Positions 1 to 64,000 of a stretch of 64,000 nt of DNA are shown one piece after another. Position 1 is the first letter of the stretch. Every line of letters starts with the position of its first letter. The notes below the pieces were generated by a model, which had not been told where the DNA came from, ran no database searches, and saw only the letters and a program-made list of their open reading frames with translations. Made by a program: the position numbers and the translations under genes. Source of the stretch: Octopus vulgaris (lineage: Eukaryota); the NCBI GenBank assembly GCA_951406725.2, contig OX597820.1:95852001-95916000 (forward strand), in the 5' to 3' direction.

Positions 1-133
1 AAGAAGAAGAAGAAGAAGAAGAAGAAGAAGAAGCAAAAGAAGAAGAAGAAGAAGACGAAGAAGAAGACGAAGAAGACGAAGAAGAAGACGAAGAAGAAGA
101 AGAAGCAAAAGAAGAAGAAGAAGAAGAAGAAGA
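1..133. repeat. (GAA)n microsatellite
   Basis: Read directly. Confidence 0.97.
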
Positions 134-758
134 ATGTGTGGGAAGAGGGTCGAAAGTGTGACTCACACTGTTAGTGGTTGTGAAAGACTTGCGCAGAATG
201 AGTTCAAGCGTAGGAAACGACAAAACAGCCCGAAACCTTTCACTAGCTACTATACCGTAAGTGTGGATATGAGGTTACGGGTGCTTGGTACCAACATACA
301 AGATAATGGACTGAAAGGGAAGGCAAAAATCCTCTTGGACTTTGATTTCCAGACAGACAAAGTTTTAGAGCACCGAAGGCTGGATATAGTAACCTTTCAG
401 AGGGACAAACAAGCAGTGCCAGGCGATCAACATGTCATCATGAAAGAAAGAGAAAAATTGATAAATATGGAAACCTGAAAATTGAGATCGCTAAAATGTG
501 GCAGCTACAAGAGTCGCACATACATGTTATCTATTCCTGTTGTCATCGGAGTATTGGGTTCAATACCACCCAATCTGAAAAATAAACATCTGAAAACTTC
601 AGAGATGCCCTACAATCTGGATGTATTGTAAAAGTCGGCATTACTTGGAACTGCACGTCTATCTGAGGTCATTGTTGTGACTTGACAAACAGTCAAACCT
701 CCGCTAGATACCATATCTTCAATGAACAACTTCACAATATTGTATACTGTGCGACATC

Positions 759-759
<1 letters not shown>
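134..759 (+). mobile_element. Dong/R4-like non-LTR retrotransposon 3' fragment (CCHC plus RLE endonuclease)
   Basis: CGKRVESVTHTVSGCERLAQNEFKRR, KILLDFDFQTDKVLEHRRLDIV, VVIGVLGSIP and KSALLGTAR motifs. It lies between (GAA)n and (TAA)n. Confidence 0.8.
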
Positions 760-811
<52 letters not shown>

Positions 812-1014
812 GCAAAATACTCTCTATGTAATCCCAAGGTTTAAAAGAAACCTTTTTTTTAATGTATTAGACATTCACTAGTACAACACCAAAAAAACCC
901 AAATACATGGCACACTAGGCATAACAACAACGTGAACTTCCAACCTGTTGTCTCTTGAGGTCTCTGGGTGAGACTTGGAGCCAACTTGTACAGACACAAA
1001 GCAAAAGTCAAACA

Positions 1015-1077
<63 letters not shown>
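760..1077. repeat. (TAA)n tracts at 760-810 and 1016-1077
   Basis: Read directly. Confidence 0.95.
808..1016 (+). mobile_element. Extreme 3' end and UTR of a Dong/R4-like LINE
   Basis: Begins IRKILSM* (R4-type C-terminus), followed by a UTR-like segment; flanked by (TAA)n on both sides. Confidence 0.5.
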
Positions 1078-1632
1078 GAATGCCCTGATGCAGTACCAGA
1101 CAGTGGCTCTCATGGCTTCTGATCTTAACTGATTGGGGGTGTTATCATGTACATTATTTTGTCTTGGTATAAAAGATGGGCTACAGTGAATATTCCGCTT
1201 AATACCACATATTTCTTTGTCAGTTGTTTGACCATAACCAGTTGAGCATGTCCCTTGGTGGCTGACGATATGTGCATCTTTGATCATGAGCAGAAGTAGT
1301 GGGGGAATATCATAGCCATATGTTGAGAGGGATCCTTTGGGGATGGGATAATTCACGTCTGGAAACATAGGTAATTTCGTTCAACAACCTTAAAAACCCT
1401 TATTCAATAACCTTTTGAGCGGGGTGGGCTACTTAACCTCAAGAAAATCCTGACCTCCTGCAAGGCCACGCGCTGTATATCTTGATATGCGATCACCATA
1501 TCGCGCACATATGGTTGTGATGGATGTGCCTAGTGTACTCTTATCAGTCGGGTAGTCACGATGGCTATACTGGGCTTCGTATATTTTATCCCAGTGTCAC
1601 TTTGACGACATGCACTGTTCTCTCACTCAATG
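1078..1632. repeat. Interspersed non-coding repeat abutting (TAA)n
   Basis: Sub-fragments recur in the window: atcatagccatgtgttgagagggatcctttgggg at ~2514-2547 and cttgtcagttgtttgacc at ~10196-10212. Confidence 0.5.
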
Positions 1633-1766
1633 ATAACTGCCTCCCTCCACTCTTTCTCTTTCCCCTCCTCTTCCAATGGGTTCTCAGTACTACTGTAATC
1701 ATTCACTCGAGAGGATAGCCATTTAACAGCTCTCTCCCAGTATCTTCTTCTTATTATTATTATTAA

Positions 1767-2690
1767 GGCAGTTAGGTGGCACAATCGGTAGCAAGCCGAC
1801 GAAATGCTTAGCAGAATTTCGTCCGTCTTTACGTTCTGAGTCCAAATTCCGCCGAGATCAACTTTTGGGGTCGATTAAATAAGTACCAGTTACGCACTGG
1901 GATCGATGTAATCCACCTAATCACTTCCCCCAAATTTGAGGCCTTGTGTTTCCAACAGAAAGGATTATTAAGGTGGTGAGCTGGAAGAACCGTTAGCATA
2001 CTGGACTAAATGCTTAACGGAATTTCGCGTGTTGTTACGTTCTGTGTTCAAATTCCGCCGAAGCCTACTTCGCCTTTCCTTCTTTTGGGCCGATAAATTA
2101 AGTACCAGTGAAACACTGGGTCGATGTAATTGACTAGTCCCCTTCCCCCAACTGTCAGGCCTTGTGCCTTTAGTAGAAAGAATTATAATTATTAAGGCGG
2201 GATAAGGCGGCGAGCTGGCAGAATTGTTAGGACGCTGGACAAAATGCTTAGCGGTATTTCGCCCATCGTTTCGCTCCGAGCTGAAATTCCGCCGAGGTCT
2301 ACTTTACCTTTCATTTTATCGGTTCGATAAATTAAGTACCGGTGGAATACTGGGGTCGATGTAATCGACGAGTCCCCTCCCCCAAAATTTCAGGCCTTGT
2401 GACTATAGTAGAAAGGATTATTATTATTACCATTAAAAAGTGGCGTAATCGTTAGCATGCCGGGGAAAAATGCTTAGCGGCATTTCATCACGAGTAGAAG
2501 TACTGAGAGTTTATCATAGCCATGTGTTGAGAGGGATCCTTTGGGGATCTGAGTTCAAATTCTGCCGAGGTCGACTTTGTTGCTCATTATTTTGTGGCTG
2601 ATAAAATAAGTGCTTGTTGACCCCTGGATTCGACGCATTCGATTTATTCACTGCCCAGATTTTACTGGCCCCCTGCCAAACTTTGAAACC
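1767..2690 (+). mobile_element. Head-to-tail array of 4 SINE family A copies (tRNA-like head, Deu/Nin-like core, (ATT)n tail)
   Basis: Repeated ggc..gctggcagaa.cgttagc..gaaatgcttagcgg..gagttcaaattccgccgaggtcgactttgcctttcatcctttcggggtcgat..agtaccag. Confidence 0.85.
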
Positions 2691-3218
2691 ATTTTTACGA
2701 AAGTGAACTGGTAGATTTATTTGTGCGTCGACAAACAAAATGTTTTGAGGTATTTGTTCTGTTACCTTATGTTTTGTGTTCAAGTTTCATTTTATACTTT
2801 CGGAGCTTATAATATAAAGTTCTAGTCAAGTAATGCTGTTGCAGTTCTTGAGACAAAATTTGAAACTCATGTCTGTCTCTCCCTAGTATTAAAACTGAAG
2901 TTCAGAATAACAAAAAATGTGACTATAGCGATACTTTAAAAGAATGTCAGTAGAAGATTTTCATGAAACCATTTATTATTTAGTCTTTTTGTATAAGAGA
3001 AAAGCAGGTCTTCAGCCTAATGAGGAAAACAATCAATAGTAGTGTTGCAGCAAAATCTGAAGAAGCAGAAGAAAATATCAAACTTTGAGTGGGAAGTTTG
3101 TTATAAAATCGTTTGACTTACGTATGCATATATGCGTTTCTGGGTGCATTATTGTTTATATCTATACACATGGTTGCACGTATATTTTAGATAGATATTT
3201 GTGGGTGTGCAGATATGC

Positions 3219-3221
<3 letters not shown>

Positions 3222-3261
<40 letters not shown>

Positions 3262-3344
3262 CATACATGTATAAAACAACATAAATATAAGTATACAAAT
3301 ATGCGTATATATATGCATTTATATATGTATATACGTGTAATATA

Positions 3345-3396
<52 letters not shown>

Positions 3397-3540
3397 TAGA
3401 TGAGAAAGTTGGTTTGTGAAAGCAAACTATGTCATTGTAAGAAAAAAATTTATAATATTCTTCAGACATATTGACTCAAATATATATTTTTTAACCTTTT
3501 AAAACAAGCCTTCTGTAGTCTTTTCACTTTTTACTATTTT

Positions 3541-3622
<82 letters not shown>

Positions 3623-3654
3623 CACACACATATATATACATACATATATACATG

Positions 3655-3702
<48 letters not shown>
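3222..3702. repeat. (TA)n/(TG)n microsatellite cluster
   Basis: Read directly. Confidence 0.95.
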
Positions 3703-3706
<4 letters not shown>

Positions 3707-4766
3707 CCTTTTACATTATATACGTTGTGCATATATACACCCACACATGTATGTTTATATCTGCATGCATTCATTGAAAATCTTTATCCTTGAATGATTG
3801 CAGCAAATTCATAGCCACTAATGTTGGCGCAACACCAGAAGTTTTAAGAACAGAGTTTTAATTAAAAAGATCAACACTAGTTCGTCACTGGTACAGAATT
3901 TTGTCGATCCTGGTCGGATAGAAAGCACACTTCAGAAACTTAAATGGCAAAATTAGCTCCCATTTCTCAAATGCCAATCACCCTTTTTCATTATTTTCAA
4001 CTTAAGTACTTTTGAATCTCACCAGACTCTACAACCCAAAATATCACCAATCTTCTAGTCTTCATTCTTCCTCTCTTCCTCATCATCATTACCATCATCT
4101 TAGTCTTCTCTTCTTCCCCTTCTTCATCTTCTCCGTCCTCTCTACACTTCCTTCCTTTCTTATTCCTTCCCTCCAATGTTTCATCTTCCTGTTTGCTTCC
4201 TTTGCTCAAATAGTTAATGTTTTATTCAATCAACTAAAATATCCTTTCTGTAAACTCACACATTTATATTACAACCACTAAATTTCCTACAAAAGCTGAA
4301 ACAAAGCATTCATACATACATAAATACATACATACATACATACATACATACATACATACATACATACATAATACATACATACATACACATGTACATACAT
4401 ACATACAAACGTACATACTTATATACGTACGTACATAGATACGTACATACATAAAGCTGACGATCAGTGAAAAAATAGAACATCCACGCTGAGAAATCTG
4501 CAGTTACTCTATCGGATAGAGTCTATCCAGATTACATGTTCAGGTTTATACTTATAATCACTGGGGCCTTGGGATATGTAACACACTGCCTATAGATCTA
4601 ATCCATCACTGGAACTGTTAAAATCTGTAAAACTTTCCAGATGTTTATCATTTGAATATATATATGAGCAACTATATGCATGAATATACATATATAAAGC
4701 AAAACATACAAATCTGCACGCATACATACGTATATACATACATGCATTCATGCATACATACATACA

Positions 4767-4800
<34 letters not shown>

Positions 4801-5288
4801 CAAAAATACCCTGTTGTTGATGTTAGGTTAGAAACCGGCTCTTTCTCTATTGGCAGGAAATTTTGAAATAAAACTGAACAATGACATACATTCATATGCA
4901 TGCAATTTATATGTACGTATATACTGGAATACATCGGCTTAACCATTTTGTTGGCTCAGACATATGATCGTCAGGTGATAGATTAAGTGTGAAGCAAATT
5001 GATCATTAAAACGACAGCTATTAGCGCTTTTACTACAACAAAAATATCTAATTTGTCATTTACGTATAGCAATAACATTATTTCTTTTTAATTATTTTAT
5101 CAAAACCTGAACTTATGCTACTCGTTTGTGCTCATCATTTGATATGTCTTTGTCGCACGTATTTAGTTCACTTGAAATAGAACGATTCCTATGTTTTCTT
5201 TTCAAATGTTTAAGAGTTCCTTGTTCCTATGTCAGTCTTGGTTTTCTTTATGAATTTCACCATAGGAATTCTTTCTTAATTCTTTTAA

Positions 5289-5680
5289 GGCGACTACCTG
5301 GCAGAAACGTTAGCACGCCGAGCGAAATGCTTAGCGGTATTTCATCTGCCGTTACGTTCTGAGTTCAAATTCCGCCGAGGTCGACTTTGCCTTTCATCCT
5401 TTCGGGGTCCATTAAATAAGTACCAGTTACGCACTGGGGTCGATATAATCGACTTAATCCGTTTGTCTCTCCTTGTTTGTCCTTTCTGTAATTAGCCCCT
5501 TGTATGTAGTAAAGAAATAGGTATTTCGTCTGCCGCTACGTTCAAATTCCGCCGAGGTCGACTTTGTCTTTCATAATTTCGGGGTTGATAAATTAAGCCC
5601 AAGTTGCGTGCTGGGGTCGATCTAATCGACTGCCCCCGTCAAAAAAATATTCGGGCCTTGTGCCTAGAGTAGAAAAGAAA
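5289..5680 (+). mobile_element. SINE family A, dimeric
   Basis: Two core copies separated by the ccgtttgtct..cccttgt..agtaaagaaatagg tail. Confidence 0.85.
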
Positions 5681-6943
5681 ATCACTTATGAAAAAATCTC
5701 TCTTTTGCTCTCGTTACTAAAATGGACGCAGATAGTTGGTCTCTCATTTCGATACCACCGATTAGCTCTACCGACACCTCTGGTCATTCATGTTGCATTC
5801 ACGCCCGACCCAGTACATACAATTATGCCTACTTCTTTCCCAGCAGAACATCGTCCTTTTCAAATCTTCTCTCTACTCTACGGGTTGACTTCCAACACTT
5901 TAAAGAGAATAATAATCGCATCAATTTCACCGGCATAGATGTGTCTACAAGTGTCATAGGTACCGGCTCAACCTCCAGACTCAGTAAGAAGAACAAAACA
6001 TATGCCATCGATACGTTTTAATTAACTAGAGTTCCACAGAACAAAACTGAATAAGACATATGCGTGTAATAATTTACACGTTCATGTATACTCGGATAGG
6101 GAAGGAACCTCCGCGGAGGAAATAGTCTCGGGAGGAACTGCGGCTACATCCGCAATGAGAGGTCTTTCCATGTCTGAATGTACACAAGCAAGCTAAATAC
6201 GAATGTACAATCATATATATTATTGATTGCAGCTTCATGTAAGTCCAATTAATTAGTTCCAACCTGAATGAGTCTGACGCTCATAAAGGACTTCCGTTCA
6301 TAAAGGGCTGTGAAAGCTGATTTCGTCTTCGTGACTGATAAAACGTAATGGTATGGACACACATGAGACTTAGTTTTCGATGGCGTTATTCGTTCATATG
6401 TTGTGTGTGAGAAAAAGTTTCTTCCGAAGCGATAACCGCAGAAAAGTATCTTCCTATGTTGGAATGTACACGAAGGTATTAAATATGATTGTGCACACAC
6501 ATATATATATATGTTTGAAATTATGATATAGATAAGATCTTCTAATATTTTGCGTAAAAGATATATTTCGCAGCGCAGATATTCATCTAATATTTTTCGA
6601 TGTTGGTATTGTGTTGGGTTTGCAAAGAACCAGGTAATATTATCTCCACGGTAGTAACAAAATGGCGCAAAAATTTGTCTTCAAGTACAGAAGCAGTAAC
6701 CTACGATCTATGTTTCCTTGAATCTGTAGCTTTTGTAGCAATATATATAGGATAGATCGTTCGCCACTACACACACTTTTTCTCTCCTTTTTCTTCTCTC
6801 CTTGTTTTTTTTCTGGGTCCCTTTCTGTAGAAGAGCTTAGGATCGAAACGTAAAAGACTTTTTCTATTCCTGAGCGTTATACTAATACATCTGTTTATTT
6901 TGTACACCACCTGTCTTCGTCTTTTGTTTTTTTCGTAAACTCT

Positions 6944-7000
<57 letters not shown>

Positions 7001-7684
7001 TACATATACGCATACACATACATACATACATACATACATATGCATAAATTTATGTATGTATGAATGTATGCATGTATACACAAGTCTGCAATTACGTTAC
7101 TATATTGGAACCACTGTCACATTAATAGTGATGTTGTGAATATAAATATGAGAAGAAATTTACATTATAATGATAAATAAAAAACGAAAGAATAGGTAAA
7201 AGAAAAAAATTAACGTTAAATGAGAAAAGTAGCGCAAGGATAGTTGAGAAAATTTAGGATGTTTAACGAAGTAATGATGTCTTTAAAAGGAGCAAATGAG
7301 AATTCAAAAATACACACATACAAGCTCATACACACACATACAAACACTCACGCGGGCGGGCGCGTGCACAGACATACAGTAAAAGACAGGGAATGTATAA
7401 TTATAAAAATCTCGGAAGAAAATAGGAAGTTTCTCAGGAGAAATAGGCTAAGAATATTACATTTCATGTCTATTTACCAATTACTACGCTAGTTTATAAG
7501 AAAAGTTAGACGAAGATTGGTTTCACAGAAAGATTTGATGGTGAGAATCCCGCACACATGAAGGAATAATTGGAATGTTGAACTATATTGAACTATCTAT
7601 ACAACAACTTTTTGAATCTGGAATCCTGGTTCGAGTCTGATTTACATAATTTCAGACTTTGATAAAATATATATAGTTCCCAAA

Positions 7685-7792
<108 letters not shown>

Positions 7793-8749
7793 AATATTAT
7801 ATGTAGATTAATATTGCACTGTTAATCTACAAATATATACAACGGAGCACCGGCCAGTGACCACTTGTTCTCGCTGTTCTATACTCCTGTGTGTATGTGT
7901 GTGTATGTGTGTGTGTGTGTATGTGTATGTGTGTGTATGTGTATGTGTTTGTGTTTGTGTTTGTGTGTGTGCGTTTGTGTGTATACGTTTAGATGTATAT
8001 ACATGTATATACTTGTAGATATCTGCATTCCTCTAGAATGCTTACGTATAATGGAATTATAACTTCGGTTAGAATGCGTGGTTTCATAATACCGTTGCCT
8101 GGCAACAAACTATTTTGATATTCGAATTATTGTTGAAATTGTTTTATGGTGAACTGTGAACATTTTGCTAGAGTTTGCTATTTCTGTTACGGTTTATTAT
8201 AAATTACCTTTCTCGTCTCTTCATTTTCGAAATCGCGCTAGATTTACGTGTTCTTATTGTTGCTTAGGTTCTAGCTCGACCTTATTCAAGCAAATATATG
8301 ACATAAGCATTCAAATAACTATAGATATGTGATTTTATCTATTAGCTGCCGGTTTTGATTCTTAGTCTTTCGTTCTCCTTTTCATCTTCATTATTATCAT
8401 TTGTTTTTGTGGAGTAATGTCAACATTGCTATGTAGAAGTCATTCCTTTCAGCCCATTAAGAAATGTTTTATTTTGAATTTTTCTTTTCTATTTATTGTT
8501 AGAGATTTTGTTGTTTTAACCTTTTCCATTTTCTGCGACACTTTGTGCACATTCCACTGCAACCATTAGCTATTTCACGTCATACGATAATGGAATAGTG
8601 CTAAAGGTTGCTAATGTTATAGGGCTGTGTTTACTCCCTTGCTTCAGGCATTAGATGTTTTTTTTATAAATATTCCCAACGTTTCGACTGATGCACAAGA
8701 GGGTCATGTGAAACCTGGGGACTATGACTAAATGACACGCGTAACGAAT

Positions 8750-9370
8750 AGATGTGTATCAAGCGATCCGCTTCTTTAATAAGGTTGCAGTTTCTGCGTT
8801 AGAAACTGAGAATTATTGCTCTTGTTGCTGCCTCGGATGGGCACTAGTACTTTCTTTTCTTTGTTTCCTGGTTTAGTATTTCTAGTCCTTCAAAGAAAAA
8901 GTATGACATTGTTCTTATGGCAAATGTGGAAGCAACTAATGCTTTTTTGCCTTGTACCATTAATCTTGTCTTTTGTCACGCCGCCCTCAACTGTACACAG
9001 TTCTTGTATGGTTGTGCGGCCTTCGAGTGTCATTGAGACGCTCCTTCATTGCTTATCATCTCTCATTAGCCTTGCTTTAACTACACACCCATATTTCTTT
9101 ACAAAAAGAGACAAAGAGCCACGGACCCACAGTGATTCTAATAGCTCTTATCGTAATTATTGTATTTCTTTTGCTCTATATACTGGGGTACAAGTGTAAG
9201 AGCGGAGATATCTGTAACAATTTCAGTCAGTATTTTGCTTGAATCGCCCGTTTTAAAAGTGAAGCAGAAAATGCTAAAATTTTTCCTTTTACGGTTGAGA
9301 GGCATTCTCCCGAGTGTTTGTTGTAGTTGTTATCTTAAAATCAAATACAACAGTGCCATCTCTTCTATAT
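8750..9370 (-). mobile_element. Possible decayed LINE ORF1 relic
   Basis: Minus frames LTLVPQYIEQK and TVEGG..SCFHICH loosely resemble the ORF1-like piece near 63000. Confidence 0.3.
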
Positions 9371-9962
9371 AATTGACATTTAATCTTTTTATTATTCCCT
9401 CTTGTAGGGGATCTTGCAGCAAAAGAATACTACTTCTACGAAATTATTCCAGCTATGTTTTCCTTGCAATCATGGTTAGTGTAAAAATTCAAATTCAGTT
9501 TATTCTAATTGTCTTAGAATAAAGACAAAGTTAAATATAATACAACCAGCACGTGAGAGATTTAAGCTACCTGAATTTGTGCGAGTGCCGCAATTGTTAT
9601 TATCTATGTAAATCTTCTGAATTATTGCTAAACACTTTGGAATATTTTCCTATTATTTGTTCATTAAAATGTAATGAATTATTTTCGTTCATAAAAATGT
9701 AATTTTTTCTTAATTTTATTCATTAAGTTTGATATTTTGTGTTGGCGTTGCTTTCTTCGTTTGCCTGCTGTTAGAATATTTGGTTGTATAATATGTTTAT
9801 ACCTATTAACACTTTGAATGTAGTACAGCTAAGCGAAGAAGATAAACAAATTAAGCGCAAGTTTTCGTCTAGTAATTATAATCTTTCAAGCAAGTACTCC
9901 AAAGAAAAGGCTATGAATTTGGTTGAGCAGCGGAGTGAAATAAATACAAGGACGCCAGTAAA

Positions 9963-10038
<76 letters not shown>

Positions 10039-10074
10039 TAATAATAATAATAATAATGATAATAAATAATAATA

Positions 10075-10114
<40 letters not shown>

Positions 10115-10245
10115 TTCCTTACTACTCTAGGTACAAGGCCTGAAATTTTGGGGGAGGGGGAAGGGCAAATATTCCTTTCAATAACAGAGGTTTGCTTGTC
10201 AGTTGTTTGACCTTAATAATAATAATAGTGATAATAATAATAATA

Positions 10246-10317
<72 letters not shown>

Positions 10318-11007
10318 CTGATGACGACGACGATGATGATGATAATGAACGGAAGCTTTCGTGCAATGAGTGATGTCGACAGATTACACGTATCCAGAAA
10401 GAAAGGAGGAAGAGGACTTGTTTGTTGTGAAGATATGTGGGAGCTTTACCAGCCAATGCAGAAAGAATATATGCGGCGCCATGATAGCGTAGTAAAAATT
10501 GTTCACTGGGAGCTTTGAGAAAAATACGGTCTTGAAAAGGCTAGTCGGTGGTATGAGTAAATAACAGAAGGCTTTATAAAAGATGATGATGCTAAGATTT
10601 TATGGGACTTTATGTTACAATGTGACCGTGAAATTGAACATCGCAATGCAGATATGTTGGTGGTTAACAAAGTCACCAAACTATGCTTGATTCTATATGT
10701 GGCTTGACAATAAGGTTTGTGATATAGAATTTAAGAACATTGAGAGGAACGAACTCCTAGCATGGGATGTAAAATATTTGTGGGCAATACTTTGGTCCCA
10801 GATGTTTTCGGGCATTTGATACTATGAGTACCAAAATTCAAAGCCATTTAAAAACAATCAAGGGAAACATCAGGGTGGGGCACTTACAGAAAACATTACT
10901 TGGAACTGATAGAATATTTAGAAAAGTAGTTGACAACTGAAAGCCCGCTGGCTGTGGATAGCTGGCACCGGTATTTCCCCACCGGCAACAAATGCTGGTG
11001 ACAGATG

Positions 11008-11099
<92 letters not shown>

Positions 11100-11102
11100 A
11101 TA

Positions 11103-11142
<40 letters not shown>
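9963..11142. repeat. (TAA)n / (TAG)n / (GAT)n tracts interleaved with Dong-like and SINE insertions
   Basis: Tracts at 9963-10113, 10216-10347 and 11009-11142. Confidence 0.95.
10350..11008 (+). mobile_element. Dong/R4-like LINE, deleted 3' part
   Basis: SDVDRLHVSRKKGGRGL, KEYMRRHDSVVKIVHWEL, AKILWDFMLQCDREIEHRNAD and LQKTLLGTDRIFRKV motifs, flanked by (TAA)n. Confidence 0.8.
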
Positions 11143-11143
<1 letters not shown>

Positions 11144-11169
11144 CCTTACTACTAGGATTACAAGGCCTG

Positions 11170-11727
11170 AAATGGGCAAATGGAAGGCCCCGGGACCAGA
11201 TGGATTTCATGGCTACTGGATCAAAAGATTTGGTGAATGTCATGCACGAATAGCTGCGCAACTCAACACCTTGTTAAATACCGACCAAGTAACACCAGAG
11301 TGGTTGACATTGGATAGGACAGTGCTGTGCTTGAAAAAAAATCGAAAGAGGCAACACGGTAGACAATTACAGGCAGATATCCTGTTTGACTCTTATGTGG
11401 AAATTATTGATTGGAATGTACAAACATCTGGAAAAAATGGAATCCTGCAACATGAGTAGAAGGGTTGCAAGCGTAAGTGCAGTGATACCAAGGATCAACT
11501 CCTGATGGACAAAACTGTACTTAGAGACTGTTAGAGGAGGAAAAGTAGCTTAGCCTCGTCATGGATTGACTATTGTAAGGTGTATGATATGATCCCTCAT
11601 ATATCTTGGATAATGGAATGTATGAACCTATTTGGTATTGCATCGAATGTTGAGCGATTGCTTGGAAAAAGTATGGTGAATTGGAGGACCAAGAAAAAGT
11701 ACCAAGAAAAAGAGGGGGAAGAGGACT
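11170..11727 (+). mobile_element. Dong/R4-like RT N-terminal fragment
   Basis: [39 protein letters not shown] and WIDYCKVYDMIPH motifs, then a deletion to VPRKRGGRGL. Confidence 0.8.
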
Positions 11728-11729
11728 TA

Positions 11730-12107
11730 TTGTTGTTCTTGTTGCTGCTGTTGATCGAACAGTCTTCGTCCCAGAGCTCGCAAGATGTGGGAGAAGTCCG
11801 AAACGTGCTCCTTTGCTATTCGTAAGACCCGCAGAAGAGAGAGCAGGTCAACCCCCGACACCGAGAGCATCGACGGATGGATGAATGCGCATCCAGGCTC
11901 AGCGGTTGCGTAGGAAGTCGGGAACAAGAAACAGAAAGAAAGAGTGAGAGAAGGTTGGGGCTAAAGAGTACAACACCTCTTGCCGGAGCCTCGTATAGCT
12001 TTAGGTGTTTTCGCTCAATAAACACACACAATGCCCGGTCTGGGAATCGAAACCGCGATCCTCCGACCGCGAGTCAGCTGCTCTAAGCACTGGGCTATTG
12101 CGCCTCC
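11730..12107 (-). mobile_element. tRNA(Arg)-like SINE (possibly octopus OR-type)
   Basis: Minus head ggaggcgcaatagcccagtgcttagagcagctgacTCGcggtcggaggatcgcggtttcgattcc has A/B boxes and TCG at the anticodon position; the tail is CAA-rich. Confidence 0.7.
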
Positions 12108-12350
12108 TGTTGCTGCTGTTGATTCATGTGCTACTATTACTATTAGTGCTACTGCTGCTGCTATTATTAGTACATCCAAGCCACCACTACCACCACAACC
12201 ACCATCACCACCACTTCTACTACTGGTTAGTCTTTTTGGAGAAGAAAACTGGAAGAATTAAAACATATACCAAAACAGCAACAACTACAAGTATTAATAT
12301 AAATACTTAAAGAATTTAAAGAACATTTAATAGTATATAGAAATACTTAC

Positions 12351-12422
12351 AAGATAGTAAGGCATTCTAAGTTCTTGAAGACGTTAGGTGGCAAATTTTC
12401 CAAAAGATTTGAACCAAGTTTT
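12351..12422 (-). CDS. 72-nt LRR coding exon of the same gene (downstream exon)
   Basis: Minus strand reads ttttttcttccttccag|AAAACTT...ATCTT|gtaagt, 72 nt, phase 2/2. It translates (L)KLGSNLLENLPPNVFKNLECLTI(L). It joins the 49548-49619 exon in frame (TT+A = Leu). Confidence 0.88.
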
Positions 12423-12700
12423 CTGGAAGGAAGAAAAAAATTCTATAGATTAGATGATTTCCATGGTATAAATTGCTTCCGTAATGTACAATAAATATTT
12501 CTTTTTTAAGCAGGAATTGCGTTATATTTGGTTGTATGGAAATGAGAATTTAATACGTTTTTGCGATAAACGTTCGTGGCAATGGGAATCACAATATAAG
12601 AGATTGAGTATCGGTGGACATAAAAGAATGATTTTCATATAAACTGAAATACTGCATTAATTATCTATCTCTGTATGTATGTATGTATATATATGTATAT

Positions 12701-12771
<71 letters not shown>

Positions 12772-13189
12772 TGTATACTTTCGCTCCTTACACGGATCAG
12801 AATGATATATCATTTCTTTGATTTTGAATGTTGTAGGCTATTACAAGTTATTTCGAGTGAACATATTATTCTTTTCTTCCTACATTTTCTCTAAAATAAG
12901 ATCATAACAGAGTGTAGTCGTTAATCATTCAAAACGGTTGGTGTTTAAATAAGATTTTATATGGTGGACATTTTTTGTTGGGCGATTTTATAATTAAAGC
13001 TATGATATACATCTGGTATGGCACTGTGGTTGAAATTTTCATTTTGCAACCGCGCAATTCCTGGTTTGGTTCATTGTGTTGCACGTTGGGCAAGTGACTC
13101 AGGTCGACCAAAGTTTTATGAGTGAAATTTGGTAGACGAAAACTACAGAGAAGCTCATCGTGCTTATGTATTAGTAGCTTTTAAACAAC

Positions 13190-13730
13190 TGACCCCGCAT
13201 GGGAAGATCTGCGAACAAATCTCTGACTTGTTTTGGAGAATCTGTAGTGATTGTCTCCTCCAGAGCCACATCCCAATGATGATCATATTTGTCGCAAAAA
13301 AAATCATGTAAAAAGATCGCTGAAAACAATCGAAGTAATGACAATGAATCCAAAATTTCAGGATTGCACGTCCGGATTTGGCCTGGAATGTTTTTAATTT
13401 ATTCACAGAGTTGGTCTTTAGATTATAAAAATTGTTTTCGTATAAAATTTTTGTCGCTAAAAGTTACGTAAAAAAAATGCCGAAAACAACAACAGTAATG
13501 AAGGCCTGGGAATCCAGAATATCAGGATTACGGGTCCAGATTCGGCCAAGAATGTTCTTAATTTCCACGGAGTCAGCCTGATTCTAAAACGGCATGATAT
13601 ATTGGGCTATGGCCACCAGGAGTAAAGTTGAAAAAGTGTAACACACTGACACACCGACACTCACATTACATTACATTACATTATATTATATTATATAATA
13701 CTATATTATATTATATTATATTATAGTAAG
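13190..13730 (+). repeat. Interspersed repeat with a ~170-bp internal tandem duplication (Helentron/HINE-like?)
   Basis: gaaaacaa..agtaatga..gaatcca.aat.tcaggatt.c..gtcc.gatt.ggcc..gaatgtt.ttaatt occurs at ~13322 and ~13482. It ends in an acac run and (ATT/ATATT)n. Confidence 0.45.
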
Positions 13731-14068
13731 GAGGATAGCTAGCAGAATCAGTAGCACGCCAGGCGAAATGCTTAGCGGTATTTCGACTGCTGTTACGTTC
13801 TGAGTTCAAATTCCGCCGAGGTCAACTTTGCCTTTTATCCTTTCGGGGTCGATTAAATTAGTACCAGTTACGCGCTGGGGTCGACTTAATCCGTTTGTCT
13901 GTCCTTGTTTGTTCCCTCTGTGTTTATTCCCTTGTGGGTAGTGAATAAATAGGTATTTCGGCTGCCGCTACGTTCTGAGTTCAAATTCCGCCGAGGTCGA
14001 CTTTTCCTTTTATCCTTTCGGGGTCGATCAAATTAGTACCAGTTACGCACTGGGGTCGATGTAATCGA
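13731..14068 (+). mobile_element. SINE family A, dimeric
   Basis: Same architecture as 5289-5680. Confidence 0.85.
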
Positions 14069-15064
14069 GATGGATGGATGGATGGATAGTTAGAGATAGA
14101 CAGATAGACAGATAGCGCTGTGTATCTATGTATAAATAAGTTAATGTTTTCTCCCGTAAATTAGTATTTTAACCAATGCAGATGGATCTCCAGAGTAAAA
14201 ATTAAGTAGTAATGACTGTACGCTCAACTACTTCCTTCAAGATTTTGCCTAGTATAGCCACGATCCATTGACTGTAGTCAGTGATAGAATAAAAGGTTAA
14301 TATCATAGAATACGTTTTCAATTATATATATGTACGATAAGAAGATCAGGTTCACAATAGACTTCTGCATAATATAGTATAGGTAATGGATAATAACATG
14401 CAAATGTTTTTTCTAGCGAAATCCATTAAGCTGCAGAACGAAACGCATTACGTAAAGAGCAAAATCTTCCCAATTCTGCAAATGATATTGCGCCAAGACC
14501 ATTATTTACGATATGTAAGGTAGTTAGCTGTCAGAATCATTTGCGTGTCAGACAACATGCTCAGCGTTATTTGTTCTGGCTATTTATATTCTGAGCTCAA
14601 ATCCATTTACTCAGCTTCAACTTTTATCCTTTTAAGAGTCGATTAAAATAAATTATCAGTCAAGTACAGGGATCGTTGTAACTGATTTTTCCCTTCCCAA
14701 ATGTAGAGAAAGATATCTAAGACAAGTAGCGATTTAAATAAACTACAAATTGTGAATACAATGAGAGTCGTCATGGAAACTAGTCTTTCTTATTTTGAGC
14801 AGGACACAGCTTCTCAACAACAAAAATCAAACACTATTTTCAACTAGCAGAAAATCATATAGCTCATGCAAGCAAGTCTTCTAAGTATTAAGAAAATGCT
14901 TGTTCGTCTAGAAACATGTTATCACTGGATGTAAGTCAAACTTAGCTAGAACCAAATTATCTTTCTAAATATATCTCCCACAATTGTCTTTTTAAATATA
15001 TCTCCAATAATTATCTTTTCAAATATATCTCCAACATATATATTCCAATATATTATTTATCTAA

Positions 15065-15253
15065 GGCGGCGAAATGCGTAGCCGTATTTCGTCTGCCGTT
15101 ACGTTCTGAGTCCAAATTTCGCCGAGGTCGACTTTGCCTTTCATCCTTTCGGGATCGGTAAAGGAAGCACCAGTCGCGTTGTGGGGTCGATCTAATCGAC
15201 TACCTCCTCCCACAAAATTTCGAGCCCTGTGCCTAGAGTAGAAGAGAATATAT
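15065..15253 (+). mobile_element. SINE family A
   Basis: Core gaggtcgactttgcctttcatcctttcggg with tail gtgcctagagtagaag. Confidence 0.8.
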
Positions 15254-16113
15254 TATTTGTCTATATACTGTTAAACTTGTCCTTGAAAACTAGAATCCTC
15301 TGATGTTTACGTTATATCAGATGAAATATCTCTGTGTGAAAAAATAAACATGTATGGCTAACAGCACGTGTACGACACAGGTTCAATTCCAGGTTACGAC
15401 CTACAAAGGAATAGGAAATGTTTTGTTGCCTCGTCCTACACGTACAGTTCCCGAACAAAATATTTTACCGTTTCCTTACCGAATCAGTAAAATTTGATGC
15501 TAGCAGGTAAACTTCCGAAGAATAGGCTTCAGAGTAAATTTACTTCATCAGAGTAAATCTAAATGGAAATAAAGTGTGTGTAGTGTTTGTGTAGTTCATA
15601 ATAAAGCCGTTAGTCATTATGCTTGTACCAGTTATAAAAATTTAAAATAATTGTTTCTTAATCGCTTTGATTGTGTGTGTGTGTTTGTTTGTGTTTGTGT
15701 GTGCGTGTTAAGTGCTGGAACTTTCAGTTTTGAACCCTTCAGACCAGTAATAACAATTTAGTTGTTGATTGGTCAAAAGATCTCTATAGATTGCTATCTG
15801 GTGAAAATAATTGTGGGATTAATTTTAGGAGGCTACAATTTGGGGAAGGAATTATTAGGAAATATTGGATCAGTGCAAGGTTAGGAATTTGGTAATAGAG
15901 ACACAATAGAGATGTCTACAAAAGAAAATATGAGTCCGTTCACTGGGCGTGCAAGAAAATGAAACTTGCTAGTCGAGAGAAGCAGGAACGATTCCATAAA
16001 TTACGTTAATGTCACAGAATGTGAACCGTCTCTCGCGAATGATTGAAAGACTAATTGCCGCGAAGCACGCAAATAGGAACTTACTTTGGATGGTGTGTAT
16101 ATATATATATATC

Positions 16114-16666
16114 TTGGGTCATCCCATAAATAATGTGGGTTTTTTATCCTTTATTTTTCAAAATTAAGATAATGTCCTTTTTTTAATCTAAAATATATTC
16201 ACCTTCATTTTCTACAATACTCTTCCATCTACCTAGTAGACTTGCAAAGCCCCTCTTTCAAAATTCACTTGTCCGTGACGAAGAATACTCCTCCAGTGCT
16301 GTTCTGACCTTGTGCACAGAATTCATATGTTTTCCTTCCAAATGAGACTGCAGAATAAATGATAATCAGATGGGACAATGTCCTGCGAATATGGTGGGTG
16401 GGATATCGTCTCTCATTCAAACTGAACAGGCTTTGGGATGTCATCCTCATTGTATGTGGCCAAACATTATCTGATCGAAGAACACATTTCGTCTTGAAAC
16501 CAAAGATGGTCATTTTTCTTCTAGCGCTGACTTGAATGATTGGTTAAATGACCAAATCCAAGCTAATCTGCTATTTCCTTAACAGTTACAATGCGATTTT
16601 GTTTCACCAGGCTTTGCAGGACGTCGTCTTCGAGTTCTACAGATCTTCCAGGACGAGGCTCATCTA
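16114..16666 (-). mobile_element. Internally deleted mariner fragment
   Basis: Minus frames give DEPRPGRSVELEDDVLQSLV (HTH linker), DNVWPHT and HPPYSQDIVPSDYHLF (YSPDLAP-like). A TIR-like end ttgggtcatcccataaataatg abuts (TA)n. Confidence 0.8.
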
Positions 16667-17330
16667 GGTTGTGGTTTCCGGCTCGGAATTTCTGGAACCA
16701 CCGTTATCAGGAGGTTGCAGATATCCCCTTGACAAAGAATGAAAAGGGACTGCTGTAATTTGAGGAGTAGGGTAGATGGCATTCCGTATAGTGTCAGAGA
16801 GAATTAAGCTTCTCATAGTGATCTTGCAGTTAACATCTTTCAGGTGGTGATGGATAGCTTCATTCAGATTTTGTAAGTAGTATTTCTCGCTGTTCATATT
16901 TGCAATGATGTGATGCATCTAATTAGTACATACGTTGCATGTAGGTGATGGTTGTTTGAAGGATGCAGTGTAATCTTTCTAATTAATTAGTGGTGAAACA
17001 CAAGTGTTGCTAATGGTAGATCTCAGTCTAATTTAAAGTTCGTTTAGGTAGGAGGTTGTTTGGTTGAATTACGCAATGGGTTCCATTTATTAAGCAGCAA
17101 TCAGAGAATACATTCTGAGACAAAGATGTTTTAACAAGGGTTGGGTTGCGATGCTTGATAAAAAAAGTGAGGAATGTTTGAGGAATCTGTGTACGGATGG
17201 TGATACAGACAAATGAGGATCCTAATCTTAGAGCTAAGATAAATATCGTTCTTACCGAAAGAAAGATAGTCACAATTACTGTTTGACTGTTGGTGGCTGA
17301 AAGGTTTTACAAATGAGAAGAGACGGCAGA
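16667..17330 (-). mobile_element. Possible decayed LINE 3' end
   Basis: TKLRST...PSPTCNVCTN*MHHII looks like a zinc-knuckle remnant. Confidence 0.3.
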
Positions 17331-18056
17331 TGATCTTAGGGGAATATGAAGGAAAGACTTTGAACTGGTATACCTAGAACTCTTCGCTGTTGATTGCGAG
17401 ATCAGAGAGAGGAGATAGAAAATATGCATTCTACTTACGTACAGACATCTTTAAAAAGTAATTGAAATATAGATTATAGTCTGCTCCGCTGAGATAGACT
17501 ACAGATAAGTGATATTTGATTATTGCCTCAGATGTGGGAGTATGGTTTCTGTGTTAACAAAAATATTATTTATAACTTGAGATATGAGCAGACTTCACAC
17601 TGCTACTTCTGTCTGTGAAATCTGACTGTTTGGCATTAGACACACCTAGCGTCGATAATTTAACAATATCGATCCAGTTGATTGTACACCACCTAACTCA
17701 GAAATCACCAACTGTAAACAACGTCTAATGACATATTTCTTTTGAAGACGTTCAGAAATGTTGTCAGAGATATTGTTAAAAAATATATCTATATATTTAT
17801 TAGATTTGACTGTCTTTTACATACCTGTGAAAATTCAGTAGAAGTGGTGTTTATTTCTCCATTTACACACACACAATTTCATATTGACTTACGATAGCAT
17901 GTATGTCAACATATGTGTACGTGCATATGCATACGATAGCGTGTATATTTTTTCATGTGCTAAATGTTCGTAATCTACAACAAGACAACACTAAATAGAT
18001 ACAATATTGTTTAATAGAAAAAGAAGAAAAACCATAAAAGAGACCCCACTCCATTA

Positions 18057-18380
18057 TACGAGGGCAGACAGAAAAGCTCATAGGCTGACAATGAAGGAAT
18101 GATGCTAGAACTGTGAAATCTTGCATGCATTAATTTCGACTATTCTTATTAACTGAATTCTTTCTTTCCAGGTAAACTGACATCTAGCTGGTCAAAGAAG
18201 TCTTCAAATTATATAGTAGCGACTTTTCATGAAAATCGATAAAATTTGACAAATTTCAAGTTCCCTCAGAAAAAATAGTTTAGTCTCCAAGGACACTCAG
18301 GCTGACATACTTGCTACATCAGGAGATGACGCTCCAACTTTATCTGCAGTGCAAAGTGGGCTACTGAATTTGGAGAAGTT
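18057..18380 (+). mobile_element. Mariner 5' fragment
   Basis: TA followed by a tacgagggcagacagaaaag TIR-like start, and a degenerate HTH SKDTQADILATSGDDAPTLSAVQ-WATEF. Confidence 0.65.
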
Positions 18381-18747
18381 TTGAATATGACCCATGTCTT
18401 GTTTCTGCACCAGCACACAAGTCCTTGCTTTCAATGGCTGCATGAGCGTGGCTTTGAACTGGTGATCCCCCTTCCTATTCTCCTGATCTGAACCCATCTT
18501 TAATTTTATTTGGTAATACTTTATATTGTAATTTTTATATTTTTATATTTTTTATTTATTATTTTAATTTTATTGTTAATTATGTTTATCATTATTTATA
18601 TTTTATACATTTATATTTTTTGTTTTTGTACAATATTCTTAGCATATGCATGCACTACATGTATACGATAAATATTTCACTTCTTCCCATGTACATTAAC
18701 TTAATCTCTTTCATAAGCAGGTAAACTTTATTACTAAAAATATATAC

Positions 18748-19222
18748 AACGGGCTTCTTTCTGTTCCCGTCTGTCAAACCCTTTGACACGGTTTAGTGTC
18801 CAGCGGAGCTTGGCCCGGAATCATGTGGCTGGGAATTAGAATTCTTACTGCACTTACTGAGATGTATAGCCGAACAAATCAATTGCAGTACGTATTTTCT
18901 GGGGTTTTTAAACCAGCTATTTATTCTATCGATATCTTATACTGAACCGCTAAGTTACGGGGACATAAACTCATCAACATTGGTTGTCAAGTTGCAGTGG
19001 GGGACACATATAGACACACACACACATACGCATACATAAACACACACACATACACACACACACACGTATGATGGTGCTCTTACAGTCTCCGTCTACCAAG
19101 TCCACTCACAAGGTTCTGATCGGCCTGAGGCTATAGCAGAAAAAAATTGCTCAAGGTACCTTGCACTGGGACTGGACTTAGAACAATGTGGTTGAGAAGT
19201 TAACTTGTTACCACATAGCCAT
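18748..19222 (-). mobile_element. SINE family B fragments
   Basis: Reverse-complement blocks gaaccgctaagttacggggac and ccgtctaccaagtccactcacaagg. Confidence 0.7.
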
Positions 19223-20535
19223 GCTTACAAACACACACACACACACACAGGTGTGCATGTGTGTTTGTGCGTGTGTTTGTGGCACGCAGGTGTATGTTTA
19301 TGCATGTGTGGATCACTCCATATTACTTCGATTTCTAAGTTGGGTGGTACGTTGTGTCCTTGAGCAAAGTACTTCATTTCTCGTTGCTCCAGCTGAAGTG
19401 AGTACCAGCTGACTGTCGAGGCAGCCCTCTCTGCCTCCGGCTGTTACATCTTCCATGTTTAAGGGTAGAGTATCCTACGTTTGCTCGCGACTACATAAGC
19501 ACTTAAAAAAACCTAGCAATGCATTGTGCAAACTAGTAGTCACAGTCGGCTGCGTGTGACAGTAAAGTATATTCACATACATACACGTAGATTTATATAT
19601 GAGTGTATGTGTGTGTGTTTGTGTGCATTCCGTTTTACATTACAATTAGTTTCGTCATTATATGGTTCTTCATTTAATGTGAGATATAAGATCGATTTAT
19701 CCAAGTTCATATGTTTATTGTTATGGAAAGAATGGAGGCAAACTGTATAGTGTTATGTTAAAATGTGTAGCATATCTTTTCATTGGTTGAGTTCAGTGAA
19801 ATTAAACATGTGTATCTTTTCTTATATGTTCATTTATGAGTTTATTCAGACGTACGTGTGTATGTGCCTATTTATTCTTTCGGATGTATGCAACTTGCGC
19901 GGCACTGGGACTGCTGTGGGATTTGTTGCTTTGTTAGATATGTAGATTTGTTAGAAAGCAAGAAGAATAATAAAGATATATTTCTTTTGGAGCTTTCTGA
20001 AAACGATTTGTTTTAGGTTGCAGTATTTGTTTTATTCTAATGTTATTACTATTTCACTTGGAGAAAAAGAGAAGAAAAGAAAAGGAAAGGGAAGGAAACG
20101 TTGTATTCTCTTGATATTTCATGATAATGCTGTTAGAATACCATTATAGTATTTGGGATGTCTGTGTATATGAAGCCATGGGGAGGTTAATTTTCTGCTT
20201 ATTCAAGACTTTAATTTCCTGATTCAGAATTCGTAGCCTTTCCAAGATATAAAGTTGAGAGAAAGTATTCGGCTGTGTATAAACCGTCGCTCTGCATTCA
20301 ATGTTATGTGATCTATTGTTATTTTTCAGAAATAAAATATGTGCTAAAATTTTGCTAAAATTACCTTAATTCGTTAGTGCATATTCTTGTAGATCTAATG
20401 CTGTTTGGACAGTGAATAATCATGTATAACTAACACTGTTTCCATACAGGCTGTTGACTTAACACATATTTTAAGAGCGTCACTTGCATTTTTGTTTTTA
20501 TACTGTTAGCGGAATTTAGGTGCTCTGCATGATTT

Positions 20536-20956
20536 ATCTTTTACTTGTTTCGGTCATTTGACTGCGGCTGTGCTGGAGCACCACCTTGGAGAATTATTTA
20601 GTCGAATGAATAGACCCCAATACTTATTTTTTAAAGCCTCTTACTTTTTCTATCTGTTTCTTTGCCGAACCGCTAAGTTATGGGGGCGAATACACACCAG
20701 CACCGTTTGCCAGCTTATGGTAGGGGACAAAAGCAAACACATAGACAAAGAAACAGACCGACACATACACATACGTATGTATCTATGTATGTATGTATGT
20801 ATGTTTAAAGGGCTTATTTCAGTTTCCGCCTACCAAATTCACTCGGTCCGAGGAGATAGTAGGAAATACTGTTTCAAGGAGCCACGATGTGGGACTCAAC
20901 CCTGAACCATATGGCTGGGAAACAAGCTTCTTACTACGCAGCTGCGCCTGCGCCTA
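20536..20956 (-). mobile_element. SINE family B, diverged
   Basis: Reverse-complement blocks gtcatttgactgcggc..ctggagcaccacctt and tttcagtttccgcctacc. Confidence 0.75.
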
Positions 20957-22601
20957 TTCTTCATTTTTTGATTATTGATAGACACTTTATTATTGATTGA
21001 TATTTAAAGTATTGGCGAAGTTTGGTAGTATTTAGTACCTAATTCTAAGTATGTTTAGACTAAAAAGAATCCTTCACTACGAGATGGAGGCGAGTTTTGT
21101 CTAGGGAAATGCTTACACTTTTGAAAATACTGGAATATATCATACGTTGTCTTATCTTGAGTGTTCTGTCTGCTTGAGTTTATATATGGATTTCAATGGT
21201 TTCTTTGAATGCTTTCTTGTTGCCACTGCATCATATTGTTGAGTGATACTTAATCATATGAGAGTGTCAAGATTCGTTTGATCAAATATTTCAACAGATC
21301 TCAAGAACACAAAATTTATGGTTTGATACGCTGGCTGTATATATGATTACAACATTTAGAATAATGTAATTATATGCACTGCAGTTTATGGTGAGTTACA
21401 GTTTCTGTAAATACATTTGCCCACATTTTTATAATCACAAAGTGATAGAAATATGACTGACAACTCTCCTTATTCTCTATTTTATTGCGTATACGTTCCT
21501 CTTTGCCATTAACAGGTATTTTTATTTTGATATGAAACTGAAATATTCAGAATTCTATACAACATTACTCTTAACTGGAACCAACCGTCATTTTGATCTT
21601 ATTTGGAGGCAAAATATTATTTAGACGCTAAGCTTTCAGTTCAATGCATTCCACATTTCTTTATCATATTTTATATTGTTTTCATGTAAACCATAATTGT
21701 AAACTAATGCTTTTCAATAATAAAATTGAAAGACATATTGAAAACAAAGCCTCGTTGTATTGCAGTATATTATAAAAGGAATAATATAAAATCAAAACAA
21801 TAACGAAACTAAATGTTATAGTGTATAACTATTTATTTTATTCCTATTTAACGTATTTAATTGAAAATAGCTTCTTGTAGATGTTAAATTAATATAATTT
21901 TTAAAAGAATGTCTTCCACTAATCACTTATAATAATAGTAGTTTATGAAAATTTTAAATTTATCTAATTTAGCTTTATTTCTTCCCCACTAATCTTACAA
22001 TGCTACTTTGAATATCTTTATAAGTATTCAATATGAGTCAGGTATCCATATTTAGAAAGGAATATAAAAACGTGTGTCGCTTGTGTTTTAATAAATGCTA
22101 CTAGTGACTGAAGTGATAAGCTACGATCAAAATCGATCTAATTCTAATGGTGTCATTTTCTTTTCAGCAATCCGGAAACAATAGAATATTCTTAAGTCGA
22201 TTCCGTTGACAATAATTCTGTTCGAAATCATGTATTTTATTGCAAGAAATTTATTATTTCTGGATATTAAATGCACAGAACGAATTAAAAGTTTGTGAAT
22301 TATAAGGACGTTTTGAATTAATACAGACTTTTTGCATTCCAGCTATTGACTATTTCCTCTTTTGTGGGAATCTGTTTGTCTAAATTGCCCAATATATTTT
22401 TTTGAAAGGAGATGTGATGAAAAATTAGCTTCTATCATACTGAGTGACTACAAGGCAACTCTGTTGATGTGTTAAAATAAATATTGTTGATGTGAATTAA
22501 ATGTTATTGCTTTCGCCTTGAGCAATGCCTTAATCCATTGGTGTTTAATCTGTCACATACTTTGCTGTTGAAATTCCTTTTAAATCGCATTGTAATCAAG
22601 A

Positions 22602-22756
22602 GGCGAGCTGCCAGAATCTTTAGCACGACGGACGAAGTACTTAGCGATGTTTAGGTCCGTCCTTAGCTTCTGAGTTCGAATTCAGCGGAAGTCGACTTCC
22701 TTTCGGGGTCGTTAAAACAAGTACAAGTTGAGCACTGGCGTTGATGTTAGCGACTT
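22602..22756 (+). mobile_element. SINE family A, 3' truncated
   Basis: ggcgagctgccagaatctttagcacg..gagttcgaattcagcgg. Confidence 0.75.
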
Positions 22757-24075
22757 AACTACTCCTGGATAAGAGTATAAAAGCTGCACCCCCTTTACCA
22801 AACCATGTCGTCGAGCCAGTGCGACAAAGTAATCTCATCAAGCCAGCATGATCACTTGGTGGAGAGAACATGATGAGGCCTTCGTCCTGCTGAGCGGGGG
22901 TGGGAGCTGAACATAGGCAAACCAATCCATGGTCAAGCGCTGGTATTACATATTTGAACTTTGTACACAGCATTAACTCACGATTCTGCATATCCAAAAT
23001 ATTTACTGATCCTTTTGATATATGATTAGTTAAAATAGAATTCTCATTAAACATTTTCATTATGTCGTTATTGACTATCATAAATCCGCAACAGTTTGCT
23101 TTAGAATAATATAATTATTGAAAATGTGTGTATGCAACAAACGAAACTATTAGTTTTTTAGTAGTTTGAGGTCAATGGGTGAAAAAATATAGCGATTTCA
23201 CATTGAAATATTATCTAATTCAATTAGGACGTTAAACGTCAACAACGATGCATATTGATCCTCATTTCTGTGGTTTGGAACAAAAGCAACTGTAAAGAAT
23301 CTTATGTATCTAAATACAGTGTTAGAAAAATCGAAGAATAAAATGTGTGAAGCGAGAAAGAGAGAGGGGAGAGAAAATAAAGAAAGAAGAGACAGAAGAA
23401 AAAAGATAGAGAGAGGAAAGAGAGAGAGGGAGAAGAGAGAAAGGGGAAACGGAAAAAGAAGAGGGATACAAAGAAAAAGAGATGAGAGATTGTTACCCAT
23501 CGTGAACGCAAATGATACGAAATTGTATCGATTGGTTCTCATTTAACATCACCTAAATTACTTTCAACAAGAAATCAAAATTGAACTACATTTACGCTCT
23601 ATCACCTCTTGTTATGCATGCATATAATTTAATCAATTTTTCAAAATTGAAAAGAAAATTGCTTGGCAAGAGGAGTTACGTTATTGCTCGTTCCGTTAGA
23701 ATTAGCAGTTGAAACTTCTTGAAATCAAACCCTTGTGATATAAACAAGGAAAGGAAAGAGATTCTGATAATCAAAATGAAAAAGACAAGTTAGAATGCCA
23801 TTGATCATAACAAGGACAGTACATGCAAATATACACATTCTATGTTTCCAATAGTACAAGCACGCACATTTACATATTTAGATTTATATATATATATATA
23901 TATACGTACAGCGAGTTGGTACACACTCGCGAGAGCGAGGGTGAGAGACGGAGAGAGAGAATGAATGAATTCTTGATCGCACGATGGTTGTATAGACAGC
24001 TTAGAAAATTCAGTAAATACTATTTAGAAGACGGAAAAAGATGGCCAATAATCCACTACTGAGAATTTGACACTG

Positions 24076-24116
<41 letters not shown>

Positions 24117-25212
24117 AAGTTATCATATTCCAGACGGGTGGAAATATAGGAAACATGATAGTTGAAATTGCACTGAGAATAGTTAAAATATTTTCTATTA
24201 TTCAATTTAAATATTTAATCGGTTTCACAGTTTACCCTGATTTTCAAAAAGTTGAAGAAGAAAGCCGCGGCTTACGTCGCAGCTGTCCTGTTTTTGACTA
24301 GAGTTTGAAGATTGCTCTATTTTTATAGGAAATGTCTGGCTCAAATTATTGTCTGAATATGATTTGACTGGTAGAAGACTGTCACGTGGCTGGTCTTAGA
24401 AAGTTTTGTTGGTTCCCCGCTACGTCCGTGTGTTAATATCTAGTTACAATGTTTGGCATCGTAAATTAAGGCTATATATACTTACTATTATGCAAAGGTA
24501 TCGTAACTTCAAAACGTTGCTTTTCCAGAAAACGAAAAATACTTTCAGCATTCTATTTTTCAGATTAGCAAAAGTTTCGCCTTAACCACAATACTTTTTG
24601 GGTCCATAAAATCGTAACTCCATGCATGCATAATATTTTCAGTCAGAAATATTTTTGCAAAACTCTCGTATGTAGGGCTTACTACACTTTTGAAAAATGC
24701 TAAACCATTATACTACACTTTGACAATTTTCATCTGAAGCAGCTGGTTAGTTTGACCAAGAGAACTGGCTATTGCAAGCAAAATTAAATATTGAAAAGAA
24801 AAAAAAAACGCGTTTGGCCAAACTTGTATATACGACAGTTTAACATAATATCTGCTGTTTAGAATAATACCTACGCAAATTTTATAAACAATACATTCAA
24901 AAGAGATGTCTCAAGGATTCAATCACTTCTACTATCCACAACAAGTTGCTTTCAAGGCACTTGACCATTTAAAATCCTACTACTATCATGGCACTCCCGC
25001 ATTCTTCTTCTCCTTCTCCTCCTTCTTCTTCTCCTCCTCCTTCTTCTTTACTATCAAGAATTCACAACGACCTCGAACTAACAAGAGTAAACAAGGGGGA
25101 CAGAGAGAGGCAGAAACAAGGAAAATGCCCCTTGTATTTGATTACTATGCAAATATTCTTTTAAAAAACCATCCTTTTAATTTTTGCAAAATTTAATTGT
25201 TTTCCATACTTA

Positions 25213-25248
25213 CAGTTGAAAAAGTCTCAATGACTGAAACCGGTACTG
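25213..25248 (+). ncRNA. Degenerate hammerhead relic
   Basis: cag-TTGAAAA-agtc-tcaat-gact-GAAAC-cg-GTA-ctg. Stems I, II and III are intact; the core has 2 substitutions against CTGANGA. Confidence 0.55.
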
Positions 25249-25311
25249 AAATGATTTTTATAAAATTATTTTAGCATTGTCTACCTTGGCTTTTTTTTTC
25301 ATTATATATAT

Positions 25312-26031
25312 ATACCTGCGTGAATTATTTTTGAGTATACATTGTCTGGGAGATTTTTCTTATAGTAGAAGAAATAGCTAAGACTTTTTGGCTGCTATTT
25401 CTAAAAGTTCGGTGTGTGGTAAAGTAAATTATTTTACTGAACCCTAACTATATAACGTAATGTTTTAAATATACCGTAAATGGTCTTCTTACATACTGAA
25501 CACTACTTGGTAAAATTAATTAATAATTAATTGATTTTATCCTTTTATTATTGATAATATAATTCTCTCTCCCTGATATTTAACTACAGTTCTCTCTGTA
25601 GGAATTTGTTTACTCTATAACTCACGTGGGTGGAAGCGGAAGGAATGCAAGGCCTCATTTGTACTTTTTGAATTCGTTGGTACTGGCGGTCGAAGATGGT
25701 TTGTCTAGGATTACTCATATCAGACGGGTATGTTCGATTTTTAGTGCTCTCAAAACCAAATCTAAGAAATCTTTGAGCTGACGAAGGAAATGCTGATCTT
25801 TAAATTCAACTAATCTAGAAACGTACGTTCTCATGTAATCTTATGTACATGTGATCTTTTGTTATTTTCCCCTCCATACCTGCGTGAATTTTTTTGAGTA
25901 TACATTGTCTGGGAGATTTTTCTTATAGTAGAAGAAATAGCTAAGATTTTTTGGCTGCTATTTCTAAAAGTTCGGTGTGTGGTAAAGTAAATTATTTTTC
26001 CTGAACCCTAATTATATAACGTAATGTTTTA
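25312..26031 (+). mobile_element. Non-coding partial-tandem element (156-bp direct repeats, 564-bp period) with a hammerhead; retrozyme/PLE pseudo-LTR-like
   Basis: 25312-25467 closely matches 25876-26031, both outer ends sit in (TA)n, and the hammerhead lies just upstream of the second repeat. Confidence 0.75.
25774..25833 (+). ncRNA. Type I minimal hammerhead ribozyme motif
   Basis: tgag-CTGACGA-[imperfect stem II]-GAAAC-gtac-GTT-ctca. Stem I is tgag/ctca, the stem III region is the palindrome ACGTACGT, and the cleavage triplet is GUU. Confidence 0.7.
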
Positions 26032-26046
26032 TATATATATATATAT

Positions 26047-26101
<55 letters not shown>

Positions 26102-26977
26102 TAAACCTACATTAACACTTTAATATAAATGAATTTTTTAGGAAAGCATGTTTGTTTATATTTTAAAAAAAATAAGTAGCAATAACCATGAAGATAATAT
26201 ACTAAGAACTCGTCCCTGCAAAACGGATAAATGATATCCATCTAATATCATGATTGATCGTATAACGCAGAATTATCAAATCAACAGCAAGTTAGAATTT
26301 ACAAATATAGAAAACAAGCAATATGTTCAGTCGTTTTGTTTCGTAGTCACATGATTATTAAGAAAATGAAAGACAAACATGACGCATTCCCTGAGAATAT
26401 CTCAACTTGCTAAATTTAACAAATTGTCAATTATTCTTTTAATAGGAATATTTACACACGCCATATTATTAAACGCTTTGGTTTTCGTGAATTAAATTTT
26501 CACCTTTATTAATTCCTTATAGTTCATCTAATATATTGTTAGTGTTTAGGCTCTTAAATAAGAAATTTGAATATACACGAACTCCTGTTGCTTATTATCT
26601 TTATAACAAACAACAAGCGTTCTTATAAAAAAGAAACTTAAAGGAAAATTGTTCTCTCAGCTTTTATTTTATTTTATCATATAACCAGTTATTTTGCTAC
26701 ATAAATAATTCCAATATTGCAAACATTAATTTAGTTAAGCATTCATCTCTGTTTTAATAGGAACCTATTAAAACCGCATTATATTCTAATGAAAATAGTA
26801 GCTCTGTAATAATTAAACTTAGAGTGCATTTAAATATATTCTGCACCGCAGTCCTCTGGAACGTTGAATTTTAATATACCTTTGGTCTAGTGAAACACAA
26901 ATGTAAGATAGATATATGAACAAATAAGCACAAAACATTTTAACACGATGGTAGGGGTTCGCTCCCCTACTGGCAAT

Positions 26978-27662
26978 ATATTTAGAGTGCAGCGCTACAC
27001 TTGTAAGAAGCTGGCGGAAGATCTGCCTGGGGTTAAACTAGTAATAACATTAACCAGCCATATTGATGTAGCGATTAACTTTGCTTGTAAAGTTAATCGC
27101 TACTGAGATTTTACAACTAGCTGCTTCGCCTATTGCAAATCAGTGACCGATGGTCACTTTGTTTACTATATATTTATTGCTGGAGTGGACTCTGGCCATC
27201 TCTGGCGACCAGGTATTCGCGATTGAGGATGAGCAAACTAGATCGAAACCGAATCGCTTTCGCCACCCTGTCATCAGCTGGAGGATGGTAGGTGGTTCGC
27301 CGGCCGAAATACTCAGCGCTATTTCGTCTGCCGTTACATTCTGAGTTCAAATTCCGCCGAGGTCGACTTTACTTTTCATCCTTCCGGGGTCGATTAAATA
27401 AGTAGCAGTTACGCACTGGGGTCTATGTAATCGACTTAATCCCTTTGTCTATCCTTGTTTGTCCCCTCTATGTTTAGCCCTCTGAGGGCAATAAAGAAAT
27501 AAATATATATGTGCAGAGTGCAGTGCTGCAATATAACCAGCTGGCAGAAGATCTGCCTGGGGTTAAACTAGTAGTAACATTAAACAGCCATATTGATATG
27601 GCGACTAACTTTACTTGTTAGTATAATTACTACTCTCATTTCCTATTGAGATATTACAACTA
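26978..27662 (+). repeat. Tandem pseudo-LTR-like family with degenerate hammerhead (27219-27257), interrupted by a SINE
   Basis: 26978-27119 resembles 27505-27662. The motif reads gcga-TTGAGGA-tgagc..gatc-GAAAC-c-GAA-tcgc. The unit is homologous to the 43790-44400 units. Confidence 0.65.
27300..27502 (+). mobile_element. SINE family A with LINE-like tail
   Basis: Family A core plus cttgtttgtcccctctatgtttagccctctgagggcaataaagaaat. Confidence 0.8.
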
Positions 27663-29479
27663 TCTCTTATTGAGATTTTAACATGTATGTATTGAAAGAT
27701 TCTTTCATTTGAAAGTCATTTAACGGAGATATCAGGTCTAACCTTAAATAACTGTAAATAAAAGTTTTAAGATATAATAGAAATTATTAGGATTGGGAAA
27801 TGGAACAGATAATGTGAACTGAATATAATGATTTCCTCTTTGGTCAATAAAATTAATATCAGATAGACGTACATCTACTGTTTTAGATTATTCACTCAAG
27901 ACTACAAGAACAATGTTTATTTGTTGAAGAGAATCTGTTATTCTAAAAAGTGAATGGAAAATATATTGGATGTTTTTTTTCTTATTTAGTAACGTTCCGT
28001 CAATTACTGAAGTCAAACATTGCAGGGTTAAGTTGAGGAAGTATATTATGCTCCAGAAGTTGTGGCTTTCTGCCCAGCATAGGTATGGATATTTCGACAA
28101 GTGAGGTGGATTTTATGGCTCTGTAAATATTACAAAAGCACCTGTTAACCGGCACAAATATGCAAATATATTACGTATATAGCAGCGTAGAAAAAAAGTC
28201 TCATGTGACAATCATTTGGAACAGAATTCTGTAGGATTTAATTGAAAGTAACTGTAGAATATATGGTATTTTATGCAATGCAACCAGTTAGGATTTTGCT
28301 TGCATTTCCTAGTGCAGCTGAAAAAATACCCTTGCTATACTTTGTGCTTTTATTCATAATTGACAACAGCACAAAAAATGTTTGTGATTTATAGAATATT
28401 TTCTTTGAACGGCAATTAAGATAGAACGTCGCCTTACACACATTATAACATAAAGCAGCGAGGAAAAAGTCTACTGAGCTTAATAGCTGGTAGCATACTT
28501 TGCTACATAGTTAGAGTTACTCTGAAATGAAGGATAGGTAAGTGTTTCTAGCGAGACTTGTTTTGATATAGTTGTTAATTACATGCATTTATGATGAATC
28601 AATGTAATCTATAACATTTATATCTATGTTATAGAACATATACAACAAATATTCATTGTAGAAAGCTTTTATAAATCGTTGTTATTTAAAAAATCCTGTG
28701 TCTCATCCGACATTTTCTTGTATACTATACTATAGAACTAATTATAATGCTAAATTCTTCAGATAGCACTAGTTCCAAATATAAACATATTAAGATTTTG
28801 AAATAATTTGTCACTCTCAACAATTTCTCAGTGTCCTCAAACTGACAAGAACATATTTGATTCGTTTATGTCCAGTCGTATATCAACAACATTAGTAGAT
28901 TTCATGATATTCGAAACGTTTAATCCCTTGAGTTCAAAGTTTATTAAATGAAACTTAAAGTTGAAGCAGCACTGATAATTCAGAGAATTATGATTTAGAT
29001 TTAATGCGAATGTTGGAGTTCTGGAAGGGATACAAGTATTACATCCAATAAATCCTGTTTTGCCGTAACTGAGTTTACGTATTTAGATGAACGCAGTAAA
29101 ATAAAACAAAATAAAACTTAATCGCGTCTTCCATTTGTATAAATTCTGCTTTTGACAAGATTCTACGTCTTCCTGTCACCCATGTAATCGATTTTAAGTC
29201 ATTCTTCCACACGTTGTATTCAGTAGAGAATTCTCAGATAATTTTTATATACCCGTGCCAATATGAATTTGGGCCCCTACAGTAAAAATTCTTTCTACAA
29301 AATGGTTGATTCGACATCTTCCTGTCATTAATCCTGATTATAAATGTTTACTTTAATGGAAGAAATCATTCATTATTAATAACAAGAAACACACCACCTG
29401 ATGTTGCAGTACTGTTGGAATCAAAAATCTAACTGTTTCTTTCTTTCTCTCTCTTTCTCTCTCTCCCTCCCTCTCTCTC

Positions 29480-29524
<45 letters not shown>

Positions 29525-29704
29525 CTACTTCTTCCGCTTTTTCACCCCCACTATATATCTTGATTCAGGGTAGCATATTAAAAAATCAGTGTAGAAACAC
29601 CTATTTCTAATAAATATTGCCGCTTATTAGAAATTGACATCAGGCGTTTGTGTCCTGGTCTTTTTATATATATTAATCTTAATTTTATGTATATAAATCA
29701 TAGT

Positions 29705-29860
29705 GATTTCAAATTTTAACACAGAGCTAGCAGTTTTTGAGAGGAAGGGGAATTCGACTACATCGACACCAGCACTTAAGTGGTACTTATTTATCGATCC
29801 AGAAAGGACGAAAAGCAAAGTCGACTCAGCGGAATTTGAACTCACAACGTAAAGGCAGAT
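29705..29860 (-). mobile_element. SINE family A, decayed
   Basis: Reverse-complement core gcaaagtcgactcagcggaatttgaactc. Confidence 0.7.
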
Positions 29861-30099
29861 AACATGATTGATAGACTACCCAGTGGATTCGTAAGATGAC
29901 AAACAAAAGATCTATGTCCTTTTCATAGCTTATGACTTTGTTTTTGTTTACAACATATTTTTATAGGAAGAAGAGAAAGAACAAATCTTTAAAAGTATAA
30001 AAGATAAACTTAACAAGAAAGAATTTCATAACTACCATGCCAAGGAAACAAAGAAGAATAAAAAGGGGTTAAGCAGTAGAAGATGGTTGGGATAGAGTA

Positions 30100-31265
30100 T
30101 CGAGTTGTACTCTTCAGAACAAATGCCATGTTTAGCTGCGGTTAGAAGACATGGCTGCAAACGCGTTGCCGCAGAGAATGTCCAGCAAATCTCGCTGAAG
30201 CAGCCACCCAACTTTGTGGAGCTCATTTCTCGGATTGGCTATAGTTATTCCGAATTTGCGGAATCGGCAATGCGGGGTCTAAGAACACCTAAGGACTCGA
30301 CGGCAACCGACACAAACTGGTAGCAGCTGGTCAGGCTCCGGTATTTTAAAGATTTTTCTCTCCTCTGCGTGTCGAGCAGCAATACTCGGGTCTGCGGCCA
30401 AAGCAGCAAGGCTAGAACCTGAGAATCCCAGATATGCCTTCCTCACAAGAGAAGAGAAATTTTCCATTGAGGCGCTTACCATCACCACGATCAAGACCTA
30501 CTGGTTGTGACGGGTACACTACCACATCGAGTCTCCTAATTGTCATTCAGAGTGGCTAGTTTGCAAGATAATGGATTCAGGGTAAATTCATTGACTACCA
30601 CTCCTTAGCAGCATTTGTGAAGCTCACATACTCGATGACTGAGACATTGGAGTTCTCCGATAACAACGCGCCGCCGTTTTGCTGCGAAGTAGTCCTGGTT
30701 TAAGGATGTCTCAATCCTTCCAAAGGCAGACTTGCATCTAATGTCGTCCAAGCTGTGTTCGACATCTGAATTCTGGGAGATGGCAAGGCCTTTAACGGTT
30801 CAATTGGTTAGAGATGACTCCAGTTCCTTGGCTGCATCGGATTCAGTCATCCCAAGGAGTACCTCACCGATGTGAGTGGCCGTACAACCAGGTTCAATGC
30901 GAAACGAAGGCGAGGGCCACCGAATTTAACAGGTAGTTTGGCCTGTTGCAAGCTGGCGCGTTCAAAACTGACATTGCACATCAATTCAGCACAGGGCCGT
31001 CGATATCCTGAAGTGATCTGTGAGAGGATGACATGACGCACTGTATAGCAAGGAGAGAAGGATAGGCAGAACAAAAGAATTCCTCAGGATGAATAATGCT
31101 GAGTGAGCGTCAATAAGACACTAGCTCCGTCTCCAAGCTTTCTATTATGGCTTTCGGGAGGATTGGGAAGCCAAGAATGTAGACGGCGTCCTTTGGTATC
31201 GGCCGAGACACCCCGCCCCATGAAAACGAGCTAGAATTCAGCCTCACCAGAAATTCCTGCATCCG
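30100..31265 (-). mobile_element. CRE-clade-like non-LTR retrotransposon fragment
   Basis: Minus frames give IDAHSALFILRNSFVLP, QQAKLPVKFGG, AARHAEERK, FVSVAVESLG and LLQRDLLDILCGNA, which match CRE-type C-terminal motifs. Confidence 0.7.
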
Positions 31266-31279
31266 CATCTGAAGAAAGG

Positions 31280-31760
31280 ACAACTTCCTCCGAGTTTGTT
31301 GATTGATCTACATTATTTTTGGTTCTGTTCTTTTGTTTATTTGTTGTTGCTTTAGTCTGTGCTTTCAAACATGTTCTTGGCATCCAGTTCCAAATCTTCA
31401 TATTTATCCCGATATGATATCAGAAGTTTTTTCTAAAGACTTAATGAGATCTACTTCGTTATTCAGATCAACTTCAACTCTTTGAAAGGCTTTGTTGGCA
31501 TTGTTAAAACGTACAATGAAAATTTAGCATCTTAACTATTAGAACAGTTTCATGACCATCCATTCTCTCTCAATGTCTTGACAGTGTCACTAATTTCTCA
31601 AAAGTGATATATGTTACTGATTCTTCATTAACTTCTAAATTTTCTCTTTCTGAAACACAGAAAAATTCTGCAAGGCGTTGTGTCGTTGCCAATACAGTAA
31701 TTCTTTTATCACTTTTCTTTGGAAAATTTCCTGGAGACAGTTGAGTATTCGGTGGTATAT
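31280..31760 (-). mobile_element. Possible hAT transposase relic
   Basis: NKAFQRVEVDLNNEVDLIKSLEK resembles the hAT 'LQxxxxDLxxAxxLIxSL' helix; the rest is very decayed. Confidence 0.35.
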
Positions 31761-32329
31761 TGGATAATTTCCTTGAGTAAAAGCAAAGTAAAAATAATTT
31801 CAAAAATAAAAACAAACAAGAACTGATAACAGCCATATAAGCTCACTTCATTTAATCCAGCCACAGGAATACTAAGCCAAGTATTTTATATATATATATA
31901 TCTTTGTTACGCTTACGTCCGGCGCTGATAAGTAGGCCTGCAGCCACAGTAAATCAAATGTTAGTAGAAAAGAGTTCAGGTGATTAACAGCAGATCGATT
32001 ATTACAGATCAAGAATTTCGTTCCCCTTGAAATGCTTATTTTTAAAAAGTATGTTCCCTGGAAAAGAAAAAGCGTTATAACCGCTTCTCAAAAATGATAG
32101 GTCTCAAAAGGAATTGTGTATTTCATAGTCATGTTAAATTATTTGGCCTTAGTTTTGTTAATAAAAATAGTGTCTGCAGATATGATGGATCAAATCCTTT
32201 TGTGATAAGCTGAGTATTGTGAGTTATTTTGGATTGCAATTAGTGACGCCTATTCTACGGAATACCTAAAATACACAAAAATCTACATATTTCTAAAGCT
32301 TGCAAATATTCTCCAAGCCTATGCATTAA

Positions 32330-32930
32330 TGTTCCTCCCTCTTAGTGGGAAACTGGAAAAGATTCTTGGATGGCAGTTTTATATTCTGAAATAAAATAAG
32401 GAGGACCTTACAAAATTCCTCGAACTAATAAACTGCATTCATGGATCAATCCAATTCCCTATGGAAATGAGTGAAAGAGAACTCAGTTTCCTAGATATTT
32501 TAACAATCAAAGAAAATGAAATTATTACAACTGTTCTCTATCATAAAAACACGGACGCATACCAATAGACCTTGGATCTTGCCATCCTTCCCATTCTAAA
32601 AGAAACATACCTTTTGATATGACAAGACAATATGCACTATAGTTTCGGATACAAATAGACGACTTGCAGGACTTATTCCTTTAAAAAAAAATCCTTCCAA
32701 ACTAATAAACCAATCTATAACTAAAACTAAGGATGTCTCGTTATCTACCTTACGAAAAAGCAGTAACACTGAGGATAAACAAGAAAAAACATAAAAAATA
32801 TTCCATTTATTGTCACCCACAATTCTAGGAACCACAACATTCTCCAATCAGCCAAACGCGTCTTATCAATCCTACAGCAGTCCCCAAGTAAAGTATAATT
32901 TCTCCAAAAATAAAACAAAGAAAACATCTA
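32330..32930 (+). mobile_element. Penelope-like RT fragment
   Basis: KFLELINCIHGSIQFPMEMSERELSFLDI..TTVLYHKNTD..GSCHPSHSKRNIPF matches the PLE RT/thumb consensus. Confidence 0.8.
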
Positions 32931-32999
32931 ATTACTTAAATAGCCTTCAAGTTATAGGCGCCAATAATTGACATTTATAAACTAGGGAAGGTGCGGATG

Positions 33000-34200
33000 G
33001 TGATGATGTTGAGAGAGTCTAAGGACGTGGAAATCATGCGTAATCCACCAGATGTGAAAACAGCCAGGAAGTAGCCAGCAGAAGCAGACTGATGACATTC
33101 TGTCTTCTCTTAAACACCGAGATATGGTGAGTGCAACGCAAATTCATCTGAAGGAAAATGGTTTTGGCGCAGATCGGTTCACACCATTTGTAAGTATAAT
33201 GTGGAGCGAATTCAGATCTGTTGTTAGCAACAGCGTCAAAAGAAGGGAAGCAGAGAGAATAGAGCTTCATTTGATCCAATGCATTCAACAAGGTCAGATG
33301 ACGAGATGGGAGAAAGATGTTGCTGAAAGAAAAATAAGTTGGAATGAGACATGGAGATGGACCACATCTCAGCTAAGTTTTCTGATTCGTTTATCCTATG
33401 ATGTCTTGCCATCACCTGCAAATCTAGTAAGATAGAACGTCTCAGAGAATGATACATTCAAATACGGAAAGGTCGGAACACTGAAACATATTCTTTCCAA
33501 CTGTTCACTAGCATTGAATAGGTATACATGGAGACACAAACTTGTCGTTAAAGTAATCTTTATTGCTATAAAGAACCAAATTGATCTCAACAACAGTGAA
33601 AAAACCCATTGAAATACCGACTAGAGATTTCATTACCTTCGTGCGCTCAAGACAGCAGATATGTTCCATGAAGAAGAAACTTCCGGAGAGCGATGAAAAG
33701 TGGAACGGCTATTGGGAGGTAGCTGCAGATTTACCAGGTTTCCAGGGAATTTTTCCCATCCCAGTTGCGAAAAACCGGATATTTTAATGTGGCGTGAAAG
33801 AAAAATTGACCGTTATGTAAACGTCCCCGAGGAATGTGAAGTCGGATGTTAGAGGATTTGTTGGACACAGGGTGAGGTGGCTGTTCTTACCATTAAGCCT
33901 AACTTATCGTAAAGTAGATACCACCATGACCGATATCCGAATTACTGTGGAAAAGGTTAGCGACTGGATTTGGTTAAAAAGAGACGACGAGCGATAGCTA
34001 GAAGAATATTGAGCTTTATTTCATAACCAGTTGTTCTAGGAAGCGGGATCTCATATCAGTGTGGAGGTTAGAGTTATTGACGCCGTCGAGAGGTAGGCTC
34101 CTAAATGGCGCGCATTCTCTCTTGATGACCCATAAACTTGCTGGCATCCGGAATGCGGAGCTTTCGACTGGTAGCACTTGCACGTGCAACTTGTTTACAA
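33000..34200 (+). mobile_element. Hero-clade-like (RLE) non-LTR retrotransposon 3' fragment
   Basis: QQGQMTRWE..RKISW..SFLIRLSYDVLPSPANL..GTLKHILSNCSLALNRYTWRH and ..EVGCRGF-like..WIWLKR motifs. Confidence 0.75.
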
Positions 34201-35364
34201 AACATCTAGTGAAACATTTCATTTATTTACCTACTTTCCTTACATTTGCACAAACATTTTAACTACTCATGTTACAAAATATCATGGCAGTTATCACTTT
34301 ATTTTCATATATTAAAATAATTTAAAATTTATTTACAGTGAAAATAATTTGGGTGAAAGATGGTTTATCAGTATTCAATGGCTTAGCTTATTTGAATATT
34401 TCATTTAATTGGCAACTCAAATATTATTTTAGTTGCAATATTTTAAGCTTTTTTTTAAAATTTGAAGTTTACTTCTTGTCCCGTATTTTCTCAGGTTTAT
34501 CAAATACTTAAGAATATTGTTATCCTTTGCTCGCATTTTCCATTCTAGCCTACTTTTGTTTTACAAGTAATGCAGAACTATTCATAATTTTTATTCTAAT
34601 GATATAGTTAGCTTACTTTATCATATTATTTCATTTCTTATTGATCAATAATTCATGCCTATTCATTTTTGTTAGAAATTCTAAATTGAATAGCGCTTCC
34701 TTTACATTGGAGTATTATGAAATCTGCCTATTTAGAATTAATGTTTTAATTAATATTTGTCAGAAATAACAATTCTTAAAAAGAAAGCAATAATATGAAA
34801 ATATAATGCATTAACTATGAACAATGGGGAATCAAATTAATTAGAAAAGGTCGACTAAAAAACACAACAATTATAGACTGGATTTTCTGTTTGCCTTGTA
34901 TTGGCAAGTTGTCATTTAAGTATCTTTAAGTGCAGCACATATATTTACAACAAGCAATTTTTGAAAGCCGCATATTATTGGGTTAGAAAGAAACGATACA
35001 TCTAGTGGAGATCTTTCATTTGAACACAAATAAAGTATAGTTTGGGTTGTAACGTAATTTGTTACGTACAATAAGATAACCAGGCAACAGTAACAACAAC
35101 GTAACGAACTAACAAAGATCTATTTTCTGGTTCAAGTTTTCCTATCACATTCCTGCAACTGTTGTGTAATCTTTTCTTTGACTTCAAGGAAAGATTTGGT
35201 CTCCCCTACAAAGTTTTGACGAACATTTTGCAATTCTGTCTCGACATGACATCTCTTTCGGAACGTTCCAATTCTTTACGCAGCGCTGGTGCCATGCTCC
35301 GTGCCGGTTACTCGATTGGGCGATGATCTCCTGTGACAATATGACAAAATTAACAAACTAAAGG

Positions 35365-35413
<49 letters not shown>

Positions 35414-36508
35414 TCACTTCGTCTTTTTAATGCAGAAGAAAAGTTGATCGGCTCCCTGTTTGGTAGCAAGTCTGTGAAAAATAAAAGCATCTTGTTTTGG
35501 TCATCATCCCTTAAATCTTAAGAAAGTCTTGCAGATTATTAGAGTCCCAGAAATACAGGCAGATAGAGGAATCATCATTAGTGCTGTCTGTGAAGCAGAA
35601 AACTAGAACATGTAGAACTTTTCTTTCCTAAGATTACAAATTCTTGAGTAGAAAATTTGTTGCTTGGTACGTATAATTAAATCGTTCTCGGATCATAAGT
35701 TAGGTAAAATTACTTTAAAATTAATACCTCCCTTCCAGCATTTAAGTTTACGATTAAAAATAGTAATTGATCAGATGTATTCACTTTAATAAGTCTTCCT
35801 TCCTTCGGTAAATAATTGTACTTTAAATATTACACATTACTAGGTCAACAGATAAGCAGAAGAATTGGCATTGTTTCTTCGGGTCCTCGTCCGTCATAAC
35901 CTGCACCACAATCTACATCGCTCTTACACGAACATACGTATGGAAGATATAGAACTGCAGCGATTGGCTCGAAAAAGAAACTAAAATAGAATATATGAAA
36001 CAGAGAAGCTCAGAAAACAGTCATACTTATTTAGCACTTTTTCAAATTTAGAACGTGTTACTACAAATCAGGAAATCCAAGAGGTTCTCTCATAAAGATT
36101 TTACACTACAATTCAATGCTTGGCGTGGAGAAAAACGACGTGCTGTGAAACATTAATATGAACATACGCGAAAGAAAACAGAAGTGAGAGTTGAGAAGAA
36201 AAAAATGTCAATAAAGGCAAAACAAATCACAAAGCTGTAAGAAGTGAAGTGATGAATTATTAAAAGACTGCAAAGAGAAAGGTATGTGAAGCACAAGAGA
36301 GAAGGTTAATTACTTGAGATAGATCTACGGTTATTATTACTGTAGAAAATAGCATGAACACAACACACAAAAAAAATATAAATCTTATTAAGCCGAAAGA
36401 ATCGCAGGAGTCTGAAATAATACTCAACAAAAATACGTCTTCAGATGAAAATTACGGCGTCTGTCATTTTGATGTTCGAATAATCAGTTTCGTAGTGCTA
36501 AATATGAA

Positions 36509-36812
36509 GGTGCATGGCTCAGTGGTAAAATTGTTAGGCTCACAATCATGAGGTGGTGGGTTCGATTTCTGGACCGGGATATGTTGCGTTCTTGAACAAG
36601 ACGGGTTATTTCCTGTTGCTCCAGTTCACTCAGTTGTAGATATGAGTTGCAACGTCACTAGTACCAAGCTTTATCGGTCTTTGCCTTCCCCTTGGACAAC
36701 ATCGGTAGCGTGGAGAGGGGAGACTTGTATGCATGGGCGACTGCTGGTCTTCCATAAACAACCTTGCTCGGTCTTGTGCCTTGTAGAGGAACTTTCTTGG
36801 TACAATCCCATA
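36509..36812 (+). mobile_element. tRNA-derived SINE, further family
   Basis: ggtgcatggctcagtggt..gggttcgatttc A/B boxes; a related decayed copy lies at ~19330-19560. Confidence 0.6.
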
Positions 36813-39022
36813 ATCAAACACTTCTTAAGTTACTCTGCATAAAATGTTTGGAAAAATCGAAAGTGAAGAATTTATCAAGTAACAGAACTTAATATTCCAA
36901 AGCCAGTGGTCACTATATTGTTTCAGAGACAGAAACCGAGACAAAAGATGCAAAAATTTCTTATCTGTGGATGAGATTGCAATGACTGCTGGCTATAAAC
37001 AGCTTTTTGGGCATTTCTCCAGTTGTACTCCTGAAGTCAAGAAATTCATGTCATCAATTTAAAATTAATGCCTAACGTATTCAAAATTTTTGTGGAGAAC
37101 CAGAATGACAAGTGAGACAGTACATTAATCTCGAACTGATTATTAGCACTAGTCACACCAACATTAGTATGTTTCGATCTATGGCTGCTCAAACAATAGT
37201 AAAAAGAAAATACAGCCCTCTTCTGTAAAGTTGAAAATTATCTCAGAAATGACTTGTCGCTTCCTGTGGTTCAAACAAATAATTTCAATTATAAGCGGTA
37301 TCTTACGGTTTAAACGATATCGAAGACTTGATTTTTTAACTATTGTCGCTGATGATGCGGCAACTCCCTTAATTCGTAGCGCTATTTTGATACCACAATT
37401 ACAAAAATCTACAAAGAACTTGAGAAAGCACAAACATGGTGTCACAGCTATGATAAGAGAATTTCATTATTCTGACACGCAGTTATTTCTAGGTTGAATT
37501 CAGAGGCAATTACTCCTGGAAGATCAGATATTCCGGCTATAATATTAAATATAACATTATCATTTCTGAAAAGGCATATCAGTATTCCATCAATTCCAGA
37601 AACGGAGATTGCGTTATGGGAATATCCTGATCATGTTGGCAGAAAAAGATAAAATTTAATGACAGATAATATGTGCAAATAATATGTGCAAAAACGATAC
37701 ACTAATAAAAAGTCTTGCGAAAAATTAAGATGTACTCTATCATTATGAATGGAAGATAACAGTTATAGTAATGTTTCTTTAAGGATTTTAAAAAGTATAT
37801 TGAGGCGAAAACGGACGGATTTTCAATATATGTAAGGCAGCCAAAGTATGATGATGACAGTTCGTCTGTCAAATTCGACGATGACCTCGCAACTGCCAAA
37901 TAAATAAATAAAAAAAGAAGAGAGGAGAAATAAAGAAGAATGCAGAAGCTGCTTCACATATCATGTTCATCCATTGATGATCAATGAAGACAATGACTTC
38001 AACCCTACGGCACAACTTCAAGGGAAGTATCTTCGCAAGCAACAAGAGGACCACAAATGCTCTTGTCTAAACTACACCATTAGTACGCTTGACTCAAGGG
38101 AAGTGTCGGCATTTCATTATCGTGAATGTGTGATATCCATCTTTAGTGAAATATCCACTTTCTCTGGGTCATGAACAACCAATGAATGCCAAGACTTATT
38201 ACGCAGTACTTGAATAAGGGGCGTTGTCATGTAGTGGGGGTAGGGAAACCACGGATGCTTTTGGTTATACTACATATTTCATGCAAATGAAACTGCGGAC
38301 GTGCCGGCATTTCATCGTCGTAGTTGTGCAGAACATCCCATGACCCAACACAAAACTAATTTAGTCTTAGTTGGAGATCTGTCAGTCAAATGCCGTATAG
38401 TCTTACTCGCTAGACTAATATAAGTTGGTTTTAAATGAGAAAGAGCTGCACTCATTCTCACACAATAAGCTCACACTCAGACTCACGTGTCGGCACATAA
38501 TAAACTCAGTGGCAAGGATAAAATGAAGACAACAGAGTTTGTACAACAAGTTTACCAAAATGAGTGAAGGGATTTCCAAGCTTCACAGCAACGTTTAACT
38601 TGGTATGTGTCCAACACATGGAATATCATTCCGGATGTTCGTCCCATATCATGGCTTCTGGTTCCTCCTTACCAGTTACCTTCAATGGCCACCAACTTTA
38701 AAGCTCTGGAGATGATTACTACTTATTAATTCTCTGTCTAATTTGAAAGAAATAAAAATACGCCACACAATTTTAATGTACACATATATACATTCTTCAA
38801 TGAACATTGACTCCCTGTTTTCATATGTCCTTTGACATCCCAAATCACCCAACTCTCCAGGATATCTAAAATTCTCCTTACTAGGCAACCTTGTGGCGCA
38901 AGGAGGCTTAATCGCCACCTCTCCGATCTTGCAACAGGTGGTACAGAGTTACAGGTTACCGGAAATATTCTGACGTTAAGCATTAAACAGGTTTTAGCTA
39001 CTTTTTTACAACAACAAAACTA

Positions 39023-39076
39023 TTCTCTCATTCACCCGTGTTCTCTCATTCACCCGTGTTTTCTCATTCACCCGTG
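39023..39076. repeat. 3 x 18-bp tandem repeat ttctctcattcacccgtg
   Basis: Read directly. Confidence 0.9.
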
Positions 39077-39260
39077 TATTAAAAATTTCTTTTTTATGTT
39101 CGTTAATGTTTCATGCTTTCTGAAAATCTTAACAAACAGTTTTTATTTGAAATTTTTGTCTTACTGCAAATATTATAAATATTACTGTGAACCATTGGAA
39201 TGCGATTCGTCTTATTCTGTTTAATTTAACTTAATTATACTCGTTTAAAATTATCATATT

Positions 39261-39680
39261 GGAACGGCTGTGTGGCAAGTAGCTTGGTATCCAACCACAT
39301 AGATCCGGGTTCAGTCCCACTGCGTGGCACCTTGGGCTAGCGTCTCCTACTATAGCCTCGGGCCGACCAAAGCCTTGTGAGTGGATTTGGCAGACGGAAA
39401 CTGAAAGAAGCCCGTCGTCTATATATATATTTATGTTTGTGTGTGTGTGTGTGTGTATTTATATGTTTGTGTGTCAGTGTTTGTCCCTCCAACATCGTTT
39501 GACAACCGATGCTGGTGTGTTTACTTCCCCTTTTATTAGCGGTTCGGCAAGAGAGACCGAACGAAAAACTACTAGGCTTACAAAGAAGTCCTGGGGGGAA
39601 TTTTCTCGACTAAAGGCGGTGCTCCAGTGTGGCTACGGTCAAATGACTGAAGCAAATAGACGAATAAAGATATAAAGAAT
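39261..39680 (+). mobile_element. SINE family B (tRNA head, CORE-like ccttgggc, internal TA/TG microsatellite)
   Basis: ggctgtgtgg.aagtagctt..ccgggttcagtcccactgcgtggcaccttggg..ggaaactgaaagaagcccgtcg..ggtgctccag..aaatgactgaa. Confidence 0.85.
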
Positions 39681-39855
39681 ATTGTTTTTCATCAATGATC
39701 AATGCCTGTCCAATCAGTTATAAATGCCTTTTTGATAATTCACCAAATGAACATCACAACACCATTTATTAACATGTATTAGTCACTGTGTTGTTTCACA
39801 GGTTTATTTCTGTTATGTGAAACTCAGAGTAGCAGTTTGGGAGGCATTTCACCTT

Positions 39856-39948
<93 letters not shown>

Positions 39949-42209
39949 TGCGCGCAAGCATGCAGTGGTGTAGGTATATATGTATTTCTTTACACATATA
40001 CACACTTGTGTAAATCAGTAGTCAGCGATGTAAAAACCAAGAATTCGTGGTCTGATAGAACTATACCAAGCACATACATATTCAACGCCAAAGAATCTGA
40101 ACTCTTCCATACTAGAATATTACTGAGTGTGAAGGGGAGACTCTATCGTTGTATTTTTGCAAATAGTGTGTACAATAGTTATCTACGTAGATTTTAGAGA
40201 AGATTTTGAATAAGCAAAAGTAATGAATGGGGTTAAACGTATAAATGTTCCTTCCCGTATTTCTTCTCTAATCAGACATTTGATGTTTTGTTTTGATGTG
40301 TTCAGTAAGTATTCCAAACAACCCGTAAACTGAAAATTCATGGGAAACAATGTAAAATGCTTGAAAACTATTGAAAATAATGTATTAAAGCATGGCCTAA
40401 AAGATTCGTTATTGAGATAGCTGATCACAAAATTGTCTTTCAATCAAGAATAAAAAATATAATGTCTACCCAAATCTGCTGAAGTTAAAGCACAAATCAG
40501 GAGGATTTAATTTTTGAATGTATTATCACTTCTGTCATTTTAGACATGACTGTTTAGAGGATTTCTTCATTGATATAGAAAGATTTCACAAGAAGCATCT
40601 CTACAATATCGCAACAATAAATCCATAACCAGGTCTTTCTACACTTGATGAATAAATTAACACTGGAAACCTCTCAATCTGTCTCTGTTATAACATGCTA
40701 CAAGTTTGCAAGTTTGTTGGAATAGTAGATTAAATATTATAATTCAATTTTCCTTTCAATATGAGGATTATCACTTATTTTGATTCGTGATTCTCAGTGT
40801 CTTGTTTGACTTTGGCAGCAAAATTTATAAACTACTCATTTTAAATGTTTCAGATCAGTTTTCTAAGGTTTGTGAAGAATACAGATTTCCTTACAAATTT
40901 ATGATTCACCGCATTATTCACTATATTTCTTGATCAATATATTATGTTAATTCTGCAATTTAGCTAACTCCAGCATCACAGATTTGTTTTCGAAGAGACT
41001 ATTTTCTCATTGCCGCAATTATAAAAATATAAAGAGAGCCTGCACTTGAAAGGTGATGTACTCTACGATAGTATTTAATGCGATAGCAAGCTAATATTTA
41101 ACGAAGAGTAACCAAAGAAAGAGTAAATTAGCATCACTTTGTTGTGTATATGTATCCACAACAGGAAGCAATAATAATTAGAGGTAATTAATACATTCGT
41201 GGGATACCAATTAGAAAATAATTCTCGTTCGAAAATAAAGGATGTGCACTCGATTAGAATATGTCGTCCTGCTTACACGAATGCAGTGAACAAAGACATG
41301 TGTCTTGATAATTAATTAATAGCAAATCTTCTAAATTTATACGCACCTAATTGGTTTATATCACAGCAGATTATCATCAGAAACTGTGACAAAATTCATG
41401 GTAAACATGCAGATTTTTAGTACGAACGGAAGTAAAAGGTTCCGCACACCACAGGTACATTATCTATCACCACCCACTAAAAATAAAAATGGGAATATTA
41501 AATATCTCTGAAAGCTGCGGACTCTTACAGTTCATTATTAATGTGTAGTCGATCAGATTGAGTATTGTGTATTTTGCATAATGCATACTTGAAGGAAATA
41601 TTTGGGTAAGTGAGAAATTCGAGTATTAATATCAGCAAGATTCCACGACTACAATTCAAGCCGTAGTCTTTAGAGACTTTTCGTAGGAAAAGCTTTAGTA
41701 AGCAACTAATGAGGTACTAAATCAAATGGCAGGTTCTTCTGTTCATCTCACCGCAGAGAAAATACAAAAATGTGCTCTGCGTGATGAGTGAAGTGTGAAT
41801 TCCCTAATAAAAACGCAGCAGCTGCAATCCACGCCCAGCTGCTGGGACTCCTGGCCTTGATATACCACTTTTCCCACGGTTGGATGGATTTGATCTGGTT
41901 ATTAAATTTAAGAAAACGAGCGCTCTGGAACAGGTTACAAAAGCAATATAGCTCAACACCATCGACAACTACAAGATGGATGTCGTACTTAAATTTACTT
42001 AACTCAGATTACCACTCCTTGGATATAGAGAATGACAAAAGGGTGAGATCGGGAAGGCAGTTTCAACTTTCAACGTCTCACGTCTCAAATGTGGACAAAC
42101 ACAGCTTGGTAGTTGTAAAAATATTCATACATATATGTGAATGTTCAGAACACATTCACTAAACTTTAAGTATTATTACACGTGCACACATAAAGATACA
42201 CAAACACAC

Positions 42210-42246
<37 letters not shown>

Positions 42247-42279
42247 GACACACACACACTCATGTATGGATATATTTTT

Positions 42280-42482
42280 TTACTTGTTTCAGTCATTTGA
42301 CTGCGGCCATGCTGGAGCACCACCTTTAGTCGAGCAAATCGACCCCAAGACTTATTCTTTGTAAGTCCAGTACTTATTCTATCGGTCCCCGCTAAGTGAC
42401 AGGGACGTAAACACACCAGCATCGGCTGTCAAGCAATGCTAGGGAGACAAACACAGACACACAAACACATACACACAAATAC

Positions 42483-42515
<33 letters not shown>

Positions 42516-42685
42516 TATATACGACAGGCTTCTTTCAGTTTCCGTCTACCAAATTCACTCACAAGGCATTGGTCGGCCCGGGGCTATAGCAGAAGACACT
42601 TGTCCAAGATGCCACGCAGTGGGATTGAACCCGGAACCATGTAGTTGGTCAGCAAGCTACTTACCACACAGCCACTCCTGCGCCT
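42280..42685 (-). mobile_element. SINE family B
   Basis: Near-identical reverse complement of 50503-50897. Confidence 0.88.
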
Positions 42686-43385
42686 ATATATCTATGAATA
42701 TGCATGTATTTGCGAATATATGTGTGTATGTAGGTTTGTCTGTGGATTTCTTTGAGCATGGGATATATCAAAACCGGTTCCTTGATTATAACTACTAGAA
42801 TCGTGGTGACTGCCACCTCATTACCCGTCCTTTAGATAAAATAATTACTAAACAAAGTGCTGAAAATCAATCATACAAGCTAAAACCCTTTAAGAGGTTC
42901 CTCAAGATGGCTTGCATTCAGCTGGCAGGAAAAGTAAGAAAATTAAAGAATAGTGAAGTATCGCTCGAGTACGTAAATACGCTTATATTTCTATGTGTAT
43001 TCTGTTAATGTCTGCGTTTACTGTATATGGTTAATGGAAGTTTACAACAAAGCTCCTTTAAATGTTACTTTTAATGACGTATAATTTATCATCTTGAAAT
43101 AGTAAGAAAGACATTTGTGTAAAAGCACATAAACCATCATTGAAGTGCGGTGATATATTTGATATATTACATATAACGACTTTAGAAAGTCTAGTAATGA
43201 ACTTAGTTGTAGGAAATATGTAAAAAAAAAAATCAAATACCGATATAAAATATTTGGAGATTAATAATTGTAACGAATGCCATTGCATTTTCTTTTGTTT
43301 TCTTTTGGGATATTTACTTCACTTAATCAAGAGCAACTACTGAGGCCTATCGATCAACAAAGTATTATATAAATTCTTGTTCAGT

Positions 43386-43417
<32 letters not shown>

Positions 43418-43789
43418 TAAATGTCGAACAATGAGAATGAGTGGTCAATACTGCATTGGTGGATAGAAATTGTTTGTCTATTAAAGCTATCATTGGTTTC
43501 ATGTTCAGAAAGAATATCTTAATATCTTAGCAATTTTTCAAGCCGATCACACACACATATGTACATATACATACATATATGTATGCGAGTATTAAATACA
43601 CACACACACATACACACACATACACACACATACACACACACATACACACATATATATATATATATATTGTTGCTGTTGTTAATCCAAGCAAGAATTAGAA
43701 CAAATGGAGTTGGAAATGTACAGGGAATATATTAGAATCGATTAGAATTCAATTATATTTTAAAATATACTCATCCGCTAGATTTTCTA

Positions 43790-44400
43790 TACGTTGTGAG
43801 TTGGAGTGAACTAACGCTATCTCTAGCGGACGAGTATCCACCACCGAGGATGACCACAAAGAGCTCGAAACCGTAGAGTCTGGTGGTCACGTGGCTGGAA
43901 GTTACAAGGAGTTCACTCCCGGCTTGCAACGTATGTCAGATGAATTTAGCATAGACTAACCAGCTGGAGCAAGCATCCTATTGAGGTTAAAATAGCAGTA
44001 GCGTTGATTCCTACGGAACAGCCATATTTAAGTGGTGATAAACATTACTTCTCTGTATAGTTACTGCTTTAATCTCTCATAGAGATTTTCTAACTAGTTA
44101 ATTTGCTTGTTGCAAGATCGGTGATTGTATGTCTGTAGTTTTTTTTTTTATATTGAGCGAGCTAGATTTAATTAGTGATAACTATAGCGGACGTGTATCC
44201 ACTTCCGAGGATGACCGAAAAGAAATCGAATCTGTATGGTCTGATCGTGCTGGGGCTGGTAGGAAGAAGGTTTTCACTCCACTGCATGCAATATATATCG
44301 GATGCAGATTGCATCGAATAGCCTCCTGGGATTAAAAATAGCAGTAACATCGGTTCCTACGGAACAGCTATGTTTAGGTGGTCATAGGTGATATAATTAA
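43790..44400 (+). repeat. Two diverged ~350-bp tandem units with degenerate hammerheads (43844-43875, 44205-44236)
   Basis: Repeated blocks tagcggacg.gtatccac..ccgaggatgacc and ttaaaatagcagta..ttcctacggaacagc.at.ttta.gtggt. A further unit end lies at 46500-46570. Confidence 0.65.
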
Positions 44401-44699
44401 AAGTCTTATAGATAATTATTGCTTATTCATTTGTCGAAGAATAATGTTAACAATTAATGTTAGTTCATTCCTATTGATCATGTTAAAACATATCTCTTCT
44501 ATGTTGAATATGTGTGGGGTAAGTAAGATGAGGAGGTGTGGAGTAGATGAGACAGAAAATAGGTGCCACGTGAATTTCGGTTTCCTGAATAACGTGTTCA
44601 CGCAAACATTCTACAATAATTAATTCATAGGAAAAGGAGAAATGTGTATTGCTCATATTTCTTATATCCTGTTCAGCAGTTGCTTGCATGTTTTAATGA

Positions 44700-45240
44700 A
44701 TCAACTGGAGCATTGTCTGCATATTTATAGAGCGGAATACAAGAAATTTGTATCTGGATATTCACTAGGTAAAATTTATCCTGTTTTGGGATTACATATT
44801 TGTTGATGATGAATATTTAATGCCATTCTTCAAGAGAGTTTAGTTTGTCCAATGTAGTCTTCTCTGCGTACATTGCATTTAATGGCATATATTACATTTT
44901 TTTGTAGAAAAAGTTAAATTGTTTTATACAGTAAAAACTTGTCCTGATTTAAATTTATATGTAGTGCCCTCCATAAGGTCCTCGTAATTTCTGCGATTGG
45001 CTCGGTCACACATTTTAACTTAGAAGTTAGAAGTTACTCGTTGGCAAATAGTTTTCTTTAGGGGCTTTGGTTGAATTTGATTATTCTCTATGATTCAAGT
45101 GCCTTTTTCCTTGTTGAATCTTGGCTCAACAACAGTTCTGATAGATAATGCTGTATGTCTCTATGTTCCTTGGGCTTTGTGTTTCAATTAAGGATAAAGT
45201 ATGGAGTGTGTCCGAACTGCTTTAGACTTTTCATCTGTTC
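44700..45240 (-). mobile_element. Penelope-like element fragment (linker plus GIY-YIG endonuclease), degenerate
   Basis: Minus frames give ..LMEGTTYKFKSGQVFTV.. and NVIYAIKCNVRREDYIGQTK..HHQQI, the GIY-YIG signature of PLEs, with stops and frameshifts. Confidence 0.75.
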
Positions 45241-45243
45241 TTA

Positions 45244-46495
45244 TACGAGGGAGTACCCAAAAGAAACTGGAATATTTCCTTATGATTTTATTCACTTAAC
45301 TTTATATTTTCATACTTCTACCGCCTTCAACGTATTCTCCATTTGAAGCAGTGCATCGGTCCAGACAACTTTTCCACCGTTCGAAGTGATGCCTTTTAAC
45401 GCCTCTGTCGTTTTTTCTTTACCTCTTCAATATCTGCAAAACGTTTTCCTTTAAGGACTTTTTGCCGCAGGATGAAAGATCGGGTGAATTGGAAAGGGTA
45501 GGTAAGCGGGGTCATTTCATTTTTGATCAAAAACTGTCTCATACACAAGGTGGTATGCGCAGGCGCATTGTCTGCATTTCTGCACTCTGCACTCTCCATT
45601 TCGCCATTGATCGGGGCATTTTCGTCTCACAACATCTCGCAAATGCTTTAGAACTGCCAAGTAAAATGTCTGGTTAACAGTTTGAACAGGAGGAACAAAT
45701 TCTGCGTGGACAATTCCTTTCGCATCGATGAAACAAATCAGCATCGTCTTGTCATTGGACTTCACCTGATGCGCTTTTTGGGACGGTGGTGACATCCAAT
45801 GCTTCCATTAATTTCATTACTGCTTTGTTACCGGGTCGTAGCTGTAGCACCAGCTTTCGTCGCCAGTGATGACCTTCAAAAAAACAGAAAGGCTTGGATC
45901 AACTTCTAACTGTTCTTTCAGTTCATGACACTGTTGTTGATCTTTCGTGAGCGCGAGCGATACAAATCTTACTGCAACTCTTTTCACAATTCCCCTCTCA
46001 AATTTTGTTGGCAGGAGCTTCAGGACACACCAGTAATATCAACAAATTCATTAATTGTTCGGCGAGGATCATCCAAGATCAGTTCATATATTTTTGTGAT
46101 GTTTTCATTCGTTTGAGAAGTTGACGGTTGCCCTGACAGAGGTTGCTCTTCGAAAGCCTCTCGTGAACTTTTTTTCATGAACTTTTTTTCATTGCAATGT
46201 CCTTGTACGCTGTTTGAGACATGAAACTGTTTCTGCTGCTGTTTTCCCAGCTAGAAAACAAAATTTAACGGAAGCGCGCTGTTCCATCGTTTCAGCTACA
46301 GCAAAAATGACGAACAGGGGAGAAGTGCTGCAACACAAAGACGCACCACGTTGCAGTAAGACACCTCCGGAAGACGCCGGTCGGCAAACTGATTCCTGAG
46401 AATCGCATCAAGTGGCTGTTAGCGGTGTAAGCCTGAACTACAACAGGTTTGTCCCACAAAGAACGTTTCCAGTTACTTTTGGGTACGCCCTCGTA
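45244..46495 (-). mobile_element. Mariner (Tc1/mariner) element with both TIRs; transposase pseudogene
   Basis: 29-bp TIRs tacgagggagtacccaaaagaaactggaa / rc tacgagggcgtacccaaaagtaactggaa, with TA on both sides. The transposase starts MEQRASVKFCFLAGKTAAET at 46287 and has KTMLICFIDAKGIVHAEFVP and DNAPAHT motifs, frameshifted. Confidence 0.93.
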
Positions 46496-46591
46496 TAACC
46501 TACCCCATGTTTAGGTTGCAATAAACATTACTTCTCAATATAAATACTACTTTTCTCTCCTTAGAGATTTTCTTCAACGAGCTAGTTTGCC

Positions 46592-46647
<56 letters not shown>

Positions 46648-46689
46648 ATGTGTGTGTATCAAAATAATCAACAGGAAATCAAGAAGCGA

Positions 46690-46775
46690 TGCAGTACATC
46701 CGTTTCAAGCGGCTCAGTTTAATTGAACAATGCAATCATTACAACAGTTTAAATGCAGAACTATCATCAGCTGCA
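46690..46775 (-). ncRNA. Type I hammerhead motif with intact core but poorly paired stem II
   Basis: Minus strand: tgcag-CTGATGA-[57 nt]-GAAAC-ggat-GTA-ctgca. Stem I is tgcag/ctgca; the base of stem II is weak. Confidence 0.6.
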
Positions 46776-46925
46776 GAAATAAATACAATTTTAATCAGTT
46801 GGACACATTAATATAATTTTTTTCTCAAAGACTTTAACAGTGTAAGATGATGGAAGAAATCCATGTTGTCGCTATTGTAGCTTCACCGTAAGTACCTAAT
46901 TCAACTGTATCTACACACACACACG

Positions 46926-46964
<39 letters not shown>

Positions 46965-46966
46965 AT

Positions 46967-47002
<36 letters not shown>

Positions 47003-47110
47003 CAACTGGGCGGCATTTTGAAGTCACTCTCAATACTATTCTTGCTAAAGAGTAATAAATTTGTACTCTACTAGATGTATTTAATAATCCTGAAAACCTT
47101 TATATCTACT

Positions 47111-47141
<31 letters not shown>

Positions 47142-47164
47142 GTTTGAGTGTGTGTGTTACTTTT

Positions 47165-47287
47165 ATCTTTTACCTCTTCCAGTGCTTAGCCGTACTTGGA
47201 CAACATCTTGAACAGCTTTTATTCAAATGAATTATTGTTTTTTAAGCCTGGACCTTATTATATAGATTATTTTGCCGAATCGCTAGG

Positions 47288-47351
<64 letters not shown>

Positions 47352-47516
47352 GTACGACGGGCTTCCGTCAGTTTCCGTCTGCCAAATACACTCACAAGGC
47401 CTCTGTTGGCCCCGAGGTTATAGAAGAAAACGCTTGTCAAAGGGGCCATGCAGTGGGACTGAATCTAGAACCGCGTGACTGGAAAGCAAACTTCTCACAC
47501 TAGCATGCCCTCGCCC
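47165..47516 (-). mobile_element. SINE family B, diverged
   Basis: Reverse-complement block cgacgggcttccgtcagtttccgtctgccaaat. Confidence 0.7.
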
Positions 47517-47688
47517 ATATATATGTGTATACATATATGTGTGTATGTGTGTGCGTGTGCGTGCATGTGCTTTATATTTTAATTGCACTTCCTTTTAGGA
47601 GCTCTGATGAAGCTATGAGGTGATGTACGAGCACTCAGCTCGGAGTGTACTCGCTTATAGCTTTACTTTGTCATTTATGCAATATCAT

Positions 47689-47739
<51 letters not shown>

Positions 47740-47804
47740 GTTGTCTATTGACTTTTTATACATGCTAGGCCACTGGTGGTGATATTTATAACGAGTATTC
47801 GCCA

Positions 47805-47839
<35 letters not shown>

Positions 47840-47991
47840 AAAAGCAATAAAGATTCAAGTTAATTTAAATGAATTTACTTGAATATGGTACCTAACTTAG
47901 ATGCACCAAAAAAAAAAAAACTATACTGTTTTAACAATACAATAATGTGGGGTGATTATAAGCGAGAAAGAAGCAACAAGAATGGATAGGT

Positions 47992-48082
47992 TTTTAGTAC
48001 AATCGTTTCATACAAGGACAGGCTTTATTGAAAGTTGCAAAAATTACAGCATATAAACGTGTCCTGTACTCATCAGCTAAAA
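47992..48082 (-). ncRNA. Type I minimal hammerhead ribozyme motif (mirror copy, sense to the host pre-mRNA)
   Basis: Reverse complement of 48778-48868 within the left arm of the inverted repeat; tcatcag at 48070-48076 with gtttc upstream on the + strand. Confidence 0.85.
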
Positions 48083-48777
48083 TACATGTGAGTTCTCTAG
48101 ACATCCTATTGGTTGAGGCTATACTCATGAAGTAGATAATTAAGTAACATAAACAGATTTCCAAAGTTCATTAAAGTTCTTTAAAGATGATGTACAGTCT
48201 TATCACAGAATTTTAAAAAAGTTTTAACAGCATCAAAGAGAAGGTGACCTAATCCATAGTGCACATATGAATTTCCAGAGATATGAAATAGCTACTGCCT
48301 CTTGTAAATAGCAGTAATGTGATTTTTGTGGCAAATACCTAATCATATAACAAGAATTTATCTCATTGTGTTCAACCATTGATAAATTTATCGCCTGTGA
48401 ATATGAAATCCCTCTTCATTTCTCTGGAAATTTACATCTACACCATTGGAAATTGTGCATCTATACAAAGGATTAATTCACCCTCTCTGTAATGATAATA
48501 AGCAGGAATTGAGACCCACCTCGTTGTGATTAACAATGGATAAATTTGTCGTCTGTGAGTATGTAATCCCTCATCATATCTCTGGAAATTCATATGTGCA
48601 CTATGGATTAGGTCACCTTCTCTGTGATGCTGTTAAAACTTTTTTAAAATTCTGTGATAAGACTGTACATCATCTTTAAAGAACTTTAATGAACTTTGGA
48701 AATCTGTTTATGTTACTTAATTATCTACTTCATGAGTATAGCCCCAACCAATAGGATGTCTAGAGAACTCACATGTA

Positions 48778-48868
48778 TTTTAGCTGATGAGTACAGGACA
48801 CGTTTATATGCTGTAATTTTTGCAACTTTTAATAAAGCCTGTCCTTGTATGAAACGATTGTACTAAAA
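48778..48868 (+). ncRNA. Type I minimal hammerhead ribozyme motif (intact core)
   Basis: ttttag-CTGATGA-gtacaggaca[loop]tgtccttgtat-GAAAC-gatt-GTA-ctaaaa. Stem I is ttttag/ctaaaa, stem II is gtacaggaca/tgtccttgtat, stem III is short AC/GT. Predicted GUA cleavage after 48862. Confidence 0.85.
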
Positions 48869-49547
48869 ACCTATCCATTCTTGTTGCTTCTTTCTCGCGT
48901 ATATATATATATATATATATATATATCACAGTACAATTACATATATGATGTGTTTTAATTTTCTTTTATGTTTGTAAAACTGCAAGACTAACAAATTAGA
49001 ACTATAAAACACTAAACTACTTATTCTGTTCTTATAATCACCAAAGATTCCAATCGTATTCAGATGTTTTAAAGCTATATAAATTCTCCGAATTGCATTT
49101 GAATTAGTTGAAAAAAATAGGACCAATCTACTGATTGAAAATGAATTCGTTAAGTATAATAGGAATTGCCGAAACAAGGATCATTTCAAAATTTACCTGT
49201 TAGAGTTACATTTAAACATGACTTATGAACTCATTGATTAATAAAATTAGAAATAACTTCGACATTTTCAGTTTTGTATTTTCATGTGCATATTTGGTTA
49301 TGTAAGACATAGGGGGATGATATTCCTCTCTCAGGTAGAATTCTACTTTTGATCGGATAAAGTTTATTACTGCTATTTATCTTATCGACTTTTGTAGGAA
49401 AAAGTCAGAAGATGTTCAAAATGGTGAAGTTTCGCAGTTAAATACCGAAACGCATTTATTTCGATGCTCCATTGTCATGATAAGAAGCAACTAACAAATA
49501 AATAAACTACAATAAAAGAAGAAAATATAAAAGTTGTAAAAACTTAC

Positions 49548-49619
49548 AATTCTTTTAGTTTTGGAAGGTTAGCAAATGCATAGTCTGGAAGTTGGTAGAT
49601 GTTGTTTACACTGAGATCT
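49548..49619 (-). CDS. 72-nt LRR coding exon of a host LRR protein, probably an LGR-type (LGR4/5/rickets-like) GPCR ectodomain
   Basis: Minus strand reads ctctcttcttgcag|AGATCTC...GAATT|gtaagt, exactly 72 nt, phase 2/2. It translates (L)DLSVNNIYQLPDYAFANLPKLKE(L), a full LxLxxNxIxxLPxxAFxxLxxLxxL repeat resembling LGR4/5 LDxSMNNIxQL. The family call is from recall, not a search. Confidence 0.88.
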
Positions 49620-50502
49620 CTGCAAGAAGAGAGTGACACAAGATGTAGTGTTAGCTTTGAATCCGATAGTTTGAAAGCAATTTACGTTTCTTTAGAAATG
49701 ATACAGTGTATTGCAGCAGCTGCCGTTAAAGACATCTAAGTGCTAAAAGGTACAAGCATGACAAAATATATTCTGTGTAATAGGAGTAAGAAATCGATTT
49801 TTTAAGCAATATTTAAATCAGAGATTTTCTTTAGCAAATCGATAACTTTCAAAAGCTATGGAAAATAGATCAAGAGCCGACAATATCTAGAGGTGGAACT
49901 GTAAGAAAAAAGCAGTAAATATCAAATTCAATCACATAGTTATTGGCTCAGCATCTTTTATATCACCCCAGATTAATGCTATGAACTACATATAAATAGA
50001 TATCATACAAATTAGTCTGTTAGACAGGTATTACATTTATGTAAGTTTAAAATTATGTAACATTTTAGTATTGATTTCTGTCTTTTATGCTTTAGAAGTA
50101 GAGCTTCTATTTTCCATTTTATATGTAAATCAAGACAACTGCACAAGATAGCGTTGACATTTAACAGCGAAATTCGAATTAATCCAGAGACTTTATTTCG
50201 TAATTATTTTAGAATATATATAGTGATATCAAATAATTAAAGAGATCTTAGCAAAATTAGTATCAACATAATGATTCAATAATGCATGAGAGTGTATAAA
50301 TAAGTAATAACATTTAAGTGATGGGAAAAAAACTCCAACCATATTGATGTAATTGTAAAATCAATCTTGCAGCGAATGAAACAGTAATTGTACGGGAAAA
50401 CTTATTGCGATGATGAAAACGGCAGATGTGTTACTAACACCTATTAAAATTTTGAGTAGAATAAAAATAATTATTATAAATAAATAAATAAATAAATATA
50501 TA

Positions 50503-50897
50503 GAGTGGCTGTGTGGTAAGTAGCTTGCTAACCAACCACATGGTTCCGGGTTCAGTCCCACTGCGTGGCATCTTGGGCAAGTGTCTTCTGCTATAGCCCC
50601 GGGCCGACCAATGCCTTGTGAGTGGATTTGGTAGACGGAAACTGAAAGAAGCCTGTCGTATATATGTATATATATGTATTTGTGTGTTTGTGTGTCTGTG
50701 TTTGTCCCCTTAGCATTGCTTGACAACCGATGCTGGTGTGTTTACGTCCCCGTCACTTAGCGGTTCGGCAAAAGAGACCGATAGAATAAGTACTGGGCTT
50801 ACAAAGAATAAGTCCCAGAGTCGATTTGCTCGACTAAAGGCGGTGCTCCAGCATGGCCGCAGTCAAATTACTGAAACAAGTAAAAGAGTAAAAGAGT
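50503..50897 (+). mobile_element. SINE family B
   Basis: Full-length copy with the A/B-box-like head gagtggctgtgtggtaag..ggttcagtcc. Confidence 0.88.
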
Positions 50898-50917
50898 ATA
50901 TATATATATATATATAT

Positions 50918-51407
50918 ATATAAAACTGTAGTTGTGTGAGTGTCTGTCCCCTTCGATTTAGATTCCTAACTACTCCGATATTTTGCGGTGCAGTTTAACC
51001 AAATTCGGGTATCTTATAGTCGTGATTCATATCGAGCCCGTCTGAGTATTAGCGCGCGTCTACGATGAGTCTACGATTTTAAAAATAATTTAACATCATT
51101 TTTTATTCCATTTTAATGCATAAAATGCATCGTGTGTCGATGGCGGCGGAGTTGGCGTCCATGGTCACACCTGCACCTGTTTGCTTCTCCCCTCCCTCGT
51201 GAAGCTGTGGGGAAGGGAGTGTAAGGAAATCAACGTCGTAAAGCGTTGTCAAGGAGACCAGCGTTCTTTTAGAACAACGACTTGAAGACACCAAAACAGA
51301 AATGGCTAAGAAAGCCCGAATTGGCATCTATAAGGGAAGTAACTCTCTAAAAATGCTTATATAGTTATTTCCCTTACAAACCCGAGCAACGCCGGGCGAT
51401 ACTGCTA

Positions 51408-51408
<1 letters not shown>
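50918..51408 (+). mobile_element. Non-autonomous Helitron
   Basis: 3' GC-rich hairpin cccgagc-aac-gccggg (51381-51396) followed by CTAG at 51405-51408 and then T. The 5' end tatataaaactgtagttgtgtg is buried in (TA)n. Confidence 0.75.
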
Positions 51409-51466
<58 letters not shown>

Positions 51467-51469
51467 ACC

Positions 51470-51711
51470 ACCTTCATCACCTTGACCGACCAGTCCGTCG
51501 GGTGTCCATTTGACACCGCTGGTCACAGCACGCTGTACACTCCTCTCTCATCGACGTGATCCCAATCGGCCTCCTGAAATCGTAACTCCACCGTCGTGGA
51601 GGCCTTCTGAGTGGTCGTTTCCGCTCGCGCGGGTACCACTCGACAACTGCGCGGGTGCACCGATTATCGGCGAGCCGGGCGACGTGTCCAACCCATCTAA
51701 ACTTAAATAAC
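51470..51711 (-). mobile_element. RTE-clade LINE 3' fragment
   Basis: KFRWVGHVARLADNRCTRAVVEWYPRERKRPLRRPPRRW, followed by a short tandem tail aaggtgatgaaggtg. Confidence 0.85.
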
Positions 51712-51717
51712 ATATAA

Positions 51718-51826
<109 letters not shown>

Positions 51827-52094
51827 ATATATATATAATTTTTAATTCCATTAGACATTCTAAAATACTATTAAATTTCATTCAATTTTAAAAAAGGTAA
51901 AATTGGAGAGAACTTATGGGATGACCTGATATATGTACGTGAGTGTGTGTTTGTGTGTGTGTGTAATGTAAATTAAGCGAAGAAATAATACTACATGTAC
52001 TTCGTTGACAATGCTTTTAGGACGTAATTATTAGAACCGGTTAGGTAAGTTATATTTTATCGAAAAGTTATACGATTTTAAGTTACCTGTGTTG

Positions 52095-52189
52095 TATATA
52101 TATATATATGTATATATATATATTTATATATATATATATATATATACATATATATACATATTCATATATATATACATATACACATATGC

Positions 52190-52267
<78 letters not shown>

Positions 52268-52292
52268 TCATATATATAGACATATACACATA

Positions 52293-52334
<42 letters not shown>

Positions 52335-52348
52335 TATATAAATATATA
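52095..52348. repeat. Long imperfect (TA)n
   Basis: Read directly. Confidence 0.95.
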
Positions 52349-54967
52349 CGCATTTATGTTACAAGCCCATGGGGTGCTTTATCCATTCACCAATGTAAAT
52401 GGGGTCTTGGCTTAAAGGAACTAACGTCGTCAGACAGTACCCAACGTTCATCGGGTGTTTCGACCTTGAACCGTAATATCCTCCCGTTGGTGGGTCAGCA
52501 GATGTGACCAAGTCACTGCTCCTCATCTCTTCCTGGCTTCCAACTTAAATCTTCTCTCTTCTCCAAAGCCAACAAGAGGCTTTTTCAGCTGCCAAACCCA
52601 TCGTGCGCACAGCCACCCTTCTAATTCAAATTGTTGTAAGCATTCTCCATGCCGACTGATCAGGGAATCCCATACATCCAACTTCGACTGGAAAAAGCCA
52701 TACCTGCCATCCGTTCTCCCTGCAATCCTGCAGAGGGCTCTCACATCTGGCTCGCTTCTGATCATGGGCCCCATCATACCCCTTTAACCACGGGACTGTT
52801 CAATTACGATATATATATATATATATAAAGATAGATAGATATAGATATACATACACATATACATACATATATACATACACATATATATGTGTGTGTGTGT
52901 CTGTGTGTGTTTTTGTGAGTATCATGTTGTGCTTGATAAATAAGACTAAAATATATACAAAATATAGGACTCACGTTTCTGATAGAGAAATACGTCTTCT
53001 CTAGTCGTACGGGCTTTATTTCAAATTATTAAAAAATTTCATAGAAATAAAATAATTCTGGAATTAGTAAAAATAGCTGGAGTTAACGTTATATCGAACA
53101 TCGAATAGAAAACACTGCTAAAACTCATTTAGAGAAGAAAAATCTACGTCAGGAAAGATAAGTACTTTCGAAAAATATATATTGCTTTGTAATTGAAAAG
53201 AAAATGGAATTAATGGATTTATCAGAAGGAGTTAAATACACATGACTGTGCGGTTATATAACCGACCAGGAAATTGAATAATATTATTATCATTCATTTG
53301 CCAGATTAGTACAACCAAAGAAGTACTGTGTTCTTTCCTCACATCTATAGAAGAACGGAATTACTTCATCATACGTTAAGCTCATTCGCTGTAGCATCGA
53401 CATAGCGGTAAGTACTTTCTAATGTCCGGATTAGTCATTCATATATTACATTTTTAGGAGGCGGTTCTTATTGTGTAGATGACCATCCCAATTGCCGATT
53501 ACTGAATTTATATAGATAATTACTGTAGTGGGCTGTGCAGGAATAACATCCTGATATATATGTGCACCGTTGTTGGGAGAATCAGTATTCCTAGTGCTAA
53601 ACCTAACCTTAACCCTAACACAATGAAACAAACCGTCGTGTTGATAATACTATAATTATTACTCAAGCTTTTATTGCAGCTATTAAGTTACTTACTGTCC
53701 ATTGTACAGTGGCATTATATGCTACGCTCGAAATTGTTGATCAAGAAAGCTAAACGTTGTTTATCTTATCCAAAGCTCAGAAGAATCTTATCCAAGGCTC
53801 AGAAGAATGTGGAAGCAATATTCAAGGATATCCTGCATTATCCTGCAGCATAATCCAACTGGAATACGTTATAGGATATTTCGCTTTCCTAGTCAGTTAT
53901 AACTACCATTGCTTCCCGTTGCATTATGTGTTGATTCGCCTCTGTAAGTTAGGCCGAATTTTAGCTGATATTTGCTCGCTCTCCGGTCATAGCTGTTGAA
54001 GAATCCATTTTGGATACGACTATACCCCAAACATTACTTCCGCTAATATTTCGACTTTTTTTTTTTTAATGTTGTAAACATTATTTTTGTGACCATTATC
54101 CCTGCTGCTTATACTGATGTGCCCACCATTATTACAATTATTTAACTTGCTATGCTTAGCAGGTTTTACTTAGTTTAGCTCCCTAAATGGGTGGGGTTGA
54201 TCTAATCGCCCGGCCATAGATAGAAAAGTTCTCAAACTATTAGAGATGCTAATCCAGCCTTAGTATGTGCAACGTTATAGTGGGTTGCATTCTGTGAGGT
54301 CCCATCAACTTAGGAAAAGCGGTAGTTGGAAAAGGTTGTTGCTCAGGGATATAAATATTTATATATTTATATGTATATACCAATTTTACATAGTTTTCAA
54401 TCTAGCTCTGTTACAAAGCAATATGGAATGTAAGGAACCTACCTTCACGAAAGTAAATAATAAACTAAACAATAAAGCAAATATGGTAAAAAGAAATATG
54501 TTCTGTTAAATCTGGCGTTAAACAGCGAGCCTATCGATATAGATCGAGTGTTGTACGAACAAAATTTGCTGTTATATAATGTTTTCTATGGAAAGTTCTG
54601 TCCATTGATAGACAAGTAAAACTCTGTTGTGTAAATTATTGCATATTACTTGTGGAAAATACCTCCCCCCCCCCAAATTTATAATAATTATCATATGGTT
54701 CCCCCATAGGAGTAGAGAAAAAAAAATTATATCTGTGTGTAACTAAATATAAGATATTGTCATTCTCATAACGATTTCTCTTTCGGTCATTGGGTTCCCA
54801 TACTTGTCTAGAGCAAATTAATACTTACATGCACACATACATACATACATACATACATGCATACATACATACATAAATACATACATACACACACATATAT
54901 ATACACACGCATATGTATGCGTGTACATGTAGATGCATAGATGTATACCTATATGTGTGTGCGTTTG

Positions 54968-55009
<42 letters not shown>

Positions 55010-55330
55010 ACTTGATAATATAGGTTAAAATTAGTAATAATTTTACCCGGTAGCCAGTACGTAAAATAAAAACCTTTTAGGTAAATTTTACAAATTATTC
55101 TTTAATTATATACATAATTACTACAAGGGGTCAGCTATATTTCTCACCATGTACTGAATTAGAAATAGACGCTAATGTCTTTTTTACAACCATAAAATCT
55201 TCGAGAAAATAACACACTTTTAATGTAGGCCAAAAAAGAACGATGAATTAACAAGGCCGTGGTTAATTACGTACAAAATTACCTATTATTCTCTTCAGCG
55301 TAATATTAATATTCCCGGATAAATTCACCA

Positions 55331-55371
<41 letters not shown>

Positions 55372-56110
55372 ATTTTATGCATGCATCTAAGTATTTATAT
55401 CTGTTTGCATGTCTGTCTATGTATGCATGTATGTATTTATTTATTCATCTACCTATATATATTTCTATGCACTTGTACGCATTGTGCGTGTATGTAAGTA
55501 TAGGAAATACACACATGAAATATGTAATTATCTTGGCCATTGGCTGATAATATAACAGGAACAGGAACTGAAACCGGTCAACGGAATTGATTTGTGTGAA
55601 GCTTAGTGCCCTAATACGTAGATATAAAGGCAATAAATTACCAAAGTACAAGATATATGAGAATACACTGGCAGCTTCATGTTTTAGCAGACGCGGCGTA
55701 ATATTGAATATTAACGAGCAATTGAACAGTTTTGGCCGAATGCCTGCCTCCATTGTTTGGCCTGAAACGGAATTTCAATCAAATAACAAATCATTAGCGT
55801 TATTTTGATCTATTTTCAGGTCTCTATATAATATAAAGCTATATATTTTGTTATGATCCCTGCTAATGGATGTTACATATTTGCGAGCTTTAAGAGGTGG
55901 ATAGATAGAATTAGACAACCTCATATGTAGTTGTCAACAAGCGGGAAATTTAGAGATATAATTGATACATTCTATTCCAGATTCTCATTTTCGCGCCTCC
56001 AGCTCTATCTTACACAAGCATATATCACGAAATTACAGTCGTTTAACACACAAACACAACAGATAAATAATACATACACTCATACATACATATATACATA
56101 CATACATATA

Positions 56111-56170
<60 letters not shown>

Positions 56171-57741
56171 GTATATATGCATGTATGTATGTACGTATGT
56201 ATGAACGGTCTTACATGCATACATCCATGTGTCTATGGATGACTTTATGTGTATGTGCGTGTGTGTGTATGTGTGTGTGTATGTATTGGTGTATATTTGT
56301 ATAATCAGTTTAGCAGACCTTCAGCTTTATCGAAGGCATCAGTAAGGTTGTCAGTTCGGTGCCTTTGTGGGTATGTCAGACCTCCAGCGTATATGTATGT
56401 ATGCAGCACCATGGCCAACGAACGGCTAGGAGTACCGCTACACCACATTGGACCGGAACTGTAGAGTCAACTTGACTTTGTTTATTCTTTCTATCGGTGT
56501 AGGCATTGTCTGTAATGTTAAGATCATTTCAAACTTACAAAGCTTCCAATTCTATTCAAATGTGTGAAATATCGGACAGCTTCTGCTATAATTTGGTGTT
56601 TACCAAAGCCTTGTGATTGTGGATGTCCATAGAAATTCTGTTCTGCGGTGAAACACTTAATGTGACGCCTAGTGTAACGCCACAATTAGGTTCTCGGGTT
56701 CCTCTAACGGAGTCCACTCTTTAACAAACATTCGATACTAGTCTCTGGTGTGGGAATGATTTCCTCTTTTTTTCTTTCTTTCTGAGCTACGTTACCGAGA
56801 AACGGTCATGGTCGTCGCTCTTCCTCCTTTTAACTAAAAATAAAACGGCTGGTATGCAAACTACTTTGCTAAGGTGTCTATTTCTAGTAAGATCGTGCGA
56901 ACACTGAATTCTGAGCGACTGGTAACCACATTTTTTTATACGTTTAATTCAGTGTCTCAGAAGAAGTTTTGACATTTGTTTTTACACAAACAAAATGTAA
57001 TGATTAAAAAACGCATATTGTGTTAGGGTTTCTAACCATGGAAAAATATATAACAAAATATTTAGATAAATATTAATTTCTAAATATAACAATAAAAATG
57101 CTGCTATTCCAATTATATGGAACTTAAAAGGCCGAAGTGAAATGAAAATTTTAGACGCGTCAACTAATAGTTAAAACTAATAATTGTGCCAACACGTTAA
57201 AAATAATAATTGCTTCTAAGCACGAAAATCCTTATTTCGTCATTTGGCTTGCTAAAATAGCAGCGGAATAAAATCAAAATTTTCGTCATGTATACTCCAT
57301 TTTATAAATGAAGACTGCAATGAACAATGTAGTTCTCGATATATTATATATGATAATGTAGTCTTTGATAAACTACCTCTGAATAAATGGCAAAATGGTC
57401 ATGTATAACTGAATAAGCGACGAGATGATATACGTTTGATCAGCTCGATAAAGAACTGAGTTAAGGTAAGCAATAAGCACAACCATAATAGTTATCTTTA
57501 CAATCTTCGATATAAATTCGCGTAATTAGGTATGTCGTATTATATAGTGTAACATCTAACATCTACTAAGACGTCCGTCAATCAAGTATCCTTACGGTTG
57601 TGTAAGCAATTATGTTTTTTCAACAAAACTGAAATTGCTACTTAAAGATTAGTCTGAATTAAAGTAACAACGCCTTATTTCTTAAATAATATAAGAGTGT
57701 AGCTTAACTTGTATTTCGGGATGTGCCAGTGAGAGAACTTC

Positions 57742-58373
57742 TATGTATGTATGTATGTATGTATGTATGTATGTATGTATGTATGTATGTATGTATGTAT
57801 GTATGTATGTATGTATGTGTGTGTGTATGTATGTATGTATGTATGTATGTATGTATGTATGTATGTATGTATGTGTTTGCTTAATTGTTTAGAAACTGCA
57901 AAGAATTCTCACTCAGAGCACATCCCACCGGCTAAGTAAAGGAAGAAAATATGGTCCTGGATGTGCAGAAGACAGTATGGTTATAGCTGGGGAGCCTTTC
58001 AGCCATTGGTTTGCTCAGAACAGGTTGATCAGGACTCCAATCTTTTTTAGACAGGATCTGAATGCGACACCACAAATAAAATATACAAAATGTCGTTTAT
58101 AGTTAGCTTTCAAAGGATATAAATGTTAGGAACAAATGAATAAAACAAAAAGCAAACATTTAAATGCCGATCCTTGAATATTTCCCTGATTAAGAGCATT
58201 CGATTTTTTGTTGTTTCTTTACTGAGTTTATTGCGTACAGGATAATGCGTAGAGAAAAGATCGATACTGTTTGAAATGCAATCAAAGAGAAATTGAGTGA
58301 TCTAATTTAATGTGTAAACCAACCAACACAGATGTACTGCGACATTTACATTACAAACTGAGCTAGAGTGTGC

Positions 58374-58415
<42 letters not shown>

Positions 58416-58440
58416 GCGGGAGAGAGAGAAATACAGACAG

Positions 58441-58493
<53 letters not shown>
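57742..58493. repeat. (ATGT)n at 57742-57875 and (AG)n at 58375-58493
   Basis: Read directly. Confidence 0.95.
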
Positions 58494-58496
<3 letters not shown>

Positions 58497-58587
58497 CGGG
58501 AGCAGAGACAACAAGGCGGGTGAGGATAAAAACGATAGGGTGAATGAACAACAAATATGAGTAACAAAAGATCATAAATAATAACAA

Positions 58588-58960
58588 GGTTTCAATTTTT
58601 GGCGCAGGTCCAGCAGTTTTCAGGGTTGGGGAAGTCGATTACATCGACTTTTGTACTTGATTGGTAGATATTTCATCAACCCCGAAAGAATCAATGACAG
58701 TCGATCTCGGCGCTTTTGAAGTCAGAATTTAAAGCCAGACGAAATGCCACTGTGCATTTTACAAGGCGTGGTAACGATTCTGTTAGCTTGAAGTCTTAAC
58801 GACAACTATAGTGATAATAACATTTCTACTGTAGGCACAAGACCTGAAACTGGGGGAAGGGCTAATCGATTGCATCGACCCCAGTAGGAACCAGTACGTT
58901 GCACTATTTAAATCGTTAGTATTTTGTCCGGCTTGCTAACGATTCTCCCAGCGCACGCAT
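58588..58960 (-). mobile_element. Two decayed SINE family A copies
   Basis: Reverse-complement cores gtcgattacatcgac and atcgattgcatcgacccc, with heads ctaacgattct. Confidence 0.7.
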
Positions 58961-58963
58961 TAT

Positions 58964-59010
<47 letters not shown>

Positions 59011-59011
<1 letters not shown>

Positions 59012-60660
59012 ATAATCCTGTATGGAGGACGGCCCTGACAGCAAACGGAAGAAGTTTAGGGACGGTATAAATTAGGAAGGGCATCTTCCAAGGGGACCGC
59101 CTGTCCCCACTGATCTTTATACAATGCTTGATACCACTGACTCTGATTTTGAGGAAAGCAAAAGCCGGGTATGTATTAAGGAGCCGACAACAAAAAGTCA
59201 ACCATTTGCTATTCATGGATGACCTCAAACTTTATGGTAAAGATGAAGCCCAAGTCGGTTCCCTCCTTGATTCGGTGTATACATTCAGTGCTGATACCAG
59301 AATGGAGTTCGGACTGAGAAACTGTGGTGTGTTAGTATTGAAAAGAGGTAAGATCAAATGTACGGAGGGACTAACGATATCGTTGGGGGAGGTTATGAAG
59401 AAGATAGAAGAGACGGGCTATAAGTACTTTGGGATTTTGGAAACGGATAAATTGATGGAGAAAGAAATGACAGAAATAATTAAGCTGGAGTACTTACGCA
59501 GACTCAGACTGATTCTTAAGTCGAAATTAAATGGAAGGAATATGATAGAAGCTATCAACACCTAGGCGGTTTCACTCCTTAGGTATGGAGCAGGAACGAA
59601 CTAAACAACTTAGACAGAAAGACAAGGAAGTTGCTAACTAGATATGGGACACTCCACCCAAAAAGTGACAGAGACAGACTGTATGTACCAAGAAAAAGAG
59701 GGGGAAGAGGATTTATTGGATGTGAACACAGCATTAGAGCAGAAGAAAACAACATAGCATGGTATGTAAAACAATCCACAGAACAGCAATTACTAGAAGA
59801 AGGTCAGGCTTGTGTAGGATGAAAGAATACAAAGAAAAAGCACTATAAATGCAATTGAAAACGAACGAAACTGAAATTAGGTGGGTAAGTAATGCATGGA
59901 CAATTTCATAGGGATGTTGAAGATAAGAAAGCAGACAAAAGATGGCTGTGGATGACTAAAAGTGATTTAAAACCGGAAACGGAGGCACTAATCTGTGCTG
60001 CCCAAGAGCAAACACTGAAAATAAACTACATAAAATACAGAATAGACAACTCACCAGAAAGTGAGAAGTGCAGGATCTGTGGGCAAAACGGTGAAACTGT
60101 ATGGCATATTACCAGCCAATGTACGCCTCTAGCCCAGAAGGAATATAAGAGATGCCACGACAATATAGCCAGGCTTGTCCTTTGGACACTTTGCAACAAG
60201 TATGGATTTGACAGAGCAAAAATTGGTACGACCACAAACCTGAAGGCATTATCGAAAATAGAAATGCAAAGATCTCATGAGATTTTATGATTCAGTGCGA
60301 CTATGAGATTGAGAACAGGAAGCCGGACAAGGTCTTAATTGAGAAAGAAAACAAACTATGCTAGATCATAGACATAGCATACCCAGCTGACAAGTATGCG
60401 ATAAGGAAGAAAGAAAAGTCGAGAGATATGACATGTTAGTTTGGGAAGATAAGCAGTTGTGGTTGATGAAAAAGGTAGCAGTAGTAACAATAATTGTTGG
60501 GGCCCTGGGAACAGTGAGCAAAAATCTCGGGAAGTACCATGGACAAATAGGGGCTTCAATAAGGGTGGAACGCTTGCATAAAACAGTACTGCTTGGAACT
60601 GCTCGAAAGGTGGTAGTGAACAGCTGACACTGTAGTATTTCTCCAGCGTTAGAAGCTGGG
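59011..60660 (+). mobile_element. 5'-truncated Dong/R4-like LINE (RT, CCHC and RLE), pseudogenised
   Basis: GIFQGDRLSPLIF, HLLFMDDLKLY, RLYVPRKRGGRG, CRICGQNGETVWHITSQC, RKPDKVLI and IVGALGTV motifs; preceded by (GAT)n. Confidence 0.9.
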
Positions 60661-61709
60661 CAAAGACAAAAACAAAAACAGCAACAACAACAACGACCAC
60701 AAAAACAATAACAGATTCTAGTGAAAAGTGAGCAATATGCCGCAGTACAGATGTGAAATGTAGACCTCATTTCGAAATACTCATTAATAAATTTAGTATT
60801 CAGTGTTTAATGTTAAAAACCTTCATTGCATCTATATACATGTAGATATAGTGTATATGTTGTAGTTGCAAGTGAACCAAACTTTAAAGAATTAGATTGA
60901 TTTATAACGAAGATGAAGCTTAAATAAATGGTTTTTCCTTTCTCTTAAAAGTCGTTTAGGCCCTTGCATGTCTTTAAAAGAATTTATCCTATTATAGGAA
61001 ATCGGATTATCTCTCCGATTTTACCTACCTTTCAGCGCTCGTCTTGAAGGTTATTGGTGATGCCCTTCCTTTTCTGATTAAATACAAGTAAAATACCTCA
61101 AAATCATAGCCACATGCCAACTGGTTCATCTGTTCCCTCTTTTTAAGACTGATATCATAAATATGACTGAAAGCTTCGAAAAAAATTATGCAAAAGAGAC
61201 CATGTTTGAAACACTCATAAATTAAAGAAGCCAATAAAATTATTAAATAAACAGAAACGTACGAGCCATTTATGAGGAAAAGAGTTAACTACAAACGAAT
61301 GTAAATTTATAAAAATGAATTTTAAAATATTTTCATGTTTACTTTTAAAATGTTAGTATTAGATTTTCTCTAAATACCCAAAATGAAAAGTTTAGTCACA
61401 AAAATGTCATTGGTAAATTTTCAGCAAATTTCGTCCGCTTTAATTACACGTTATCAGATATCCAACATGTAAAATATGAGAGCATAGATTTTAATAGTAA
61501 TGTATGCATTAGATATTACGTAATAATTATTAAAAACATATGGTGCATTTTTTATATCATGCAATTATATAAAAACCGATGTTTCTAAACATATAGAAAT
61601 AGATTACGTTTTAGAAATATTTGATATTTTAATACTCAATTTTGTCGACAAGAAACCAGAATCAATAATTTGGTTATTTGCATTTCAATAAGTGCTTACT
61701 TTCTGAATA

Positions 61710-61716
<7 letters not shown>

Positions 61717-61745
<29 letters not shown>

Positions 61746-61804
61746 TGTATGTATGTATGTATGTATGTATGTATGTATGTATGTATGTATGTATGTATGT
61801 ATGT
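61717..61804. repeat. (ATGT)n
   Basis: Read directly. Confidence 0.95.
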
Positions 61805-61899
61805 TTCTATGTATGTGTGTGTTGTACAAACACATGTATAGAAGGTACACACGCACACACACACTGATATATATTTATAAAAAATGAATTATACATTTG

Positions 61900-62500
61900 T
61901 GTTTAATATTACTTTATTTAAGGATGCATGCCTGATCTCACACACAAGATATGCTAACGTAGATTTTATTTTTAATGGTTGCATTGCTCTTCTAAAACCA
62001 CAGGATGGCTTGACTGATGGCATATGCGTTCTTTTTGAAATGTTGTAAGCCGACAATTTCAAAAGAAAATGTGAGTCAGTTTTTGCAATTCGATGTTTGT
62101 AAATAGAAGAATGGGTGCAGAGGTTAGTGTAGAGACTGGCGATGGTGGACAAAATCTTTGTGAAAAGTGGGGGAAACGAGTGGGTACATCGAAAAGAGAA
62201 TCCTAAATCTTTTTGACTCAGGTAGAAATCTCGTAAAAAAGAAGGGATTTCCTGGCATACAGGATAATATCTATTTCCGTGTTATCGACGGTGACGTACT
62301 GCTTGGCGAAGTCTGATGCTTTTAGAAGTAAAGGCCTAGATATTGACGTGTAAAAGTCGACAATATCAAACTGTGTAAATTTGCAGTTATGCTTATGGCT
62401 AATCCCTTTGAACCAAATTTACGGAGTTTGATATTGTCGACTTTTACCTGTCAATATCTAGGCCTTTGCTTCTAAAAGCATTAGACTTCGCCAAGCAGTA
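61900..62500 (-). mobile_element. Penelope-like RT fragment with a fold-back inversion
   Basis: WFKGISHKHNCKFTQFDIVDFYTSISRPLLLKASDFAKQYV..EIDIILYARKSLLF..SLFDV. 62297-62382 is inverted at 62415-62500. Confidence 0.75.
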
Positions 62501-62849
62501 TGTATCATTGTTTGTGAATTTTGTGTGCTCTCGATTCTGATCCTACTTAGCAGGGGAAATATCGAGTCTAGAATCTCCCCCTTTAAGGGGTGAATTGAAA
62601 TTTTTTGCAAACTCAAACACGCACCCAGTATCAGCAGAGTCAAGAAGATATACCAAGAAATGCTACCAGCTGGCGCAAACAGGAAGAAATGAACACAGAA
62701 AGAAAACCCAAAATATACTTTAAATGCTATAAAGGATATCCAAATGTATAACAATAAACAAGAATTTACTGACAATAAAAACGAATTGAACAAACATAAG
62801 TGATGCGTGTTCGCATCGGTAGCTACTATAAACCTGGCAAACATTCAAA

Positions 62850-63660
62850 TTAACCAACGTGATCTAGAAAAATATAAAAGCTTAGCAAAGCGTGAAGGGA
62901 AAAAATATAAATTTCATCCCACCCAGTGATATAATGCAACGAACCGCCAGTAAAACAATAATAGCTAAAACACTTTCACTAAAAACGAAAAAACAGTTGA
63001 ACTTATGACAAAGGAAACCATAGAAAATTGCTTGCAGCCCATTCGAGGCGATACGAAATATGTAGCAAGAGGAAAATTATATGGCACTGTGGAAGTAAGT
63101 TCCGCTTCTGAGGAAGAAGCAAAAGAACACCCCACAGTGCCTTTGCAAATCAACGAACTTGTGCTACTGCTCACCTCCTTCCCTGGGCCGGAAAAGGCAT
63201 GTAACTTTTCTCTGTTTCGTTGCTATAGCGAAAGAGGTCGTGTGGTTGACGAGAGTGAAAGGAATTAAGAAGGGCAACCTTCTCGTTAGCCATGGTTTAA
63301 TAAACTATTTTACAAATCATCTGAAAAGAAAAATAAGGCTAGAGAGAGAGTTGTTACCGCCGCGTACGTTCAGGACTGGATGGATGCCAGTGGCGCGATA
63401 GTTGAGCATGATGTGGCCAACTTGAACGTACTACCGTAGTTGCCTGCGTGAGAGCAGTGCTGGTGCGTGGCTTGTGGGGTTTCCACGCTCAGCATTTCAT
63501 TTTGTTGCCTCATCATTATACCATGTCTAATTTTTATCTTGCTATTTCTTTTTGTTCTTCCATCTGCCCATTCAACCCCATTGTAGAACCTTAATTGTTC
63601 TTGTTTGTCCTGTATTATCCCTCTATGTCGTCCCTAGTGGCTAATAAAGTAATACATTTC
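62850..63660 (+). mobile_element. Internally deleted L1/Tx1-like LINE (ORF1 piece fused to ORF2 C-terminus plus 3' UTR)
   Basis: ORF1-like TKETIENCL..ARGKLYGTVEV joins directly to FLCFVAIAKEVVWLTRVKG..HLKRKIRLERE..W, then a pyrimidine-rich UTR ending aataaag. Confidence 0.5.
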
Positions 63661-64000
63661 TTCTTGTGATTTCTGCCATTTGCCTATCTACTGTGAATTT
63701 GTGTGTTATCGATTCTAAACTTGCTTAGCAGGGGAAGTATCGAGTTTAGAAATTCCCCATTTAGGTGCGAATTGAACTATTTTTGCAACTTCTTCTTGTG
63801 CAATTTTTTTACACATTTTAAAATTATGGCTTCCAGTCAAAACATAGACAACGTCTCAAATACTAACAGACTCAACGATACGTACCAAGAATGTTCCCAC
63901 CACTTCTTTGTCGTGAATTGGTGGAGTTGAACAAAGCAAATACCGAGAAATATACGACAAATTCTACAAAGGACACCACAATTTGCAACAGCGTAAAGGA

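Follow-up and report, generated by a model that had tools for sequence, protein, structure and literature searches.

A palindromic intronic insertion in Octopus vulgaris with paired hammerhead motifs, probably the truncated product of a young Hydra-clade Penelope-like element

Inverted pseudo-LTRs (pLTRs), a tail on one arm, palindromes at the junctions and asparagine-rich inserts are described for Penelope-like elements (PLEs) in the accessible parts of Arkhipova et al. (PMC3846280) and Craig et al. 2021 (PMC8557442). For the Hydra clade, the accessible text of Craig et al. gives as features an RWK motif, the change of DKG to DKT, lack of N-terminal GxKF/Y, a CxCX5C motif, a CxxC/CxH pattern, insertion into (TA)n and a length generally <3 kb. 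The part of its supplement at hand includes Hydra-1_Obim of Octopus bimaculoides, an element of 2507 bp with a different hammerhead. In the literature searched, mostly without subscription papers, Craig et al. 2021 was the only source found on Hydra-clade elements of octopus. In the Anolis Poseidon element PAc, two internal reverse-transcription start sites bound the tail, and in vitro no difference in start site was seen between the target strands (Frangieh et al. 2024, PMC11167929, accessible sections). PLE ribozymes with a self-complementary loop are dimer-dependent and cleave poorly alone according to the accessible text of PMC4209133; weak, dimer-dependent PLE ribozymes are also covered in the available portions of PMC6765202 and PMC7229834.

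Here we analyse a window of 64,000 nucleotides of Octopus vulgaris DNA (GCA_951406725.2, contig OX597820.1, positions 95,852,001 to 95,916,000). A first-pass annotation of this window had pointed to a 325-bp inverted repeat, about 99% reverse-complementary, with a hammerhead ribozyme in each arm. We consider it very probable that this structure is one truncated insertion of a young Hydra-clade PLE with two back-to-back ribozyme-bearing ends, likely produced when two coupled rounds of reverse transcription took place at a cut (TA)n run, and likely inert for the host.

The insertion and its element family

The two arms (47962-48286 and 48574-48898) differ as reverse complements by 3 mismatches in 325 nt, as the first-pass annotation had seen, and are the longest of 1871 inverted pairs in the whole window. 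Each of the three differences is private (1 of 95-135 arms). The insertion (47838-48899) is larger than the arm pair, with (TA)n bordering it on each side, and by comparison with the natural copy L031 it consists of a 124-nt tail, the left arm and a 612-nt right-hand copy (Table 1). The tail, which is found on the left arm only, had been missed. Judged by its sequence, the whole is a single truncated Penelope-like retrotransposon insertion. A ~160-bp internal tandem repeat lies directly upstream of the ribozyme (window 48360-48600).

Table 1. Features of the insertion and of the neighbouring host exons (window coordinates)
Feature	Position	Strand	Basis or remark
Next 72-nt LRR exon of host gene	12351..12422	-	directly after the previous exon's peptide in P0125
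(TA)n target microsatellite, left border	47807..47837	.	sequence
124-nt tail: element sequence after the pLTR (5' UTR ahead of ORF)	47838..47961	-	matches L031 pLTR-ORF junction
Left arm: final 325 nt of pLTR, 5'-truncated, sense in host pre-mRNA	47962..48286	-	99% to L031 pLTR
Type I hammerhead motif, predicted cleavage after 47998	47992..48082	-	motif scan, folding
AATAAA in helix II 3' strand, 26 nt before predicted cleavage site	48024..48029	-	right-arm equivalent 48831-48836
Right copy: final 612 nt of element, 5'-truncated; 'spacer' plus right arm	48287..48898	+	97% to L031
'Spacer': upstream pLTR sequence of right-hand copy, 287 nt	48287-48573	+	~160-bp internal tandem repeat inside
Type I hammerhead motif, predicted cleavage after 48862	48778..48868	+	motif scan, folding
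U/GU-rich 12-mer 3' of cleavage site	48878..48889	+	identical in 12/12 aligned copies, divergent subfamilies
Single G absent from element at that place, then right (TA)n run	48899..48926	.	sequence comparison
72-nt LRR exon of host LGR4/5-like gene, upstream of insertion	49548..49619	-	peptide found in protein P0125

That the inversion is an artefact of assembly is hardly credible. No listed contig from four DNA runs spans the insertion's own junctions, since contigs break at TA runs; nevertheless, joints of left arm to right arm occur in contigs of all four independent runs, the arms are set apart by three sites and by the tail, the host exons are in order on both sides, and the same architecture with differing joins recurs at >50 loci.

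As first suspected, the arm derives from a Penelope-like pLTR: it matches the pLTR of ORF-bearing copies (L031, L051). L031 (on C4) has the order pLTR, ORF, pLTR, followed by an inverted truncated pLTR with the tail extension. The PLE pattern of pLTRs from partial tandems, an inverted truncated copy and an optional tail fits L031, L051, L057, L059 and the window. An unbroken 976-codon frame in L051 contains RWK (position 64), DKT (151), YRDD (382), CxCX5C (837), YIG (871), CxxC (934) and CxH (964). By these motifs and by 370 homologues (mostly unnamed; the named ones include Argonauta proteins, 40-43%), it is a single ORF with reverse transcriptase (RT) and C-terminal GIY-YIG endonuclease. A Pfam search of the protein gave nothing significant, RT domain included.

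Several traits place the element among its relatives. The hammerhead motif in the pLTR agrees with EN+ Penelope-like elements, and L051 has the Hydra-clade motifs RWK, DKT in place of DKG, the CxCX5C linker, and CxxC and CxH around conserved E and N. The N-terminal GxKF/Y was not found in L051, the sole GxK[FY] match (584) lying within the Asn-rich insert; CX2-5CxxC, searched in the same protein, gave no match. The Hydra-clade preference for (TA)n holds across the examined copies. The element unit of 4600 nt exceeds the 'generally <3 kb' of Hydra-clade elements, a length that is descriptive, not diagnostic, in Craig et al. 2021. By motifs, and with reference Hydra proteins compared by eye, we assign the element to the Hydra clade of PLEs and regard it as a new family within this known clade, separated by eye from Hydra-1_Obim. 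Several natural copies have frames of 940-984 codons, and the family may therefore still be active.

The protein encoded at L051:4790-7720 carries Asn-rich inserts between RT and endonuclease (28% Asn over residues 520-830), and the 1.58-kb 3' UTR of the element has a long C/T-rich tract (L031:2560-2730). A sister Hydra family, with 48% amino acid identity to this one and an 842-codon frame in L148, was also found (L143-L170); it has a long helix II with a bulged AATAAA and an AC-rich tail of ~70-90 nt. The flanks of L144, L145 and L147 contain several more CTGANGA...GAAA motifs followed by (TA)n, which are probably the ends of further Penelope-like families.

All counts given here refer to young copies, as loci were picked by high identity, RT content or among the first 100 exact matches. 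Searching the genome with the arm gave 1419 candidates, and the 40 that were scored were 99-100% identical without exception, which supports the youth that had been claimed for the repeat. The linkage to PLE ORFs that this search had been proposed to reveal is there as well, with many copies and pLTRs flanking the RT/GIY-YIG ORF. A 28-nt ribozyme word has 128 exact matches in the genome, and at least 30 outward-pointing pairs occur among the first 100 listed. Among 74 loci with this word, the element is present on both strands in 57 and an intact core on both in 41. The junction of tail end and (TA)n has 439 exact matches; the sister family has 1132 to its own ribozyme word, similarly paired. 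Back-to-back pairs are thus the usual insertion form of the family and the shape in the window is ordinary, given the 30 pairs, the 41/74 loci intact on both strands and the published inverted pLTRs of PLEs. A non-LTR retrozyme, i.e. a non-autonomous array of head-to-tail tandem units of 150-450 bp, was considered and rejected, because the copies stand head-to-head and are part of an ORF-bearing element.

Other repeats in the window are dispersed ones, likely octopus SINEs (5316-5648, 13757-14140, 15063-15271, 27298-27506, 42273-42677 and 50503-50890), of which one inverted pair, 7.8 kb apart, flanks the palindromic insertion. LINE-type RT fragments (10962-11459, 59071-60290) and a mariner-like fragment (45517-45807) are also present.

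The hammerhead motif and a hexamer in helix II

Each arm reads UUUUAG / CUGAUGA / helix II / GAAAC-GAUU-GUA / CUAAAA and points outward. A pattern scan covering both strands of the window gave the motif at these two sites only, in agreement with the intact type I hammerhead motifs reported at first. The type I core (CUGANGA, GAAA, NUH) and three helices are present: helix I of 6 bp, an extended helix II (~60 nt) and a helix III of only 2 bp (AC-GAUU-GU). The label 'minimal' used by the first-pass annotation does not suit this geometry. We rejected the minimal PLE hammerhead, which lacks helix III and has a helix I of 4-5 bp, since helix III is present here and helix I has 6 bp. The annotation had also proposed a search with a hammerhead model; Rfam returned no hammerhead match at gathering score over the window, nor with E<=10 across 47500-49500; the ~60-nt length of helix II is the probable reason.

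Helices I and II show compensatory changes across 12 copies from about four subfamilies. With the structure drawn by hand and the 12 rows related, 90.4% of cells are paired and 7 pairs show double changes, as against 30-47% of cells in slid controls. The base of helix II is G-U (G10.1-U11.1) in this subfamily and G-C in 7/12 rows. Core changes among young copies number 2 of 2177, compared with 1.1%; we discount this conservation, as half of the core lies within the word by which many loci had been selected. The helix III segment is self-complementary in three variants and also in the sister family, and a 4-nt loop would pair with itself in this way by chance in 14% of cases. The catalytic fold of the monomer is predicted to be rarely populated (P about 0.001, i.e. 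about 0.1%). The ribozyme looks dimer-dependent, because a self-complementary helix III segment is a mark of the dimer-dependent PLE ribozymes.

The 3' strand of helix II contains AATAAA or ATTAAA in 12/12 aligned copies and in the sister family, 26 and 17 nt before the cleavage site. In this stretch, a hexamer of this kind has a background rate of 5-13% per site, and the lineages behind its conservation are few and related. This conserved hexamer inside helix II is modestly new; it may equally be a structural bulge. The Hydra ribozymes in File S2 of Craig et al. lack the long helix II. A Penelope polyadenylation signal inside a hammerhead was not found in the literature searched, mostly without subscription papers; the review retrieved concerns Clec2 in its available part. 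As a speculative reading that we think improbable, the pLTRs would nest a working poly(A) site in the ribozyme, with AAUAAA/AUUAAA in helix II as signals and the U/GU-rich tract after the cleavage site, and the RNA could end by self-cleavage or by polyadenylation. Coupled twin priming would then supply most new insertions with an antisense arm that masks both signals, so that copies could survive in introns. If real, such a nested signal would suggest why PLE ribozymes can cleave poorly and how genes come to tolerate palindromic insertions that mask themselves.

Tails, truncations and the course of insertion

Both outer ends were classed at 58 of 88 loci. One tail is present at 57, no tail at 1 and two tails at 0 (p=2e-16 against independent choice of ends), and inspection by eye of the other 30 loci showed no two-tailed insertion. 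The tail is ~120 nt in this family. The sister family has one long and one short end in 20/20 scorable pairs (18/20 fetched pairs that could be scored plus two further loci), the long end reaching 108-136 nt and the short end 22-46 nt past the cleavage site.

Arms within one insertion differ by 0.44% (69/15709 sites, 49 pairs), compared with 1.87% between insertions, so that both arms of an insertion derive from one source. In the pLTR body, no allele distinguishes tailed from untailed arms (lowest p=0.046 among 54 columns), which gives no indication of an origin from separate pLTR variants. The longer arm varies: the untailed arm is the longer one in 22/57 pairs, the opposite holds in 19/57, and 5 pairs have a tail-only arm. 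In 16/50 pairs (the 57 minus 7 that are tail-only or full-length), both arms are truncated within 15 nt of the same point, with a permutation mean of 1.75 and a maximum of 8 in 20000. The joins between arms overlap by at least 1 nt in 31/50. The tail of ~120 nt on exactly one arm in 57/58 and the excess of same-point truncation are modestly new observations.

Both fixed ends adjoin TA-like words in the element (TTATA and AATATAT), which could pair with a (TA)n primer. At the untailed end, the first base beyond the pLTR is G in most copies, where the element has T, and 41/64 begin GTATATA; this G (window 48899, and family-wide) possibly reflects a template jump or inherited read-through. The tailed end likewise ends in G ahead of (TA)n, and by eye the junction G does not obviously track the longer arm.

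In the account that we favour, the element's RT/GIY-YIG protein would nick both strands in (TA)n. Each target strand would prime once, in a coupled fashion and at a fixed position of the RNA: one where the pLTR ends, 36 nt beyond the ribozyme site, the other ~120 nt further on. Synthesis of both cDNAs would break off early, and their 5' ends would be fused to each other through microhomology or fold-back. The ribozyme would be of use to the element itself, with tandem pLTRs likely providing the two halves of a dimer. The observed part of this account comprises family membership, copy number, target, boundaries, the single tail of each insertion and the common source of the arms; we infer the order of events from genomic products. 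Twin priming fits the two internal start sites of Anolis PAc (PMC11167929); in vitro, no strand difference in start site was seen there, so a strict one-tail rule is not directly predicted by that system.

Another route for the same element is less likely. The cDNA primed at the tail end would fold back and copy itself; endonuclease cleavage of the resulting duplex at the TA-like end of the pLTR (CGC|TTATA) would then leave a single tail. This route accounts deterministically for one tail per insertion and accounts for the 16/50 same-point truncations. Craig et al. (PMC8557442) explain the tail by endonuclease resolution, and Arkhipova et al. (PMC3846280) explain junction palindromes by self-priming. 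If the tailed strand folded back, however, the untailed arm could not become the longer one, as it is in 22/57 pairs, and the 5 pairs with a tail-only arm also speak against this route. Since endonuclease resolution of a hairpin intermediate could likewise leave one tail, it remains a rival to twin priming for part of the cases.

The host intron and the closest known systems

The insertion lies in a 37-kb host intron (12423-49547). The first-pass annotation had placed it inside an intron of a minus-strand LRR gene, with an exon about 650 nt away; both exons are found in order in P0125, an LGR4/LGR5-like protein, and the nearer one is 650 nt from the right arm. A downstream exon matches octopus proteins named LGR4/LGR5-like at 96-100%. 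The host gene also has two near-identical 144-nt LRR exons on the minus strand (L127:6186-6329 and ~2.3 kb further), 43.7 and 46.0 kb left of the window (G000:C7). Protein P0124 has both in tandem and P0125 the second only; they are possibly tandem or mutually exclusive exons.

From either strand, the antisense arm is transcribed first. In the host pre-mRNA it is predicted to pair with the ribozyme arm, and in the folded whole insertion 90/91 ribozyme nucleotides are paired with the other arm (duplex -148.6 kcal/mol), so the proposed capture of the ribozyme holds as a prediction. The paired intron would not self-cleave and any ADAR editing would be a by-product. The duplex as ADAR substrate is plausible, by analogy, but generic.

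The first-pass annotation went further and suggested that cleavage of the LGR4/5-like pre-mRNA could be gated by editing or folding kinetics, which would free the ribozyme from the duplex. Both ribozymes do have intact cores, and the host transcript would contain the left one in sense orientation; editing of intronic repeats is known from squid (PMC9068888), and conserved intronic hammerheads are known from amniotes (PMC6155905). We nevertheless regard this idea as very improbable. The palindrome is one among dozens in young copies alone, with many more in the sister family, and arms only 0.9% apart with private changes leave no time for, or sign of, adaptation. The duplex (-148.6 kcal/mol) stands against -11.2 kcal/mol for the catalytic fold, itself rarely formed by the monomer, and the 2-bp helix III has a self-complementary loop, as in PLE ribozymes that cleave poorly alone (PMC4209133, accessible text).

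Inosine in the hammerhead core would be expected to impair catalysis. In simulations that treat inosine as unable to pair, editing of 25% of adenosines leaves the duplex at -96 kcal/mol on average and the five core adenosines intact in 17.5% of 200 trials; at 50% the values are -57 kcal/mol and 3.5% of 200 trials, and at 75% the core is intact in 0/200. The core adenosines are thus lost long before the duplex opens, and an editing gate is therefore unlikely; in this model, editing would sooner inactivate the ribozyme than set it free. Genomic copies show no ADAR footprint (singleton A>G 55 vs T>C 82, element sense, 219 aligned pieces). No paper combining hammerhead, A-to-I editing and inverted repeat was found in the literature searched, mostly without subscription papers. 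The flank of the insertion has 17-19 substitutions in 1065 nt in two other DNA runs. This exceeds the divergence between the two arms and hints at an insertion that postdates the splits from those runs; such youth argues against a domesticated intronic ribozyme. On the folding prediction, the host gene is likely unaffected by the insertion. Because the palindrome is the usual shape of the young element's insertions genome-wide, we read it as probably harmless intronic transposon debris and not as an editing-controlled gene switch.

The locus itself matters little, since the genome has many insertions of this kind. As a natural record of how Penelope-like elements insert, the family is useful: its copies are young, intact frames occur naturally, and the tail is long and easy to score. 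Its near-absolute one-tail rule and the excess of same-point truncation set limits on models of priming and joining at the two target strands, which the 2024 in vitro study left open (PMC11167929).

Compared with the Hydra-clade PLEs in the accessible text of PMC8557442, the octopus family shares the single frame of RT and C-terminal GIY-YIG with RWK, DKT, CxCX5C and CxxC/CxH, the (TA)n targeting and a type I hammerhead near the 3' end; an inverted truncated copy is listed there for Penelope-13_HM. It differs in its 4.6-kb unit (generally <3 kb there), its Asn-rich inserts, its 1.58-kb 3' UTR and a helix II region of ~60 nt, where all Hydra rows of File S2 have short hairpins. With Penelope of Adineta vaga and Drosophila virilis (PMC3846280, accessible part), it has in common head-to-head pLTRs, one tail, junction palindromes, microhomology and Asn-rich ORF inserts, whereas the tail is ~120 nt here and 30-40 there, and target-site duplications are unreadable inside (TA)n.

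In Anolis PAc (PMC11167929), too, the tail lies between two fixed ends, nicking and extension affect both target strands, and the hammerhead is weak and possibly protein-assisted; the start sites of PAc are not homologous to the target, whereas the ends here abut TTATA and AATATAT and are more widely spaced. The short helix III and self-complementary loop recall the dimer-dependent hammerheads of PLEs and animal retrozymes in the available portions of PMC4209133 and PMC7229834, from which the octopus motif differs in that helix III is present, in its G10.1-U11.1 (in this subfamily) and in the lack of a tandem retrozyme array. Like the amniote RECK and CTCL hammerheads (PMC6155905), it is intronic and of type I; the amniote hammerheads are ultraconserved loci that occur singly, whereas this one belongs to a young high-copy insertion and is paired with its own antisense copy.
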